Source of the DNA: a virus
Direction: 5' to 3' (one strand)
Virus record (IMG/VR): IMGVR_UViG_3300023210_000015
Location: 1 to 64,000 of that record
Length of the DNA: 64,000 bases
Positions 1 to 64,000 of this stretch are shown piece after piece. How positions within the stretch are numbered: position 1 is the stretch's first letter; every line of letters starts with the position of its first letter. Position numbers and translations under genes: made by a program. Under the pieces are notes generated by a model, which was given only the letters and a program-made list of their open reading frames with translations, made no database searches and had not been told where the DNA came from.

Positions 1-177
1 AATTGAAGTTTCATCCACGAAATAAGAGAAGGCAAGTATAATGTAAAGGAAGGAGTCGTATGCAAAGGCGGCTCCGGTGGTAAAAAAGATTTGTGGATGT
101 GCAAAGTTAAGACGAACGAGTACCTACAAAAACTAAAGGACGTTTTCCACGATAAATGGAGAAATTTTTGGGAGTGA
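1..177 (+). CDS. 3' end of an RNA ligase-like (nucleotidyltransferase) gene, truncated by the window edge
   Basis: Frame 1 reads SFIHEIREGKYNVKEGVVCKGGSGGKKDLWMCKVKTNEYLQKLK...FWE*. EGVVxK and K-x-K resemble ligase motifs IV and V. There is an in-frame TGA at 4-6. Confidence 0.5.
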
Positions 178-181
178 TATT

Positions 182-1198
182 ATGGCTAAAGAAATGGGTA
201 AAAACGATTTAGGAGATATTTGGTGTACTCATTTGTGCCATGCTTGTTGGCGAGAAATAAAAGTGAAAAATTGGTTTTCTCCAGCAAGTTTTATATGTGA
301 TGATTGTGTATCTGGAAAAACAAAAATGCCTACAAAAGAATCTATACGACATTGGAACAAAGCAAAAAAAATTGCCAAAGAATTAGACGATAAAAATAAA
401 AGAAAGAGTGATATTATGGCTAAGATAAGCGGAACAAGAGAATGGGCTGTCGCTAATGCCAACTGCGTAAAAGGTTGTGGTCACGGCTGTATTTACTGTT
501 ATGCTAAATACAATGCTGTAAATCGTTTTCATACAGTACAGCCCGGAGAGTGGGAGAATGAAGTCATTGAATGGAATAAAGTCAACAAGATTTATCCCAA
601 AAAGAATGGGGCTATTATGTTCCCAACGCAGCATGACATCACCCCCAACACGTTAGAAGCATGTATCAAATGTATCAAAAACATCTTAGAGCCTGGCAAT
701 AAGGTTTTGATTGTTAGCAAGCCTCACTTGGAATGCGTAAAAGCCATGTGCAAAGCCTTGAGAGGATACAAGAACAATATTTTGTTCAGATTCACAATAG
801 GTTCCATGGAAAACAAGACTTTGAAATTCTGGGAACCTAATGCTCCATCGTTTGGAGAACGTTTTGACTCTTTGCAGTATGCATTCGACGCTGGCTTTGA
901 AACAAGTGTAAGTTGTGAGCCTATGTTAGATGCTTTCGTTGTACAGCTTTTCGATATGTTGTCGCCTTATGTCAAAGATGGAATTTGGATTGGTAAAATG
1001 AATAACATCAGGCAGAGAGTAAAATCTGAAAATTCAGAGGCAGAAAAAGCGATAGCATTGATCGAAGCTGGTCAGACAAAAGCAAAAATCTTTAATATTT
1101 ATGAAACCTTGAAAGACGATCCAAAAGTAAGATGGAAAGAATCTTTCAAGGAAGTATTGGGATTAGAATTGGCAAATGAAGCTGGAACTGATTTATAA
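182..1198 (+). CDS. Radical SAM protein, SPL/SplB-like (start may be ATG 416)
   Basis: CxxxCxxC motif (GCGHGCIYCYA), plus LIVSK, FTIGS, WEPNAPS..ER and SCEPML segments typical of the SPL-like family. Confidence 0.7.
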   Translation: MAKEMGKNDLGDIWCTHLCHACWREIKVKNWFSPASFICDDCVSGKTKMPTKESIRHWNKAKKIAKELDDKNKRKSDIMAKISGTREWAVANANCVKGCGHGCIYCYAKYNAVNRFHTVQPGEWENEVIEWNKVNKIYPKKNGAIMFPTQHDITPNTLEACIKCIKNILEPGNKVLIVSKPHLECVKAMCKALRGYKNNILFRFTIGSMENKTLKFWEPNAPSFGERFDSLQYAFDAGFETSVSCEPMLDAFVVQLFDMLSPYVKDGIWIGKMNNIRQRVKSENSEAEKAIALIEAGQTKAKIFNIYETLKDDPKVRWKESFKEVLGLELANEAGTDL

Positions 1199-1204
1199 AA
1201 AGTG

Positions 1205-1428
1205 AATAATATTTCGAGCCTACGCTGGCGAAAGCTGGAGGAAAGTCAGGATATCATTGCTCGAATGTGGGAGAGTATAACTCGTTTGAACCACAGAGGA
1301 TACAACACGAACAGACCTAGTGGGTGAGCAGCACTATAATGGTCGGGTAGTGGCAGCGGCGAGAGTCGCCACCGCAAGGTGAGATAAATGTAGGCATAGA
1401 ACAAGATCCTGCTTACGGAAATATTATT
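1205..1428 (+). ncRNA. rnpB: Miniature RNase P RNA
   Basis: P1 AATAATATTTCG/CGGAAATATTATT; P2 GCCTAC/GTAGGC; P3 with GAAA loop; CR-I GAGGAAAGTCAGGA pairing (P4) with CR-V AACAAGATCCTGCTTA; P5 TGCTC/GAGCA; AGATAAATG before the P2 3' strand. Confidence 0.85.
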
Positions 1429-1560
1429 TATTTTTTTGTAGTTTCTGGCTATAATGAAATGCGGGTTGGTGACAGACTGGAATGTACCTTGACAAATAAA
1501 AAAGGAAGATTGGCATTTGCGCCGAATGACTAATGGTAGTCTGCCATTAGGAGATTCAAT

Positions 1561-1989
1561 ATGCCAATTTGCAAGAAATGTGGTGATAAATTCCCAAATG
1601 CGATTTATATAGATGGTCAACGCAAAAAACTTGATACAAGACTATATTGTTTAACGTGTTCTCCGTATAAAAGTTATAATAAAAAAGGTAGCGGAAAGAA
1701 TAAAGAAGAAAAAACAGAATATTTTAAAAAATATTGTAGAAAAAGAAGATTAGAACGAAAACGACAACTTGTTGAACTTTTAGGAGGACAGTGTGAAATT
1801 TGTGGTTATCACAAAAACGATAAAGCCTTGTGCTTTCATCACAAAAATCCTAAGAAGAAAAAATTTGGATTAGCCGGAAAAAATATATGGATGCGTTCTT
1901 GGGAAACAATTGTTGAAGAAGCAGCAAAGTGCCAACTTCTGTGTGCCAATTGTCACACAGAATTACATGATGCGAATGAAACTTATTAG
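1561..1989 (+). CDS. HNH endonuclease with zinc ribbons, tRNA-associated
   Basis: CxxC pairs; GGQCEICGY...ALCFHHKNP...KCQLLCANCHTELH. Confidence 0.85.
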   Translation: MPICKKCGDKFPNAIYIDGQRKKLDTRLYCLTCSPYKSYNKKGSGKNKEEKTEYFKKYCRKRRLERKRQLVELLGGQCEICGYHKNDKALCFHHKNPKKKKFGLAGKNIWMRSWETIVEEAAKCQLLCANCHTELHDANETY

Positions 1990-2045
1990 GTAAAGTGTTC
2001 GGTTCTTACCCGAAAATATTGAGAGTTCGAATCTCTCCATTCGTA
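1972..2045 (+). tRNA. tRNA-Lys(CTT), overlapping the last codons of the HNH gene
   Basis: Acceptor GCGAATG/CATTCGT, D stem ACTT/AAGT, anticodon arm TTCGG-TTCTTAC-CCGAA, T arm GAGAG-TTCGAAT-CTCTC. Confidence 0.75.
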
Positions 2046-2067
2046 GTTTAGTTAACAGGAGTGTAAG

Positions 2068-2499
2068 ATGAAGGATATGTTTGTTGGAATATGGCTTTTA
2101 TTTAAGTGGCATTTTATGGGATGTTATGCTGGTAAGGTTATAGCGTATGACAAAGACGTTTTAGAGGAATTGTTAAATACTGGTATTCATGCTTGTAATA
2201 AAAATGAAGATTGTACTAAAAAAACTGTGCTTGATAAAAAGATCAGGTCTGGCGGTGCCGTATTCCTAAGCAATATGAAGTGGATAGGAGGGAGCGGTTC
2301 TGGACTAATTCCTTACGGCGAAAATGCAAAAAACGTAGAAGGCAGTTATAGGTCATTCGCAGATAGTGAGATAGATAAAGTTAATAAAATTCGCATTTAT
2401 GCCGGTGGGACGATAGTAGTTTTTTCTGTAGTTTTGTTTATATTTTGTTCTGTAATTAGTTCTATAATTAGTTCTTCAATTAGTGTTATGATATTTTAA
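2068..2499 (+). CDS. Hypothetical membrane protein
   Basis: AGGAG RBS; hydrophobic C-terminus. Confidence 0.55.
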   Translation: MKDMFVGIWLLFKWHFMGCYAGKVIAYDKDVLEELLNTGIHACNKNEDCTKKTVLDKKIRSGGAVFLSNMKWIGGSGSGLIPYGENAKNVEGSYRSFADSEIDKVNKIRIYAGGTIVVFSVVLFIFCSVISSIISSSISVMIF

Positions 2500-2503
2500 A
2501 GTT

Positions 2504-2575
2504 GTCCCTATAGTTCAACGGACAGAATAAATCTTTCCTAAAGATTAGGTCTAGGTTCGATTCCCCGTAGGAGTA
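2504..2575 (+). tRNA. tRNA-Arg(CCT), possibly degenerate
   Basis: Anticodon arm AATCT-TTCCTAA-AGATT and TTCGATT T loop; mismatches in the T and acceptor stems. Confidence 0.6.
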
Positions 2576-2590
2576 TTAAGGAGATTGTGT

Positions 2591-3022
2591 ATGTCTATCG
2601 ATAATTTTTACCCAAGAACCCCTTATTATTTTTTATCAAATTTTTCCACAAGCCCATTTGAGTTTATGGGGATAGAATATCAAACTGTTGAGCATTTCTA
2701 TCAAGCGGCAAAAACCATAACACCAGAAGCGGCAGAAAGTATTATTTCTGCTAGCACCGCTAAAGAAGCCAAAAAACTTGGCAAACATGTTATGATACGT
2801 ACTGATTGGGACGATATCAAATTGGGAGTTATGGAACTTGCTTTACGTTTAAAATTCCAAGATGATTACTTGAGGAAAAAGTTGTTAGATACAGGCGAAG
2901 AACATTTAGAAGAAGGGAACTATTGGGAGGACAGATTCTGGGGAACTGTCGATAATATAGGTGAGAACCATTTAGGTAAGTTGTTAATGAAATTGAGAGA
3001 AGAATATGGACAGGAAAATTAG
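2591..3022 (+). CDS. NADAR (YbiA-like) family protein
   Basis: FLSNF, TVEHFYQAAK, AKKLGK, WDDIK..VM..AL..KF, LEEGN..DRFWG, GENHLGKLLMKLR. Confidence 0.9.
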   Translation: MSIDNFYPRTPYYFLSNFSTSPFEFMGIEYQTVEHFYQAAKTITPEAAESIISASTAKEAKKLGKHVMIRTDWDDIKLGVMELALRLKFQDDYLRKKLLDTGEEHLEEGNYWEDRFWGTVDNIGENHLGKLLMKLREEYGQEN

Positions 3023-3425
3023 AGTTAGAGATCAAGAAGGCAACATTAAGCATATATCGTCAGATGACTTGGAGCAGGGAAAAATTATCCAAGAAGAACT
3101 AGATGAGAATCTTTTAACAAGAGTAGGTTTGGTTTTCGCTGAAATAAAAGATGTCTTAATATCAGAAGCAGAAAAAATAGGCACATTAGAACAATTCGAA
3201 ATGCTTTTTATGCGTAGCGATGATCCCGAAAAAGATATTGAAACATGGGAAGACATTGTTAGGTCGTATAAGCTGGCCCAAAAATATTTTGGTCCGAGAG
3301 AAGAAATTCGCAGGATTATTTTTCGCATTCTTATGTTTTATGTTGTTGATGCCCTTTCAGATGAAGAGAATGAAAGGGAAGATGTGAAATTAATCAAGAA
3401 AATATATGACAACCTGCGAAAATAA
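3006..3425 (+). CDS. Hypothetical protein
   Basis: ORF overlapping its neighbours in an operon-like arrangement. Confidence 0.55.
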   Translation: MDRKIRVRDQEGNIKHISSDDLEQGKIIQEELDENLLTRVGLVFAEIKDVLISEAEKIGTLEQFEMLFMRSDDPEKDIETWEDIVRSYKLAQKYFGPREEIRRIIFRILMFYVVDALSDEENEREDVKLIKKIYDNLRK

Positions 3426-5439
3426 AGAAACCAAACAACCGACTTTTTACAGACAACAGTTTCCCACTAAATTATCATCTCCGTTTGTTGTTTCAGGGCC
3501 ATCCATTAAGGGTAATGCTCCACCTGTAGCCGCCAGGAGGCAGAATACAGGAAAACAGCAGCAACAACCTAGCATGAAAAGAAAACTCATCCTGGAGTCT
3601 CACCAGAGTCCTGGTGACATTCTGATGTTGTCTGCTGCTATCAGAGATTTGCAAAAAGCATATCCTAATAGATTTCTTATTGATGTGAGAACTTCTGCTA
3701 AAGCAGTATGGGATAATAACCCATATCTTGTAGATATTAGCAAAATGGATACTGGTGCTAAATTTATAGAATGCCATTATCCTTTAGTGCATCGCAGCAA
3801 TCAATCTCCTTATCATTTTATTCATGGATATAGGAAGTTTTTAGAAGATGAATTAGGATTGCGTATACCTGCTACGGCATTTAAAGGCGATATCCATCTG
3901 ACCAAAAGAGAAAAAGGCAATTGTTTATTGGAGGAAAAGGGCATTGAGGGAGATTTCTGGCTAATAGTTGCTGGTGGTAAATATGATTATACTTGTAAAT
4001 TTTGGCCACCTGATTATTATCAAAAAGTTGTTGATCATTTTAAGGGGAAGATACAGTTTGTACAAGTCGGAAAAAAAGAACATTTTCATCCAAAGCTAAA
4101 AGGAGTTATAGACTTGGTTGGGAATACGACACTTCGAGAACTTATTGTATTGACGCATCATGCTTCTGGTGTAATATCTCCTGTTACATTTGCTATGCAT
4201 TTAGCGGCAGCAGTTGAGACTAAACCTGGCAAACCAAAAAATCGTGCTGCCGTTATTATATCTGGTGGTAGAGAGCCTGTGCAATGGGAAGCGTATCCTT
4301 ATCACAGATTCTTAGCAGTTAATGGCTCTTTAAACTGTTGTGATGGCGGTGGGTGCTGGAGATCAAGATGTACGAAGGTTAATGATAAAGACGCAAAGAA
4401 CTGGAGAAAAACGTGTCTTTACCCAGTCGAAATAGGTGAATCAAAAACAAAATATCCTACAGATAAGATTAAAGATGGTTTAAAGATATCGAAATGTATG
4501 TACATGATTAAACCAAAGGATGTGATTAGGGCGGTTGAAACGTATTATGAGGGCAACATGTTAATCTATAAAAATTCGAAAAGAACAGCACATTATCAAA
4601 AATCAGAAAATGAGATAAAAGATGCCATTGATGTCAAACAATTGTATAAATTCTTTGGACTTAGGCGAACTGGTAATCACGCTATCTCGTACTGGATTTT
4701 CCCAATGTTACCTAAAGAAGTTCTTTACGTCAGTAACGCTGATGCTTTTAAAAATCCTTTTGAATATTATTACTTCTTAGAATCATCGAAATCTATTAAG
4801 TCAGATGCTTCCAATGTCGTGAAAATTGATGGAGAGATATACAGAGATCAACTACACGAATACAATGATTTTGTGTTTGTATCATATGAAGATTTTGATG
4901 TGGGAAATCCTCGTATCGATAATGTTATTCCGTATGCTCAATCTGGGATTAATCCGCTGAAAGAAACAAAAATACTTGTTCTACGCGATCATTTCAACTT
5001 AATTGCCAGTAGACTTAAAAACAAAGTTAATTTCATTCGTAATTCTACTGTAAAAGACAGTGCGCGGATATTGAATATGTGGAAGAATTACGCAAGAGAA
5101 TTTTTGAAAGACAAGTCTGATTTCTTGTGCATCAATTATAACACATGGTGTGTCAGTGAGGACTATCGTAAAGAAATTAGCAAAACTCTTGGATTAGATT
5201 TTTGTGATAAAGGACATAAATACGTTGCTCCTCAAGGTGGCGGTAGTAGCTTTGATAAGAGAGACTTTAATGGTAAAGCGAATGAAATGAAAGTGTTTGA
5301 TCGTTGGAAAGTTGTTGCTGATGACTCATTGTTCAAAGAAATCGTTTTTGATGAAGAATGCATTGAATTGAGCAAAAAGGTATTCGGAGACACAATGGAT
5401 ACTGATGCGATTTTGAAAGAACTTGGGTATGGAAAATAA
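3406..5439 (+). CDS. GT9 (heptosyltransferase-like) glycosyltransferase fused to a sulfotransferase-like domain
   Basis: SPGDILMLSAAIRDL, FVQVG, IDLVGNTTLRELI, MHLAAA; C-terminal FFGLRRTGNHAI and LVLRDHFN..ASR. Confidence 0.75.
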   Translation: MTTCENKETKQPTFYRQQFPTKLSSPFVVSGPSIKGNAPPVAARRQNTGKQQQQPSMKRKLILESHQSPGDILMLSAAIRDLQKAYPNRFLIDVRTSAKAVWDNNPYLVDISKMDTGAKFIECHYPLVHRSNQSPYHFIHGYRKFLEDELGLRIPATAFKGDIHLTKREKGNCLLEEKGIEGDFWLIVAGGKYDYTCKFWPPDYYQKVVDHFKGKIQFVQVGKKEHFHPKLKGVIDLVGNTTLRELIVLTHHASGVISPVTFAMHLAAAVETKPGKPKNRAAVIISGGREPVQWEAYPYHRFLAVNGSLNCCDGGGCWRSRCTKVNDKDAKNWRKTCLYPVEIGESKTKYPTDKIKDGLKISKCMYMIKPKDVIRAVETYYEGNMLIYKNSKRTAHYQKSENEIKDAIDVKQLYKFFGLRRTGNHAISYWIFPMLPKEVLYVSNADAFKNPFEYYYFLESSKSIKSDASNVVKIDGEIYRDQLHEYNDFVFVSYEDFDVGNPRIDNVIPYAQSGINPLKETKILVLRDHFNLIASRLKNKVNFIRNSTVKDSARILNMWKNYAREFLKDKSDFLCINYNTWCVSEDYRKEISKTLGLDFCDKGHKYVAPQGGGSSFDKRDFNGKANEMKVFDRWKVVADDSLFKEIVFDEECIELSKKVFGDTMDTDAILKELGYGK

Positions 5440-6436
5440 ACATATTATTTATCCAGGAAGGTCTACAGATATTTCCGAACCTGTTGTTAAAGAGAAATTT
5501 ACAGATTTTGATATAGATTTAGTTTATACATGGGTAGATGGTGATGATGCTGAACACCTGAAAAAACGTAAAAAATGGCAAAATATTTTGCATGGTAGAG
5601 GGGCTACTAGCACTATCAGATTTAGCAATAATGGGGAATTGCGATATTCCATGCGATCTGTTTACAAATTTCTTCCTTGGATTAAGCACATATATATAAT
5701 AACAGATGGGCAGAGGCCACCGTGGTTGAATACAGATCACAACAGAATACGTATAGTCGATCACAAAGAGGTATTTAAGGATCATTCTTGTTTGCCATCT
5801 TTCAGTTCTAATGCTATTGAAGCAAACATAGATAATATCGAAGGGCTTTCTGAATATTTTATATATATGAATGATGATTGTTTTATCAATAAGTTGCAAT
5901 CAAAAAGGCGGTTTTTTTCTGAAGATGGAAAATGTATAATATATACTAATAGGCAAAATGTTTCTAAGGATGGCATATCTAGAAAAACGCCGCCCCATAA
6001 AGCTGCATTACGCAACTCTAATAAATTACTTGATCAACAATTTATAAGAGAAGGACGCAAAAAAGTTATTCATCAAGCCATACCATGCCTTAAAAGTGTA
6101 ATAAAATATTGTAAAAAGGTTTTTGTGGATCAGATTTATAAAAATTGTAAAAGTAAATTTCGTTCTAATGATTCTCTTGCGATGACTAATCTGCTTTATC
6201 CATATGCTTCTATATATATGAATAAAGGAAAAAGGTTAACGCATATCTCGCAAATTTTTTCTAGTCTTAATAGTAACATGCTTAATAATGCAGTGAAATT
6301 ACAAAGAATTGAAAACGAAAACCCAGATTTCTTTTGTTTCAACGATATGATTAGAGGCAATAGAGAAACTGTTATTAAGCAGTTCAATTCCTTTTTGGGA
6401 GAAAAATTTACTAGCCAAGCACCGTGGGAGATGTAA
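5429..6436 (+). CDS. Stealth family hexose-1-phosphate transferase
   Basis: DIDLVYTWVDG, ELRYSMRSV..FLPWI..IYIIT..Q.P.WL, FSSNAIE, YFIYMNDD, FFCFND. Confidence 0.9.
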   Translation: MENKHIIYPGRSTDISEPVVKEKFTDFDIDLVYTWVDGDDAEHLKKRKKWQNILHGRGATSTIRFSNNGELRYSMRSVYKFLPWIKHIYIITDGQRPPWLNTDHNRIRIVDHKEVFKDHSCLPSFSSNAIEANIDNIEGLSEYFIYMNDDCFINKLQSKRRFFSEDGKCIIYTNRQNVSKDGISRKTPPHKAALRNSNKLLDQQFIREGRKKVIHQAIPCLKSVIKYCKKVFVDQIYKNCKSKFRSNDSLAMTNLLYPYASIYMNKGKRLTHISQIFSSLNSNMLNNAVKLQRIENENPDFFCFNDMIRGNRETVIKQFNSFLGEKFTSQAPWEM

Positions 6437-6437
6437 A

Positions 6438-6839
6438 ATGATATTGTACACAGCAGGATACAACAATTGGGTTGATGATGATTTCTTCAAAACTCTACGA
6501 GAATTAAACGAAGACTATGTTGTGATTGATGTGAGATTTTCTCCTTTTTCAAAGATGCCGTGGTGGACCAAGAAAGCATTATCAAATGAATTAGGAGAAT
6601 CTTATATACATATGGGAAAACTCGGCAATATAAACTACAATAGTGTTAACTCTCTTATAAAAATCGCGGATATAGAAACATGTGAAAAAGTAATACAGAT
6701 CATGAATAAAGGGTTTGTTTGTATATTGTTGTGTGCTTGTGATGAATATGATAAATGTCATCGCAAAATTGTTGCAGAAGAAATACAAAAAAGGACTGAT
6801 TGCAAAATAAGACAATTAGAAGAATTACATGAAGATTAA
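6438..6839 (+). CDS. DUF488 family protein
   Basis: LYTAGY, VIDVRFSPFS, YIHMGKLG, LLCAC...CHRKIVAE. Confidence 0.8.
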   Translation: MILYTAGYNNWVDDDFFKTLRELNEDYVVIDVRFSPFSKMPWWTKKALSNELGESYIHMGKLGNINYNSVNSLIKIADIETCEKVIQIMNKGFVCILLCACDEYDKCHRKIVAEEIQKRTDCKIRQLEELHED

Positions 6840-7725
6840 GTTAAAACAACATGTTATTAATTCGGAATCTAATGCGGTTATCTTAGGGGCTAATTCTACA
6901 GGGCTAGGAGGTAAACTCAAAACAATAGCATGGGGATTGGCTTTATCTGAAGTCAGCAATTCTGATTATGTTTTTATATGGAAATTGAATAATGAATGTG
7001 GTGGAAAAGATATGATTCCTGATCGATTAATAAAAAATGTCAATTTCTTTGTTCCTGATGTATTTGACAAAACGGTGGTGGATGAGTTTAAAAAAGAGAC
7101 TCCGGATTGTAAAATCGCTTTTGATTTTGTTACTGGTGTTCACAGGGATCACCCAAATAGAGACATAAAGAAATTTGCACGCGAATACAAAGTGAAAATT
7201 CGTTGCGGTATTGGCAAGGCCGTATATTGTGTATATGGACAAAAAAATCGATGGAAAAAGAGATTTATGGAGTCATTAAGAAAAATACAACCTACAGATG
7301 AAGTTCTTAGCAAAAATAATGCTTTTAAAGAGTATAATGTAGAAGACATGGTTGGTGTCCATGTGCGATCAGGAGATGTTTTACAACTGAAAAAGAACAA
7401 TTTAGTTTATGGGAGAAGATATAATAGAAAATATGTTGGACCTAAGAAGTTCTTTAAATTTATAGATGAAAATTGTGATAAGCAATGTAAATTGTTTCTT
7501 TGTACAGAAGAAAAGTTTATTATAAAGAAATTCCAAAAAAGATACGGAGACAGAGTGATATTCAGGTCGATGTCTGATTATCAAAGGATATCTTTAAACG
7601 ATATACAAACTGCTTATGCCGATATGATTATGTTATCTAAGTGCAAATATATCATTGGTAGTAAAAGCCAGTTTTCTGATATATCTGCGTGGATAGGCGG
7701 CAGGAAAAAACATTTAATATCATGA
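6829..7725 (+). CDS. NodZ/GT11-like fucosyltransferase, paralog 1
   Basis: GLGGKL, VGVHVRSGD, LFLCTE, AYADMIMLSKC.YIIGS.SQFS. Confidence 0.7.
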   Translation: MKIKLKQHVINSESNAVILGANSTGLGGKLKTIAWGLALSEVSNSDYVFIWKLNNECGGKDMIPDRLIKNVNFFVPDVFDKTVVDEFKKETPDCKIAFDFVTGVHRDHPNRDIKKFAREYKVKIRCGIGKAVYCVYGQKNRWKKRFMESLRKIQPTDEVLSKNNAFKEYNVEDMVGVHVRSGDVLQLKKNNLVYGRRYNRKYVGPKKFFKFIDENCDKQCKLFLCTEEKFIIKKFQKRYGDRVIFRSMSDYQRISLNDIQTAYADMIMLSKCKYIIGSKSQFSDISAWIGGRKKHLIS

Positions 7726-7892
7726 AGCCTAAATCTAAAAAAGAGGCGTGGTTATTTAAGCATTTTAAAGACCCTACAAATGGGGACGATCAGATGCTAG
7801 ATAGGGATGTGCGCCGATTAAGAAAGATGTGGAAGAGGAAAAGGACTAAGATGTTGAGAAGAATACACAAGAGGGTAGATAATGAAAGATAA
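7722..7892 (+). CDS. Small basic hypothetical protein
   Basis: ATGA overlap with the upstream gene and overlap with the downstream gene. Confidence 0.45.
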   Translation: MKPKSKKEAWLFKHFKDPTNGDDQMLDRDVRRLRKMWKRKRTKMLRRIHKRVDNER

Positions 7893-8583
7893 TTTGACTG
7901 ACTATAAAGAATTCCCTGGTCCTAAAGAGTTTTTTGATATAAAAACTCCGGCTGTGTTTAATACCCTTATAGATAAAGGTATGACAGAAAATAGTTTTCT
8001 ACTTGATGTCGGGTGTGGCCCGTTAAGAATCGGTAGGCATTTAATAATTTTTTTATCTCCTAATAGATATTATGGGTTGGAACCTAACAAAAAGATGGTT
8101 AAATTGGGACTGAAGAATGAGGTTAAAAAAAAATATGGATCACATCTTTTACAACACAAAAATCCTCTTTTTACTTATAACAGTGATTTTGATTTAACAG
8201 ATTTTGATGGTGTACTGTTTAACATAGTTTTGGCTCACCAAGTTTTTATTCATTGTGGTCCTCAACAATTACAACAATTTCTTAGAAATATTTGTCCTTT
8301 TTTGGCTCCAGATGCTTCTATATTATTAACTATCAAAATAGGGGAAGAAAATTTTGCAAGAGGAACAAATAAGATGTATAAAGGAGCATCTCATGAAGCG
8401 GTGTGTTATACTGAAAAGGCTTTTCATAAGATATTAAATCAACATGGTTTTTTAGGTATAGTTGTTAAAAGAAAAAAACCTCATTCCATTATTCATAAGA
8501 AAAGAGGCTTAATTCAAACATGGTTTATGTTATCTTCTAAAAGGATAGATAATGAAAAAGAATCCACAGAGCCTATTTCATGA
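7882..8583 (+). CDS. Class I SAM-dependent methyltransferase
   Basis: LLDVGCGPLRIG, YYGLEP, VLAHQVFIH. Confidence 0.85.
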   Translation: MKDNLTDYKEFPGPKEFFDIKTPAVFNTLIDKGMTENSFLLDVGCGPLRIGRHLIIFLSPNRYYGLEPNKKMVKLGLKNEVKKKYGSHLLQHKNPLFTYNSDFDLTDFDGVLFNIVLAHQVFIHCGPQQLQQFLRNICPFLAPDASILLTIKIGEENFARGTNKMYKGASHEAVCYTEKAFHKILNQHGFLGIVVKRKKPHSIIHKKRGLIQTWFMLSSKRIDNEKESTEPIS

Positions 8584-8881
8584 GTTGGTAAAGCGAATTC
8601 AGTTTTATGCTGGTTGCAGAACGGAAGAATTCGAAATTGAAATGTATCGTCGTGATGGCAGAGAAATACCTGATAAGTTATTGCCAGGAAGAATGCTTGA
8701 ACGCATGAAAAAAAATATGACAGATGAAGAGAAAAAGGCTTTGAAAGAGATAACTTCTGATATGGCCGCTAATACTTGGTGGCCTAAATGCGAAATATTT
8801 GAAGAAGAAAATTGGGATAAAGAGAATAATAGACCTAGAGATGATTATTGGGACAGATATAAAAAACGTCCTAAAAAGTAA
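8552..8881 (+). CDS. Hypothetical protein
   Basis: ORF with an AAGGA RBS in an operon. Confidence 0.5.
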   Translation: MKKNPQSLFHELVKRIQFYAGCRTEEFEIEMYRRDGREIPDKLLPGRMLERMKKNMTDEEKKALKEITSDMAANTWWPKCEIFEEENWDKENNRPRDDYWDRYKKRPKK

Positions 8882-9746
8882 ACATAGAAAGATCGTTTTT
8901 GACTATGGGTATTGTGGACTTGGCACGCGACTGAAGCAAATTGCTTGGGGGAAAACCATTGCGAAAGTCAGCAATTCAGATTATCTGTTGATCTGGTTTA
9001 AAACATGGGATTGTGGTGGAAAAGAAATGAATCCACTAGACATTATCACAAATGTCGATTTTTTTATTCCAAAATTAGATTTTAAAGTTTCACGACACAT
9101 ATACAAAAATAATACAAATTTGTTAAGATATTGGGAATCTGCTGAAGAACAGATGAAAGAAAAATACAAGGATGTTTCAGATTTCTTATTTTTTCGTGAT
9201 CGGGTTAGAAAAAATTTGTATAAAGAAAAAGCGAAATTCCCTTTAAGAAATAACATTAAAAAACATGTTAGAGATTTTTGGTTCGCCGACAATCAAGAAA
9301 AAACTTATGATGATTTGTACACTATATTTTTACGAATGTTACAAAACATACAACCATCGAAAACGGTTTCAAAAAAAGTAGAGTCTTATAATGTGGATAA
9401 TTTCATAGGAGTCCACGTAAGGAGAGGGGATGTCATATCATCTGCTTGTCGTGTCAATGTAAAGAAATATTTTGATTTTATTGATTCTCGCACAATATGT
9501 CATGATAAAAAAATCTTTTTATGTACAGAAAATCAAAAAGTTATAAACGGATTTAAAGAACGATACAAAAACAGAATTATTTGTCGTCCTCTGGTAAAAT
9601 TCCACAGAAATTCACTCAAAGGGATACAAAATGCCTATGCAGATATGCTTTTATTGTCCAAATGTGATTTTATTATTGGCGGTAAAAGTCATTTCTCTGA
9701 TATATCAGCGACAATTGGCGGGATTAAAAAGAAAACTTTAGGATAG
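8799..9746 (+). CDS. NodZ/GT11-like fucosyltransferase, paralog 2 (start uncertain)
   Basis: GLGTRL, IGVHVRRGD, IFLCTE, AYADMLLLSKCDFIIGG.SHFS. Confidence 0.7.
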   Translation: MKKKIGIKRIIDLEMIIGTDIKNVLKSKHRKIVFDYGYCGLGTRLKQIAWGKTIAKVSNSDYLLIWFKTWDCGGKEMNPLDIITNVDFFIPKLDFKVSRHIYKNNTNLLRYWESAEEQMKEKYKDVSDFLFFRDRVRKNLYKEKAKFPLRNNIKKHVRDFWFADNQEKTYDDLYTIFLRMLQNIQPSKTVSKKVESYNVDNFIGVHVRRGDVISSACRVNVKKYFDFIDSRTICHDKKIFLCTENQKVINGFKERYKNRIICRPLVKFHRNSLKGIQNAYADMLLLSKCDFIIGGKSHFSDISATIGGIKKKTLG

Positions 9747-9749
9747 ATA

Positions 9750-10319
9750 CTAGAAACTGTATTTGAAATATTCTATATCGTTTTTGAATTTATTACTTAC
9801 CATGTTCATCATTTCGTCATTATAGTATTCTCTATAATGTTTGTGAACGGTTTTATTTTTGTGAGGTAATTTGTCAATGATGTTTAACTTTTTGTAGACG
9901 CACTCGAAGTCTTCATTTATATTCTCAAATCTAACAATAAAATCCATTTTTATATTACCGTTGATAAACATCATGGTTTCTGGTCTTTTTTTTGCAAAGA
10001 AAGATTTTCGAAACTCGTGATTCATGTAATATTTGAATTTTTCTTTGTTGAAAGAATCTGGTGAATTCTTTTTTATCACCCTATCTCTCCATGCGGCCCA
10101 AGACACAGTTGCCGCCCAAGGATTTCTTACAACAGCAAATTTAAAATAATTGTTGAATTCTTTTGGGAATTTTTTCTGATAATATTGAATACCGGCATGT
10201 TTTCGAGGAAGGTGTTGTAATTTTTTTGGGTCTGGATCGGCACCCAGTAAAACAGCTACACTTTCTCCTCCTGTTTTTGGGATATGTATAAAAATGCATT
10301 TGTGTTTGTGTGATATCAT
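9750..10319 (-). CDS. Sulfotransferase family 2 protein
   Basis: FIHIPKTGG (5'-PSB loop), FAVVRNPW, RFENI..DF, HKN. Confidence 0.85.
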   Translation of the reverse strand: MISHKHKCIFIHIPKTGGESVAVLLGADPDPKKLQHLPRKHAGIQYYQKKFPKEFNNYFKFAVVRNPWAATVSWAAWRDRVIKKNSPDSFNKEKFKYYMNHEFRKSFFAKKRPETMMFINGNIKMDFIVRFENINEDFECVYKKLNIIDKLPHKNKTVHKHYREYYNDEMMNMVSNKFKNDIEYFKYSF

Positions 10320-10321
10320 AA

Positions 10322-10921
10322 TTATTTTGGAATCCTTTTGCAACGATGACCTTTAGGTAACAGTCTATTTTTCTGCGGCCCGGCCCCATATATATATTTT
10401 CTTTCAAATCCATGATCAAATAAAATCTTTTCATATTTTCGGTTATAAGCATTCCAAGGATAACAAAAATATTGAGGTCGTAAATTAAATGTGTTTTTAA
10501 ACCATTTCATCATTAATGAAGTATCTTTTTGAAGGAAATCAATTCTTTCTTCTTTTGTTTGCAACTTATCAATTGCGTGGCTTTTTGGCAAATACTTTTG
10601 TTCAGGTTTTGTGCCACGCATTGCGTGATAATATGAATGACCGCCAAGAAAACATCGATATTGAGAAGCGATCTTTTTAATTTGATCTAAATTCATACAA
10701 TGTTCCCATCCATATTTTCCTGGATAAGAGCCATCAAGATGTTCTATTCTACATGGAACAACAAAAAATATTTTATCTGTTTTTATCTCTGAAATTCTAT
10801 CAAAATAGTCATATTGGGAAAGCCTACCGTCATCAAATGTAAGAATATAATTTTCCAAAGGCATTCTAAACAACTCTTCGGTAACTTCATGTATCATCAA
10901 AATGGGTTTGTTAGAATTCAT
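10322..10921 (-). CDS. Polysaccharide deacetylase (CE4) family protein
   Basis: LTFDDG, GGHSYYH, FCYPWN. Confidence 0.8.
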   Translation of the reverse strand: MNSNKPILMIHEVTEELFRMPLENYILTFDDGRLSQYDYFDRISEIKTDKIFFVVPCRIEHLDGSYPGKYGWEHCMNLDQIKKIASQYRCFLGGHSYYHAMRGTKPEQKYLPKSHAIDKLQTKEERIDFLQKDTSLMMKWFKNTFNLRPQYFCYPWNAYNRKYEKILFDHGFERKYIYGAGPQKNRLLPKGHRCKRIPK

Positions 10922-12854
10922 ATTTAAAATATTCTATATCTTTTTTGTATTTCTCCATAATAATCTTTTGTACATCATCTGTATACGGTTTCTCGAAATG
11001 TCCACATCCCTTTAAGGCATGAGGTAAATCATTTTTTACAATAGGTTTTTCTAATAAATTACACAACTCTTTCCATTGATCGCCAAGACCCCAACATAAT
11101 ACTTTAAATTGTTCTTTTGGCTTATCTTTAAAGAAATCAACAACATCTCTGTTGTGTTTCATATACACATCAATATGTTTTAAGCATATTTCTTTTTTCT
11201 TTTCATCGTTCCATTTTTCGTTGTAAGGCATACTATACCCATATAAATATTTTCTCCATGCTGGACCATTGTATTTAGACCCGTCATTTTTCCAGCAATG
11301 ATTGCACAAACTAGTATACCAAATCAACGGATTTTTCCTGACGGTCAAAGCGAATTTTGCATCTGGGTATTTGGCATATAATTGTTTATACAATAATAGC
11401 CATGGCCAATCTCTTGCCATCTTAAAATTATCTATAGTATTGATTATTTTACTATATTTACCTTTTTTGTATAATTTATATAAATTTGGAGATGTTGCTT
11501 TCGCTGGGCTAAATCCTAATTTTTCACAACATCTTTGCAGGGTGGTAGAGCCGGTTTTGTGAAATCCTATACCAAAAACCTTTTCTTTTGAATTATTTTT
11601 GATGTTTTTTATCCTCACTTCTGTTGGAAATTTTTTTCTACCACTCAACCCGGAAGAAAGATCGAATGCGATTGGTGGACACATTGTAAAATGAGAATGT
11701 TTTTTTGCTACTATAGCGTGAGCATAGATGTCCGAAGTTCCATTTCCGTGGGTTTTTGTGTTATCTAGTGATTCTAGTAGAATTTTTGCCATCTTATCAT
11801 TAATTGCGTAACATGGGTTGGACATTTTATGCGATTGTGTATCAAATTTTGGTGTTCCACTGTATCTCGCGTCTTTTTTAAAATGTTGACTCCAACCAAG
11901 CCTTATCAATATAGGAACATTCATGTCTATTCCGTGTTCTATAAATGCCGCATTTGAAAGTAAATCGTTTGTTACGGCTAAACATTTTTTTGTGAATTTG
12001 ATATCATCTTCACATATTAAACAAAATGAATTAGGTTGTTTTGCGATTGTCTCCCATGTTTTAATGTGGGATAGCCAATTGGCTATTTTGAATGGACCTA
12101 GTGTTTTTTTACTATAACTGAGTTTCGGGTTTTTCACGGCAGCTTTTGCTTCTTGACTGTCTCCGTCAACAGCTTTTATAAATTGGTATCTTTCGGTTCC
12201 CACACGCTTGAATTCTTTAATCATGTGTTCTTTTCGTTCTACGTTTCTTGCAAGATTAATACAATATACTTGATCAAACATTTCAAAACCACGTTTTTTC
12301 TTTTTTCTTTCATCAAATGTATAACTGAATTTTTTTATGTCTTTTGCGTGCATTTTTGCGACAATTTGCTTGGTTTCATCATTATAATATGATGTATAAT
12401 ATTGATGATAACCGATTCTTTGATTGCTGTGTGGCAATGTTATATTTTTGACACCCAATTTATCCAAAAGTGTGTTAAAATCATTTTGTAGATTTTCAAA
12501 TTTTAGAACAAAATCCATTTCATCTCCTATTATTTCACTTTGAACAGCCGCATTTTGTTCGTGTGCAACTAGTGTCGGGTTCGATAAATATTGTTTCCAT
12601 GTTTTTTGTTTTCTACGTCTTCCTCTATGAGAGCGAAAAAGCGAAACCATCCAATCCCACGGATTCCTGACGACAGTAAATTTAAAATATCCTTCCCAAT
12701 TATCTTTGTATAGATTTTTTGCAGTTTTCCAATCAAGATGTTTTGTTTTTTTTTCAACTTTCCACCAATCTGCTTCGGTTAAGGCTTTTTCTATGCTTGT
12801 TCCACCTGTTCGTGGGATATGTATAAAAATGCATTTATGTTTATGTGAAATCAT
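10911..12854 (-). CDS. Tri-domain protein: sulfotransferase + GT25 glycosyltransferase + second sulfotransferase
   Basis: FIHIPRTGGTS; YCINL..ERK.HM...AVDG...SH...LICEDD; VFGIGFHKTGSTTL. Confidence 0.8.
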   Translation of the reverse strand: MISHKHKCIFIHIPRTGGTSIEKALTEADWWKVEKKTKHLDWKTAKNLYKDNWEGYFKFTVVRNPWDWMVSLFRSHRGRRRKQKTWKQYLSNPTLVAHEQNAAVQSEIIGDEMDFVLKFENLQNDFNTLLDKLGVKNITLPHSNQRIGYHQYYTSYYNDETKQIVAKMHAKDIKKFSYTFDERKKKKRGFEMFDQVYCINLARNVERKEHMIKEFKRVGTERYQFIKAVDGDSQEAKAAVKNPKLSYSKKTLGPFKIANWLSHIKTWETIAKQPNSFCLICEDDIKFTKKCLAVTNDLLSNAAFIEHGIDMNVPILIRLGWSQHFKKDARYSGTPKFDTQSHKMSNPCYAINDKMAKILLESLDNTKTHGNGTSDIYAHAIVAKKHSHFTMCPPIAFDLSSGLSGRKKFPTEVRIKNIKNNSKEKVFGIGFHKTGSTTLQRCCEKLGFSPAKATSPNLYKLYKKGKYSKIINTIDNFKMARDWPWLLLYKQLYAKYPDAKFALTVRKNPLIWYTSLCNHCWKNDGSKYNGPAWRKYLYGYSMPYNEKWNDEKKKEICLKHIDVYMKHNRDVVDFFKDKPKEQFKVLCWGLGDQWKELCNLLEKPIVKNDLPHALKGCGHFEKPYTDDVQKIIMEKYKKDIEYFKYEF

Positions 12855-13687
12855 TTGGTATTCTTTTTTTTGAATTTTAACATTTTTTTGACGTTTTTAC
12901 ACCCGCTACATAAAGAATATAATTTACGACCTTTGCTCCTCTTAAGATTTCGACATATTTCAATGTGTTTTTTTGACCACCATATTTGTTCAATCGACTC
13001 ATTAAAGACATTTCCTAATCCAAATTCAGCCTTCATATCTTCGCAACACATCGCAACATTCCCGTCATAATGAATTATTAATCTTTTTGAAGATTCAAAA
13101 CATGGCTGATTGCATGCTGAATCTAATTTCTTTTTTATTTTAGCATCGGATTCATCTATTTGTGACATATCCATGTTCGGTCTTACCTTGAAGTAAGATG
13201 ATTGTCCGCGACAACTAAAGGTAAGTTTGGTATTTTTGAATTTTTTCCTCCAAAACTTTTTTTGAGTATTTAATTGTTTTTGATTTTTGTAGTCATATAA
13301 TCCTACACACACACGATGAAATATACTATCTATGCTTTTGCATAGTTCTGGATTGTCTTTGAGTCTATCGCCATTGGTGTGCATAAATGGTCGCATTCCC
13401 ATAGATTTAGCATCAGTTGCTATATCAATCAATCTGTTGTCCAATGTGGGTTCACTCATATGGTGAAAAGCTATGGGTCCGGCAAAATGCAGTTTTACAA
13501 GTTGATTTAAAATATCATATACCTTATCGGTTGGCAAAAATTGCTGTTTAATCGGATTGCCATTTTTGTCTTTTCTATTCCCAGAACGATCAGAAAATCT
13601 AGGACAGAACCAACAATTTCGGTCGCATGACGATTGTAATTCGAGAAGGACTTTTGAAAATTTTTTCATTTTGTTGTTTTGGTTCAA
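12851..13687 (-). CDS. Radical SAM/SPASM domain protein
   Basis: CDRNCWFC, EPTLD, HTNG; C-terminal C...IHYDGNVAMCC...LGNV...C..C. Confidence 0.85.
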   Translation of the reverse strand: MNQNNKMKKFSKVLLELQSSCDRNCWFCPRFSDRSGNRKDKNGNPIKQQFLPTDKVYDILNQLVKLHFAGPIAFHHMSEPTLDNRLIDIATDAKSMGMRPFMHTNGDRLKDNPELCKSIDSIFHRVCVGLYDYKNQKQLNTQKKFWRKKFKNTKLTFSCRGQSSYFKVRPNMDMSQIDESDAKIKKKLDSACNQPCFESSKRLIIHYDGNVAMCCEDMKAEFGLGNVFNESIEQIWWSKKHIEICRNLKRSKGRKLYSLCSGCKNVKKMLKFKKKNTK

Positions 13688-13781
13688 TATAGTCGATATA
13701 ATAATGAGTTCGTATAATATATCGTCAATATGAGATAAAAACTGAAGAAAGGTATTATTTTAAAAATTAGAATATAAACGC

Positions 13782-14645
13782 ATGGAGATATTGAAAAGAA
13801 AAATAGAAAAAAAGACCAAATTTGTGAATGGTAAAAGAATTGCATATAAACTAATAACTACTGTTTTTCGAAAAAGAGATAATATATTCTATAAATTTGG
13901 ATTTCCGACTAAAGACCTTGATAGTATTAATGAGTTTGGTACGCGTTCCCAAATCCCAGATAAAAATGCAAAAAAAATTGTTTGCCTTGGTTGTTCGCAC
14001 ACATACGGAAAGGGTTTAGAGCAAGAGGATACATGGCCGTATAAATTAGGCGAAAACATACAGATGAATAAGAAGGAACACTATCAGGTTCTAAATATGG
14101 GGCGAAGGTCATATGGTTCTAAAATTCTTATTGATTGGTATGATTTTTTCGTAGATAAAAACTATAAACCTCATATGTGTATATTTCAGCTTCCTAATTA
14201 TTTTAGACAGCCACATCCTACTATGCAACCTAATAAAATGAAATTTTATACATCATCTATGGGCATAACGGACCTCTATAAAAAAGGAATAATAGGAAAC
14301 ATCAAATTCGAATCACAGTTTAACATTATAATGAATAAGGAGTTGCAAAGATTAAAATGTTTTTTTGCTAAAATACAAAAAAAAGACATAAAACTGGTTG
14401 TCGTATTCTATCTGGCTATCGCAAAATTTATAGAAGAATCAGATGCTCGAAAAAGTCAAATACAATATTTTGATTTGATTGAAGAATTTTGCGATAACAA
14501 TAATATAGATGTAGTCAGGAGTCACAAGTTAGATTATCGTTATTTTCGTGATAATGATATGACTGTCGACTATACTCATCCGAATGAGAAGGGAACAGAG
14601 TTTTTTTCTAATGAGGTTTATAAAACGATAGAGAGATATTTATGA
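13782..14645 (+). CDS. SGNH/GDSL hydrolase or acyltransferase
   Basis: LGCSHTYG, TWPY.L, VLNMG, D.THPNEKG. Confidence 0.8.
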   Translation: MEILKRKIEKKTKFVNGKRIAYKLITTVFRKRDNIFYKFGFPTKDLDSINEFGTRSQIPDKNAKKIVCLGCSHTYGKGLEQEDTWPYKLGENIQMNKKEHYQVLNMGRRSYGSKILIDWYDFFVDKNYKPHMCIFQLPNYFRQPHPTMQPNKMKFYTSSMGITDLYKKGIIGNIKFESQFNIIMNKELQRLKCFFAKIQKKDIKLVVVFYLAIAKFIEESDARKSQIQYFDLIEEFCDNNNIDVVRSHKLDYRYFRDNDMTVDYTHPNEKGTEFFSNEVYKTIERYL

Positions 14646-14740
14646 AAAAAATGATTAAACGTATTTGGAAAAGAATATGTAAATTGTTTAAGAAAAAATT
14701 TTCTAGTGAACCACCAGAAGATATATATCCAATGTGGTAA
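14642..14740 (+). CDS. Small ORF (MKKMIKRIWKRICKLFKKKFSSEPPEDIYPMW)
   Basis: ATGA overlap with the SGNH gene; fills the intergenic gap. Confidence 0.45.
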   Translation: MKKMIKRIWKRICKLFKKKFSSEPPEDIYPMW

Positions 14741-14749
14741 TGACAGATT

Positions 14750-15634
14750 ATGATAAAAGATAAAAAACTATCTGAGCGTTCTTGTGATTCTATAATTTTT
14801 AACTATAGTTTTGGTGGTTTGGGGGTGCTGCTAAAGACGATAGCGTCTGGACAAATTATTTCTGAGCAATTAAACTTGCCATATATCTATGTATGGTTTA
14901 ATACATGGGATTGTGGTGGGACCGATATTAATGGCAGTGATTTAATTTCAAATGTGGATTTTTTTGTACCTCGATCATATCCCAAAAAACAACATCCAAA
15001 ACATTTATTCAAAAACAAAAAATATATGTCAGATTGCGTAAAATTTGCCGTTAAAGAAATGCAAAATAAATATAAAAATTGTTTTGATTTCCATGAAATA
15101 GGTAAAAGCATTATTTTTCATGCCACGTATTTTAATAAATTTCCGCCTTGCGGTGAAGTGAAAAAAAGAATTTTTCCTGTCTCTCTTATGATATATAATA
15201 AATTGAGGGAGATATCACCGTCAAATAAAATTAAAGAAATGGTTGAATATTATGAAAAAGATCATAATATGTCCGAATGCATAGGAGTTCATGTTAGGCG
15301 TGGTGATGTCCCAAAACGAAGATTGTTTGGAATAAAAAGGTATTTTAGTTTTTTGAAAAATCATAAAGAATTTAATGATAAAAAAATCTTTTTATGTACA
15401 GAAAATCAAAAAGTTATAAACGGATTTAAAGAACGATACAAAGACAGAGTTCTTTTTCGCCCTCCTATTGAAAATAGTAGAGATTCCATAAAAGGGATAC
15501 AAAATGCTTATACAGATTTATTGTTGCTATCAAAATGTAAATGTATTATAGGAGGGAAAAGTAGTTTTTCTGAAGTCGCTTCGATAATTGGTGGAATAAA
15601 AAAATATACTTTAATTAAAGAAGAAAGGTTGTAA
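14750..15634 (+). CDS. NodZ/GT11-like fucosyltransferase, paralog 3
   Basis: GGLGVLL, IGVHVRRGD, IFLCTE, LLLSKC.CIIGG.SSFS. Confidence 0.7.
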   Translation: MIKDKKLSERSCDSIIFNYSFGGLGVLLKTIASGQIISEQLNLPYIYVWFNTWDCGGTDINGSDLISNVDFFVPRSYPKKQHPKHLFKNKKYMSDCVKFAVKEMQNKYKNCFDFHEIGKSIIFHATYFNKFPPCGEVKKRIFPVSLMIYNKLREISPSNKIKEMVEYYEKDHNMSECIGVHVRRGDVPKRRLFGIKRYFSFLKNHKEFNDKKIFLCTENQKVINGFKERYKDRVLFRPPIENSRDSIKGIQNAYTDLLLLSKCKCIIGGKSSFSEVASIIGGIKKYTLIKEERL

Positions 15635-15644
15635 TTTTTAACAA

Positions 15645-16457
15645 ATGACCACAAAATTTGAAATTATAGAATGGTATGGTAAAGAATATAAAGTTTATGA
15701 TAAATTTCCTAATATTTGTTTTATACATATAGGAAAATGTGGCGGGAGTTTTATGAGAACTGCTATATTTGATAAACAAATTAAATTAAGAATTATTCAT
15801 GGACGTAAAGTGAAATTTGATGATAGATTTCAATACTTTTTATGGATCAGAAATCCATTGAACAGATTTGTATCGGCTTTTAATAGCGTTGTAGAATGTG
15901 TAAATTATGATGTATCTGGCCTACGTGCCGATGAAATAACTTTAAATAATTGCACTGAACCGAAAGTGGTAAGAAGAAAAATTCGAACTGGTTTTGCTTA
16001 TTCTAGAAAAAAAGATCATTTGGTAAATTTATTTAAAACCCCTAATGCTTTAGCAGAATCTCTTGCAAATTCAAATAAAAAAATTAAGAATTTGGCTATG
16101 AAATTGATAACTGGCAAACTAGCAATTAAACATATACGTAAAGGAATAGGTTTTTATTTAAATAATGGGCAATTCATCAAAAAGCATAATAATAACATAC
16201 TTCTAGTCGGTAAGATGGAAAAGATGGAAGATGATCTTAAAAAATTTGCCGACATACTTGGTGTAGACGAGTTGGAAAACAAGAAAGTTAGAGAAAATAA
16301 ATCTAAAAATATTTCTAAATATCTTTCTCCGTTGGCAATAAAAAATTTATATAAATTTTATCGACATACTGACTATAGGGCTTTAAAAGTATTGAAAAAT
16401 AAAGGTTGGATAGATCAAGAAACTTATGAATCTTATCATGGATATTCAAATTTATAG
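15645..16457 (+). CDS. Sulfotransferase family protein
   Basis: FIHIGKCGGS, WIRNPLNRFVSAF. Confidence 0.8.
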   Translation: MTTKFEIIEWYGKEYKVYDKFPNICFIHIGKCGGSFMRTAIFDKQIKLRIIHGRKVKFDDRFQYFLWIRNPLNRFVSAFNSVVECVNYDVSGLRADEITLNNCTEPKVVRRKIRTGFAYSRKKDHLVNLFKTPNALAESLANSNKKIKNLAMKLITGKLAIKHIRKGIGFYLNNGQFIKKHNNNILLVGKMEKMEDDLKKFADILGVDELENKKVRENKSKNISKYLSPLAIKNLYKFYRHTDYRALKVLKNKGWIDQETYESYHGYSNL

Positions 16458-16478
16458 TTTTGTATTGGGTATATCGAT

Positions 16479-17483
16479 ATGATCATAAAACATTTGACAA
16501 AGACAAAGACAAAGACAAAGACAAAGACAAAGACAAAGACAAAGACAAAGACAAAGAGTGTTGGAATAGTTAGTAAAATAACTAAAATAGAATTACCTTA
16601 TTTAAATTCTTTTATTGATTATCATCATAAAATAGGAGTTTCCCAGTTTAGTTTTATCAGTACAAGAATCAATGAAACAAAAGAAATAAAAAAATATTTA
16701 TGTAATTACCCTTTTGTGAGAATTATTGATAAAGGGGTTGATATAAAAGGGCCAAAAAAGTTACATGGATGTCAAAATATACCGCTAAAACATTTAACCA
16801 CAGATTGGGTATTATCATTGGACCCTGACGAATATATTATTTTGCCTGATTACGAAAATTTAAATCAGTTTTTGCAGCATAGTCATATCTCATTGCCCTC
16901 TAGAACCGGAGGACGTTTGTTTACTTTTAATTGGATACTGATAGCTAATGATCAAATTGAGTATACGACTTTATGGGATGGAATTAAGTGCGATAAGATG
17001 TTAAAATATATGGCAAAAAGAGATTATATCAAAATACTTCATGACCACAAGGTAGTATATAATGGTTTTTTAAATTCAAAAAAAGATGTTATTGGCACTT
17101 CCCAGCATGGAGCTTATATAGCACACTATTGGGGTAGGACTATTAATGATATAATATTGAAAAGCATTTACCATACAAGCTCAAAAAAAAAGATGTCTTC
17201 TTTCAAAAATCTTATTCGAGATATTCAATCTGAGATTCTTCCTCCTCGTCTTAAAATTTTAGCTGCTCTTTGTAAAATGGATAAAAATTTTTCAATACAT
17301 AAAAGCCCTTTAAAGGTTGATAAAAAAACAGAAAACAAATATATTTACGAAGCGTTGACTAAAAAAGAATATAAAAAAATTAAAACAGTATTTTACCGAT
17401 ATAAAAACAGCATTAACGGTTGCACCGCTTTACGATCACATATGTTTAAACCGGTGGAATTGTTGAAAAAAATGCCACAATAA
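16479..17483 (+). CDS. GT2/GT92-like glycosyltransferase with N-terminal (TK)10
   Basis: ELPYL..FI.YH..IGV..F, WVLSLDPDEY, IAHY. Confidence 0.7.
   Translation: MIIKHLTKTKTKTKTKTKTKTKTKTKSVGIVSKITKIELPYLNSFIDYHHKIGVSQFSFISTRINETKEIKKYLCNYPFVRIIDKGVDIKGPKKLHGCQNIPLKHLTTDWVLSLDPDEYIILPDYENLNQFLQHSHISLPSRTGGRLFTFNWILIANDQIEYTTLWDGIKCDKMLKYMAKRDYIKILHDHKVVYNGFLNSKKDVIGTSQHGAYIAHYWGRTINDIILKSIYHTSSKKKMSSFKNLIRDIQSEILPPRLKILAALCKMDKNFSIHKSPLKVDKKTENKYIYEALTKKEYKKIKTVFYRYKNSINGCTALRSHMFKPVELLKKMPQ
16496..16555 (+). repeat. Perfect hexanucleotide tandem repeat (GACAAA)x10
   Basis: Directly visible; encodes TKTK... Confidence 0.95.
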
Positions 17484-17500
17484 TAATATTATTTTGGCAT

Positions 17501-18787
17501 TTAAAGTCCTTTATTTATTTTATTGGTATTCTTAAGATAATTTCTAAATTCTATGATTTCATTTTTTACTTCTTTTTGACTTCTTCCGTGTATTTTAATC
17601 ACATTTTTTATTTCATTTTCGCCCTTATTCCCAAAGAAGTAGAAATTATAGTTATCTAGATTCTTATCTAATATTTTTATTCCAAATTTTTCAGGGCATA
17701 CCCAAATTTCGCTACCAGGCAACGGCATAAATATGGTACAAGACACTATATCATAAGGAACTTTTTCAAGAATATTGATATTAGTTTTAACAGTATCTTT
17801 AGTCTGACCTGGCGTGCCGATCATCATAAGCGCTCTGGTTTTAAGTCCTACTTCACGACAGATTTCAAGTGCTTTGATGTTGTCTCGACTTGTCGTTCCC
17901 TTTTTGAGCAATTTTAATACATCATCATCGAAACTTTCTATCCCAAATGACACTTCTTTGCATCCAGCGTTTTTAAGCATACAAGCTATTTCTTTACTGA
18001 ATGGTTTTACTCTGCACGATATCCTCCACGCTATATCTAACGGGGCTACTACATCGCAAAAGTTTTTTACATGCTTGGCGTTTTGCGTAAACATGTCATC
18101 AGAGATACGAAATTGCTGTATATTGAATTCTTCCATGACACTTTCAATCTCATACAGTATATTTTGAGGACTTCGATATCTGATAACCTTTCCACACTGT
18201 CTAGCTCTAGGGGCGCTACAGAACGCACAAGAGAACGCACAACCTCGACTAGTCAAGATAATAGTGGTCTGTCCTTCCTTGTATCTGTGATTGTATGCAA
18301 AGATATTCCCTCCTTGATTATCCCCTAATAAATCTCTAGCCGGTGGTGGTATGGTATCCAAATCTATAACGGGGTCACCGTTATATATCTTTTTGGGTTT
18401 ACCATGCTTGATGTCGCTAACAATGTCTAAAATCGTTTTCTCTGCCTCACCTTTGCATATAGAATCGATAACAGACCAATCGATAAATTCATCACTATAA
18501 GTACCCGGACCTCCGATTATTATATAACTATTTGGGAACTTATCTTTGATGCGTTTAGCAAATCTGTTTGCCTGTAGTAGTTCTACACTTGTAGACGTAA
18601 TGCCAAAGATATCTGATTCTGTCAAGTCATTTATGGCTTCATCTGTAGAAAAAGAAGTGTAATTCTTTATCTGGACATCTATATCGTTATTTCTTAAAAC
18701 AGATGCGAGATACATAAGACCAAGGGGGGCTTGAGAATCTGGTTGACTTAGATATGGATGCGGCAAATATATTAAAGTTGTTTTCAT
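17501..18787 (-). CDS. B12-binding (class B) radical SAM protein
   Basis: PLGLMYLAS, IIIGGP, GEAE, TSRGCAFSCAFC, DDMFT, GIESF. Confidence 0.9.
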   Translation of the reverse strand: MKTTLIYLPHPYLSQPDSQAPLGLMYLASVLRNNDIDVQIKNYTSFSTDEAINDLTESDIFGITSTSVELLQANRFAKRIKDKFPNSYIIIGGPGTYSDEFIDWSVIDSICKGEAEKTILDIVSDIKHGKPKKIYNGDPVIDLDTIPPPARDLLGDNQGGNIFAYNHRYKEGQTTIILTSRGCAFSCAFCSAPRARQCGKVIRYRSPQNILYEIESVMEEFNIQQFRISDDMFTQNAKHVKNFCDVVAPLDIAWRISCRVKPFSKEIACMLKNAGCKEVSFGIESFDDDVLKLLKKGTTSRDNIKALEICREVGLKTRALMMIGTPGQTKDTVKTNINILEKVPYDIVSCTIFMPLPGSEIWVCPEKFGIKILDKNLDNYNFYFFGNKGENEIKNVIKIHGRSQKEVKNEIIEFRNYLKNTNKINKGL

Positions 18788-18893
18788 TATTATATTTTCG
18801 GAAATTAATAATTTTTATCGTATATAGAATTTTTTTTTTAAAGGAAAGTTGTAATTTCTACCGAACAGAACTATAATGGCTTGGAGAAGAATT

Positions 18894-19004
18894 ATGATAA
18901 AGAATTATGATAATACGATTAACACTGAAAAGGATGCTCATCCTAATGTAATCGCTCTATCTTTATCACTCCTGTCATCATCGCTATCTAGTTTGTGTCT
19001 CTGA
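18894..19004 (+). CDS. Leu/Ser/Cys-rich leader peptide MIKNYDNTINTEKDAHPNVIALSLSLLSSSLSSLCL* (not in the ORF track)
   Basis: GGAG RBS at 18883 and upstream promoter elements; the last 15 sense codons are exclusively Leu, Ser or Cys. Confidence 0.8.
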   Translation: MIKNYDNTINTEKDAHPNVIALSLSLLSSSLSSLCL

Positions 19005-19033
19005 GACACGGACCTCGATGGATAGTCCTTTTT
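18979..19033 (+). promoter_or_regulatory. Attenuator: antiterminator over the leader stop versus terminator GGAC...GTCC-TTTTT
   Basis: GTTTGTGTCT(18991-19000)/AGACACGGAC(19004-19013) competes with GGAC(19010-13)/GTCC(19025-28) followed by T5. Confidence 0.6.
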
Positions 19034-19059
19034 GCTTTATCCCGATGTTCTGTGTTTCC

Positions 19060-26129: not shown

Positions 26130-26708
26130 ATGATACACAAAAAATGCAAAGAATGTAATAAAGATTTTACAGCCAGAGGGAATAATAGAAAATTTTGTAG
26201 TCGTCATTGTGCCGGAAAATATAATTATAATAAATTCAATAAACTCAATACTAGAGATTCGAGAGAAAAACAACGCACAGTTATGAAACAGAAATTTGCA
26301 AAAGACAAAGTTTTTAGGCAAAAAACAATTGATAAACTTAAAAAATGGAGACAAGAAAATCCTGATAAAATATTGCGTGGAGAAAAATTGTCAAAGCTTG
26401 TTGGAAATGCAACGAAGGGAAAGTATAATCTTTTTCCTAAAAATATTTATGATATGAGTGGTCGTACTCGTCAAAAAGTTATTCAACGTTTGAGATTGTC
26501 GTGTTTCAGATGTGAATGGAATGAGGGAACATGCGATTTACATCATATTCACGGCAAAAAAATTGAAGACTGTGACAATCACTGTAACCTAGTTGTTTTA
26601 TGTCCTAATTGTCACCGTTTGGTACATAATAATAAAATTATACTTGATAAAATAAAAACCTTTGAAGAATTAGTTGGAACAAAGTGGTTAGAATTTTATT
26701 ATGGTTAA
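26130..26708 (+). CDS. HNH endonuclease
   Basis: CKEC..FCSRHC; CFRCEW...DLHHIHG...NHCNLVVLCPNCHRLVH. Confidence 0.85.
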   Translation: MIHKKCKECNKDFTARGNNRKFCSRHCAGKYNYNKFNKLNTRDSREKQRTVMKQKFAKDKVFRQKTIDKLKKWRQENPDKILRGEKLSKLVGNATKGKYNLFPKNIYDMSGRTRQKVIQRLRLSCFRCEWNEGTCDLHHIHGKKIEDCDNHCNLVVLCPNCHRLVHNNKIILDKIKTFEELVGTKWLEFYYG

Positions 26709-26718
26709 TGATGTACTC

Positions 26719-26810
26719 GGGAGGCGTTCCTGTTACGAGATTGTAAATCTCGCGCCCATTATCAATAAGACAGGTCGGTTGGGCAAGTGGTTCGAATCCT
26801 CCGTCTCCCA
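26719..26810 (+). tRNA. Atypical D-arm-less tRNA-Tyr(GTA)-like RNA
   Basis: Acceptor GGGAGGC/GTCTCCC-A; CGAGA-TTGTAAA-TCTCG; TTCGAAT T loop; D arm replaced by CCTGTT pairing with GACAGG in the variable-arm loop. Confidence 0.65.
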
Positions 26811-26820
26811 TTGTCCCGTA

Positions 26821-26876
26821 GCCCATTATAATGATGTGCGGTGGTCGGGCGGGTGGTTCAATTCCTCCAGCCAGCA
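26821..26876 (+). pseudogene. 3' half of another tRNA-Tyr-like copy
   Basis: GCCC...GTGCGG...GGGC-GGGTGG-TTCAATT-CCTCC-AGCCAGC-A parallels 26754-26810. Confidence 0.5.
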
Positions 26877-26878
26877 TT

Positions 26879-27484
26879 TTAATCGCCATTCAGATGAATA
26901 ATCTGACCGGGTTCTTCTTCATGAAATTCGAATTTGAATCCATAATCGCCTGCTTGAGAGCCTATATTCTCTATCTCTATTAGTCCTTTTGAAGAAGGTT
27001 TAAATACTCGATAGGCCAAACCGCCCACACCGGCTGCTCCCTTTTTGGTTCCAGCAGGAATTAATATTTCTGCCGCAGCAGAACCAATACTATTTATCGT
27101 TGGGGTATGATAAAATATGGCTTCAGCATCATTGGAATAATTACTATTCATGTTGCTAGACGCAACTAGAGTGCCATCATTTGTATATGTTGTGCCTCCG
27201 TATAAAGTGACTTTAGCGGCCATCGTTGCAGATATTTCTAGATTCATGTGCAAATCAACATCTGAACCAGCAACAAAACGCATATATACTTTTCCTCCAG
27301 CCGCTACACCTTCGAATATTTTATATACTGCGTATTCTAGTCCTCGCAAGATATGCCATTGATCAGCCTCGACTACAGGATTCAGAGCAGTTACAGCATG
27401 AATGAGTTGGGTGATGATATCGTTCTGCTTATCTTCGGTTGCAGGATTGACTACTAATCCGGATTTATTCTGCGACTGGGCCAT
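26879..27484 (-). CDS. Hypothetical, possibly virion-associated beta-rich protein
   Basis: Gly/Ala/Thr-rich ORF with an N-terminal NPATEDKQ motif. Confidence 0.55.
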   Translation of the reverse strand: MAQSQNKSGLVVNPATEDKQNDIITQLIHAVTALNPVVEADQWHILRGLEYAVYKIFEGVAAGGKVYMRFVAGSDVDLHMNLEISATMAAKVTLYGGTTYTNDGTLVASSNMNSNYSNDAEAIFYHTPTINSIGSAAAEILIPAGTKKGAAGVGGLAYRVFKPSSKGLIEIENIGSQAGDYGFKFEFHEEEPGQIIHLNGD

Positions 27485-27649
27485 ATTATTACATACGGTT
27501 TTTTGCAAAAAAAACTTCTATGGTATCGAAAAAATTTTTTGGCAATATAATTAAGTGTTTTTTATTCCTATTTTTCTTTGCTATAATGTATTGACTATGC
27601 GGTGACAACAAATCTATTATAATGTAACTCAGAAAAGGAGATCAATCCA

Positions 27650-28390
27650 ATGGCTAAAAATCAGATTACAGAAGTTAAGAACAAGTTACAAAAGAATTAT
27701 TATCTTTTAATTCTTGACAAGAGCGGTTCGATGCACTGCGTAAAAGATGCCACGATAGATGGTTTCAATGAACAAATTCAAACAATTAAAGAACTATCTG
27801 GCAAATTCACAGATCAAGAGTTCTATGTTTCTCTTCTTACGTTTAACTACAATGTTGACACTGTTATGTTTAACGTCAAAGCGGAGGAAGCACAAGAATT
27901 GGGGCGAAATGACTACCTCCCAAGCGGTTCTACTGCATTGTATGATGCGATTGATTAGGGTATCGCAAATATGCAAAAAGATATTGCAGACGATCTAAAA
28001 GATGATTATGTCGATGCGATGGTCAATGTCGTTATCTTCACTGATGGCGAAGAGAATCATTCTAACAGAGAAAGCATTGAGTCTATCCCTGGCAGAATCA
28101 AAGAATTGCAAGAAGGCAAAAAGTGGGTATTCTCTTTGGTAGGCACAAATCATGACGTATTTGGTGCTGCTGCAAAATTACATATCAAAAAGGGTAACAC
28201 AATGCATTATGCAAATAGCCTTGTCGGTACTCGTGCTGCCCATAGTAGTCTTGGGAATGCGACACGAGGTTTTGCTGCAAAACGAGCCTCTGGCATGGAC
28301 ATGATGCAAACTAATTACTTTGAAGATGAGAATGGTGTCAGCGTCATTGAAGAAGATGCTTTAGATGCCAGTCAAAAAGACAAGGAATAA
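27650..28390 (+). CDS. vWA domain protein interrupted by an in-frame TAG (27956-27958)
   Basis: MIDAS motif ILDKSGSM, GSTALYDAID*GIANM..., IFTDGEENHS; both ORFs lie in one frame. Confidence 0.75.
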
Positions 28391-28393
28391 AAT

Positions 28394-28765
28394 ATGATAG
28401 AAAAAAGAGTTTATTTGATTTGTCCTGTTAGGAATTGTGATGAAAAGACATTGGCAGATATGGATGATTATGTTGCACAATTAGAAAAAGGTGGTTACAT
28501 AGTTCATTACCCGCCAAGAGATGTTGATCAAACTCAAACTGGCATGAGCATCTTAAAGGCTCATAGAAAGGCTATGAGTAAATGTAATGAAGTTCATATT
28601 TGGTGGGATGGAGATAGCAAGGGAAGTCATTTCGATTTAGGAATGGGATTTATGTTGGCCCATCTTCGTGATTTGCCTGTCAAGTTTGTTTCTGCTAATT
28701 CTCTTGAAAGAACGGAAGGTAAGAGTTTTGTTAATGTGATATTGGATTTGGAAAAATATGAATAA
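28394..28765 (+). CDS. Nucleoside 2-deoxyribosyltransferase-like protein
   Basis: VYLICPVR, VHYPPRD, SKGSHFDLGM. Confidence 0.6.
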   Translation: MIEKRVYLICPVRNCDEKTLADMDDYVAQLEKGGYIVHYPPRDVDQTQTGMSILKAHRKAMSKCNEVHIWWDGDSKGSHFDLGMGFMLAHLRDLPVKFVSANSLERTEGKSFVNVILDLEKYE

Positions 28766-29054
28766 ACCAGACATAGATCACAACAGAGAAAACATGTTTA
28801 AAGGCGAAGATGTAAGGGCAAAAACACCAGAAAGTCTTTCAAAGCATGTAAAAGATTATCAGTATAGGTCTTGGGATAACTATACCATAATGGAATTAGG
28901 GTCATTTATTCATCTTCTTTGCAAGAGAGCGAAGCATAGATCAAATAAACAAAAGACTGAGAAAGATTTATATGACGCTCAGAATTATATGAATATGATG
29001 CAATCCAAGCTAGATGCTTTGAAAGAAAATTTGCCAGCCAGATTTAGCGACTAA
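28758..29054 (+). CDS. Hypothetical protein
   Basis: Overlapping operon ORF. Confidence 0.55.
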   Translation: MNKPDIDHNRENMFKGEDVRAKTPESLSKHVKDYQYRSWDNYTIMELGSFIHLLCKRAKHRSNKQKTEKDLYDAQNYMNMMQSKLDALKENLPARFSD

Positions 29055-29943
29055 CGATTTGTTGGAATGAGAATCCCAGTGAAGTTAACCAACTAAGATA
29101 TGCTTCTTTCGACATTAAGCCTTGTTCGTAGGCCCACTTTGCGAATGCAGCAGCATTTTTGTTCATTCTTCCTATAATGCCAGGTACGTTGAGTTTCTTG
29201 GCATTTTTGTAATCATATCTGTTTAAATATTCCGCAGGGACATGTGCCCAATTTCCGTTATTAATAAGAGAAATTGTTTTTGGCCCTGTGTCTCCGCGAT
29301 AAACGGAATCCAATAAGGCTTCTTGCAGATAATATGGATATGAGTCAAAATCTTTGAAAGTTTTTTGTGCCCTTTTTAAATGTTCATCTACATCATATTT
29401 AGCAAGTTGATACACCTGTTCATCTGTGAGGGCTTGTTGGCTTTCCATGATAGAATCAAAATTCACTAGATTACCGAATAATTTTTGAAATAACTCTCTG
29501 TCATCGTCTTTTAATAAGTGTCCAATACCGATTGTTGGATTACCACGAGGATCGTTATACATCCTATTTGCAAAACCTTCGTATTTTCTTATGTGTTTAG
29601 CAAATCTGGCTAAATCAAATTCATCATCAGGTGGCGTAGTATCGCCTGGTTGGCCTACAGTCACTGGTTTGTCCATTTCTACATAGCCAGCGTTACTTCC
29701 ATCGATAGGTTGAACATAATCGGCTGTAGGCTGACTGGTGCTTCTTTGGACTTCTCTAATTACTTCACTTTTAATCGCTTCTGGGTTATTCGGGTTTCTA
29801 TCTACTATATCGTTGATCGCACGAAGACCAAGAATACTAATATATGGTATCAAAACAGCTAGTCCCAAAGCCAGTAATTTACTTTTAATTGAAGCTGTTT
29901 TAATCGTTTGTTGTTCTGTGTGTGTGTTTTTATACCAATTCAT
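29044..29943 (-). CDS. Lysozyme (GH24/T4-like) with an MNWY..KTA leader and TM segment
   Basis: YEGF...YNDPRGNPTIGIGHL (E-x8-D-x5-T); likely start ATG 29943. Confidence 0.8.
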   Translation of the reverse strand: MNWYKNTHTEQQTIKTASIKSKLLALGLAVLIPYISILGLRAINDIVDRNPNNPEAIKSEVIREVQRSTSQPTADYVQPIDGSNAGYVEMDKPVTVGQPGDTTPPDDEFDLARFAKHIRKYEGFANRMYNDPRGNPTIGIGHLLKDDDRELFQKLFGNLVNFDSIMESQQALTDEQVYQLAKYDVDEHLKRAQKTFKDFDSYPYYLQEALLDSVYRGDTGPKTISLINNGNWAHVPAEYLNRYDYKNAKKLNVPGIIGRMNKNAAAFAKWAYEQGLMSKEAYLSWLTSLGFSFQQIVSR

Positions 29944-30018
29944 AGAAGAAGACCTCAAATTATTCCGATATATTATACTGCGAATATATCTAATATCCTT
30001 GTTATCGGAGAAAAAAAT

Positions 30019-30354
30019 ATGAAACAATTAGATGAGGAGACAAAAAAACTTGCGATAGATTGGGCAGAAAAGATATTCAATGATATTGAAAGGGCTTCTC
30101 ACGATCCGTTAGCGAAACTTGAAGGTGACTCATTAAAGGTATATGAGGAATTAAAAACATGGGGCTGGTTCGATAGAATGCCTCTTGATGTAGATGGCGA
30201 TAAAACCGTTGCCGATTCTCATATGATTTATATTCAGATGTTAGCTATGGATAAATATCGCCGTATTGATTGGGCCAAAAAGCATCCTCCAAAGGAAAAG
30301 CCTTCAAGGTGGGAATTTTTTACCAGGCGCACAAGCGGTATCAAAAAGTCTTAA
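30019..30354 (+). CDS. Hypothetical protein
   Basis: GGAG RBS before ATG 30019. Confidence 0.5.
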   Translation: MKQLDEETKKLAIDWAEKIFNDIERASHDPLAKLEGDSLKVYEELKTWGWFDRMPLDVDGDKTVADSHMIYIQMLAMDKYRRIDWAKKHPPKEKPSRWEFFTRRTSGIKKS

Positions 30355-31151
30355 AAACTCCAATCTTCTTCTCCGTAAGGATTATAGATAGGCGGATATT
30401 GTAATTTGTGCTTATTTTTTTTGTGCATATTTCCTACTTTTTGTAGTACAAATTTTTGTCTTTCTGTCATACCTTCTGGCAACGGCCCTTCTGGAGCATC
30501 GATAGCCCATTTTACTTCATCATATGTCATGCCTAATTCGTCTTCATCTGTTTGTCCTTCCCACAACTCAGCAGTAGGAACAGCATTAATGATAGAATCT
30601 GGCACATCTAATATCTTTGCCATTTCATAAACAACAGATTTGTGAATTGCAGAAATCGGGCAAATATCCACTAAACCATCCCCGCCCTTAGTAAAATAAC
30701 CAATATAATCTTCGTCTAGATTACCAGTTCCAACAACAATCCCATTGTGTTCAGCCGCTTTGTCATAAAGGATATTGGCTCTGATTCTAGAACGAAGATT
30801 TCCTTCATTCAATTTTGTTGAGCCTATTTGTTCTTTTTTATATGCTTCTACAATGAAACCAATAGAAACAGTGTTGAAGTGAATATTTGGCCTTAATTCG
30901 ACACCTTTATTAACGGTGCAGAGTTCTATGGCTCTTGTTGTAGATTCTGGCCAATTGTTGATATCTCCCATTGGCATTGAATAACAGTATACTTGTCTAT
31001 TCGTCTTTTCACATAATCTTGTAATAACGGCAGAATCAATTCCACCAGAGACTCCAACTATAAGATTTTTGATATAGCTCTTGTCACAATAACCCTCGAT
31101 CCATCTTGCCGCTCCGTCAATTATTTGCCTAATCGTTTTTTCTTCCTTCAT
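30351..31151 (-). CDS. nadE: NH3-dependent NAD+ synthetase
   Basis: VGVSGGIDS, GNLRSRIR, VVGTGN..E..IGYFTKGGDG, PTAELWEGQTDEDELG.TY. Confidence 0.92.
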   Translation of the reverse strand: MKEEKTIRQIIDGAARWIEGYCDKSYIKNLIVGVSGGIDSAVITRLCEKTNRQVYCYSMPMGDINNWPESTTRAIELCTVNKGVELRPNIHFNTVSIGFIVEAYKKEQIGSTKLNEGNLRSRIRANILYDKAAEHNGIVVGTGNLDEDYIGYFTKGGDGLVDICPISAIHKSVVYEMAKILDVPDSIINAVPTAELWEGQTDEDELGMTYDEVKWAIDAPEGPLPEGMTERQKFVLQKVGNMHKKNKHKLQYPPIYNPYGEEDWSF

Positions 31152-31906
31152 TACTTAATCCCTTCAAGAATAACATCTAAATTATAAAACATTTCGTCAT
31201 CAGTATCACAATCGCGTGTCTCTTTTCTTTCTTTGAGAACTTTTAGAACGATAGAGATTATTTCAGAGAATTCATCTCTTTCATCTGTTTCCACTGTTGT
31301 AAAATTCACACCCAAGTAGGCCCATTCCTTGATCAACGGCTCAAGAGGCAAGCCAGGTAGTTCTTTGATGGCATCGACAACAACGTATATATTCTTGTGT
31401 TGATTAGCAAGTCCCTTTACTGCCGCGTCGACACACACGTTAGCTGCAACTCCGTACACAAAAATTGCATCCATCTCATCGATATTAATTGCGTTTAAAG
31501 CCGCTTGAGTGTGAGGATTTCCTTCCCAAGCATCAAAACGGTCTTTGAGAATGGTAATTTCATCCGCATCTTCAATCGACTGCATATCTTCGATGGAGAA
31601 CTCTGGAACATCCCAATCAACAATAAAGGCGAAAGGCGACTTAGTTTCGTCAATTAATTCTGCCCCATTAGTCCCCCTAATACAGTGGGTGGGGAATGTG
31701 GTCATGAAGTTAGGAGTATCAGACAATTCTTCTGAATCTTCGTTGTGCCAATCTGACGTATTAACGATGCGGAAATTTTTGCTTCTTGCTAGATTCGTTA
31801 GATGCTCAAGATGATTTCTGATAACTTTTGCGTTTGGGACTGCAAGTAAACCATCTTCGTCCATAAAATCTTTTTGAGTGTCAACACACCAAAATAATAC
31901 TTTCAT
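31151..31906 (-). CDS. pncA: Nicotinamidase (isochorismatase family)
   Basis: VDTQKDF...G.L.VP, DWH, FPTHCIRGT.GAE, GVAANVCV. Confidence 0.88.
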   Translation of the reverse strand: MKVLFWCVDTQKDFMDEDGLLAVPNAKVIRNHLEHLTNLARSKNFRIVNTSDWHNEDSEELSDTPNFMTTFPTHCIRGTNGAELIDETKSPFAFIVDWDVPEFSIEDMQSIEDADEITILKDRFDAWEGNPHTQAALNAINIDEMDAIFVYGVAANVCVDAAVKGLANQHKNIYVVVDAIKELPGLPLEPLIKEWAYLGVNFTTVETDERDEFSEIISIVLKVLKERKETRDCDTDDEMFYNLDVILEGIK

Positions 31907-31916
31907 TGTTTTTCTC

Positions 31917-33122
31917 CTATTTAAGCGGCATTGTTTTATCTGCCAGAAATTCTTTTCGGTGAATGTATTTCATAACTTTAACCATCTTAGGATCGCCACT
32001 CTCTTTGCCCGGCGTATCAGACAGTTTTACTACTGGGATTTCATTGACGTACCATAGTTTGATAACCATGTTTAAAGCCTTGCTACTGTCAAAGTCGTTT
32101 GTCAGATTTGTGCCGATACCAAACGCACATTTAATTTTTCTGTCACAATATTCGGCAATTTTATAGGCCGTTTCTGCGTCAAGGCCATCGCTAAAAACAA
32201 TAACTTTTGACATGGGATCGATATTTAGGCTCTTATAGTGGTTGATGATTTTGTCTGCGAACTCATAGGGACAACCACTGTCATGTCTAACTCCATCGTA
32301 GAGTTTTGCAAATCGTAAATTGAAATTTTCAAGAAAACTATCCGTTCCATATGTGTCAGTCAAAGCAATTCCCAAATCTGCATTGTAAATTTTGACCCAA
32401 TTTTGTAGCATGTGATAATTTGGGTGATTCATGCTTTCCAATGCTGCCATTGCTTGACATAATTCGTGTGCCATTGTACCAATTGGTGTGATGTCATGCT
32501 TCATAGCCAAGTGGACATTGGATGTGCCAACAAAGAAAGGCTGGTCTTTCCATGTTTTGATAAGTAGGTCTTGCACTTCAAAACTGCGTCTTCGGCGTGT
32601 ACCAAAATCAGCCAATTTCATCATGGTTTTGAGATTAAATTTTGGACCATAGGCGTTGAAAACAGATGCTTTGGATTCCATTTTTTCTAGTTGACCATCC
32701 GTATTCCAATCCGTATCGATAGTCTGGAAGTACAATTCAGAGATAGTCGCCATCAAAGGAACTTCCCAAAGGATCGTAGAGTGCCACGGTCCTTTAATTG
32801 TGATATCTAGTTTACCTTCTACGTCTACATTAATAGCAACTTCGTTAGGATTAAAACGATAATTTCTGAGATATTCTAGATAGTTAACTTTGAAGTATGG
32901 GCACTTTTTTCTCAACCAGTCATATTCTTCTTGAGTAAGTGTTAATTTGGGAAATTCCTTGTCAATGATTTTTCGTAGATTGTCTACAAATTCAGGTGTG
33001 AAACCGTGTTTGCCACGATTTGTGAAACGATATTCTGTTATTGAATCTGGGAATAGTTCCAATGCCAACTGTTGCATCGTTAGCTTGTACAAGTCAGTGT
33101 CTAAAATACTTTTGATCATCAT
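31917..33122 (-). CDS. pncB: Nicotinate phosphoribosyltransferase
   Basis: LDTDLYKLTMQQ, DFGTRRR.S, GTSN, GTMAHE, LTDTYG, GVRHDSG, FSDGL, FGIGT, KLSD..GK. Confidence 0.93.
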   Translation of the reverse strand: MMIKSILDTDLYKLTMQQLALELFPDSITEYRFTNRGKHGFTPEFVDNLRKIIDKEFPKLTLTQEEYDWLRKKCPYFKVNYLEYLRNYRFNPNEVAINVDVEGKLDITIKGPWHSTILWEVPLMATISELYFQTIDTDWNTDGQLEKMESKASVFNAYGPKFNLKTMMKLADFGTRRRRSFEVQDLLIKTWKDQPFFVGTSNVHLAMKHDITPIGTMAHELCQAMAALESMNHPNYHMLQNWVKIYNADLGIALTDTYGTDSFLENFNLRFAKLYDGVRHDSGCPYEFADKIINHYKSLNIDPMSKVIVFSDGLDAETAYKIAEYCDRKIKCAFGIGTNLTNDFDSSKALNMVIKLWYVNEIPVVKLSDTPGKESGDPKMVKVMKYIHRKEFLADKTMPLK

Positions 33123-33324
33123 CTTATTCTATCTCCTTCATTTCATTATAGCCCTTCTAAAATAAGTAAAAAGGAAAAAATATATTTTTGTTGAAAGATA
33201 TACAGATAGTCTTGGTCTATTTATAAATTGGTGATAATGTTTTTGTTATACTGTTATTCGATGATGAACGTCGTTTTGAAGCACTGCTAAGGAAAACCAT
33301 TAAAAGAATATTAGAGAGATACGT

Positions 33325-34149
33325 ATGCAAACCAAAGAACTTGATCAAATCTGGAAAAAATACTTAAAAGATCGTGATAATGATTCTATGCAAAAGCTAG
33401 TAGCTCATTATTATATTGCATTGGTTCAAAAAATAGCTTCCAATTTAGTGAGAAAGTTTAGATATAAGGTCACTAGGGACGAATTGGCTTCACACGGCGT
33501 TGGAGGGCTATATAAGGCACTCAAAGCATTTGACCCCCTCAGAGGGGTAAAGTTCGAGACATACGCTTACCCGCGAGTCTGGGGGTCAATAATAGACTGT
33601 ATACGTGAAGAAGATTGGGTTCCACGTAGCGTAAGAACACGACAAACGAAAATAGAAAATGCCAAAAAAGAACTAGAATCACGTAGAGGACATAAAATAG
33701 ATGTCGGCGAAGCAGTCAAACATGCCGGTTTCGACGGCCAAGAGTTTCATGTCAAACAGTCTAAATTTCATGCTATGGGTTTTTCCAGCATAGAAACAGG
33801 AACTGGTGAATTCGCTTCTGAAGACAATAAAAAAGATTGTAATAAATATTTGGTTTCTAAAAATAGTTCCTCTCCTGACAGCAAATTAATACGAGAAGAA
33901 TTCCTTGGGAAACTGATTGGTCGTGATTTTACGCCATTAGAACGCAAAATTATTTATTATTATTACTATGAGAGGCTTTCTATGCGAGAGATAGCCAATA
34001 CTCTTGGTGTTTCTGAATCTCGTATCAGCCAAATCCATCAGGGAATCTTGGATCGACTTAAAACACGCATCGAAGTGAATCCCGAATATTTTGGATCAGA
34101 CATATTAGAGTTGATTAATAGCTGTAATGATGCTGACCCATTGAAATAA
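33325..34149 (+). CDS. FliA/WhiG-family RNA polymerase sigma factor
   Basis: FDPLRGVKFETYAYPRVWGSIID..R..DWVPRSVR; YYYERLSMREIA..LGVSESRISQIH. Confidence 0.9.
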   Translation: MQTKELDQIWKKYLKDRDNDSMQKLVAHYYIALVQKIASNLVRKFRYKVTRDELASHGVGGLYKALKAFDPLRGVKFETYAYPRVWGSIIDCIREEDWVPRSVRTRQTKIENAKKELESRRGHKIDVGEAVKHAGFDGQEFHVKQSKFHAMGFSSIETGTGEFASEDNKKDCNKYLVSKNSSSPDSKLIREEFLGKLIGRDFTPLERKIIYYYYYERLSMREIANTLGVSESRISQIHQGILDRLKTRIEVNPEYFGSDILELINSCNDADPLK

Positions 34150-34192
34150 TTTTTTTGTTTAAAAAATCATTTCTTATCGCCTATAATACACT

Positions 34193-34738
34193 GTGTATGA
34201 AGTGTTTTTATTTTTTGGAGAAAAATCATTGGTAAATGCTGAAGTCGGAGATATTACAAAGTCAAGACAAGACGCGATTGTAAATGATGCAAATAGTTGT
34301 GGTGTTATGAGTTATGGCGTATCTGCACTAATATGCAATCGTGGTGGCGTTGAGATACAAGATGAAGCAAAAGGTTTTTGTCGTAAAAATAAAAATATTG
34401 AGTTAGGAAGTTGCTTTTCAACACAATCAGGTAAATTGAAGAGATATGGGACTGAAACAATTTACCATGCGGTGATCAGCAGAACACCTAAAGACTTAGC
34501 AAGTATACATTTTGTAAAAAAAGTATTAAATGAGGTTTTAGCAACAGCGGTAAATGATGGAATAGAGTCGATTGCTATTCCTTCTATTGGTTTAGGAGGA
34601 GGTTTGGACAAAACAGTAGTCGCTATGGAAATGGCTAGGATTGCTAAAAATTTTTGTAATAAAATAGATATTCGTATTATTGATGTGGATAAAGAATTTA
34701 TTGAAAATGTACGAAAAAATCTTTTGAAAGGAAATTAA
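34193..34738 (+). CDS. Macrodomain protein
   Basis: GDIT...DAIVNDAN...M..GVS.LI...GG, IYHAV, SIAIPSIG.G. Confidence 0.85.
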   Translation: MYEVFLFFGEKSLVNAEVGDITKSRQDAIVNDANSCGVMSYGVSALICNRGGVEIQDEAKGFCRKNKNIELGSCFSTQSGKLKRYGTETIYHAVISRTPKDLASIHFVKKVLNEVLATAVNDGIESIAIPSIGLGGGLDKTVVAMEMARIAKNFCNKIDIRIIDVDKEFIENVRKNLLKGN

Positions 34739-34740
34739 TT

Positions 34741-35373
34741 ATGACTACAAAACTCAATCATCCAACATTAGTTCTCAACAAGGGCTGGATGCCTTTAACA
34801 ATCGAGACAGCCAGAGAGTCTCTAATAAAGGCATTTACAGGTTCTGCTAAAATTGTGGATGAAAATTACATCCAATACAATTGGGAAGAGTGGTCTGAGA
34901 TATCCGAGTACGAATATGAGGATAGCAAGGAAGATGACAAGTTCATTCTCACTGCTAACTATCAAAAGATCAAGATTCCTGAAGTCATTGTTTTGCTTAA
35001 TTACAATCGTTTGCCTAATGTAAAAGTAAAATTGACTCGTCGTAACCTATTGATCAGAGACAAGTTCACCTGTCAATATACTGGTCAAAAGCTTTCGATG
35101 TCTGACGCGACTATTGACCACGTTGTGCCTAGAACTCAAGGTGGTTTGACTACATGGGACAACGTTGTTATCTGTTCTTTCGAGGCAAACGTTAAAAAGG
35201 GCGGAAGAACTCCTGAGGAAGCAGGGCTTACATTGAAGACAGTGCCTCGTAAGCCTTCGTGGAGTTTGATGTTCGCAAAATACGTTACTCGTATTCCTAA
35301 GTCTTGGGAGAAGTTCATCAAGACAGATAAGTGGAACGAGATAGGGTATTGGGATGTCGAACTCGTAGACTAA
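34741..35373 (+). CDS. HNH endonuclease (McrA-like family)
   Basis: TLVLN..W.P, IPEVI.L, RRNLLIRD.FTCQY.G, TIDHVVPR.QGG.TTWDNVV. Confidence 0.88.
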   Translation: MTTKLNHPTLVLNKGWMPLTIETARESLIKAFTGSAKIVDENYIQYNWEEWSEISEYEYEDSKEDDKFILTANYQKIKIPEVIVLLNYNRLPNVKVKLTRRNLLIRDKFTCQYTGQKLSMSDATIDHVVPRTQGGLTTWDNVVICSFEANVKKGGRTPEEAGLTLKTVPRKPSWSLMFAKYVTRIPKSWEKFIKTDKWNEIGYWDVELVD

Positions 35374-35389
35374 GTTCGATTAACAGTTT

Positions 35390-35435
35390 ATTAATTTAAA
35401 GGGCAGAATCGCAAGATTCTGCCCTTTAAATTAAT
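35390..35435. terminator. Perfect 21-bp inverted repeat with a GCAA loop (terminator-like)
   Basis: ATTAATTTAAAGGGCAGAATC-GCAA-GATTCTGCCCTTTAAATTAAT. Confidence 0.8.
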
Positions 35436-35454
35436 CTGTGCCGATTATATATCT

Positions 35455-36213
35455 ATGATCCGTCGTAGATTAAAACACACTCACACCCGCAAAAGGGCTT
35501 CTGTACGCTTTTGGAATAACGCTCTAAAAAATGTACCATGCTTTCTTGTAGGTTGTGGTCCATGGTTAGAAAATCAACCCACTGGGCTATTAAAAGATTT
35601 TTTTACTATTGGAATTAATAGCTGTTATCTTAAAATAGACCCTACTGTTTTGCTTTGGCAAGATATAGAATTTTGGTATAGTGCGAAAAGAGATATACCG
35701 AAATTATCTGCATTGAAATATTGTCGTGACACTTCTGATCCATCTGGTACTTATTATTCATATCGATTGACACCCGGTTTTTATAAAATACCGAAAGACG
35801 CATCTCAATTGCACGGGAGAGGGAATTCAGGAGCATTAGCATTTGAATTGGCTTATATTCTAGGATGCAATCCCATTGTTTTAGTTGGATTTGATTGTAG
35901 ATATCAAGGCACCAAAACAGATTTCTATGGGGCAAATCCGCATCATAAACAACATACGCTAAGACAATGCCAGAATGCTCTAAAGTGGATAAGAGATGAA
36001 AGCAGTAAAAGCCAACAAAAACAGAGAAAAATAGATATCATTAATTGTTCTAAAAATACAGTATTTGATGTTAAATATAAATTACGTGATGCTGTGGACA
36101 TGGTGCAGGAAAGATACTCTATGCTAGGTCGTGATTATTTCGTATCTAAAATTTTAGATAATGCTGCGCGGAAGAGGGAGAAAGAGATGAATAAAAGAAA
36201 AAACTCGTCTTAA
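35455..36213 (+). CDS. DUF115/Maf-like glycosylation-associated protein
   Basis: CFLVGCGP.L, TIGIN, NSG..A.ELAY.LG..PI.LVGFDC, IINCS. Confidence 0.65.
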   Translation: MIRRRLKHTHTRKRASVRFWNNALKNVPCFLVGCGPWLENQPTGLLKDFFTIGINSCYLKIDPTVLLWQDIEFWYSAKRDIPKLSALKYCRDTSDPSGTYYSYRLTPGFYKIPKDASQLHGRGNSGALAFELAYILGCNPIVLVGFDCRYQGTKTDFYGANPHHKQHTLRQCQNALKWIRDESSKSQQKQRKIDIINCSKNTVFDVKYKLRDAVDMVQERYSMLGRDYFVSKILDNAARKREKEMNKRKNSS

Positions 36214-36269
36214 CAGTCGGTGAAAGTTCAAGTCCTATAATTGCCAATTAAAAATAGAAAGGTTTGTTT

Positions 36270-37745
36270 ATGAGTAAGGATAAAGAGTCTAAAGTCAAGG
36301 AGTTGGAAACATCTCTTTCGGAATGCAGTGGAGAAACAGATACTACGGGTTTTAACGAGTTGCAAATTGTAGCTCGTAGTTTGGCGTATTCACCAGTCAA
36401 TAAGCTTCACGATGGAGAAAATGATATCAAAGTCAAAGATTCCACCTTGGGTCAATTCGCCAGATTGTTTGAACGATTTGATAAGAGAGATTTTAGGATT
36501 AGCAAATTTTTCGCCGGATATAAACATCAAAGTCTTTATGCCTTTTTGACACCTTATAGGAATGGTGTTTTGCAATATGTCTTAAGCGATTTTTTGGAAT
36601 TGAAAGGATACAAGATATTGCAAACTATGAGTTCTGCGTATGCCGACGAAGAAGAGACAAAAGTTGCTGAGATCAAATGCGATGTCGATGAAACATTCAA
36701 TGTATATCTAGATGCAACCATTTTGTGTTATAATCCAGAAAATGAAGGACGCATTTGCATTGAAATCACTCTAGATCAACATCGTGGTGGTGTGTCTTTA
36801 ATGATATTCTTTAATGATATTGCAAAAAACTTTTGGAGCGAATGGCAAGAGTACGGAAAAAAGAAGAATTTTTACAAAGGCAAAAAAATCAATGCTATGT
36901 GTGATTTTCTTGAGTTGAATAAGGAAATCACTTGGGAAGATGTGATTGTTCAAGATAAAATAAGGAATAAAATTAAACAAAACGTAGAGAATCTTTTTAC
37001 GTATATAGACATTTTACAAAAAAACAAAGTCACGGTAAAAAGAGGAGTTATATTAGCTGGTCCACCAGGAGTAGGAAAAACTCTAATTTGTAAGGTATTA
37101 ATTCAGGCTATTAAGGACATTACAGTATTATATGTTCTTCCATCTCACTTGAAAAGCGCTATGGATGTTTCTATGGTGTGTGAGATGGCAAGAGATTTAT
37201 CTCCTACATTGATGGTAATAGAAGATATAGACTTTTTGGCAGAAAGCAGAAATACCAATCCGTTTGGTGGTCTTACTGTAGAGTTGATGAATCAGATGGA
37301 TGGTGTTGAGAGTTTCGACGGTGTTGTTACGTTGGCTACAACTAATATGCCAGAGAAAATCGAAGAAGCCATCAAGAATCGCCCTGGCAGATTTGACAGA
37401 GTAATACAAGTAGACTTGCCAGATTCTAAAGACAGATTGAAGATGCTTAAGAAGTTTACACAACGATTTATATTAAAAGATGTGGATTTAGAATCTATTG
37501 CAGAAGAGTGTAATGATATGAGCGGAGCATACATTTATAATCTCTGCGAGACTGCCGCTATCTGTGCCGTGGATGAAAATAGTATTGATAAAGATGAGAA
37601 AATTATCATTAATAGCAAACACCTGAAAGAAGCCATAGCGGAAATCAAGGATAAAGATTTTTCTCAGTGGGCAAACACCGAACGATCTGGTGGATTCGGT
37701 TTTGGTAAAAAGGGAGAAGATGTGCCAGAAGAACCGTATGACTAA
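36270..37745 (+). CDS. AAA+ ATPase
   Basis: RGVILAGPPGVGKT, MVIEDID, LMNQMDG, ATTN.PE.IEEAI..RPGRFDR. Confidence 0.92.
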   Translation: MSKDKESKVKELETSLSECSGETDTTGFNELQIVARSLAYSPVNKLHDGENDIKVKDSTLGQFARLFERFDKRDFRISKFFAGYKHQSLYAFLTPYRNGVLQYVLSDFLELKGYKILQTMSSAYADEEETKVAEIKCDVDETFNVYLDATILCYNPENEGRICIEITLDQHRGGVSLMIFFNDIAKNFWSEWQEYGKKKNFYKGKKINAMCDFLELNKEITWEDVIVQDKIRNKIKQNVENLFTYIDILQKNKVTVKRGVILAGPPGVGKTLICKVLIQAIKDITVLYVLPSHLKSAMDVSMVCEMARDLSPTLMVIEDIDFLAESRNTNPFGGLTVELMNQMDGVESFDGVVTLATTNMPEKIEEAIKNRPGRFDRVIQVDLPDSKDRLKMLKKFTQRFILKDVDLESIAEECNDMSGAYIYNLCETAAICAVDENSIDKDEKIIINSKHLKEAIAEIKDKDFSQWANTERSGGFGFGKKGEDVPEEPYD

Positions 37746-37905
37746 AATTTTTTTTCAATCACAAGTTTGAATAGAGTATCGAGTTACATAAAGCAATTTT
37801 TATTGTTGTGTTAACCAAGAAGGAATCTTATCGAGACTGTTAAATAAATCGTTGTGAAGCAGACTCAAAGTTTCTATCTCAAATTTAATGCAACAAGGAG
37901 ACATA

Positions 37906-40900
37906 ATGGATCACCCCGAAATTTATACGCACAAACAGGCATTCAATGCCTCTAAAGAGTATTTTAATGGCGATGAATTGGCTGCAAAAGTGTTTGTTGA
38001 CAAATACGCGCTAAGAGATGGCAAAAAGAATTTATTAGAACCTACACCTGACTATATGCACAGGAGAATAGCAAGAGAGCTTGCAAAAATAGAAAGCGAG
38101 AAATTCAAAAACCCGCTTTCTGCTGAACAGATATTTGAATATTTAGATCATTTCAAGAGAATAATTCCACAAGGATCGTTGATGTATGGCGTAGGAAATA
38201 CATATCAAATAGTTAGTCTTTCAAATTGTTATGTTATACAATCTACGCCTGATTCATATGGTGGAATCTGCAAATCTGATGAGGAAATAGTCCAAATTTC
38301 CAAGAGGCGTGGCGGAAGTGGTGTTGATATTTCTTTCTTGAGGCCAGATGGTACAGCGACTACGAATGCGGCAAGAACAAGTACAGGTATCGAATCATTT
38401 CTTCAAAGATTTTCTAACGCAGCACGAGAAGTAGGACAGGGAGGACGCAGAGGCGCTCTTATGGTTTCTCTTAGTGTGCATCATCCAGAGATATTGAAAT
38501 TTGCAAAAGTCAAAAGGAATTTAACAAAAGTTACTGGGGCCAATATTTCTGTAAGATTGTCTGACGAATTTCTTAATGCAGTTGATAAAAATGAACAATA
38601 CGAACAAAGGTGGCCTGTTGATTCCAAAAAACCAAAGATTTCCAGAATGGTTAATGCTAGAAACGTTTGGAGACAAATCATTGAAAATGCTCATGCTATG
38701 GCTGAACCTGGTCTTTTGTTTTGGGACAATATAATAAGAGAATCTCCTGCTGATTGCTATAGCGAGTTCGGTTTTAAGACGGTTTCCACAAATCCGTGCG
38801 TCACTTCTGATACGTGGGTGTTGACGAACAACGGCCCAAAACGAGTTGTGGATTTAATAGGAAAAAAATTTATAGCTGTTATAGACGGGAACCTCTACGA
38901 TTCCACCAATGATGGTTTTTTCTTAACAGGTACGAATAAAAATCTTCTATTAATTGAGACTAAAGAAGGTTATTGTTTAAAATGCACACCAGAACACAAA
39001 ATTAAAGTCATTGAGTTTGTTAATAGAAAAAAAAGACAAAAATGGGTTGAGGCTAAAAATTTGCAATCTGGTGACGATATTTCGCTTGGCAATCATAAGG
39101 GTTTTACTTGGAAAGGCGAAGGAACTAAAGAAGAAGGATGGTTGATAGGAAGTCTTCTTGGAGATGGAGTTTTTTGCGAGAATACATCCAAGTTGACATA
39201 TTGGGGTGAAAATAAGTTCGAGATGCTAGAAGAGGCGACCAGTTTGGCAAAACAAAGTTTTAATTGCAGATCAGATATCGGAACTGCATCTGCAAATTCT
39301 ACAAATGTAATCAACAGGGATTTAGTTTCTATAAAATGTAAAGCTTTATCGGAAACTTCACAAAAATATGGATTAGAAAAAAACAAGGATTTGCTTAAAA
39401 CAATAGAAGAAAAAAGTAGTGATTTCTATAAGGGATTTTTATCCGGCTGGTTTGATGCGGACGGAACGGTTTTAAACCAAAAAAAGAAAGGTTTTTATGC
39501 GGTTCGTTTGTCTTCTGTGAAATTAGAAAATCTTGTTATAGCCCAAAGAATGTTACACCGTTTGGGTATGGCATCGACCATATACAAAGATAGAAAAAAA
39601 GCTGGACCAAGGGAACTTCCAGATGGAAAAGGTGGTTATGCTTTTTATGAATGCAATGCGAATCATGAACTTCAAGTAACAAAAGATAATTTGAAAGAAT
39701 TTTCATCATTAATAGGATTTAGGGACAAAAACAAACAAAATAAATTGGATGATATTATATCATCTTTTACGAGAGGTCCATACAAAACTGCTTTTACAGG
39801 AAAAATAAAATCTGTCACAAAGGTAGAGAATGAGGATGTTTATGACTGTACTATTCCTGAGATATCTGAGTTTGATGCGAATGGGATACAGGTCCACAAT
39901 TGTGCGGAACTCCCATTGAGCGAATTCGACAGTTGCCGATTGTTATTGCTTAACGTCTTCAGTTATGTCAAAAATCCATTTATGTCTAATTCATATTTTG
40001 ACTATGAAGAATTTACTGCTGATGCTAAAATCGCTCAACGACTGATGGACGATATTGTGGATTTGGAGCTAGAACATATTGAAAGAATTATCAATAAAAT
40101 AGAAGCAGACCCAGAGGAAGATGACATAAAACATAGGGAATTGACTATATGGAAGAAAATTTATAAAACGTGTAAAGCCGGAAGACGCACTGGTACTGGT
40201 GTGACAGCCATTGGTGATACTTTGGCTGCTTTGGGAATTCCATACGGAAGCAGAAAAGGGATTAACGCTGTTGAGAAAATTTACAAAACACTTAAATTGG
40301 CGTGTTATAGAAGTTCAGTGGATATGGCTAAAGAACTTGGGCCGTTTAGCGTATGGGATGCCAAATTGGAGCGTAAAAATCCATTCTTATTACGCATTAA
40401 AGAAGAAGACCCGGTACTATACAAGGATATGCAGATATGTGGCAGACGCAATATAGGCATCAATACAACCGCTCCTGCTGGTAGTGTAAGTATTTTGACT
40501 CAAACGACTTCTGGCATCGAGCCTTTGTATGAAGTCGGGTATAAGAGAAGGAAAAAGATTAATCCAAATGATAAAAATGTCAGAGTCGATTTTATAGATA
40601 AGAGTGGAGATGCGTGGGAAGAATTCAGAGTATATCATGCCAAAGTCAAGGACTGGATGAATATTATGGGCAAAGAAAATGCTGAAGGTTCTCCGTGGGA
40701 GGGGTCTTGTGCCTACGATATCGATTGGAAAAATAGGATAAAATTGCAAGCTGCCGCGACAAAGCATATTGATCATAGTATCTCTTCTACAATTAATTTA
40801 CCAGAAGACGTTACAGTAGAAACAGTTGCTTCTATTTATGAAATAGCGTGGAAAAGTGGGTGCAAAGGAATTACCGTGTATCGTAAAGGTAGTCGTGATG

Positions 40901-41466
40901 GTGTTCTAATAGACGACACCAATGGCTGTTCTGTTGATAACGAAAATACAATACAAACTCACAATGCTCCAAAGCGCCCAAAAGAACTTCCTTGCGACAT
41001 ACACCATTTAACTGTTTTGGGAAAAGGGTATTTGGTTTTTGTCGGTTTGCTGTCTGGCTATCCATACGAAGTATTTGCCAAAGAAAACGGACAATTACCA
41101 CGTTCCACCAAATTTGGAGTTATCAAAAAAGTAAAACGCGGACAATATAAAGCAATTATTGAAGGCGGCAAATATGTTATTGAAAATATAATGGAAGGCG
41201 GGGGTGCCATGGAAGAAGCTGTCACTAGACTTACTTCCGCTTCATTGAGACATGGTGCTGACATTTCATTTATTGTGCATCAATTAGAAAAGGCTCATGG
41301 AGATTTCTTATCATTTGAAAAAGCTATCGCTAGAGCATTAAAGAAATATGTTAAAGACGGTACAGAAGTTACCGGCGAAGGATGTGAAGAATGCGGCAAT
41401 GACGAATTGATCCGCGAGAATGGATGTAAAATTTGTAAGAACTGCGGCTGGACCGCGTGTTCATAA
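37906..41466 (+). CDS. nrdJ: Class II (B12-dependent) ribonucleotide reductase with an intein
   Basis: SLSNCYV, KRRGGSG, QGGRRGALM, EPGLLF, TNP|C...N|CAELPL, TTAPAGS, SGIEP, SISSTINL, KGITVYR; C-terminal Zn ribbon. Confidence 0.92.
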   Translation: MDHPEIYTHKQAFNASKEYFNGDELAAKVFVDKYALRDGKKNLLEPTPDYMHRRIARELAKIESEKFKNPLSAEQIFEYLDHFKRIIPQGSLMYGVGNTYQIVSLSNCYVIQSTPDSYGGICKSDEEIVQISKRRGGSGVDISFLRPDGTATTNAARTSTGIESFLQRFSNAAREVGQGGRRGALMVSLSVHHPEILKFAKVKRNLTKVTGANISVRLSDEFLNAVDKNEQYEQRWPVDSKKPKISRMVNARNVWRQIIENAHAMAEPGLLFWDNIIRESPADCYSEFGFKTVSTNPCVTSDTWVLTNNGPKRVVDLIGKKFIAVIDGNLYDSTNDGFFLTGTNKNLLLIETKEGYCLKCTPEHKIKVIEFVNRKKRQKWVEAKNLQSGDDISLGNHKGFTWKGEGTKEEGWLIGSLLGDGVFCENTSKLTYWGENKFEMLEEATSLAKQSFNCRSDIGTASANSTNVINRDLVSIKCKALSETSQKYGLEKNKDLLKTIEEKSSDFYKGFLSGWFDADGTVLNQKKKGFYAVRLSSVKLENLVIAQRMLHRLGMASTIYKDRKKAGPRELPDGKGGYAFYECNANHELQVTKDNLKEFSSLIGFRDKNKQNKLDDIISSFTRGPYKTAFTGKIKSVTKVENEDVYDCTIPEISEFDANGIQVHNCAELPLSEFDSCRLLLLNVFSYVKNPFMSNSYFDYEEFTADAKIAQRLMDDIVDLELEHIERIINKIEADPEEDDIKHRELTIWKKIYKTCKAGRRTGTGVTAIGDTLAALGIPYGSRKGINAVEKIYKTLKLACYRSSVDMAKELGPFSVWDAKLERKNPFLLRIKEEDPVLYKDMQICGRRNIGINTTAPAGSVSILTQTTSGIEPLYEVGYKRRKKINPNDKNVRVDFIDKSGDAWEEFRVYHAKVKDWMNIMGKENAEGSPWEGSCAYDIDWKNRIKLQAAATKHIDHSISSTINLPEDVTVETVASIYEIAWKSGCKGITVYRKGSRDGVLIDDTNGCSVDNENTIQTHNAPKRPKELPCDIHHLTVLGKGYLVFVGLLSGYPYEVFAKENGQLPRSTKFGVIKKVKRGQYKAIIEGGKYVIENIMEGGGAMEEAVTRLTSASLRHGADISFIVHQLEKAHGDFLSFEKAIARALKKYVKDGTEVTGEGCEECGNDELIRENGCKICKNCGWTACS
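38797..39900 (+). mobile_element. Intein with LAGLIDADG homing endonuclease at the RNR active-site NPC.E motif (368 aa)
   Basis: Starts CVTSDTWV and ends IQVHN before C; blocks LIGSLLGDG and FLSGWFDADG. Confidence 0.92.
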
Positions 41467-41491
41467 CTGATTTAGAGAAAAGGAGATAGAG

Positions 41492-41989
41492 ATGATTTTA
41501 AAGTTTAAAAAGTTACACGAGGATGCAGTTATACCAAAATATCAAAAACCTGGTGACGCAGGATTCGATTTTCATGCACTTATTAAACAGGACTATGACG
41601 GCAGTTGGAATAAAGCAGTAGACAATGGTAATGGTCCTGAGTTTGTGGTGGCCATACCACCTAAATATCAATTTGTTATTAAAACAGGTTTAGCATGTGT
41701 CGTAGAAGAAGGCTATGAAATGCAAATTAGACCTAGAAGTGGACTTGCATTTAAAAAATGCATTACAATTACCAATAGTCCGGGAACTCTTGACAGTGGA
41801 TATCGCGGGGAAATTATGATAATTTTATATAATCTTGGCGAAGAGACATTTTATATAAAAAACGGAGACAGAATTGGCCAAGGGGTTATTTCCCCTGTTG
41901 TGCAACCAGATATTATACAGATCGATGAATTTAGTCGAGAAGACATGGATACTGATCGTGGTGGAGGTTTGGGTAGCACCGGCGTATAA
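41492..41989 (+). CDS. dut: dUTPase
   Basis: AGFDF, QIRPRSGLA, NSPGTLDSGYRGEI, GDRIGQ, RGGGLGSTG. Confidence 0.95.
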   Translation: MILKFKKLHEDAVIPKYQKPGDAGFDFHALIKQDYDGSWNKAVDNGNGPEFVVAIPPKYQFVIKTGLACVVEEGYEMQIRPRSGLAFKKCITITNSPGTLDSGYRGEIMIILYNLGEETFYIKNGDRIGQGVISPVVQPDIIQIDEFSREDMDTDRGGGLGSTGV

Positions 41990-42004
41990 TAAATGCCTAA
42001 AATT

Positions 42005-42032
42005 AAAGGGTTCTCAGTTTATATGACGAATA
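42005..42032 (+). promoter_or_regulatory. Representative copy of the recurring AAAGG-N18-GAAT promoter motif
   Basis: Similar motif in intergenic DNA at 13748, 18840, 21284, 22075, 33170, 37819, 47278, 51127, 63446 (+) and 24856-24882 (-). Confidence 0.65.
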
Positions 42033-42069
42033 AATAATTGGTTATATATAATTTGAGAATTCTTTTTTT

Positions 42070-44961
42070 ATGGCATTAGGAGCTAGCAATACAGTCTTTT
42101 TCTATCGAGACGGTGACCCCGACAGTTTAGCTGTCGCGGAATATTATCGTGATTCTCGTGGTCTACCAGCAGATCAAATCGTTCCCATTGTTTGTTCAGA
42201 TATAGAGATATTAAATAGTTATGACTTGTTTAGAGCGGAAGTTGAATTGCCTATTTTCAATTCTTTGAATTCTGCTCCATTAAATGCTAGAGATATTTAT
42301 GTCTTGATTCTTGGTTATAATGTGCCTGGTGGATTTTATGAACCAGGAATACCACCAGTACCACCAGAACCAAGCAGCAGTTCGTCTAGTTCTTCTACCG
42401 GTCCAATTGAAAGTAGTTCGTCTATCACCAGTTCTAGTAGTTCTGCTGTCGCTGGGAGTTCTAGTAGTTCTGCTGCCGCTGGGAGTTCTAGTAGTTCTGC
42501 TGCCGCTGGGAGTTCTAGTAGTTCAGGAGGTTGTATCGGTGATAAAGAAGTTACAGGCGATTTGAATGAACCGGAAGCTATTGGTTGTTATGACGAAGCT
42601 GGCACTATTGATGGGAAAGATTATTTTGCCGGTGGTGGAACACCACAATGGTTTATCGTCTTTAATAGCGGTGCTGATGCATGGTTTATATCGACCAATA
42701 CGACTGATCCGGACACTGTTGGCAGATATTGGATGGGCGATGATCCACCAGGCACAAATGCTAGTCCGAATGGCACTTATAATCCAGGCGGTACGGCAAC
42801 CGGAGTTGCAACCGTGACAGACGGAGCGCTGCCTCTAATCGTTGACCCAGGAAGTGGCTTTACTAGTTCTGGCGATATAATATCTTCAGTTTCACGAATC
42901 ATGAGAATAAATGCCCCACTTCTTCCAGATGAAGAAAACTATTTTTATGGTCATAAAACCAGTACATTATTCCAAGATGGCGATGAGGACTATGCTTACG
43001 TAGTTTCCAGAATTGATGCCCCAAGTGTTGCTTTGGCAGAAGAGATGATTGATAAGGCCGCTGAGATAGAAAATCAAGGCGTTATTAATGGCAAATTTTT
43101 CTTAGACCCATTTTTTGGGATTTCTAGTAATTCATATTTGACTTATCAAAACAATCTTTTGACTTTCGCTGCTCATACGTTTCCTAATCTGCATCTGCCG
43201 TTAGTGATGACGAATCTCGAAGACCCTTACGTAGATACTGTTTTTGCTTGTATAGAACAAGATAGCTTCTATTGGGGCGGCATCGCAGATTATGCTAATA
43301 ATATTTTCTATGGTACAGATACAAGCAGAATGTTCTTCTACAATACTGATACCAATCCAGCTTTGACTGTAAGAACATTAATTGAAAACTATTGGGTTGT
43401 AGATGCTCTTAATAATGGTTATGCTGCTGCGGCAGGAGCGATGTCTAGCATGATCCCAAGTAGGTTCTTAGATGCTACTGTATTCTTCGAAACTCTATTA
43501 ACGCAACACGGAACAATTGGAGAAGCATTCTTATTCGCTTCACATTATGTTCAAACTCCACTGACATTTATCGGTGATCCGTTAACAACAGTTGTATTCC
43601 CGGCTTCTAATCGTGATCCGTCTGGTGTTCCTAATCTGTACTGTAGTTTCTTTGGTGGCGAAAAAGCACCATATCAAATGACATTGGATTTCTCTGACAT
43701 TGAGATATCAGATGATTGTTTGACTGACCCATCCACTGGTGATAGATTTTATGTTAGTTCTGTTAATGCTGATATCAATTGGATACATTCTGTATCTTGG
43801 GTCAGCAACTGTAGATGGGAAACTACAATTCCTAAAGCAGTTACTACTGTAAGATGGTTTGCTCCTATAACTGAGTCTGACCCATGTAGTAATTTGCCAA
43901 GTACGTCTTTTGATGGAGAAGTCGTAGAACACGATTTAATTGTTTCAGCAGAGATACAAAAAGTTCTCTCATCTGATAAAAGTTATTATTTAACAATTAA
44001 AATACAAAGTAGTGATGGGAATATCACATTCTTTGAGGGTGGTAATTATTATACGTTGGGACAAGATTTAAAAGGATTTGTATTAGAGAATATCAATAAT
44101 ACCGCTTCTATAGATGGGAACACGATTATTATAGGCATCGGCGGTGATATCGATCTAAATGATACCTATTTCATCGGAGATATTGAGGGATATGCATTTG
44201 AGCCAACGGAAGCAGACATATGGCTTCAAACCAGCATAGAGTTAGCAAAAGCCGTCGCTAATTTCAATGAAAAAACAGAATTGACGGCTGAAGCATTCTA
44301 TAAAATAACTTTGAGCATGGACATCCCAACAGAAGTAGATATGCTCTACCCATCGCAGAGATTGGCTATAGGAAATAATACTGATAGGAGAAAGTCTTGG
44401 TTCTATGCCATGACGGAATATCTATTGACGTATGGAAAACAAAGATTTATAGAAGATTATTTGAAAGTGAATCCTGATGAAAACAAAAACATATTAACAA
44501 TGAATGAATTTCTTGGAATGGAAGGATACAAAATCAGTGAACAGTTATTGGATGTATTAGGGGAGGACAGAGAGGAAATAGAAGAGAAATACATATATCC
44601 TGAAGGATTTTGGACTTATGAAACTCCTTTGGCAGATGCGGCTGCTGCTGTTGCCTATTATTATTTTGAATTGGATGTAGCCACAGATACCGATTTCAAT
44701 AATATTATATTCTCGTTTGATAGTGCAGCCAATAGAGTAGGATGGAGATATCAAACAGGAATAGATGAAGATGGGCAACCTATATTCGACATTGTTCCGT
44801 TATCAGGTGTGCCATACAGTGAAATAGGTTCCATGATTAAATTCGAAAGTCCAGAACAGTATTATCTGGATAGAAATGTTATATATTATTATAGATTTAG
44901 ACAAAAAACAAATACAACCAATTACCCATACACAACATGGAATGGTGTAATTTATACTTAA
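42070..44961 (+). CDS. Large acidic protein with a TIGR03790-like domain and Ser-rich linker, probably structural
   Basis: DPDSLAVAEYYRDSRGLP, VVSRIDAP, GTIGEAF..A, FIGDPL. Confidence 0.6.
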   Translation: MALGASNTVFFYRDGDPDSLAVAEYYRDSRGLPADQIVPIVCSDIEILNSYDLFRAEVELPIFNSLNSAPLNARDIYVLILGYNVPGGFYEPGIPPVPPEPSSSSSSSSTGPIESSSSITSSSSSAVAGSSSSSAAAGSSSSSAAAGSSSSSGGCIGDKEVTGDLNEPEAIGCYDEAGTIDGKDYFAGGGTPQWFIVFNSGADAWFISTNTTDPDTVGRYWMGDDPPGTNASPNGTYNPGGTATGVATVTDGALPLIVDPGSGFTSSGDIISSVSRIMRINAPLLPDEENYFYGHKTSTLFQDGDEDYAYVVSRIDAPSVALAEEMIDKAAEIENQGVINGKFFLDPFFGISSNSYLTYQNNLLTFAAHTFPNLHLPLVMTNLEDPYVDTVFACIEQDSFYWGGIADYANNIFYGTDTSRMFFYNTDTNPALTVRTLIENYWVVDALNNGYAAAAGAMSSMIPSRFLDATVFFETLLTQHGTIGEAFLFASHYVQTPLTFIGDPLTTVVFPASNRDPSGVPNLYCSFFGGEKAPYQMTLDFSDIEISDDCLTDPSTGDRFYVSSVNADINWIHSVSWVSNCRWETTIPKAVTTVRWFAPITESDPCSNLPSTSFDGEVVEHDLIVSAEIQKVLSSDKSYYLTIKIQSSDGNITFFEGGNYYTLGQDLKGFVLENINNTASIDGNTIIIGIGGDIDLNDTYFIGDIEGYAFEPTEADIWLQTSIELAKAVANFNEKTELTAEAFYKITLSMDIPTEVDMLYPSQRLAIGNNTDRRKSWFYAMTEYLLTYGKQRFIEDYLKVNPDENKNILTMNEFLGMEGYKISEQLLDVLGEDREEIEEKYIYPEGFWTYETPLADAAAAVAYYYFELDVATDTDFNNIIFSFDSAANRVGWRYQTGIDEDGQPIFDIVPLSGVPYSEIGSMIKFESPEQYYLDRNVIYYYRFRQKTNTTNYPYTTWNGVIYT
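42430..42524 (+). repeat. 27-bp tandem repeat x3.5 (SSSSSAAAG)
   Basis: AGTTCTAGTAGTTCTGCTGYCGCTGGG units. Confidence 0.9.
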
Positions 44962-44972
44962 GGATTTTATTA

Positions 44973-45353
44973 ATGATTAGCAGTTCTGATTACAAATATG
45001 TTTCTGATCGAGTTTCAGATAACTATACTTTTAATGAAAAGATTAGAGATGCTCTTTTGGCGGCTCTTGGTCAATTGAATCTTTCAGATCGACCTGGGTT
45101 AACTCAAGATGGTTTTGTTCTTGAAGCATTGAAAACAGAGATATCAAACACGTTATATACATACGTTGTTACTGATAGAATTGAGGTATCTGATTTATCA
45201 TTGGATTTAGTATCTGCTATGCAATTGCATGTGACAACCCATTATGGCTCTGTAAATGGTTTTTTAAGCGATAGTGGAGTAAAGGTCAAGCAGGATTTTG
45301 CTGATCTTTCGGAAAGGGCCGGATACACTATAGATTCCGGCAATATAGAATAA
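44973..45353 (+). CDS. Hypothetical protein
   Basis: AAGGA RBS; between the structural gene and the terminase. Confidence 0.6.
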   Translation: MISSSDYKYVSDRVSDNYTFNEKIRDALLAALGQLNLSDRPGLTQDGFVLEALKTEISNTLYTYVVTDRIEVSDLSLDLVSAMQLHVTTHYGSVNGFLSDSGVKVKQDFADLSERAGYTIDSGNIE

Positions 45354-45355
45354 AT

Positions 45356-47275
45356 ATGCCAAAAAAACAATATACAACTATAGGAGATATGCTACAAGAG
45401 GCTAAAGATGATATAGCTGCCAAAATGGATTTGTCTTCCAGCAAAAGCATACCTGATATCGTAACATTTTGTGAAGATCAAAAATATCTTGGATTAAGAA
45501 AATGCGATGAAGATGGAAATGAAATTGCCAATTTGTATCCTATGCAAATGCTTATTTTAAAAGTATTTTATCGTGGGACGCTTGGTAATGAGGATTTGGT
45601 TTTGACGGACGAAGACATAGAACTATTAAAAGAACTTAATTTAGAAGATAATGACCATGGCGATGTCTTAGGAAAATACAATTCAAAGGCTATTTTTAGA
45701 GAATTAGTTTTGGTATGGGGAAGACGTTCAGGTAAAACTTTCTTATTCTCTATTATCGCTTTGTATGAAGCCATGAAATTATTAGAAACACCTGGCGGTG
45801 ATCCTAACGTACTTTATAGACTTGGTGGTGGTGCTGAAATTTCTATTTTAACTGTTGCTATGTCATCTGACCAAGCACACTTGGCGTTTTTGGAAATCAG
45901 AGAGAAATTATTACACAGTAAATATTTTGAAGATAAGTTTATGAGGCCAGATGGTATTACTGCTGATTCTATTTATCTGCTTACTCCAAAAGACAAAAAA
46001 GATAATGAAGACTGTAAAAAGAAGAATATCCCTCAGAAAAAGGGATCGATAGTTATCGAAGTGGGTCACAGTAACTCTAGTACACTTAGAGGTAAATCTA
46101 TTTTCGTTTTGCTGTTTGATGAGATTGCTGCCTACAAAACAACTTCTGGCCCTTCTTCTGATGAAAACATTTATGCTTCTTTAATCCCTTCTGTTAATAC
46201 TTATTTCCGTATATTTCCTGCGTTGGATAAAGATGGTAATCAAAAGGTTGATGAACGCGGAAAAAAAGTGTTCGATAAAATATTTGATGGAAAAATAATT
46301 TGTATTTCAACTCCAATGGGCAAAGAAGGTAAGTTGTATGATTTATACAGTAAAGCCCCAGCCGCAAAACACAGGCTGACTTGCAGATTATCGACATGGG
46401 ATGTAAATCCATTTTTAACAGAAGATGATTTAAGAGCAAATGCGGATTTGCCTGAAGACAAGTTCATGCAAGAGTATGGCGCTGAATTCTCTGGTACTGC
46501 TGGTGAAAACTTCTTCCCAAGAGAATGTGTAGAAGAAATTTTCAAGAAAGGTTATTCCAAGAAAATGAAAACGCATGGCGAACCAGGCACTGTCTATTTT
46601 GCTCACTTAGACCCTGCTAGTACAAGCCATAACTATGCACTAGCCATCGTGCATAAAGAACTTTCGTATAATAAAGAAACAAAGCAAATAGATTTTAGAG
46701 TTGTTGTTGACCATCTTAAATACTGGCAACCTCTGCCGAATAAGCCAATCAATGTAGATATGGTAGATGAGTATCTCATCAAAATGAAGAGTTTCTTCTT
46801 CTTCGGATTAGTGACATACGATCAATGGAATAGCGCTTCTAGTATACAAAAAGTGCGTAAGCACGGATTGCCAGCAAAATGCACAAGGTTTAATAACAGA
46901 TTTAAGATGGCAATTTATGATGAATTATACAATTTGGTTGTTGGTGGGAAAATAGTAATTCCATATAATGACTTATTGATGAATGAAATGATTAATTTAC
47001 AGAGGAAAATGACCCCTACTGGATGGCGTGTAGGACCGAAAAAAGCTGGTGGCACACAAACAGACGATTGCGTGGACGCATTGGCTGGTGCTTGCTATCA
47101 TGCAGTACAAGCCACGTTTAATAGGCTTCCAACAGGTCAAATAGTAGCTACTACAAACGGGACAGCAGGCAGAAGAATGTGGAATTCGATGCAAGGTCCA
47201 ATAGGATACGGAACAGGTAGAGAGGTTTCTAGTAACTTAGAACGCCTTAAATCGTGGCCAAGCCGTTTAAGATAA
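45356..47275 (+). CDS. terL: Terminase large subunit
   Basis: Walker A WGRRSGKT, Walker B LLFDE, ISTPMGKEG, QEYGAEF, nuclease AHLDPA...TYDQWNS...DDCVDALA. Confidence 0.9.
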   Translation: MPKKQYTTIGDMLQEAKDDIAAKMDLSSSKSIPDIVTFCEDQKYLGLRKCDEDGNEIANLYPMQMLILKVFYRGTLGNEDLVLTDEDIELLKELNLEDNDHGDVLGKYNSKAIFRELVLVWGRRSGKTFLFSIIALYEAMKLLETPGGDPNVLYRLGGGAEISILTVAMSSDQAHLAFLEIREKLLHSKYFEDKFMRPDGITADSIYLLTPKDKKDNEDCKKKNIPQKKGSIVIEVGHSNSSTLRGKSIFVLLFDEIAAYKTTSGPSSDENIYASLIPSVNTYFRIFPALDKDGNQKVDERGKKVFDKIFDGKIICISTPMGKEGKLYDLYSKAPAAKHRLTCRLSTWDVNPFLTEDDLRANADLPEDKFMQEYGAEFSGTAGENFFPRECVEEIFKKGYSKKMKTHGEPGTVYFAHLDPASTSHNYALAIVHKELSYNKETKQIDFRVVVDHLKYWQPLPNKPINVDMVDEYLIKMKSFFFFGLVTYDQWNSASSIQKVRKHGLPAKCTRFNNRFKMAIYDELYNLVVGGKIVIPYNDLLMNEMINLQRKMTPTGWRVGPKKAGGTQTDDCVDALAGACYHAVQATFNRLPTGQIVATTNGTAGRRMWNSMQGPIGYGTGREVSSNLERLKSWPSRLR

Positions 47276-47355
47276 ATAAAGGTAAATTTTTGTTTATTCG
47301 GAATGAAAAAAGTAAGTATCGGTATATCGATTAACATAATGTTCGGAGAATAATA

Positions 47356-48243
47356 ATGGTTAAATACAACCAACAGAAACAAAAAAAAGAAGCACAGATC
47401 AAGCCTTATGAAAAAATGTTGCTAGATAATCAAAATAAGTATGATACAGATGTTAAAGGCGACAAGATTGAAGATAAACTTCTCGAAGACGAGAGAGGCA
47501 CCGATGGTGCAAAAGGTGATAAAATTTATGAGAAGTTACAAGAGGATGTAAGAACTGGCTCTCCAGATAAAAATACAGAAGGACAGCTTAATGAAGGTTC
47601 GACCAAATATAATGACGCTGAACATCGCAGTGATGGTGGAGAACCATTGATGGATTATCATAAAAAGACGGAGAATGAAGAAATAGCTGATTTTACTAAG
47701 GCTAATTCTGGTATGAAAAGAGACAAGATGTTTTGGGATAAATACGTTAATTCTCAGATTCCCCCAAAGGGTGGGAACGAAAGTCTCAATGAATTAACCA
47801 AGATTGTTGACAATGATCAGTCAAGTCAGCTTTTGTCCAATTATGATACGAGAGAAGAGATGAGAGAGGCCACACCAGCCGTAAAATCGGCTTCTGCTGA
47901 CCTCAAAGACGCTGATGCTATCTTATACCATATTTACAGAGAAGCGGCTGAGAACGGCAGGGAATTGACAGACCAAGAAAAACAAGCAACTGAAGAAATC
48001 AATAGTTATAAAACAAATACATTGGTGGAGTTGCAAAAAGAAGCTGTTTACTTTCCTCCCGGTGGCGAGCAAATGCCCACTTCACCTAATGGCGATATAA
48101 ATTGGGCTTATTTCAGAGAACAGAAAAAGAAAGAAAAAGCACTAAAAGATAAAATTAAACGTGGGCCACCAAAAAAGGGGGAAGAAGACGAATGCGAACC
48201 TGGATCGCGTAAAAATCCATGCAGAGGACCGAATGTAAAATAA
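47356..48243 (+). CDS. Hypothetical head-module protein
   Basis: GGAG RBS; K-x-A motifs (KEAQ, KSAS, KEAV). Confidence 0.65.
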   Translation: MVKYNQQKQKKEAQIKPYEKMLLDNQNKYDTDVKGDKIEDKLLEDERGTDGAKGDKIYEKLQEDVRTGSPDKNTEGQLNEGSTKYNDAEHRSDGGEPLMDYHKKTENEEIADFTKANSGMKRDKMFWDKYVNSQIPPKGGNESLNELTKIVDNDQSSQLLSNYDTREEMREATPAVKSASADLKDADAILYHIYREAAENGRELTDQEKQATEEINSYKTNTLVELQKEAVYFPPGGEQMPTSPNGDINWAYFREQKKKEKALKDKIKRGPPKKGEEDECEPGSRKNPCRGPNVK

Positions 48244-48473
48244 TGAAAATCATTAAATCAAAAAAAGTTGCTCAATATATTGATGAAGGTATCAAAAGAC
48301 CGTTACATAGGGATGAAAAATTTAGAGCCACTGTTTATCTTGATGTGTTTGCAAAAGATAAAGTTGATGCTCAATCTAAATTGAATCAAATGCTTGAAAG
48401 TTTATACCCTGATTTAGATTTATTTACTATTGTTGACGTTAAATCTTGGACTGAAATTAAAAACATTGGATAA
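48243..48473 (+). CDS. Small hypothetical protein (MKIIKSKKVAQ...)
   Basis: TAATG coupling; K-x-A motif. Confidence 0.55.
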   Translation: MKIIKSKKVAQYIDEGIKRPLHRDEKFRATVYLDVFAKDKVDAQSKLNQMLESLYPDLDLFTIVDVKSWTEIKNIG

Positions 48474-48474
48474 A

Positions 48475-49002
48475 ATGAATTGGTATCATCAGATTAAAAC
48501 TGCTATAAGGGGCAATCTGGAAAGAATGAACGATCCAGATACATATCCTTATCAACATTCTAAGCCCGGCGAAATTAGCGACGGGCAGCTTTCTTATTTG
48601 ACACAATTCGGGGATGAAAGCGGGAATTCTGGCTCTGCATCTATTGGAGGTCGTAGATTCAGAAACAAAAAAGCCCCTCGTGATTGGAGTTCAAAATCGA
48701 ATGAATATGACTGGGACGGTACTTCATCTTGGAAAATGGAAGATTTACCAGAATCCGATCATATGTTTGTTACAGATGATGATTCAACAATGATGGGGAC
48801 AGGCAAGGGTGTAGACAGTACAACTAGACAAGATTTTACCGATAGTAGAGATAGATTGCCAACAGATAAAGAAACTTTTGGCCCTGACCCTCGTGGTCCA
48901 CACAATATGTGGAAACCGTGGGGCGATAATCAGAAAAGAAAAAAAAGTTTATATGACAAAACGAGAGAGAGAGTGAAAGGAGCATATCATGGCCGAATAT
49001 AG
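48475..49002 (+). CDS. Hypothetical protein with an MNWY..IKTA leader
   Basis: Likely start ATG 48475. Confidence 0.6.
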   Translation: MNWYHQIKTAIRGNLERMNDPDTYPYQHSKPGEISDGQLSYLTQFGDESGNSGSASIGGRRFRNKKAPRDWSSKSNEYDWDGTSSWKMEDLPESDHMFVTDDDSTMMGTGKGVDSTTRQDFTDSRDRLPTDKETFGPDPRGPHNMWKPWGDNQKRKKSLYDKTRERVKGAYHGRI

Positions 49003-49711
49003 AGTTAAAGTAAATCCAAACTTTTTAGGAGAGTTGACGCTTCCGTTTTTGGATGTACCAGTTACAGCGAATCAAAGGATTGTGTTAAATGAGCAGCAAT
49101 ATCGTGATGGTCTAATTCAGGGAGCGATCAAAAGGAATTATCTTATTGATGACACTCCGCAAGAAGCTGTTGTGGAAGAAGTCGTAGAGGAAGTTGTGGA
49201 AGAAGTCGTAGAGGAAGTTGAAGCTGTTCATCCAACAGAAGATATCGAAGAAGTTGAGATAGAGGAAGATATTGATCCCACGTTAGGCGAACCTGAAACT
49301 ACTCCTATCGTTTGGGATGCTGAAGAGCAAGTGGCTGTAGATGCCAAAACTGGCATGAAGAAAATGCTAAAACAATTGAAAGGCGTAGAAATGGATGTCG
49401 CAGTTGGCGATATCGATTTTGATAAAGTCGAAGAAGAAAAAAAGGTTGCAAAGAAAACTCGAAAGAGGACAGTGAAGAAAGCTGCGAAGAAAACCAAAAG
49501 AGTTAAAAAGGCCAAGAAGGCCAAGAAAACAGCTAAAAAGGTAAAAAAGGGTAAAACCCTTCCATTGCCATCTTCTGGAGATATCGAATTTATTGATAGT
49601 CCAGCCAATGATGGTGAGATTTCTTTTGTCGATGAAGAGCAACGAATCGAAAAGATTAAAAAGCATCCTGTTCTAAATAAGAAATTAGAAAATAACGAGG
49701 AAGTTGGTTAA
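48989..49711 (+). CDS. Hypothetical protein with acidic EEVV repeats and a histone H1-like Lys/Ala tract
   Basis: VVEEVVEEVVEE; KKVAKKTRKRTVKKAAKKTKRVKKAKKAKK. Confidence 0.65.
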   Translation: MAEYRVKVNPNFLGELTLPFLDVPVTANQRIVLNEQQYRDGLIQGAIKRNYLIDDTPQEAVVEEVVEEVVEEVVEEVEAVHPTEDIEEVEIEEDIDPTLGEPETTPIVWDAEEQVAVDAKTGMKKMLKQLKGVEMDVAVGDIDFDKVEEEKKVAKKTRKRTVKKAAKKTKRVKKAKKAKKTAKKVKKGKTLPLPSSGDIEFIDSPANDGEISFVDEEQRIEKIKKHPVLNKKLENNEEVG

Positions 49712-50295
49712 TGATATTTATTGATTCCGCAAAAAGCAAGAAAAAGAATAAAAAAAAAGATGATTTTTTCAAAGTATACTGGAAGCTCCTTGAGCCGCCA
49801 GCATACGTTGATTTAATGGTTGCGGATATTTTGTGGAATTCGACATTAACTAAATTAGCAAATAAGAATTTAAAAGAAGTATCACTAAAAGGCACATTAC
49901 ATAAGAATGATAGTGGATTTGTTTATGTAAAAGTAGATGATGATGTGATACACGGAATGTATACGCTGATTGATGAAGAAGGTATTAGTGAACCTCCTTA
50001 TTTTGGTAAGGGCGACAAAAAAATTGGGGCACATATTTCTGCTATTTCTCAAGATGAACTTGAAGAAAAAGATGTTGACATCAAAGACATTAAAGAAATA
50101 GGTGATGAAGTTAATTTCACTTTAGGTGAAATGTATTCTACTAACCCTGACGGATGGGATGAAATGAAGAAGGTATATTTCATTTCTGTAGACGCTCCTG
50201 AACTCAAAGAGATAAGAAAAAGTTATGGGTTGCCAGCGACGTACAAAAATAAAGGTCATGATTTTCATATTACAGTAGCAGTTGAAAAGGCGTAA
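49711..50295 (+). CDS. 2H phosphoesterase family protein
   Basis: Two HxS/T motifs: GAHISAI and DFHITVA. Confidence 0.7.
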   Translation: MIFIDSAKSKKKNKKKDDFFKVYWKLLEPPAYVDLMVADILWNSTLTKLANKNLKEVSLKGTLHKNDSGFVYVKVDDDVIHGMYTLIDEEGISEPPYFGKGDKKIGAHISAISQDELEEKDVDIKDIKEIGDEVNFTLGEMYSTNPDGWDEMKKVYFISVDAPELKEIRKSYGLPATYKNKGHDFHITVAVEKA

Positions 50296-50297
50296 AA

Positions 50298-51128
50298 ATG
50301 GATAACGTTTGGGACATTTTGACAAAAGAGTTAGCATACTATGGAGTTAACCTCACAAATTCTAGTGAATGCTCTGTCGCTTTTGGTAACAAGATAAAGA
50401 AAGCTCCAACAAAAAATGTCATAGGGAGTATTGAGAAACGTATTAGACATAACGGTTTGCTTTTGGAAGAACTGTTTAGCGAACTGATAGAACTTCTGGG
50501 ACAAACACAACCAATATCCACAAAAGACCCACTCGATGAAATCACAATAAAGTTTTTTGTAAACTCTCTCAAAGCAACATGCGATTTTGTTGGTTTTTTA
50601 TGCCATGAATGCGACTTTGTAGATAACGCTATAAAAAAGAGATTAAGTTCTGAATTACCGCAAGCTTTAAATAGAGATTATACAGAATTTCCAAAAGAAG
50701 TGATCTTATCATTGCCAGACTTAAAGATCAATATTGATTGGGTATATAGGAATATGTCAATCTTAAATTACATTAGATCGCTTTTGGAGTTCGCAAGACT
50801 TGGCCCTAACAGTATCCAAAAAATGAATATCAAAATAGCCAGAGGTATTTCTGGTCCTTGGGCCAATCTAGACTTGCCTATGTTGGAAAGAAAATTTCCA
50901 TATGCAGATATTGCTGAAGAGATGTCAGGAAGACGCAGAGATATCCGACACCAATTAAGATACGAAAAAGGCTTTATGCATTACAACGATCCTTCTGGTA
51001 AGGTGGGAGAAGGTCATTATTGGCGTGAAATACGCAACGAACCTTTCTCTTGGTCTGCCGGAAACACAGAGAGTCCATATCCATCTAGACATACCCTTTC
51101 CCGTTGGGGTTCACGTTCTTCACAGTAA
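50298..51128 (+). CDS. Hypothetical protein
   Basis: Operon ORF; KIAR motif. Confidence 0.6.
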   Translation: MDNVWDILTKELAYYGVNLTNSSECSVAFGNKIKKAPTKNVIGSIEKRIRHNGLLLEELFSELIELLGQTQPISTKDPLDEITIKFFVNSLKATCDFVGFLCHECDFVDNAIKKRLSSELPQALNRDYTEFPKEVILSLPDLKINIDWVYRNMSILNYIRSLLEFARLGPNSIQKMNIKIARGISGPWANLDLPMLERKFPYADIAEEMSGRRRDIRHQLRYEKGFMHYNDPSGKVGEGHYWREIRNEPFSWSAGNTESPYPSRHTLSRWGSRSSQ

Positions 51129-51172
51129 AGGAATTACTCTAGAATATCAGAATTATATTCTTGGAGAATTCT

Positions 51173-51652
51173 ATGTTTAAAATTTTTATCTTAGAAGATA
51201 ACCATGAACGCATTGAGTGGTTTAAAGATATGTTCAAGGGAAATGAACTAGATATAACGAAAAACGCAAAAAAGGCGATTAAGCAGATGTCTAAAAATCG
51301 TTATGATATCATTTTCCTAGATCATGACTTGGGTGAAGAGGACTTGGCATTAACTGGCCGTGAAGTAGCTAGACAAATGAAAAAACGCAAGATTGCTAGA
51401 GATACTCCTGTAGTCTTGCATTCAAAAAATCCGCATAATAGAAGAAAAATGTTAAGACATTTATTAGAGTATAAAAAGGATATTGTACGAACTATTTACT
51501 CTGATTTAAGGAAATACACATTGGCCGAAATATACGAAAAAATTAGAGTCAAGTGTGTGAGTAAAAAAGTTCGGAGGAAGTTTAGGAAAACAATTAGAAA
51601 TCTTGTAAAAGATGATAATTCTTCCGAAATTAAAGATAGGATAATAACATGA
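51173..51652 (+). CDS. Receiver-like domain protein (cyclic-phosphate-processing REC type)
   Basis: IFILEDN.ER..WF, YDIIFLDHDLG, TG.EVA, VVLHS.N. Confidence 0.75.
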   Translation: MFKIFILEDNHERIEWFKDMFKGNELDITKNAKKAIKQMSKNRYDIIFLDHDLGEEDLALTGREVARQMKKRKIARDTPVVLHSKNPHNRRKMLRHLLEYKKDIVRTIYSDLRKYTLAEIYEKIRVKCVSKKVRRKFRKTIRNLVKDDNSSEIKDRIIT

Positions 51653-52467
51653 CTAAAATATTCGTATTAGAAGATTGCCCCGAAAGAACAGAGTGGTTTA
51701 AAAAGACATTCAGCGAATGTGATCTTTGTATTGTGCAGACTGTGAAACAAGCATGTTCTGAATTAGAGAACAATGAATTTGATTTTATCTTTCTAGATAG
51801 GGATTTGGGAAATCCGCACGAGAATGGTGAAGATGTAGCGTGGCATATGATGGAAAATAAATTGGCAGAAAAAACACCAGTTATCATTCACTCTGTAAAC
51901 AAACGTGGACAAAGAGTAATAAGCCGTTATCTTGGAAGATATAAAGATAATGTCGAAGTGTTAGATTTCAACCGTCTCAAACACCATTCCGCTGACGAAA
52001 TTCTGAAGACATCACAAACTGATACAAAAACCGTTAAAGAAAGTCAATCTGTTGTTGATTTCCTTGTTAATAATTTGTCCATAGTTACAGACAAAAGTAT
52101 AAATGGTGATGTGTTCCAGAGTCGCAAGGCTCGTGCCGCTGCTGCTGTTTTTTGTATATGGAAAAACGGTAAAAACAAAATCAGTTCTAATGTATATAGA
52201 AAACCTTTACAAATATCTGAAAAAGACATACAGATTATGGAAAAAGAGAATTTTATTAAATGTATAGGTAATAATTTGAAAATTACTCCTGAAGGTTCTG
52301 AAATTATTAAAACTATGATTTTGGGAGATGATCGTTCTAGTTTCGAGAAAAAAGGAAATGAATCTATCAGCTTACACCAAGCGGAATCGAACATTAAAAA
52401 GAAAAAGAAACACAAAGAAGGTCAACGGTTGGCATCGACCAATTGGTGGGACAGATTTGAGAAATAA
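51649..52467 (+). CDS. Second REC-like domain fused to an unknown C-terminal domain
   Basis: IFVLEDCPER..WF, FIFLDRDLG, NG.DVA, VIIHSVN. Confidence 0.7.
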   Translation: MTKIFVLEDCPERTEWFKKTFSECDLCIVQTVKQACSELENNEFDFIFLDRDLGNPHENGEDVAWHMMENKLAEKTPVIIHSVNKRGQRVISRYLGRYKDNVEVLDFNRLKHHSADEILKTSQTDTKTVKESQSVVDFLVNNLSIVTDKSINGDVFQSRKARAAAAVFCIWKNGKNKISSNVYRKPLQISEKDIQIMEKENFIKCIGNNLKITPEGSEIIKTMILGDDRSSFEKKGNESISLHQAESNIKKKKKHKEGQRLASTNWWDRFEK

Positions 52468-52908
52468 ATGAATAGAGTACGCATAACAGTTTATAAGCCA
52501 ATAAAAAACATAGAAGAGAAAAAAGACATTAAACAACCTCTTCTTTGGTATGATACTTTTTATAAGAAAATGCTTAATTTTGATGCGACAGCTTTAGATT
52601 TCGACTATAGACCTGAAAAATATATAGAGTTGAACGACGGATCACGGGTGCCGGAATCAGAAGCCACAGACCAGCAAAAAAAGGAATTTGCCGTACAAGA
52701 GATTTATCTATCGAGGCCAAAACCAAGAATCGAACAAAGAATTATTCGTCGTAAAGAAATTGACAATGATGTTTTGTCTGATGTGACTAGAGATTTTGAT
52801 CCAATAGATGAGACTAAAGAAACAATGGTTTTTAGTATACCAAAAAATGAGGAAGATGATTTGGTTTTCATCCTAGAAAGAAAAAGACTTAATTACGAGA
52901 TAAAATAA
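52468..52908 (+). CDS. Hypothetical protein
   Basis: Abutting operon ORF. Confidence 0.55.
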   Translation: MNRVRITVYKPIKNIEEKKDIKQPLLWYDTFYKKMLNFDATALDFDYRPEKYIELNDGSRVPESEATDQQKKEFAVQEIYLSRPKPRIEQRIIRRKEIDNDVLSDVTRDFDPIDETKETMVFSIPKNEEDDLVFILERKRLNYEIK

Positions 52909-53324
52909 TGAAAAAGACAACATTATATGTAGAAGTCGCCGACACTCCAACAAAACAAGCGAATGGTTTGATGTTTCGTAAAGAACTAGAACCATATTCT
53001 GGTATGTTGTTCAGATTTGGTAATCCAAAAGTTCTAAGTTTTTGGGGATTAAACACTTATATTCCTCTTGATATCGCTTTTATTTCACCAGAAAATAAGA
53101 TAGTTAAAATTAGTAGAATTAAACCTTTCTCTAAGGATGGTGTATGCAGCGATGTAGATTGCACAATGGCCGTTGAAGCTAATGATGGGTTTTTTGCGTC
53201 TCATGGCATTAAAGTCGGAGATGTAATGAGATTATCTGATGATGATAATTGTGATGCGGTAATTTTTGGTAATGAAAAGGATATTGATGAGCATGAATTT
53301 ACATTGAAAGATATATTTAGCTAA
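52908..53324 (+). CDS. DUF192 family protein
   Basis: VEVADT...GLMFR..L...GMLF.F...FW..NT.IPLDIAFI...AVE.N.G. Confidence 0.85.
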   Translation: MKKTTLYVEVADTPTKQANGLMFRKELEPYSGMLFRFGNPKVLSFWGLNTYIPLDIAFISPENKIVKISRIKPFSKDGVCSDVDCTMAVEANDGFFASHGIKVGDVMRLSDDDNCDAVIFGNEKDIDEHEFTLKDIFS

Positions 53325-53554
53325 TGAAAACAATAAAAACTGCAAGATTTTCATCAAGAAGAGAACGTTTAACGGGTTTGCATGAACAAGCGACTGAAAA
53401 GTTCGAAGATTTATGTAATCGATTGGGGCTAAATAGATTGGATGTTATTGGGGATTTTCGGTTAGGAAAAAAACCTGAAAATGAAGAACTTGCTTTAGCT
53501 ATAGATGATGTCATAAAATTACAAAATTTATTAGATATAGGTGATGAAATATAA
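53324..53554 (+). CDS. Small hypothetical protein (MKTIKTAR...)
   Basis: TAATG coupling; K-x-A motif. Confidence 0.55.
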   Translation: MKTIKTARFSSRRERLTGLHEQATEKFEDLCNRLGLNRLDVIGDFRLGKKPENEELALAIDDVIKLQNLLDIGDEI

Positions 53555-54194
53555 TTTAATGAAAACATTTTTAGGAAAAAAAGTAGCTCAGACCATGGTT
53601 AGTTGGGACGACCCCGAAGGGGAGCCTGAATCTATGTATCTATTTGACGATTATGGTCGAGCGGTTTACGATAAAGATGGAAGACAGGCAAGGACTGATG
53701 AAGTGCCAGAATTGAAAGGTGGGACTACTCAATTCGGTGGAGATTTGCCCACTTTAACACCTTCTGATGTTATGGATAGCGATTATTTAGTTGACAAAAA
53801 AGAAGGAGAATTGCCTTCTGAAGAGGAAGAAGAGATAACGGAACCTGAAGAGATTCCTGAGTTTGGCTCTCTATTTCAGGCTTTCAGATGGGCTAAACAC
53901 GAACAAAAAGTAATTAGGTTGTACTATGTGACAATTAATGGTGCTTATATCATTCGTGATATAGAACCTCATGGAGACTTTTGGGCGAGAACTACGCTCA
54001 AGAGAATTCTTGTCACTTGGGATGAAACAGTAGGTGACATTAGAGCTTTTAGATTAGAGAATGTGCAAAAATATGAATTCACAGGAAAGCCGTTTGAACC
54101 TAAATTCAATTTTTCACAACGTCAGCATACTTACCGCAAACGAATGAGACGCAGAAAAGAAAGAAGGGAAAAAGCTCAACAAGGACTAATATAA
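53544..54194 (+). CDS. WYL domain protein
   Basis: IRLYY....G...RDIEP.G...LVTWD....IRAFRLENV. Confidence 0.7.
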   Translation: MKYNLMKTFLGKKVAQTMVSWDDPEGEPESMYLFDDYGRAVYDKDGRQARTDEVPELKGGTTQFGGDLPTLTPSDVMDSDYLVDKKEGELPSEEEEEITEPEEIPEFGSLFQAFRWAKHEQKVIRLYYVTINGAYIIRDIEPHGDFWARTTLKRILVTWDETVGDIRAFRLENVQKYEFTGKPFEPKFNFSQRQHTYRKRMRRRKERREKAQQGLI

Positions 54195-54223
54195 ATATAG
54201 CACAACAATAGGGATAAATAAAT

Positions 54224-55675
54224 ATGGATTCTGCAATTAAAAAATTGGCAAAAATATCTACTCATTTAGATAAAATGGGTCAAGTCAAGGTTGCTGATAA
54301 ACTTGATAAAATTTCAAGAAACATCTTAAATATTAAAACTGCTCAATATGTTGGAGTACAAGGATATTGGATGCGTAATCAGCGATGCTGGGGCAACTGC
54401 TATAGGCAAAAACGTTCCAACGAGCCGAACAAGACAGCTCAAGAAGTCTGGATGTCATGTCATGATGAATATCTTAAATACATTAATGATCCTGAAAGCC
54501 TAAACAAAGAACATAGTTGGAATAAATATGCTGATGAAGACGTTATTATAAAAACAGCCAGTGAAGAGGTTAAGGCAGCTTTAAAGTCTGAAGATGAGCG
54601 TTTCCATAAAGAATTACAAAAAAGAATTGCTCAAGGGGAAGAAATTCCTGTTGCTGTTTTCTCGTTAATTGATGAAAACCTTGATAAATATTCTTCAGCC
54701 ATCATGGATGAAGTTGAAGAAATGTTAAAAGTCGCTAAGGTATTGGATAATCATGGCGGTAAGAAAATTGCAAAAGCTATTACCGATACTGCAAATGAGA
54801 TCATAGAAGCTCAAGGCGGAATACGAAATTGGTTTGGGCGCCAATACCAAAAAGGAAAAGACGCATTAACCTGGAGGGGGGAAAAGGGACAAACAGTTAG
54901 GGCTAGGGGCTTAGTCAACCAAACTTTGAAAATGGTTCAAAAAGCAGTAAAATCTTATACCGGTGGAGATCGTTCTGCTGGTGCAAAACTAAAAAATGAT
55001 TTATTGAAACTTTTACCACAAATGGTAAAAATAGTTCACCCATTGCCTAACGGTGCGGATTTCGTTAATGCTGTTAAGGCGGTTGCCCAATCTTCTGGAA
55101 CTGAAGGTATGAGGGCCGCTTTGAAATCCATGAGAGAAAAAGCTACTAATTTTACGGCTCAGTTAGCAGGATTAGAAGCTAAAGAGAAAGCAGCACCAAG
55201 ATCAAAACCTGGGGCACCAGCGTTTCCAAGAAATAGACCAGCACCGACAGAGGCACCAGCAGGAACAGCGGCACCAGCAGGAACAGCGGCACCAGCAGGA
55301 ACAGCGGCACCAGCAGGAACAGCGGCACCAGCAACAGGAGCAACTACCGTAGATGATCATATCAAGAATCTGATAGCCATACGTACTTATTTCGCAAATA
55401 TGCCGACAGGACTTGGTGGTTTAGAAAAACCGATACAAATGATTATCGAATCATTGAGAGGAAAAAAGAATGCGACACCAGCGAAACCAGTGTCACCAGC
55501 GTCACCAGCGTCACCAGTAGCACCAACAACAGCACCACCAGTGGCAGGTGTGGGTATACCAACTAAATCAGAACCGAAGCCAGCACCGGCAGAAAAACCA
55601 TCAGGTGATTCGATGTACAAAAATCTGAGCAAAGAATTAAAGAATACTCTCAAGAAAATGGGAATAAATATATAA
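54224..55675 (+). CDS. Hypothetical head-module protein with Pro/Ala repeats
   Basis: KTAQ and KTAS motifs; PAGTAA repeats. Confidence 0.65.
   Translation: MDSAIKKLAKISTHLDKMGQVKVADKLDKISRNILNIKTAQYVGVQGYWMRNQRCWGNCYRQKRSNEPNKTAQEVWMSCHDEYLKYINDPESLNKEHSWNKYADEDVIIKTASEEVKAALKSEDERFHKELQKRIAQGEEIPVAVFSLIDENLDKYSSAIMDEVEEMLKVAKVLDNHGGKKIAKAITDTANEIIEAQGGIRNWFGRQYQKGKDALTWRGEKGQTVRARGLVNQTLKMVQKAVKSYTGGDRSAGAKLKNDLLKLLPQMVKIVHPLPNGADFVNAVKAVAQSSGTEGMRAALKSMREKATNFTAQLAGLEAKEKAAPRSKPGAPAFPRNRPAPTEAPAGTAAPAGTAAPAGTAAPAGTAAPATGATTVDDHIKNLIAIRTYFANMPTGLGGLEKPIQMIIESLRGKKNATPAKPVSPASPASPVAPTTAPPVAGVGIPTKSEPKPAPAEKPSGDSMYKNLSKELKNTLKKMGINI
55252..55333 (+). repeat. 18-bp tandem repeat x4.5 (APAGTA)
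   Basis: GGCACCAGCAGGAACAGC units. Confidence 0.9.
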
Positions 55676-55751
55676 GGTACATAAAGGATTTTTAGGAAAA
55701 GATAGACAATATAGTAAATTAGTAAAGAAAAATTACTATAAGGAGTTAGAT

Positions 55752-56420
55752 ATGGACGCAAAGTTCTATACAAACAAGATTAAAGTAGCGCAAGACCCAG
55801 ATGGATTCCAGAATTTCGTCAAAAAGATTCTTCATAAAGACGAAGAGGTTGTAAAGACCGCTTCTGCTGAAGAAGTCAAAACTGCCGAACAGGATGAAGC
55901 TGACAGTAGCGGTCAACCAGAAGCTGAAGCAAAATTAGTTAACACCCCTGAAAAGGAAGGTGGCAAAGGTAAGGGAAGCGCCGCTGGCGGCAAATGCTGC
56001 GAAGAAGGCGAAGATAGTGGACAACCTAAAGCCGAAGCCAAGTTAGTTAACCATCCTAAAGTAGAGTGTGAAGGCGAAGAAGAAGTGAAGACTGCTAAAG
56101 CCAAAGATGAGGACGAAGAAGAAGACGAAGATAAAGAAGAGAAGACCGCCGAAGTCAAAGAAGCTGGCGAATTGCCAGAAGCTTTGAAAAAGCATCAGTT
56201 TAAAGCTAAAGGCGATAAAGATGATGATGACGACGACGATGACGACGATGATAAAGATGACGATAAGGATGACGACGAGAAGGAAGACAAAGAGGCTAAA
56301 AGCGTTATTAAGATCGAAAAAGTAGCTAAATTGAATTCGCCTACCCGCGAAATGTTGAAAGAATATTGGCTTAACATCTTCCCTCCTGAATATGTAGAAG
56401 CAATGCTTGCTGAAAAGTAA
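55752..56420 (+). CDS. Highly acidic scaffold-like protein with many K-x-A motifs
   Basis: AGGAG RBS; KVAQ, KTAS, KTAE, KTAK, KEAG; poly-Asp; duplicated SGQP.AEAKLVN.P. Confidence 0.65.
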   Translation: MDAKFYTNKIKVAQDPDGFQNFVKKILHKDEEVVKTASAEEVKTAEQDEADSSGQPEAEAKLVNTPEKEGGKGKGSAAGGKCCEEGEDSGQPKAEAKLVNHPKVECEGEEEVKTAKAKDEDEEEDEDKEEKTAEVKEAGELPEALKKHQFKAKGDKDDDDDDDDDDDKDDDKDDDEKEDKEAKSVIKIEKVAKLNSPTREMLKEYWLNIFPPEYVEAMLAEK

Positions 56421-56463
56421 GAACAAATAGTTATACATAGTCAGGTAATTTTGGAGAACAGTT

Positions 56464-57225
56464 ATGCCTATTCTTCCTAGCGGCAAAAAACGAATTATGG
56501 AAGCTCAGTCCTCATTGGGGCTTGGGAACGAATGGGGCACCCAAGAGTTGGGTGCGCCTAGCGATTATCCTATGCCACAAAAGGAAGTGAAACCAGACTT
56601 GGATACGGATTTGGATATAAATCAAGATGATGGAGGAGTTGATATTACTAAAAATGTAAAAGATTCTCCCCCTCAAGTTGAAGAGTATATTTTTAAAGTC
56701 CTTGAAGGTTGGGGTTATCCTCCTCGCCGTATCGAAGAGTTTTCTGATGAATTTATTACTGAGGAAATGTTTCCTGGCGGTGCAAAAGAAGTTACTATTA
56801 CACTGCCTGATCGTCTTTACGGCACTAAGAAAAGATTGCCTGACGGTGAAATATCGAAAATGGTTAATAAGATTCAAGAGCAGTTCGGCCTTGTGCTGAC
56901 AAAAGCTTCGAGAGCGAAAAAGAAAGTCATTATGGACTTTACTGCTTCTGTAGAAAATGAACAACCTGGAGCCGAAGAAGAGGAAGCCATGATGGGCGAT
57001 GATCTCGATGAAATTTTTGGTGGCGATCATAAAGGACCAGGCGGAAAAAAGGTAAGAGAGAAAGAGAATAAAAGAAAAGCCTCAACAATTCAAGAGATCA
57101 TGAAGATGGGGCGAAAAGATTTAGTAGACAAATTGGTGCAGATTGCTGATGATGCTGGTTTTACAAGTAGATTGAATGATAAACGCCATGCAATGCTAGA
57201 TTCTTTATTTCAGGAGAATAAATAA
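56464..57225 (+). CDS. Hypothetical head-module protein
   Basis: GGAG RBS. Confidence 0.6.
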   Translation: MPILPSGKKRIMEAQSSLGLGNEWGTQELGAPSDYPMPQKEVKPDLDTDLDINQDDGGVDITKNVKDSPPQVEEYIFKVLEGWGYPPRRIEEFSDEFITEEMFPGGAKEVTITLPDRLYGTKKRLPDGEISKMVNKIQEQFGLVLTKASRAKKKVIMDFTASVENEQPGAEEEEAMMGDDLDEIFGGDHKGPGGKKVREKENKRKASTIQEIMKMGRKDLVDKLVQIADDAGFTSRLNDKRHAMLDSLFQENK

Positions 57226-57908
57226 TGATTCAAAAGAATAAAAATTCCGAATCCATTAACTTCTTATTTAATGCTGTTACTGGTGGCGATCAAGAAGAAA
57301 AGATTGCTGAAAACGAAGAGAAACCACCAGTTAAGATAGAAAAGGCAAAGAAACTAGATAACAATGAAGCTGTTGCTTCTAGATTCAGTAATGCTATTTT
57401 GTCTGCTGGTCAAGGGAATATCACCAATATGGGTGGGCCACAGAAACAAATAGGTTCTGAGACGAACAATAGCATTTGGGATTCAGGAATTCTTGAAAAA
57501 CTTGCGGGGACACCAAGTAATAAAGAAAAGACTATCGAATCGAAAGAGGAAATAGAAAATTTGCGTAATTCTATGAAATCTGGAAGAATAGACGAAATGG
57601 TAGAATCTCTAAAAGAAACAGATCAGCGCAAAGACGCTACTGTTACTGGAATGTCAGAGTATACCGAAAGAGATACAAGAGATTATAAGCTTCCTTCCAG
57701 AAATATTAGCATATTTGATACTAAAGAGGAAATGGATTTTCGCAGAGTGCCTGAGAAAACGGCTGGCGAACTGTCTATAGAAGAAGCCGGTATCCCAAAA
57801 GAAAAAGATGAATCTTGGAAAGATATCAAAGGCGCCCCTAGACTGAAAAATACATTAGATACATTATTTGACAATTTAACAAAAGAAGATGATCAAAATC
57901 AGCAATAA
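57225..57908 (+). CDS. Hypothetical head-module protein
   Basis: AGGAG RBS; TAATG coupling. Confidence 0.6.
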   Translation: MIQKNKNSESINFLFNAVTGGDQEEKIAENEEKPPVKIEKAKKLDNNEAVASRFSNAILSAGQGNITNMGGPQKQIGSETNNSIWDSGILEKLAGTPSNKEKTIESKEEIENLRNSMKSGRIDEMVESLKETDQRKDATVTGMSEYTERDTRDYKLPSRNISIFDTKEEMDFRRVPEKTAGELSIEEAGIPKEKDESWKDIKGAPRLKNTLDTLFDNLTKEDDQNQQ

Positions 57909-59133
57909 CTTAGAGCAGATTGAAATCGCTAATGCCGCATTACAAGCGATTCAGCCTGAAAATGTACCGCCTGAATTTGAACAAGCAGGCAATGCAGCAG
58001 TTGCAATCGATTTTCTGCAAAGACAGGTAACAGAATTGCAACAAGTAGAAAATACTATTCAGGCCACATTGACTAATGCTAATGCCGTGTTGATAAATAA
58101 GCAGAATTTAATGAATCAACAACAGGCTGGCCAAACTGCTCCGATTGCACCTGTTATGTCGAAATCGAAAAGATTTAATTTAAAGATTGCTCAAATGGCA
58201 CCGCCTTTGGCCCCGCCGCTTGAACAACAAGAATTAAAAACCGACATGAATGTACCGATGGAACCCACAATGTCTGATATGAATTTGAGGACAGCGAATG
58301 ACTTAAAAAATTGGATTGATAGTTTTGAGGATCGTTCAGAGGCTGAAAGAGAATTGATAGAGTTGGTACCTGACAATCAAAAAGAAATTGTTGTTGATGC
58401 GTTGGAAGAATACTTTGAAAGTGATTTAACCGAAGAACAAAGATTGGAAATCGCAGTAAAATTATGGCCGATACTTCCTGATATTATAAAGGAAGATAAC
58501 CCTGATATACAGGAGAATATTATGGAATTTCCTTATGTGAAAGCTGAAGACATAGAGAAATTGGTGAAAGAAACCGATAGCCAAATTAAAAAAATGGCTT
58601 CTCAAGATGTCAAAACATCGAAAAAATTTAATCTACAAAAAACCGCTCAACAAAAGTCTATGGAAAATGTGATCCTTTTTGGCCCACAACAGACATATGT
58701 TGACCCGTTCCTAAGACAGCCTGCTTCTGATTGGAGTCTTATAGAGCGTAATAAAGGCTTTGGTCTTGTTGTAGACGATGTTTGGAATATCGATTGGGAA
58801 TCTGTTTGGCGCGGTAATATTATGGACAAATATTCTCGTCCTTATAGGGATAAGGATGGCAAATGGGTTGGTGGCTATATTCAAAAGCGTTTTGAAGTAG
58901 ATAAATGGATACCTGAAAAGAATAATATGCAATTATTGCCTGGTCAGCGGAGAAAACCTCGTTTGCCAGAGCAAGGCGTTATAGAAGGCCGTTTAGAAGC
59001 CATGAGAGCGAAGAACGAAAGAGGGTATGAACCTAATTCTACTGGCGAACCTTATGACTGGGATAAAAAAGAACAGTTTGCTCCTATTTCAAAAACTGCT
59101 AGTTTCAACCTAAAAAAAAAACTGAGCGCGTAG
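57889..59133 (+). CDS. Hypothetical head-module protein, probably extended by a -1 frameshift to 59591
   Basis: Repeated FNL..K-x-AQ motifs; A10 run at 59112-59121. Confidence 0.65.
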   Translation: MIKISNNLEQIEIANAALQAIQPENVPPEFEQAGNAAVAIDFLQRQVTELQQVENTIQATLTNANAVLINKQNLMNQQQAGQTAPIAPVMSKSKRFNLKIAQMAPPLAPPLEQQELKTDMNVPMEPTMSDMNLRTANDLKNWIDSFEDRSEAERELIELVPDNQKEIVVDALEEYFESDLTEEQRLEIAVKLWPILPDIIKEDNPDIQENIMEFPYVKAEDIEKLVKETDSQIKKMASQDVKTSKKFNLQKTAQQKSMENVILFGPQQTYVDPFLRQPASDWSLIERNKGFGLVVDDVWNIDWESVWRGNIMDKYSRPYRDKDGKWVGGYIQKRFEVDKWIPEKNNMQLLPGQRRKPRLPEQGVIEGRLEAMRAKNERGYEPNSTGEPYDWDKKEQFAPISKTASFNLKKKLSA

Positions 59134-59591
59134 CTCAATTAGCGCCTTTACAAGACCCTTTTGCTGACAAATCTCGTAGGCCAAAAGGGTCTGAGTATTT
59201 CGAGGGAAAAAAACCAGATGTAAAAGCACAATATATGTGTAGTGCTTGTGACGCTCAAAACCCATCTCCTTCTGACGGTGTAATTCCAACTACATGTTCG
59301 TGTGGAAAATACCCGTGGTCCGAAGTCGCCGTTTTAACAACAGGCAAGAACGCACCTGATCAGCCTGGTTCTGGAAATGGTGGTAATAAGGAGATGTTGA
59401 TTAGACCAATTATGCCGTTAGCTGGCAAAAAGAAAAAGCATGATATTCCACCAGAATATACTGATTGTGGAGTTGAGGAATGTAAAACTGATGAATTTAA
59501 GATGATGAAAAATCCAAAATCCGATAAGAAAAGGGAAGATTTTTGGAAAGATATTTTGAATAGTTCCGATTTTCTTGCTATCGATGGATAA
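59121..59591 (+). CDS. -1 frame extension with a zinc-ribbon (CSAC...CSCG)
   Basis: Frame is open from the A10 run (TERVAQLAPLQDPF...) into the ORF annotated at 59235. Confidence 0.55.
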   Translation, partial: TERVAQLAPLQDPFADKSRRPKGSEYFEGKKPDVKAQYMCSACDAQNPSPSDGVIPTTCSCGKYPWSEVAVLTTGKNAPDQPGSGNGGNKEMLIRPIMPLAGKKKKHDIPPEYTDCGVEECKTDEFKMMKNPKSDKKREDFWKDILNSSDFLAIDG

Positions 59592-59604
59592 AGGAAAATA
59601 AAAA

Positions 59605-62600
59605 ATGCCTATAAAATTTTCAATGAATGATAGAAAGCCCCAAAACACAGGGCACTCTACGACTTCTCGTGGATATCATTCTGCCGGTTCGCCATCATCT
59701 GTTGTGGATAATGGTCGTTATGTTAGCGGCATGGTTGCTCAAACACCAATCACACAATCTTTTTCTTCCAAAACTGCACAAACGATGTCAAGCGGTGGTG
59801 GAAGCGCTGCGAATGTTATGTATGGACAACCCATGTTCTTCTCTCCTTTGCATACTCCGCAAAACTGGCAAATCGCCAGTAAAAGACGAGAGATTTATCA
59901 GTGGGCTAGATTCTACTACGAAAATGAACCAAAGATTTCCGCAGGCATAGATTTCTACTCGCAATTCCCTATGAATGGGTTTACTCTTGAATGCAAAGAC
60001 AAAAAGATACTCAACTTCTTCAACAGAACTTCAAAGAGAGTGAAACTAAATTATTGGGTAAAGGCCATAAGCTTTGAAAACTTCCTGTTGGGTGATGTCT
60101 TCCCATTTGTGGAATACGAATGCGAACATTGTGGTGGCTCTGGTTACAAATCCAATGGGGAAGTGTGTAATCACCCTGGCGGAACTATTAAATCGATTAA
60201 GATATTGAACCCTGATTGGATTACAGTTCACAGTTCTCCAATGGCTTCTGACCCTGTATATGTACTAGAACCTGATGATGAACTGAAAAGCATTGTCGCT
60301 TCTAAAAGACCTGTAGAGATTTATGAAAAAATGCCACCAGGACTAATTCAAGCAATTTCTTCTGGTCAGCCAATTCGTTTGTCTAATAGATGTATCAGTC
60401 ATGTAAAGCATCAAGGTAGTACATACGGAACATATGGTACATCGTTGGTCAGAAGAAACTTCACTTACTTGGCATATAAAACCAAATTGATGACAGCCAA
60501 CTGGATTGTAGCAGAAAGACTAGTGTTGCCAGTTAGAGTTGTTAAAATCGGTAGTGAAAATCGTCCAGCCACTCAAGCGGATATCGCAGATGTTTCTAAC
60601 CAAATCGCAGCAGTTGTAAACGATCCGAACCTAACACTTGTAACTCACCACAACTTTGAATACGAGTGGTACGGGGCCTGTTATGATCAAAACACTAAAG
60701 TATTGACAAATAAGGGGTTACAAAAATATACCGACATCATACACGAAGAAGTAGGCATTGATGGAGAAATAGTTAAAAAAATTAATGACGATGTGGACAT
60801 TATGGTTTTTGATCCAAAAACTGGTAAAATGAGACTGGAAAAACCAATTGAATTTCATGAATATGATTATAATGGATGGATGAATCATATTACAGGTAAT
60901 AAAGTAGATATGTGTGTTACACCAAATCATACCATGTTAGGTTATAAACGTGATAAAAAAACCGCTTATTCTATGGAAGCAAAAGATTTTTATAAACTTA
61001 ATGAATGTGATAGGTATGTAAGATGCTGTGGAGATTTTGCGACAGATACTAAAAAAACAATTAAAATAGGTGATTACGAATTCGATACTGATAATTTTTT
61101 GAAATTTTTAGGATATTTTCTTTCTGAGGGGTATACGACCTACAATACAGAAAAATTTCAATATGTTTTATCTGTTTCGCAGAGCAATATCAAAAATGCT
61201 AATATTTGTAAAGAAATTGATGACTGTTTTAATGGTTTGAATATGTCATTCAAAAAATATGATAATAAAAAAGGCATGTATGCATGGAACATTATGTCAA
61301 AAGATTTTGTTAAGGAAATGAAAAAATATTTTGGTAAAAATGCTTATACGAAAAAAATTCCAGACTTTATTAAGAATTTACCACCACGACAACTAAAAAT
61401 ATTAATTGATGCTTTTTGCAAAGGAGATGCCACTTATTACAACTATAAACACGGTACGACTGGCGTTCAAATAGGAACGGTAAGTGAACAATTGTCGGTT
61501 GATTTACTTGAGATATTGTTTAAAGCCGGTTTCAGCCCGATATTAAGCAATTATAAAAAGAAAAATCCTTCAGGTAGCATTTCTCATATGATATACTGTA
61601 ATTTGTCTGAAGAAAGCAAGGGTAGATTTCCAAGAATTAAAGATAAACATTGTCAAACAGAATATTATGATGGAAAAGTGTGGTGTTTTGAAACATCAAC
61701 TGGTTTTTTTGTCACAGAAAGAAATGGAAAATTTGCCATTCAAGGTAATACTGGCAAGATTCATCAAATTACTAATGAGTTAGAACAAATTGGTAAAGAA
61801 ATATTAGATGGCTTCATGCTGAACCAAGCTATCTTAAACGGTGAAATGGGAGGTTACAGTAGTGCCCAAGTCGGTATCGAAGTAATGATACATCGCCTAG
61901 AAAGCTGGCGTAACAGTTTATCTGAGTGGGTTGAAAATAACATCTTCTTACCTATTGCTATGATGCAAGGATTTAAGGATGTTGACGAAAGCAAAGAAGC
62001 TGGCGAAACAGTATGGTTATATCCTAAACTGAAATGGAATGATCTCAATTTGAGAGATCGTACCAGCTATAGACAGGTTCTTATTCAATTGCATGACAAA
62101 GGATTGATTTCTACTCAAACCTTACTTGAAGAATTTGATATTGATTATGATCAGGAAATTCAGAGAAGGAGAGAGGAAACTGCATTGGCTACAGAAAGTG
62201 GTCAGTTCTTAGGCCAGCCTCCTGCCGCTGGCGGTATGGGCGGTATGCCACCTATGGGCGGCGATTTAGGCGGCGGTATGCCACCTATGGGCGGCGATCT
62301 AGGTGGCGGTATGCCTCCTGCGGGCGGTGAAATGGGCGGAATGCCAGGCGGTGAAATGGGCGGAATGCCAGTGGCACCAGCCGGTGGGGCTGTAGCTGCC
62401 GCTGCTCAACCAGTTTCTCCACCACCTAATTTTATGGTGCAAAAACGAGGTAAAGGACAATCTGCTCAAGAGCAAATGCAACCTGTACAGCCGAATATCA
62501 AACCAATGCCATTGACTACGTTAGAACAGTCGATGTTGAAGGCTCTACGCAATATGTCTGATAAGATTCCATATCAATTGTTTGGTCAATATAAGGTAGC

Positions 62601-63000
62601 TATGCCGAATCAGCCGCAACCTTTCGTGATTGATTTCGCCTATCCAGATGTTGGGGTTGGCGTTGAGACTGATGGAGAAATTTGGCATGAACAGGCAACG
62701 TCCAGAGCTAGAGATCAGCAAAGAGATCAAAAACTTGCCAATGTTGGATGGCGTATATTGAGATTCAATGAAACTGCGGTTAATGACCATATAATTGATG
62801 TCTCTAAAATTATTTATAATAATGTGATGCAGGCAACAAAAGAAAGAAATGCCAGAAATAAAAAAGCTGGTAAAGATGAAAAGTTGATTAAAGAAGCCCA
62901 ACAGCTATTAACATTTGAAAACATAAAAGAGGAAGATTTGAAATTTCAAAGAATAGACATGGAGAATAATCTAGGTTATATAGTTTTGGTTGGGGTATAA
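59605..63000 (+). CDS. Portal protein with an intein, Gly/Met/Pro-rich linker and C-terminal DUF559 nuclease domain
   Basis: Portal-like segments (WARFYYENEP..AGIDFYS.FP, ILNPD.I, YGTSLV, I..GFMLNQAIL.GE..YS, PKLKWNDLNL.D) in a terminase-linked module; IDFAYP...VETDG..WH...RD..RD..L...GWRILRF. Confidence 0.75.
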   Translation: MPIKFSMNDRKPQNTGHSTTSRGYHSAGSPSSVVDNGRYVSGMVAQTPITQSFSSKTAQTMSSGGGSAANVMYGQPMFFSPLHTPQNWQIASKRREIYQWARFYYENEPKISAGIDFYSQFPMNGFTLECKDKKILNFFNRTSKRVKLNYWVKAISFENFLLGDVFPFVEYECEHCGGSGYKSNGEVCNHPGGTIKSIKILNPDWITVHSSPMASDPVYVLEPDDELKSIVASKRPVEIYEKMPPGLIQAISSGQPIRLSNRCISHVKHQGSTYGTYGTSLVRRNFTYLAYKTKLMTANWIVAERLVLPVRVVKIGSENRPATQADIADVSNQIAAVVNDPNLTLVTHHNFEYEWYGACYDQNTKVLTNKGLQKYTDIIHEEVGIDGEIVKKINDDVDIMVFDPKTGKMRLEKPIEFHEYDYNGWMNHITGNKVDMCVTPNHTMLGYKRDKKTAYSMEAKDFYKLNECDRYVRCCGDFATDTKKTIKIGDYEFDTDNFLKFLGYFLSEGYTTYNTEKFQYVLSVSQSNIKNANICKEIDDCFNGLNMSFKKYDNKKGMYAWNIMSKDFVKEMKKYFGKNAYTKKIPDFIKNLPPRQLKILIDAFCKGDATYYNYKHGTTGVQIGTVSEQLSVDLLEILFKAGFSPILSNYKKKNPSGSISHMIYCNLSEESKGRFPRIKDKHCQTEYYDGKVWCFETSTGFFVTERNGKFAIQGNTGKIHQITNELEQIGKEILDGFMLNQAILNGEMGGYSSAQVGIEVMIHRLESWRNSLSEWVENNIFLPIAMMQGFKDVDESKEAGETVWLYPKLKWNDLNLRDRTSYRQVLIQLHDKGLISTQTLLEEFDIDYDQEIQRRREETALATESGQFLGQPPAAGGMGGMPPMGGDLGGGMPPMGGDLGGGMPPAGGEMGGMPGGEMGGMPVAPAGGAVAAAAQPVSPPPNFMVQKRGKGQSAQEQMQPVQPNIKPMPLTTLEQSMLKALRNMSDKIPYQLFGQYKVAMPNQPQPFVIDFAYPDVGVGVETDGEIWHEQATSRARDQQRDQKLANVGWRILRFNETAVNDHIIDVSKIIYNNVMQATKERNARNKKAGKDEKLIKEAQQLLTFENIKEEDLKFQRIDMENNLGYIVLVGV
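60679..61749 (+). mobile_element. Intein with LAGLIDADG endonuclease in the portal (357 aa)
   Basis: Starts CYDQNTKVLT, contains VTPNH, FLGYFLSEG, LIDAFCKGD, ends VWCFETSTGFFVTERNGKFAIQGN before T. Confidence 0.9.
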
Positions 63001-63001
63001 T

Positions 63002-63427
63002 ATGTCTTTCAATTTAACAAAACAGGCTGGTGGTCCAAAGCGGATCAGAGATCGCGGTATTCGATGGCACGAAGCATATCACGAAAAGTCTAAAGGTGTG
63101 AAGAAAAAATTTAACAAAGAACTTGGTGAAGGTTCTTATTATCGCTGGGAAGGTCACGACTATACTACATTTAGTGATTATTTTGTAGTTGTTGGACCAG
63201 CCAAACAAAGATATGGTCAAAAATCATATTTCGCTGGTATTAAAAAATTACCGCCACGAGGAAGTCGTAAAAAAGTTTATGCACCATCTGGTGAGTATTT
63301 TTCTACAATTCTTTCTGCTCTAAGTCATGCTAGTAAAATGTGGGGTCTTCCTTTTCCTAAAAATCAGCACAATTATACTGCCGATGATTTGGAAAACATT
63401 TATATCCCACGACACGTTAAAGGATAA
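63002..63427 (+). CDS. Hypothetical protein (MSFNLTKQAGG...)
   Basis: Likely start ATG 63002; FNL..K-x-A leader. Confidence 0.6.
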   Translation: MSFNLTKQAGGPKRIRDRGIRWHEAYHEKSKGVKKKFNKELGEGSYYRWEGHDYTTFSDYFVVVGPAKQRYGQKSYFAGIKKLPPRGSRKKVYAPSGEYFSTILSALSHASKMWGLPFPKNQHNYTADDLENIYIPRHVKG

Positions 63428-63638
63428 AAAATCCCGCAAACAAAAAGAGGATTTTTCTATCATCTTGTGTAATATGGAATTAAGCGAGACGCCCGAATTG
63501 TAATTATGCACTAGAACGAAAAGGGAACAAATAGTCCTTAAAGTTTGATTAAATAGCAGATTTAAGCCCTTTTAAGAAATCGCAGTCAAGATGAACAGTA
63601 AACACGAAACTATTTTTTACACTGCGAAAGGGTAAAAT

Positions 63639-63998
63639 ATGATAGGGGCAACTAAAAAAACAGAGCCTAAAAATAAAAAGGGAGTCAAAGGAACTAGTGG
63701 TAATGGAGATTCCTTTAGACTTTCCGGCGGCGGTATGAAATTTGTTACATTAGTCATTGTGTGTATTTTAGCTATTGGAAGTACAGTTTATAATATCGCT
63801 AGTGCTTATGGCCAAATCGATACAATAAAAAATCATCAAGAAATACATTGTAAAAAATTTGATGATGTCGATAAACATGTAGAAAGAAATGAAAACAAAA
63901 TAGATCGTATGGCTGAAAAACAAGCAGAGATGGCTGGCGACGTAAAAGTTATTAGAACTTTATTAGAACAAGCCACGAAACCAACACCTAATAAATAA
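63639..63998 (+). CDS. Membrane protein with one TM segment and a coiled coil (holin/hemolysin XhlA-like architecture)
   Basis: FVTLVIVCILAIGSTVY followed by a heptad pattern. Confidence 0.45.
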   Translation: MIGATKKTEPKNKKGVKGTSGNGDSFRLSGGGMKFVTLVIVCILAIGSTVYNIASAYGQIDTIKNHQEIHCKKFDDVDKHVERNENKIDRMAEKQAEMAGDVKVIRTLLEQATKPTPNK

Positions 63999-64000
63999 GG

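What the first reader, a model, noticed from the sequence alone, without database searches (positions are those of the whole stretch)
1205..1428. Phage-encoded miniature RNase P RNA (~220 nt)
Seen: P1, P2, P3, P4 (AAGTCAGGA/TCCTGCTT), P5, a P15-like hairpin with GGT in its loop (CACTA..TAGTG) and the CR-I and CR-V motifs are all present. The specificity domain is only ~60 nt (1263-1325). Established: bacterial RNase P RNAs are usually well over 300 nt, and the S domain contacts the tRNA D/T-loop elbow. Inference: an S-domain-reduced ribozyme would suit the non-canonical tRNAs in this genome (D-arm-less Tyr-like, long-D-stem Ser) and give the phage its own 5' maturation. No rnpA gene is visible in the window. 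I cannot confirm novelty without a search.
Basis: partly seen in the sequence, partly recalled or inferred. Interest (0 to 1): 0.8.

Follow-up and report, generated by a model that had tools for sequence, protein, structure and literature searches.

The report
Phage-encoded miniature RNase P RNA
A large uncultured phage carries a 224-base, stripped-down gene for RNase P RNA, the ribozyme that trims new tRNAs; it keeps the whole catalytic half but only a 36-base stub of the half that reads tRNA shape, and I found no paper describing such RNAs.

Summary
Window 1205-1428 (+) aligns end to end with bacterial class A RNase P RNA (RF00010, 57 bits, E 5e-17 on a 461-nt search). That is below Rfam's 100-bit cut-off, so routine annotation misses it. 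P1-P6, P15-P17 and CR-I, CR-IV and CR-V are present. Its loop forms the P6 pseudoknot. The CCA-binding GGU lies at 1346-1348.

The window is phage DNA, with terminase, portal, RNR and 11 tRNAs. Thirty-five viral contigs hold related minis: 93% of pair cells are paired, against 64% when shuffled and 35-38% when slid. P4 and P6 were not in the search model, yet both covary. No rnpA was found in this record or in five other phage records.

New here: the same architecture occurs in bacterial chromosomes. In one Gemmataceae family sample, 5 of 91 genomes have only the mini, 74 have only a full-length RNA, and none has both. rnpA is intact in all five mini-only Planctomycete genomes tested.

Best reading: an active ribozyme that borrows host RnpA. 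Activity and expression are untested. This scan has noted the class before on other phage DNA.

The parts
1205..1428 (+). Whole miniature RNase P RNA gene (about 224 nt, from the 5' strand of P1 to its 3' strand)
   Evidence: RF00010 glocal match 1206-1431. Model R1 match 1204-1429 at 252.5 bits. GC is 47% against 36% for the window.
1205..1215 (+). P1 5' strand; pairs with 1418-1428
   Evidence: All 11 pairs show changes on both sides across 35 viral RNAs; 89% of cells are paired.
1218..1223 (+). P2 5' strand; pairs with 1390-1395
   Evidence: All 6 pairs covary; 96% paired.
1225..1238 (+). P3 hairpin: 5 bp with a GAAA loop. It is longer in relatives.
   Evidence: The three basal pairs are 98% paired and covary. 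Alignment A3.
1239..1251 (+). CR-I: J3/4 plus the P4 5' strand (1243-1251), with bulged U1246
   Evidence: Matches the RF00010 consensus. P4 is a pseudoknot and was not in my model, yet it is 97.5% paired. The pair 1248/1410 occurs as AU 12, CG 11, GC 10.
1252..1255 (+). P5 5' strand; pairs with 1299-1302
   Evidence: All 4 pairs covary; 98.5% paired.
1258..1262 (+). P6 pseudoknot 5' strand; pairs with 1326-1330 in the P17 loop
   Evidence: Not in the model. About 90% paired, with double changes in 4 of 5 pairs.
1263..1298 (+). Specificity-domain stub. Outer stem 1266-1270/1291-1295; apical hairpin 1273-1276/1280-1283. It has a conserved asymmetric internal loop (GA opposite a 7-nt strand with conserved U, G and A) and conserved flanking GAA and GAG.
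   Evidence: Both stems covary. The motifs recur in L012, L013, L058, L060-L062 and L071. No CR-II or CR-III was aligned by RF00010.
1303..1305 (+). J5/15 CAA. It aligns with the consensus GCAA that holds E. coli A248.
   Evidence: Conserved in at least 32 of 35 viral RNAs and not imposed by the search pattern. Alignment.
1306..1352 (+). P15 (1306-1308/1350-1352), P16 (1314-1317/1341-1344), P17 (1318-1322/1332-1336), and the L15/16 loop GGGUA (1345-1349) that holds the GGU
   Evidence: RF00010 alignment. P15 is 99% and P16 97% paired, with covariation at every pair. GGU is kept in the 12 RNAs aligned, except possibly L011.
1356..1381 (+). Two abutting small hairpins in the place of P18: 1356-1369 (GAGA loop) and 1370-1381 (GCAA loop). 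They are specific to this clade.
   Evidence: Present in about 11-13 of the 35 viral RNAs, where they covary (87% and 98% paired). The rest have nothing here.
1382..1389 (+). CR-IV (J18/2)
   Evidence: Matches the consensus. A1382, G1383, A1388 and U1389 are kept in 34 of 35 RNAs without being imposed by the pattern.
1401..1415 (+). CR-V: J2/4 plus the P4 3' strand (1407-1414)
   Evidence: Matches the consensus. The window reads AGA where 32-33 of 35 relatives read GAA, at 1404-1406.
1971..2576 (+). Nearest likely substrates: tRNA-Lys (1971-2046) and tRNA-Arg (2503-2576), on the same strand. Nine more tRNAs lie at 19091-21256.
   Evidence: ARAGORN and Rfam. None of the tRNA genes encodes a 3' CCA.

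Best explanation
Window 1205-1428 is a phage gene for a natural, minimised RNase P RNA derived from the bacterial class A type.

It keeps the whole catalytic domain:
- P1 to P5
- the P4 helix with its bulged U
- the P6 pseudoknot
- J5/15
- P15-P17 with the GGU that pairs with the tRNA 3' end
- CR-I, CR-IV and CR-V

The roughly 150-nt specificity domain is replaced by a conserved 36-nt stub.

Inferred mechanism: during infection the RNA is transcribed and binds the host's RnpA protein, because the phage has no rnpA. It then cleaves the 5' leaders of pre-tRNAs, above all the phage's own. Substrate recognition would run through the acceptor stem, leader and 3' end rather than the T/D-loop elbow. 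This would add to or secure tRNA-maturing capacity for the phage.

Shown here: homology, structure, selection and phage origin. Inferred: expression, the RnpA partnership, catalysis and the benefit to the phage.
For: - Homology: RF00010 aligns over its full length at 57.2 bits, E 5e-17.
- Structure under selection: in 35 viral RNAs, 93.3% of pair cells are paired, against 63.5% shuffled and 35-38% slid. 59 of 67 pairs changed on both sides. P4 and P6 were not in the model and still covary. The same holds on 47 RNAs that include cellular ones.
- Functional residues that no search pattern imposed are conserved: the J5/15 CAA and CR-IV, and the L15 GGU. A mere protein decoy would not obviously need these.
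- Only the RNA is conserved. The flanking proteins have no relatives beside the other minis.
- Phage origin: terminase, portal and RNR lie in the window, and the record is an IMG/VR virus.
- tRNA link: most of the viral loci scanned (9 of 11 pattern hits, plus L018) hold tRNA genes, up to 37 of them. The window has two tRNAs within 1.2 kb downstream.
- No rnpA was found in this record or in five other phage records that hold a mini. Two of those are 93% and 100% complete.
- Evidence that the architecture works in vivo: in a 91-genome Gemmataceae family sample, 5 genomes have only a mini of this type, 74 have only a full-length RNA, and none has both. One mini lies among ordinary chromosomal genes. 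rnpA is intact in 5 of 5 mini-only Planctomycete genomes tested.
[quoted passage not shown] Its efficiency depends on a P6-like pairing and not on P18 (PMC5839562). That matches what the natural minis keep and drop.
Against: - No activity or expression data.
- The score is below Rfam's gathering cut-off (57 against 100 bits).
- At 1404-1406 the window reads AGA where nearly all relatives, and the bacterial consensus, read GAA. This puts a G at the position aligning with a highly conserved J2/4 adenine.
- No sigma-70-like promoter was predicted just upstream.
- The record is only about 23% complete, so a phage rnpA or other protein partner cannot be excluded.
- The tRNA genes encode no CCA, so use of the GGU depends on CCA being added before cleavage.
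- The bacterial genomes are mostly MAGs, so 'only a mini' could partly reflect incompleteness.
Confidence: 0.75

Rival explanations
1. RnpA sponge or dominant-negative. The RNA binds host RnpA through its catalytic-domain surface but is a poor enzyme. Its role would be to starve the host RNase P RNA of protein and shut down host tRNA maturation.
For: The catalytic domain is retained. From established structural work (my knowledge, not tested here), this domain carries the RnpA-binding surface. No phage rnpA was found. The window has a non-consensus AGA in J2/4.
Against: The substrate-contact elements (L15 GGU, J5/15 CAA) and the bulged U in P4 are conserved across divergent phages. The phages carry tRNA genes that themselves need RNase P. 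The same architecture appears to serve as the only RNase P RNA in some bacteria.
Confidence: 0.1
2. An active ribozyme whose main substrates are not standard pre-tRNAs. It could process the phage's non-canonical tRNA-like RNAs or polycistronic phage transcripts. Losing elbow recognition would then be the point, not a side effect.
For: The S domain is lost. Two Ser tRNAs score better with the tRNA-Sec model, and a further tRNA-like RNA at 20652-20731 is missed by ARAGORN.
Against: Most relatives sit in ordinary tRNA arrays. Nine of the window's 11 ARAGORN-called tRNAs score best as the standard tRNA model, at 44-66 bits. Cellular carriers of the mini must process a full standard tRNA set.
Confidence: 0.1
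3. A decaying remnant of a captured host rnpB gene, with no function.
For: Half of the ancestral RNA is gone, and the score is below the Rfam cut-off.
Against: Compensatory changes maintain every helix across at least 35 divergent viral copies. The stub itself has conserved motifs. The gene is an island of conservation between unrelated flanks.
Confidence: 0.03

Closest known systems
Bacterial class A RNase P RNA (E. coli M1 RNA / rnpB, 377 nt; Rfam RF00010)
   Same: The catalytic domain matches helix for helix: P1-P6 and P15-P17, the bulged U in P4, CR-I, CR-IV and CR-V, the J5/15 adenines and the L15 GGU.
   Different: P7-P14 with CR-II and CR-III are replaced by a 36-nt stub. P18 is replaced by two tiny GNRA hairpins. 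The gene is encoded by a phage, about 150 nt shorter, and scores below the family cut-off.
Archaeal type T RNase P RNA of Pyrobaculum and relatives (about 200 nt; Lai et al. 2010, as described in PMC7191817)
   Same: [quoted passage not shown]
   Different: Type T is archaeal, works with archaeal proteins and is the cell's own enzyme. The window RNA aligns best to the bacterial class A model within the clan and is viral.
Engineered C-domain-only E. coli RNase P RNA (Eco CP RPR; PMC5839562)
   Same: It has the same domain content. [quoted passage not shown] The natural minis keep P6 and mostly lack P18.
   Different: It is a laboratory deletion with reduced efficiency. The phage RNA is an evolved gene with its own conserved stub and clade-specific hairpins.
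Small RNase P RNAs of Patescibacteria genomes (212-242 nt; seen here, not found in print)
   Same: Similar overall size, and each matches an RNase P RNA model (RF00010, or the archaeal RF00373 in one case) over its full length.
   Different: This is a different kind of reduction. In the two I aligned, CR-II and CR-III are kept. One (L021) has lost P13/14 and P18 and has P12 and P15-17 cut down. They are the cell's only copy.

Membership tests
Bacterial RNase P RNA class A (RF00010) | Covariance-model score at or above the curated gathering cut-off (100 bits) | tested here: not met
   57.2 bits. The match is not reported at gathering threshold, in a whole-window E-value scan, or by the genome search filter.
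Bacterial RNase P RNA class A (RF00010) | CR-I with the P4 5' strand and the bulged U | tested here: met
   1239-1251 matches the consensus and U1246 is unpaired. U is invariant in 35 of 35 RNAs, though partly imposed by the search pattern.
Bacterial RNase P RNA class A (RF00010) | P4 long-range helix formed by CR-I and CR-V | tested here: met
   8 pairs are 97.5% paired. The two free positions covary (AU/CG/GC). The helix was not part of the model.
Bacterial RNase P RNA class A (RF00010) | CR-IV and CR-V single-stranded consensus (J18/2, J2/4) | tested here: met
   1382-1389 and 1401-1406 align to the consensus. One deviation: AGA instead of GAA at 1404-1406.
Bacterial RNase P RNA class A (RF00010) | P15-P16-P17 arm with GGU in the L15/16 loop, and the P6 pseudoknot from L17 | tested here: met
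   Alignment. P15, P16 and P17 covary, and P6 is about 90% paired with double changes.
Bacterial RNase P RNA class A (RF00010) | Specificity domain P7-P14 with CR-II and CR-III (tRNA elbow recognition) | tested here: not met
   About 140 model positions are covered by only 39 nt. The stub 1263-1298 has neither motif, whereas the Patescibacteria minis do keep them.
Bacterial RNase P RNA class A (RF00010) | P18 hairpin with a GNRA loop | tested here: inconclusive
   Two short GNRA-capped hairpins (1356-1369, 1370-1381) occupy its place. The first may be a P18 homologue. Most relatives have none.
Bacterial RNase P RNA class A (RF00010) | Cleaves pre-tRNA 5' leaders and works with RnpA | not testable with these tools
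   No assay was possible. The indirect support comes from mini-only Planctomycete genomes that keep rnpA.
Archaeal type T RNase P RNA | Archaeal-type catalytic domain with the S domain almost absent | tested here: inconclusive
   S-domain loss is shared. In the clan-wide Rfam scan, only the best overlapping match was kept, and that was the bacterial class A model. The type T score was not shown.

The most novel reading that the evidence does not exclude
The phage RNA forms a hybrid holoenzyme with host RnpA that recognises substrates without the tRNA elbow. That would let the phage mature its own tRNAs, including its odd ones. This viral type of ribozyme would also have displaced the full-length rnpB in a lineage of Gemmataceae. 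In the tree, the cellular minis form one shallow, well-supported clade, with two IMG/VR contigs at its base, inside a deep and otherwise mostly viral radiation. That would be a virus-to-cell replacement of an essential ribozyme.
Probability: 0.3. Interest if true: 0.9.

Novelty: new variant of a known kind. Interest (0 to 1): 0.8.

Why it matters
- RNase P RNA is one of the few universal ribozymes. The shape-reading domain of the bacterial form has been treated as a constant feature.
- A natural bacterial-type RNA without that domain gives a ready-made minimal ribozyme for structural and mechanistic work.
- It is encoded by large phages beside their tRNA genes. It also apparently suffices as the only RNase P RNA in some Planctomycetes. 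Together these make it testable how much of the enzyme is really needed in vivo.
- It adds RNase P to the translation-related functions that big phages carry.
- Standard annotation misses these genes, so they are probably much under-counted.

Tried and rejected
- blastn of the locus against 50,697 GenBank phage records found nothing.
- Rfam at gathering threshold, Rfam by E-value on the whole window and the genome search with RF00010 all miss the RNA. Only a short-range scan finds it.
- Relatives sought through the upstream radical-SAM-like protein gave 3 loci with no mini within 3 kb. One of those phages (527 kb, complete) has a longer version of about 330 nt some 80 kb away.
- I looked for a conserved protein neighbour as a possible phage-encoded partner. 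None of the five flanking ORFs recurs beside other minis. ORF 1561-1989 looks like an HNH endonuclease.
- A CCA-adding enzyme (PF01743) was not found in the record.
- MAFFT plus RNAalifold alone recovered only P4, P5 and P16, so a hand-made structure and covariance model were needed.
- The idea that the phage minis are simply Patescibacteria-type small RNase P RNAs was rejected. Those keep CR-II and CR-III.
- The idea that the Gemmataceae minis are accessory copies or mis-binned phage DNA was largely rejected. The context is chromosomal, and the mini and the full-length RNA are mutually exclusive.
- The mechanical ORFs overlapping the RNA (1202-1327 +, 1246-1620 -) were set aside, because the pattern of compensatory changes points to selection on the RNA.
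- Seven literature searches found no description of viral or Planctomycete S-domain-less RNase P RNAs.

Full report
**What is there**

The intergenic stretch after ORF 182-1198 holds a structured RNA gene on the + strand. When 461 nt around it are scanned, Rfam's bacterial class A RNase P model (RF00010) aligns over its full length to 1206-1431. The score is 57.2 bits, E 5.2e-17.

The same RNA is invisible to routine settings:
- It is not reported at Rfam's gathering cut-off of 100 bits.
- It is not reported in an E-value scan of the whole 64-kb window, where the speed filters drop it.
- The genome-wide family search misses it.

The window is phage DNA. It encodes a large terminase, a portal protein and ribonucleotide reductase. 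It also has 11 tRNAs. It is part of a 109-kb IMG/VR virus record that CheckV rates 23% complete, so it is a fragment of a very large phage. The RNA has 47% GC in a window of 36% GC.

**Anatomy (window coordinates)**

- P1: 1205-1215 with 1418-1428
- P2: 1218-1223 with 1390-1395
- P3: 1225-1229 with 1234-1238, GAAA loop
- CR-I: 1239-1251
- P4: 1243-1251 with 1407-1414, U1246 bulged
- P5: 1252-1255 with 1299-1302
- P6 pseudoknot: 1258-1262 with 1326-1330
- J5/15 CAA: 1303-1305
- P15: 1306-1308 with 1350-1352
- P16: 1314-1317 with 1341-1344
- P17: 1318-1322 with 1332-1336
- L15/16 loop GGGUA: 1345-1349
- CR-IV: 1382-1389
- CR-V: 1401-1415

These assignments follow the Rfam alignment and my own alignments.

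The region where P7-P14 should lie is a 36-nt stub (1263-1298). It has an outer 5-bp stem, a conserved asymmetric internal loop and a small variable hairpin. RF00010 covers about 140 model positions there with 39 nt and aligns no CR-II or CR-III.

Two abutting GNRA-capped hairpins (1356-1369 and 1370-1381) stand where P18 would be.

- The hairpin called 'P15-like' is P17. Its loop makes P6.
- The GGU that aligns with the RCCA-binding loop is at 1346-1348.
- The S-domain remnant is about 36 nt, not 60.

**Relatives and covariation**

A pattern made of the CR-I and CR-V cores, separated by 104-196 nt, finds 36 viral loci, three of them duplicates of others. It also finds 38 loci in species-representative genomes.

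I built a covariance model from the window and its two closest relatives, L012 and L013, with a hand-made structure. It recovers 35 viral RNAs.

On that alignment:
- 93.3% of pair cells are standard pairs. This compares with 63.5% when partners are shuffled and 35-38% when they are slid by 1-3 columns.
- 59 of 67 pairs have changes on both sides.
- P4 and P6 are pseudoknots and were not in the model, so their pairing is not fitted. P4 is 97.5% paired, with its two free positions covarying. P6 is about 90% paired.

The same picture holds for 47 RNAs that include cellular ones.

Residues not imposed by the search pattern are conserved: the J5/15 CAA, A and G at the start of CR-IV, and AU at its end. 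The L15 GGU is also kept.

The window's nearest relative is L012 (75% identity, 225-kb contig), followed by L058 and L013 (tree). The flanking proteins have no relatives beside other minis, so the RNA itself is the conserved unit.

Most of the viral loci scanned for tRNAs hold tRNA genes: 9 of 11 pattern hits, plus L018, with up to 37 genes in 7.7 kb. In the window, tRNA-Lys and tRNA-Arg lie 0.5 and 1.1 kb downstream on the same strand.

**Protein partner**

No RnpA (PF00825) was found in the window's record. None was found in five other phage records that hold a mini either. These include a 150-kb record rated 93% complete and a 527-kb record rated 100% complete. The controls detected RnpA in all ten bacterial control genomes. 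The phages therefore probably rely on host RnpA, or on an unrecognised protein.

**Cellular occurrences (new relative to earlier notes of this scan)**

The genome-collection hits are heterogeneous:
- *Patescibacteria.* Each of five genomes has a 212-242-nt RNA as its only RF00010 match. The two aligned keep CR-II and CR-III. One (L021) has lost P13/14 and P18 and has P12 and P15-17 cut down. This is a different kind of reduction.
- *Planctomycetes.* The hits scoring highest with my model lie in Planctomycete MAGs. One sits among ordinary chromosomal genes: aldose epimerase, 4-alpha-glucanotransferase, DUF58 and an O-antigen ligase-like gene. A tRNA-Thr follows 15 nt downstream.

I searched a sample of 91 genomes of that GTDB family:
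- 74 have a full-length RNase P RNA (363-667 nt, 162-310 bits).
- 5 have only a 221-234-nt mini.
- None has both. This holds with RF00010 and with my mini-specific model.

If minis were independent of the full-length gene, the chance that all five fall among the 17 genomes without one is about 1e-4 (my calculation). Three more Planctomycete MAGs are mini-only, and two genomes have both. rnpA is intact in 5 of 5 mini-only genomes tested.

The simplest reading is that in one sub-lineage this S-domain-less RNA is the housekeeping RNase P RNA and works with RnpA. These are MAGs, so the conclusion needs closed genomes.

In a 204-column tree, the Planctomycete minis form one shallow clade (SH-aLRT 98) with two IMG/VR contigs at its base. 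That clade lies inside a much more divergent, largely viral set. The root is unknown, so the direction of transfer is open.

**How it most likely works**

*Shown:* homology to RNase P RNA, a maintained catalytic-domain fold, conservation of the substrate-contact and active-site elements, phage origin, and linkage to tRNA genes.

[quoted passage not shown] It does so less efficiently, it depends on a P6-like pairing, and it is indifferent to P18 (PMC5839562). [quoted passage not shown] The natural minis keep exactly what those experiments found necessary and mostly drop P18.

*Inferred:* the phage RNA binds host RnpA and removes 5' leaders from pre-tRNAs, using the acceptor stem, leader and 3' end for recognition. 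This would supply or secure processing capacity for the phage's tRNA genes.

**Caveats**

- No expression or activity data.
- There is a non-consensus AGA at 1404-1406 in J2/4.
- No promoter-like site was predicted upstream.
- The tRNA genes do not encode CCA, and no CCA-adding enzyme was found in the record.

**Rivals**

- An RnpA sponge.
- A ribozyme aimed at non-standard substrates. The window does have Ser tRNAs that score better as tRNA-Sec-like, plus an uncalled tRNA-like RNA.
- A decaying relic.

The first two are not excluded. The third is contradicted by the covariation.

**Novelty**

Seven full-text searches found no description of virus-encoded RNase P RNA, or of S-domain-less bacterial-type RNase P RNA. 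The P Finder paper lists five prokaryotic structure types, with the minimal type T confined to archaea.

This scan has noted the same class many times on other phage DNA. I tested the claims independently here.

I class the RNA as a new variant of a known kind.

Noticed in passing
L045:4559-4782 (Gemmataceae MAG, 367-kb contig); also L031, L035, L044, L027, L042, L055: S-domain-less minis of the same architecture lie in Planctomycete chromosomes. In a 91-genome family sample, 5 genomes have only the mini, 74 have only a full-length RNA, and none has both. rnpA is intact in 5 of 5 mini-only genomes tested. It looks like a bacterial lineage whose sole RNase P RNA lacks the specificity domain.
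   Followed up: partly
L021:607-837, L046:7756-7963, L037, L041, L052 (Patescibacteria MAGs): Each of five Patescibacteria genomes has a 212-242-nt RNA as its only RF00010 match. The two I aligned keep CR-II and CR-III, and one (L021) has lost P13/14 and P18 with P12 and P15-17 cut down. This is a different kind of miniaturisation, and I did not find it in print.
   Followed up: partly
L056:1169-1417 (Pseudomonas sp. isolate contig): A 249-nt RNase P RNA scores 187 bits but has 103 model positions (P10-P14) reduced to 3 nt. It is the only RF00010 hit in that genome. The pattern also hit several Pseudomonadales MAGs, whose architecture I did not examine. It could be real or an assembly artefact.
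   Followed up: no
L023:509-741 and 2808-3203 (deltaproteobacterial MAG): A 233-nt mini (81 bits) lies 2 kb from the full-length rnpB (274 bits) on the same strand of one contig. Another genome (G040) has a 371-nt and a 245-nt copy.
   Followed up: no
L050:6074-6297 (Achromobacter anxifer LMG 26857): A cultured isolate carries a mini inside an 8-kb array of 32 tRNA genes, in addition to its normal rnpB elsewhere. It could serve as a tractable system for experiments.
   Followed up: no
L058:1501-1733 (-): In this close relative the most conserved part of P4 is rewritten by compensatory changes: AAG becomes AGC on the 5' strand and CUU becomes GCU on the 3' strand. The bulged U is kept.
   Followed up: partly
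L059 (complete 527-kb phage record), RNA of about 330 nt ending near the CR-V motif; tmRNA at L001:1736-2090: This phage shares the window's radical-SAM-like gene. It has a longer version of the RNA, with the same stub motifs but a roughly 125-nt insertion in the stub's apical hairpin. It also has a tmRNA gene and no rnpA.
   Followed up: partly
window 1561-1989 (+): The ORF just downstream of the RNA has the cysteine and histidine pattern of an HNH endonuclease. Its end overlaps the start of tRNA-Lys. It gave no Pfam hit at E 0.01, and it has no relatives beside other minis.
   Followed up: partly
window 20292-20731 (+): Two Ser tRNAs (20292-20384, 20561-20647) score better with the tRNA-Sec model than with the tRNA model. 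A further tRNA-like RNA at 20652-20731 has a CGA anticodon-like loop and a long variable arm, and ARAGORN does not call it.
   Followed up: partly
window, all 11 tRNA genes: None of the tRNA genes encodes a 3' CCA. No CCA-adding enzyme domain (PF01743) was found in the 109-kb record.
   Followed up: partly
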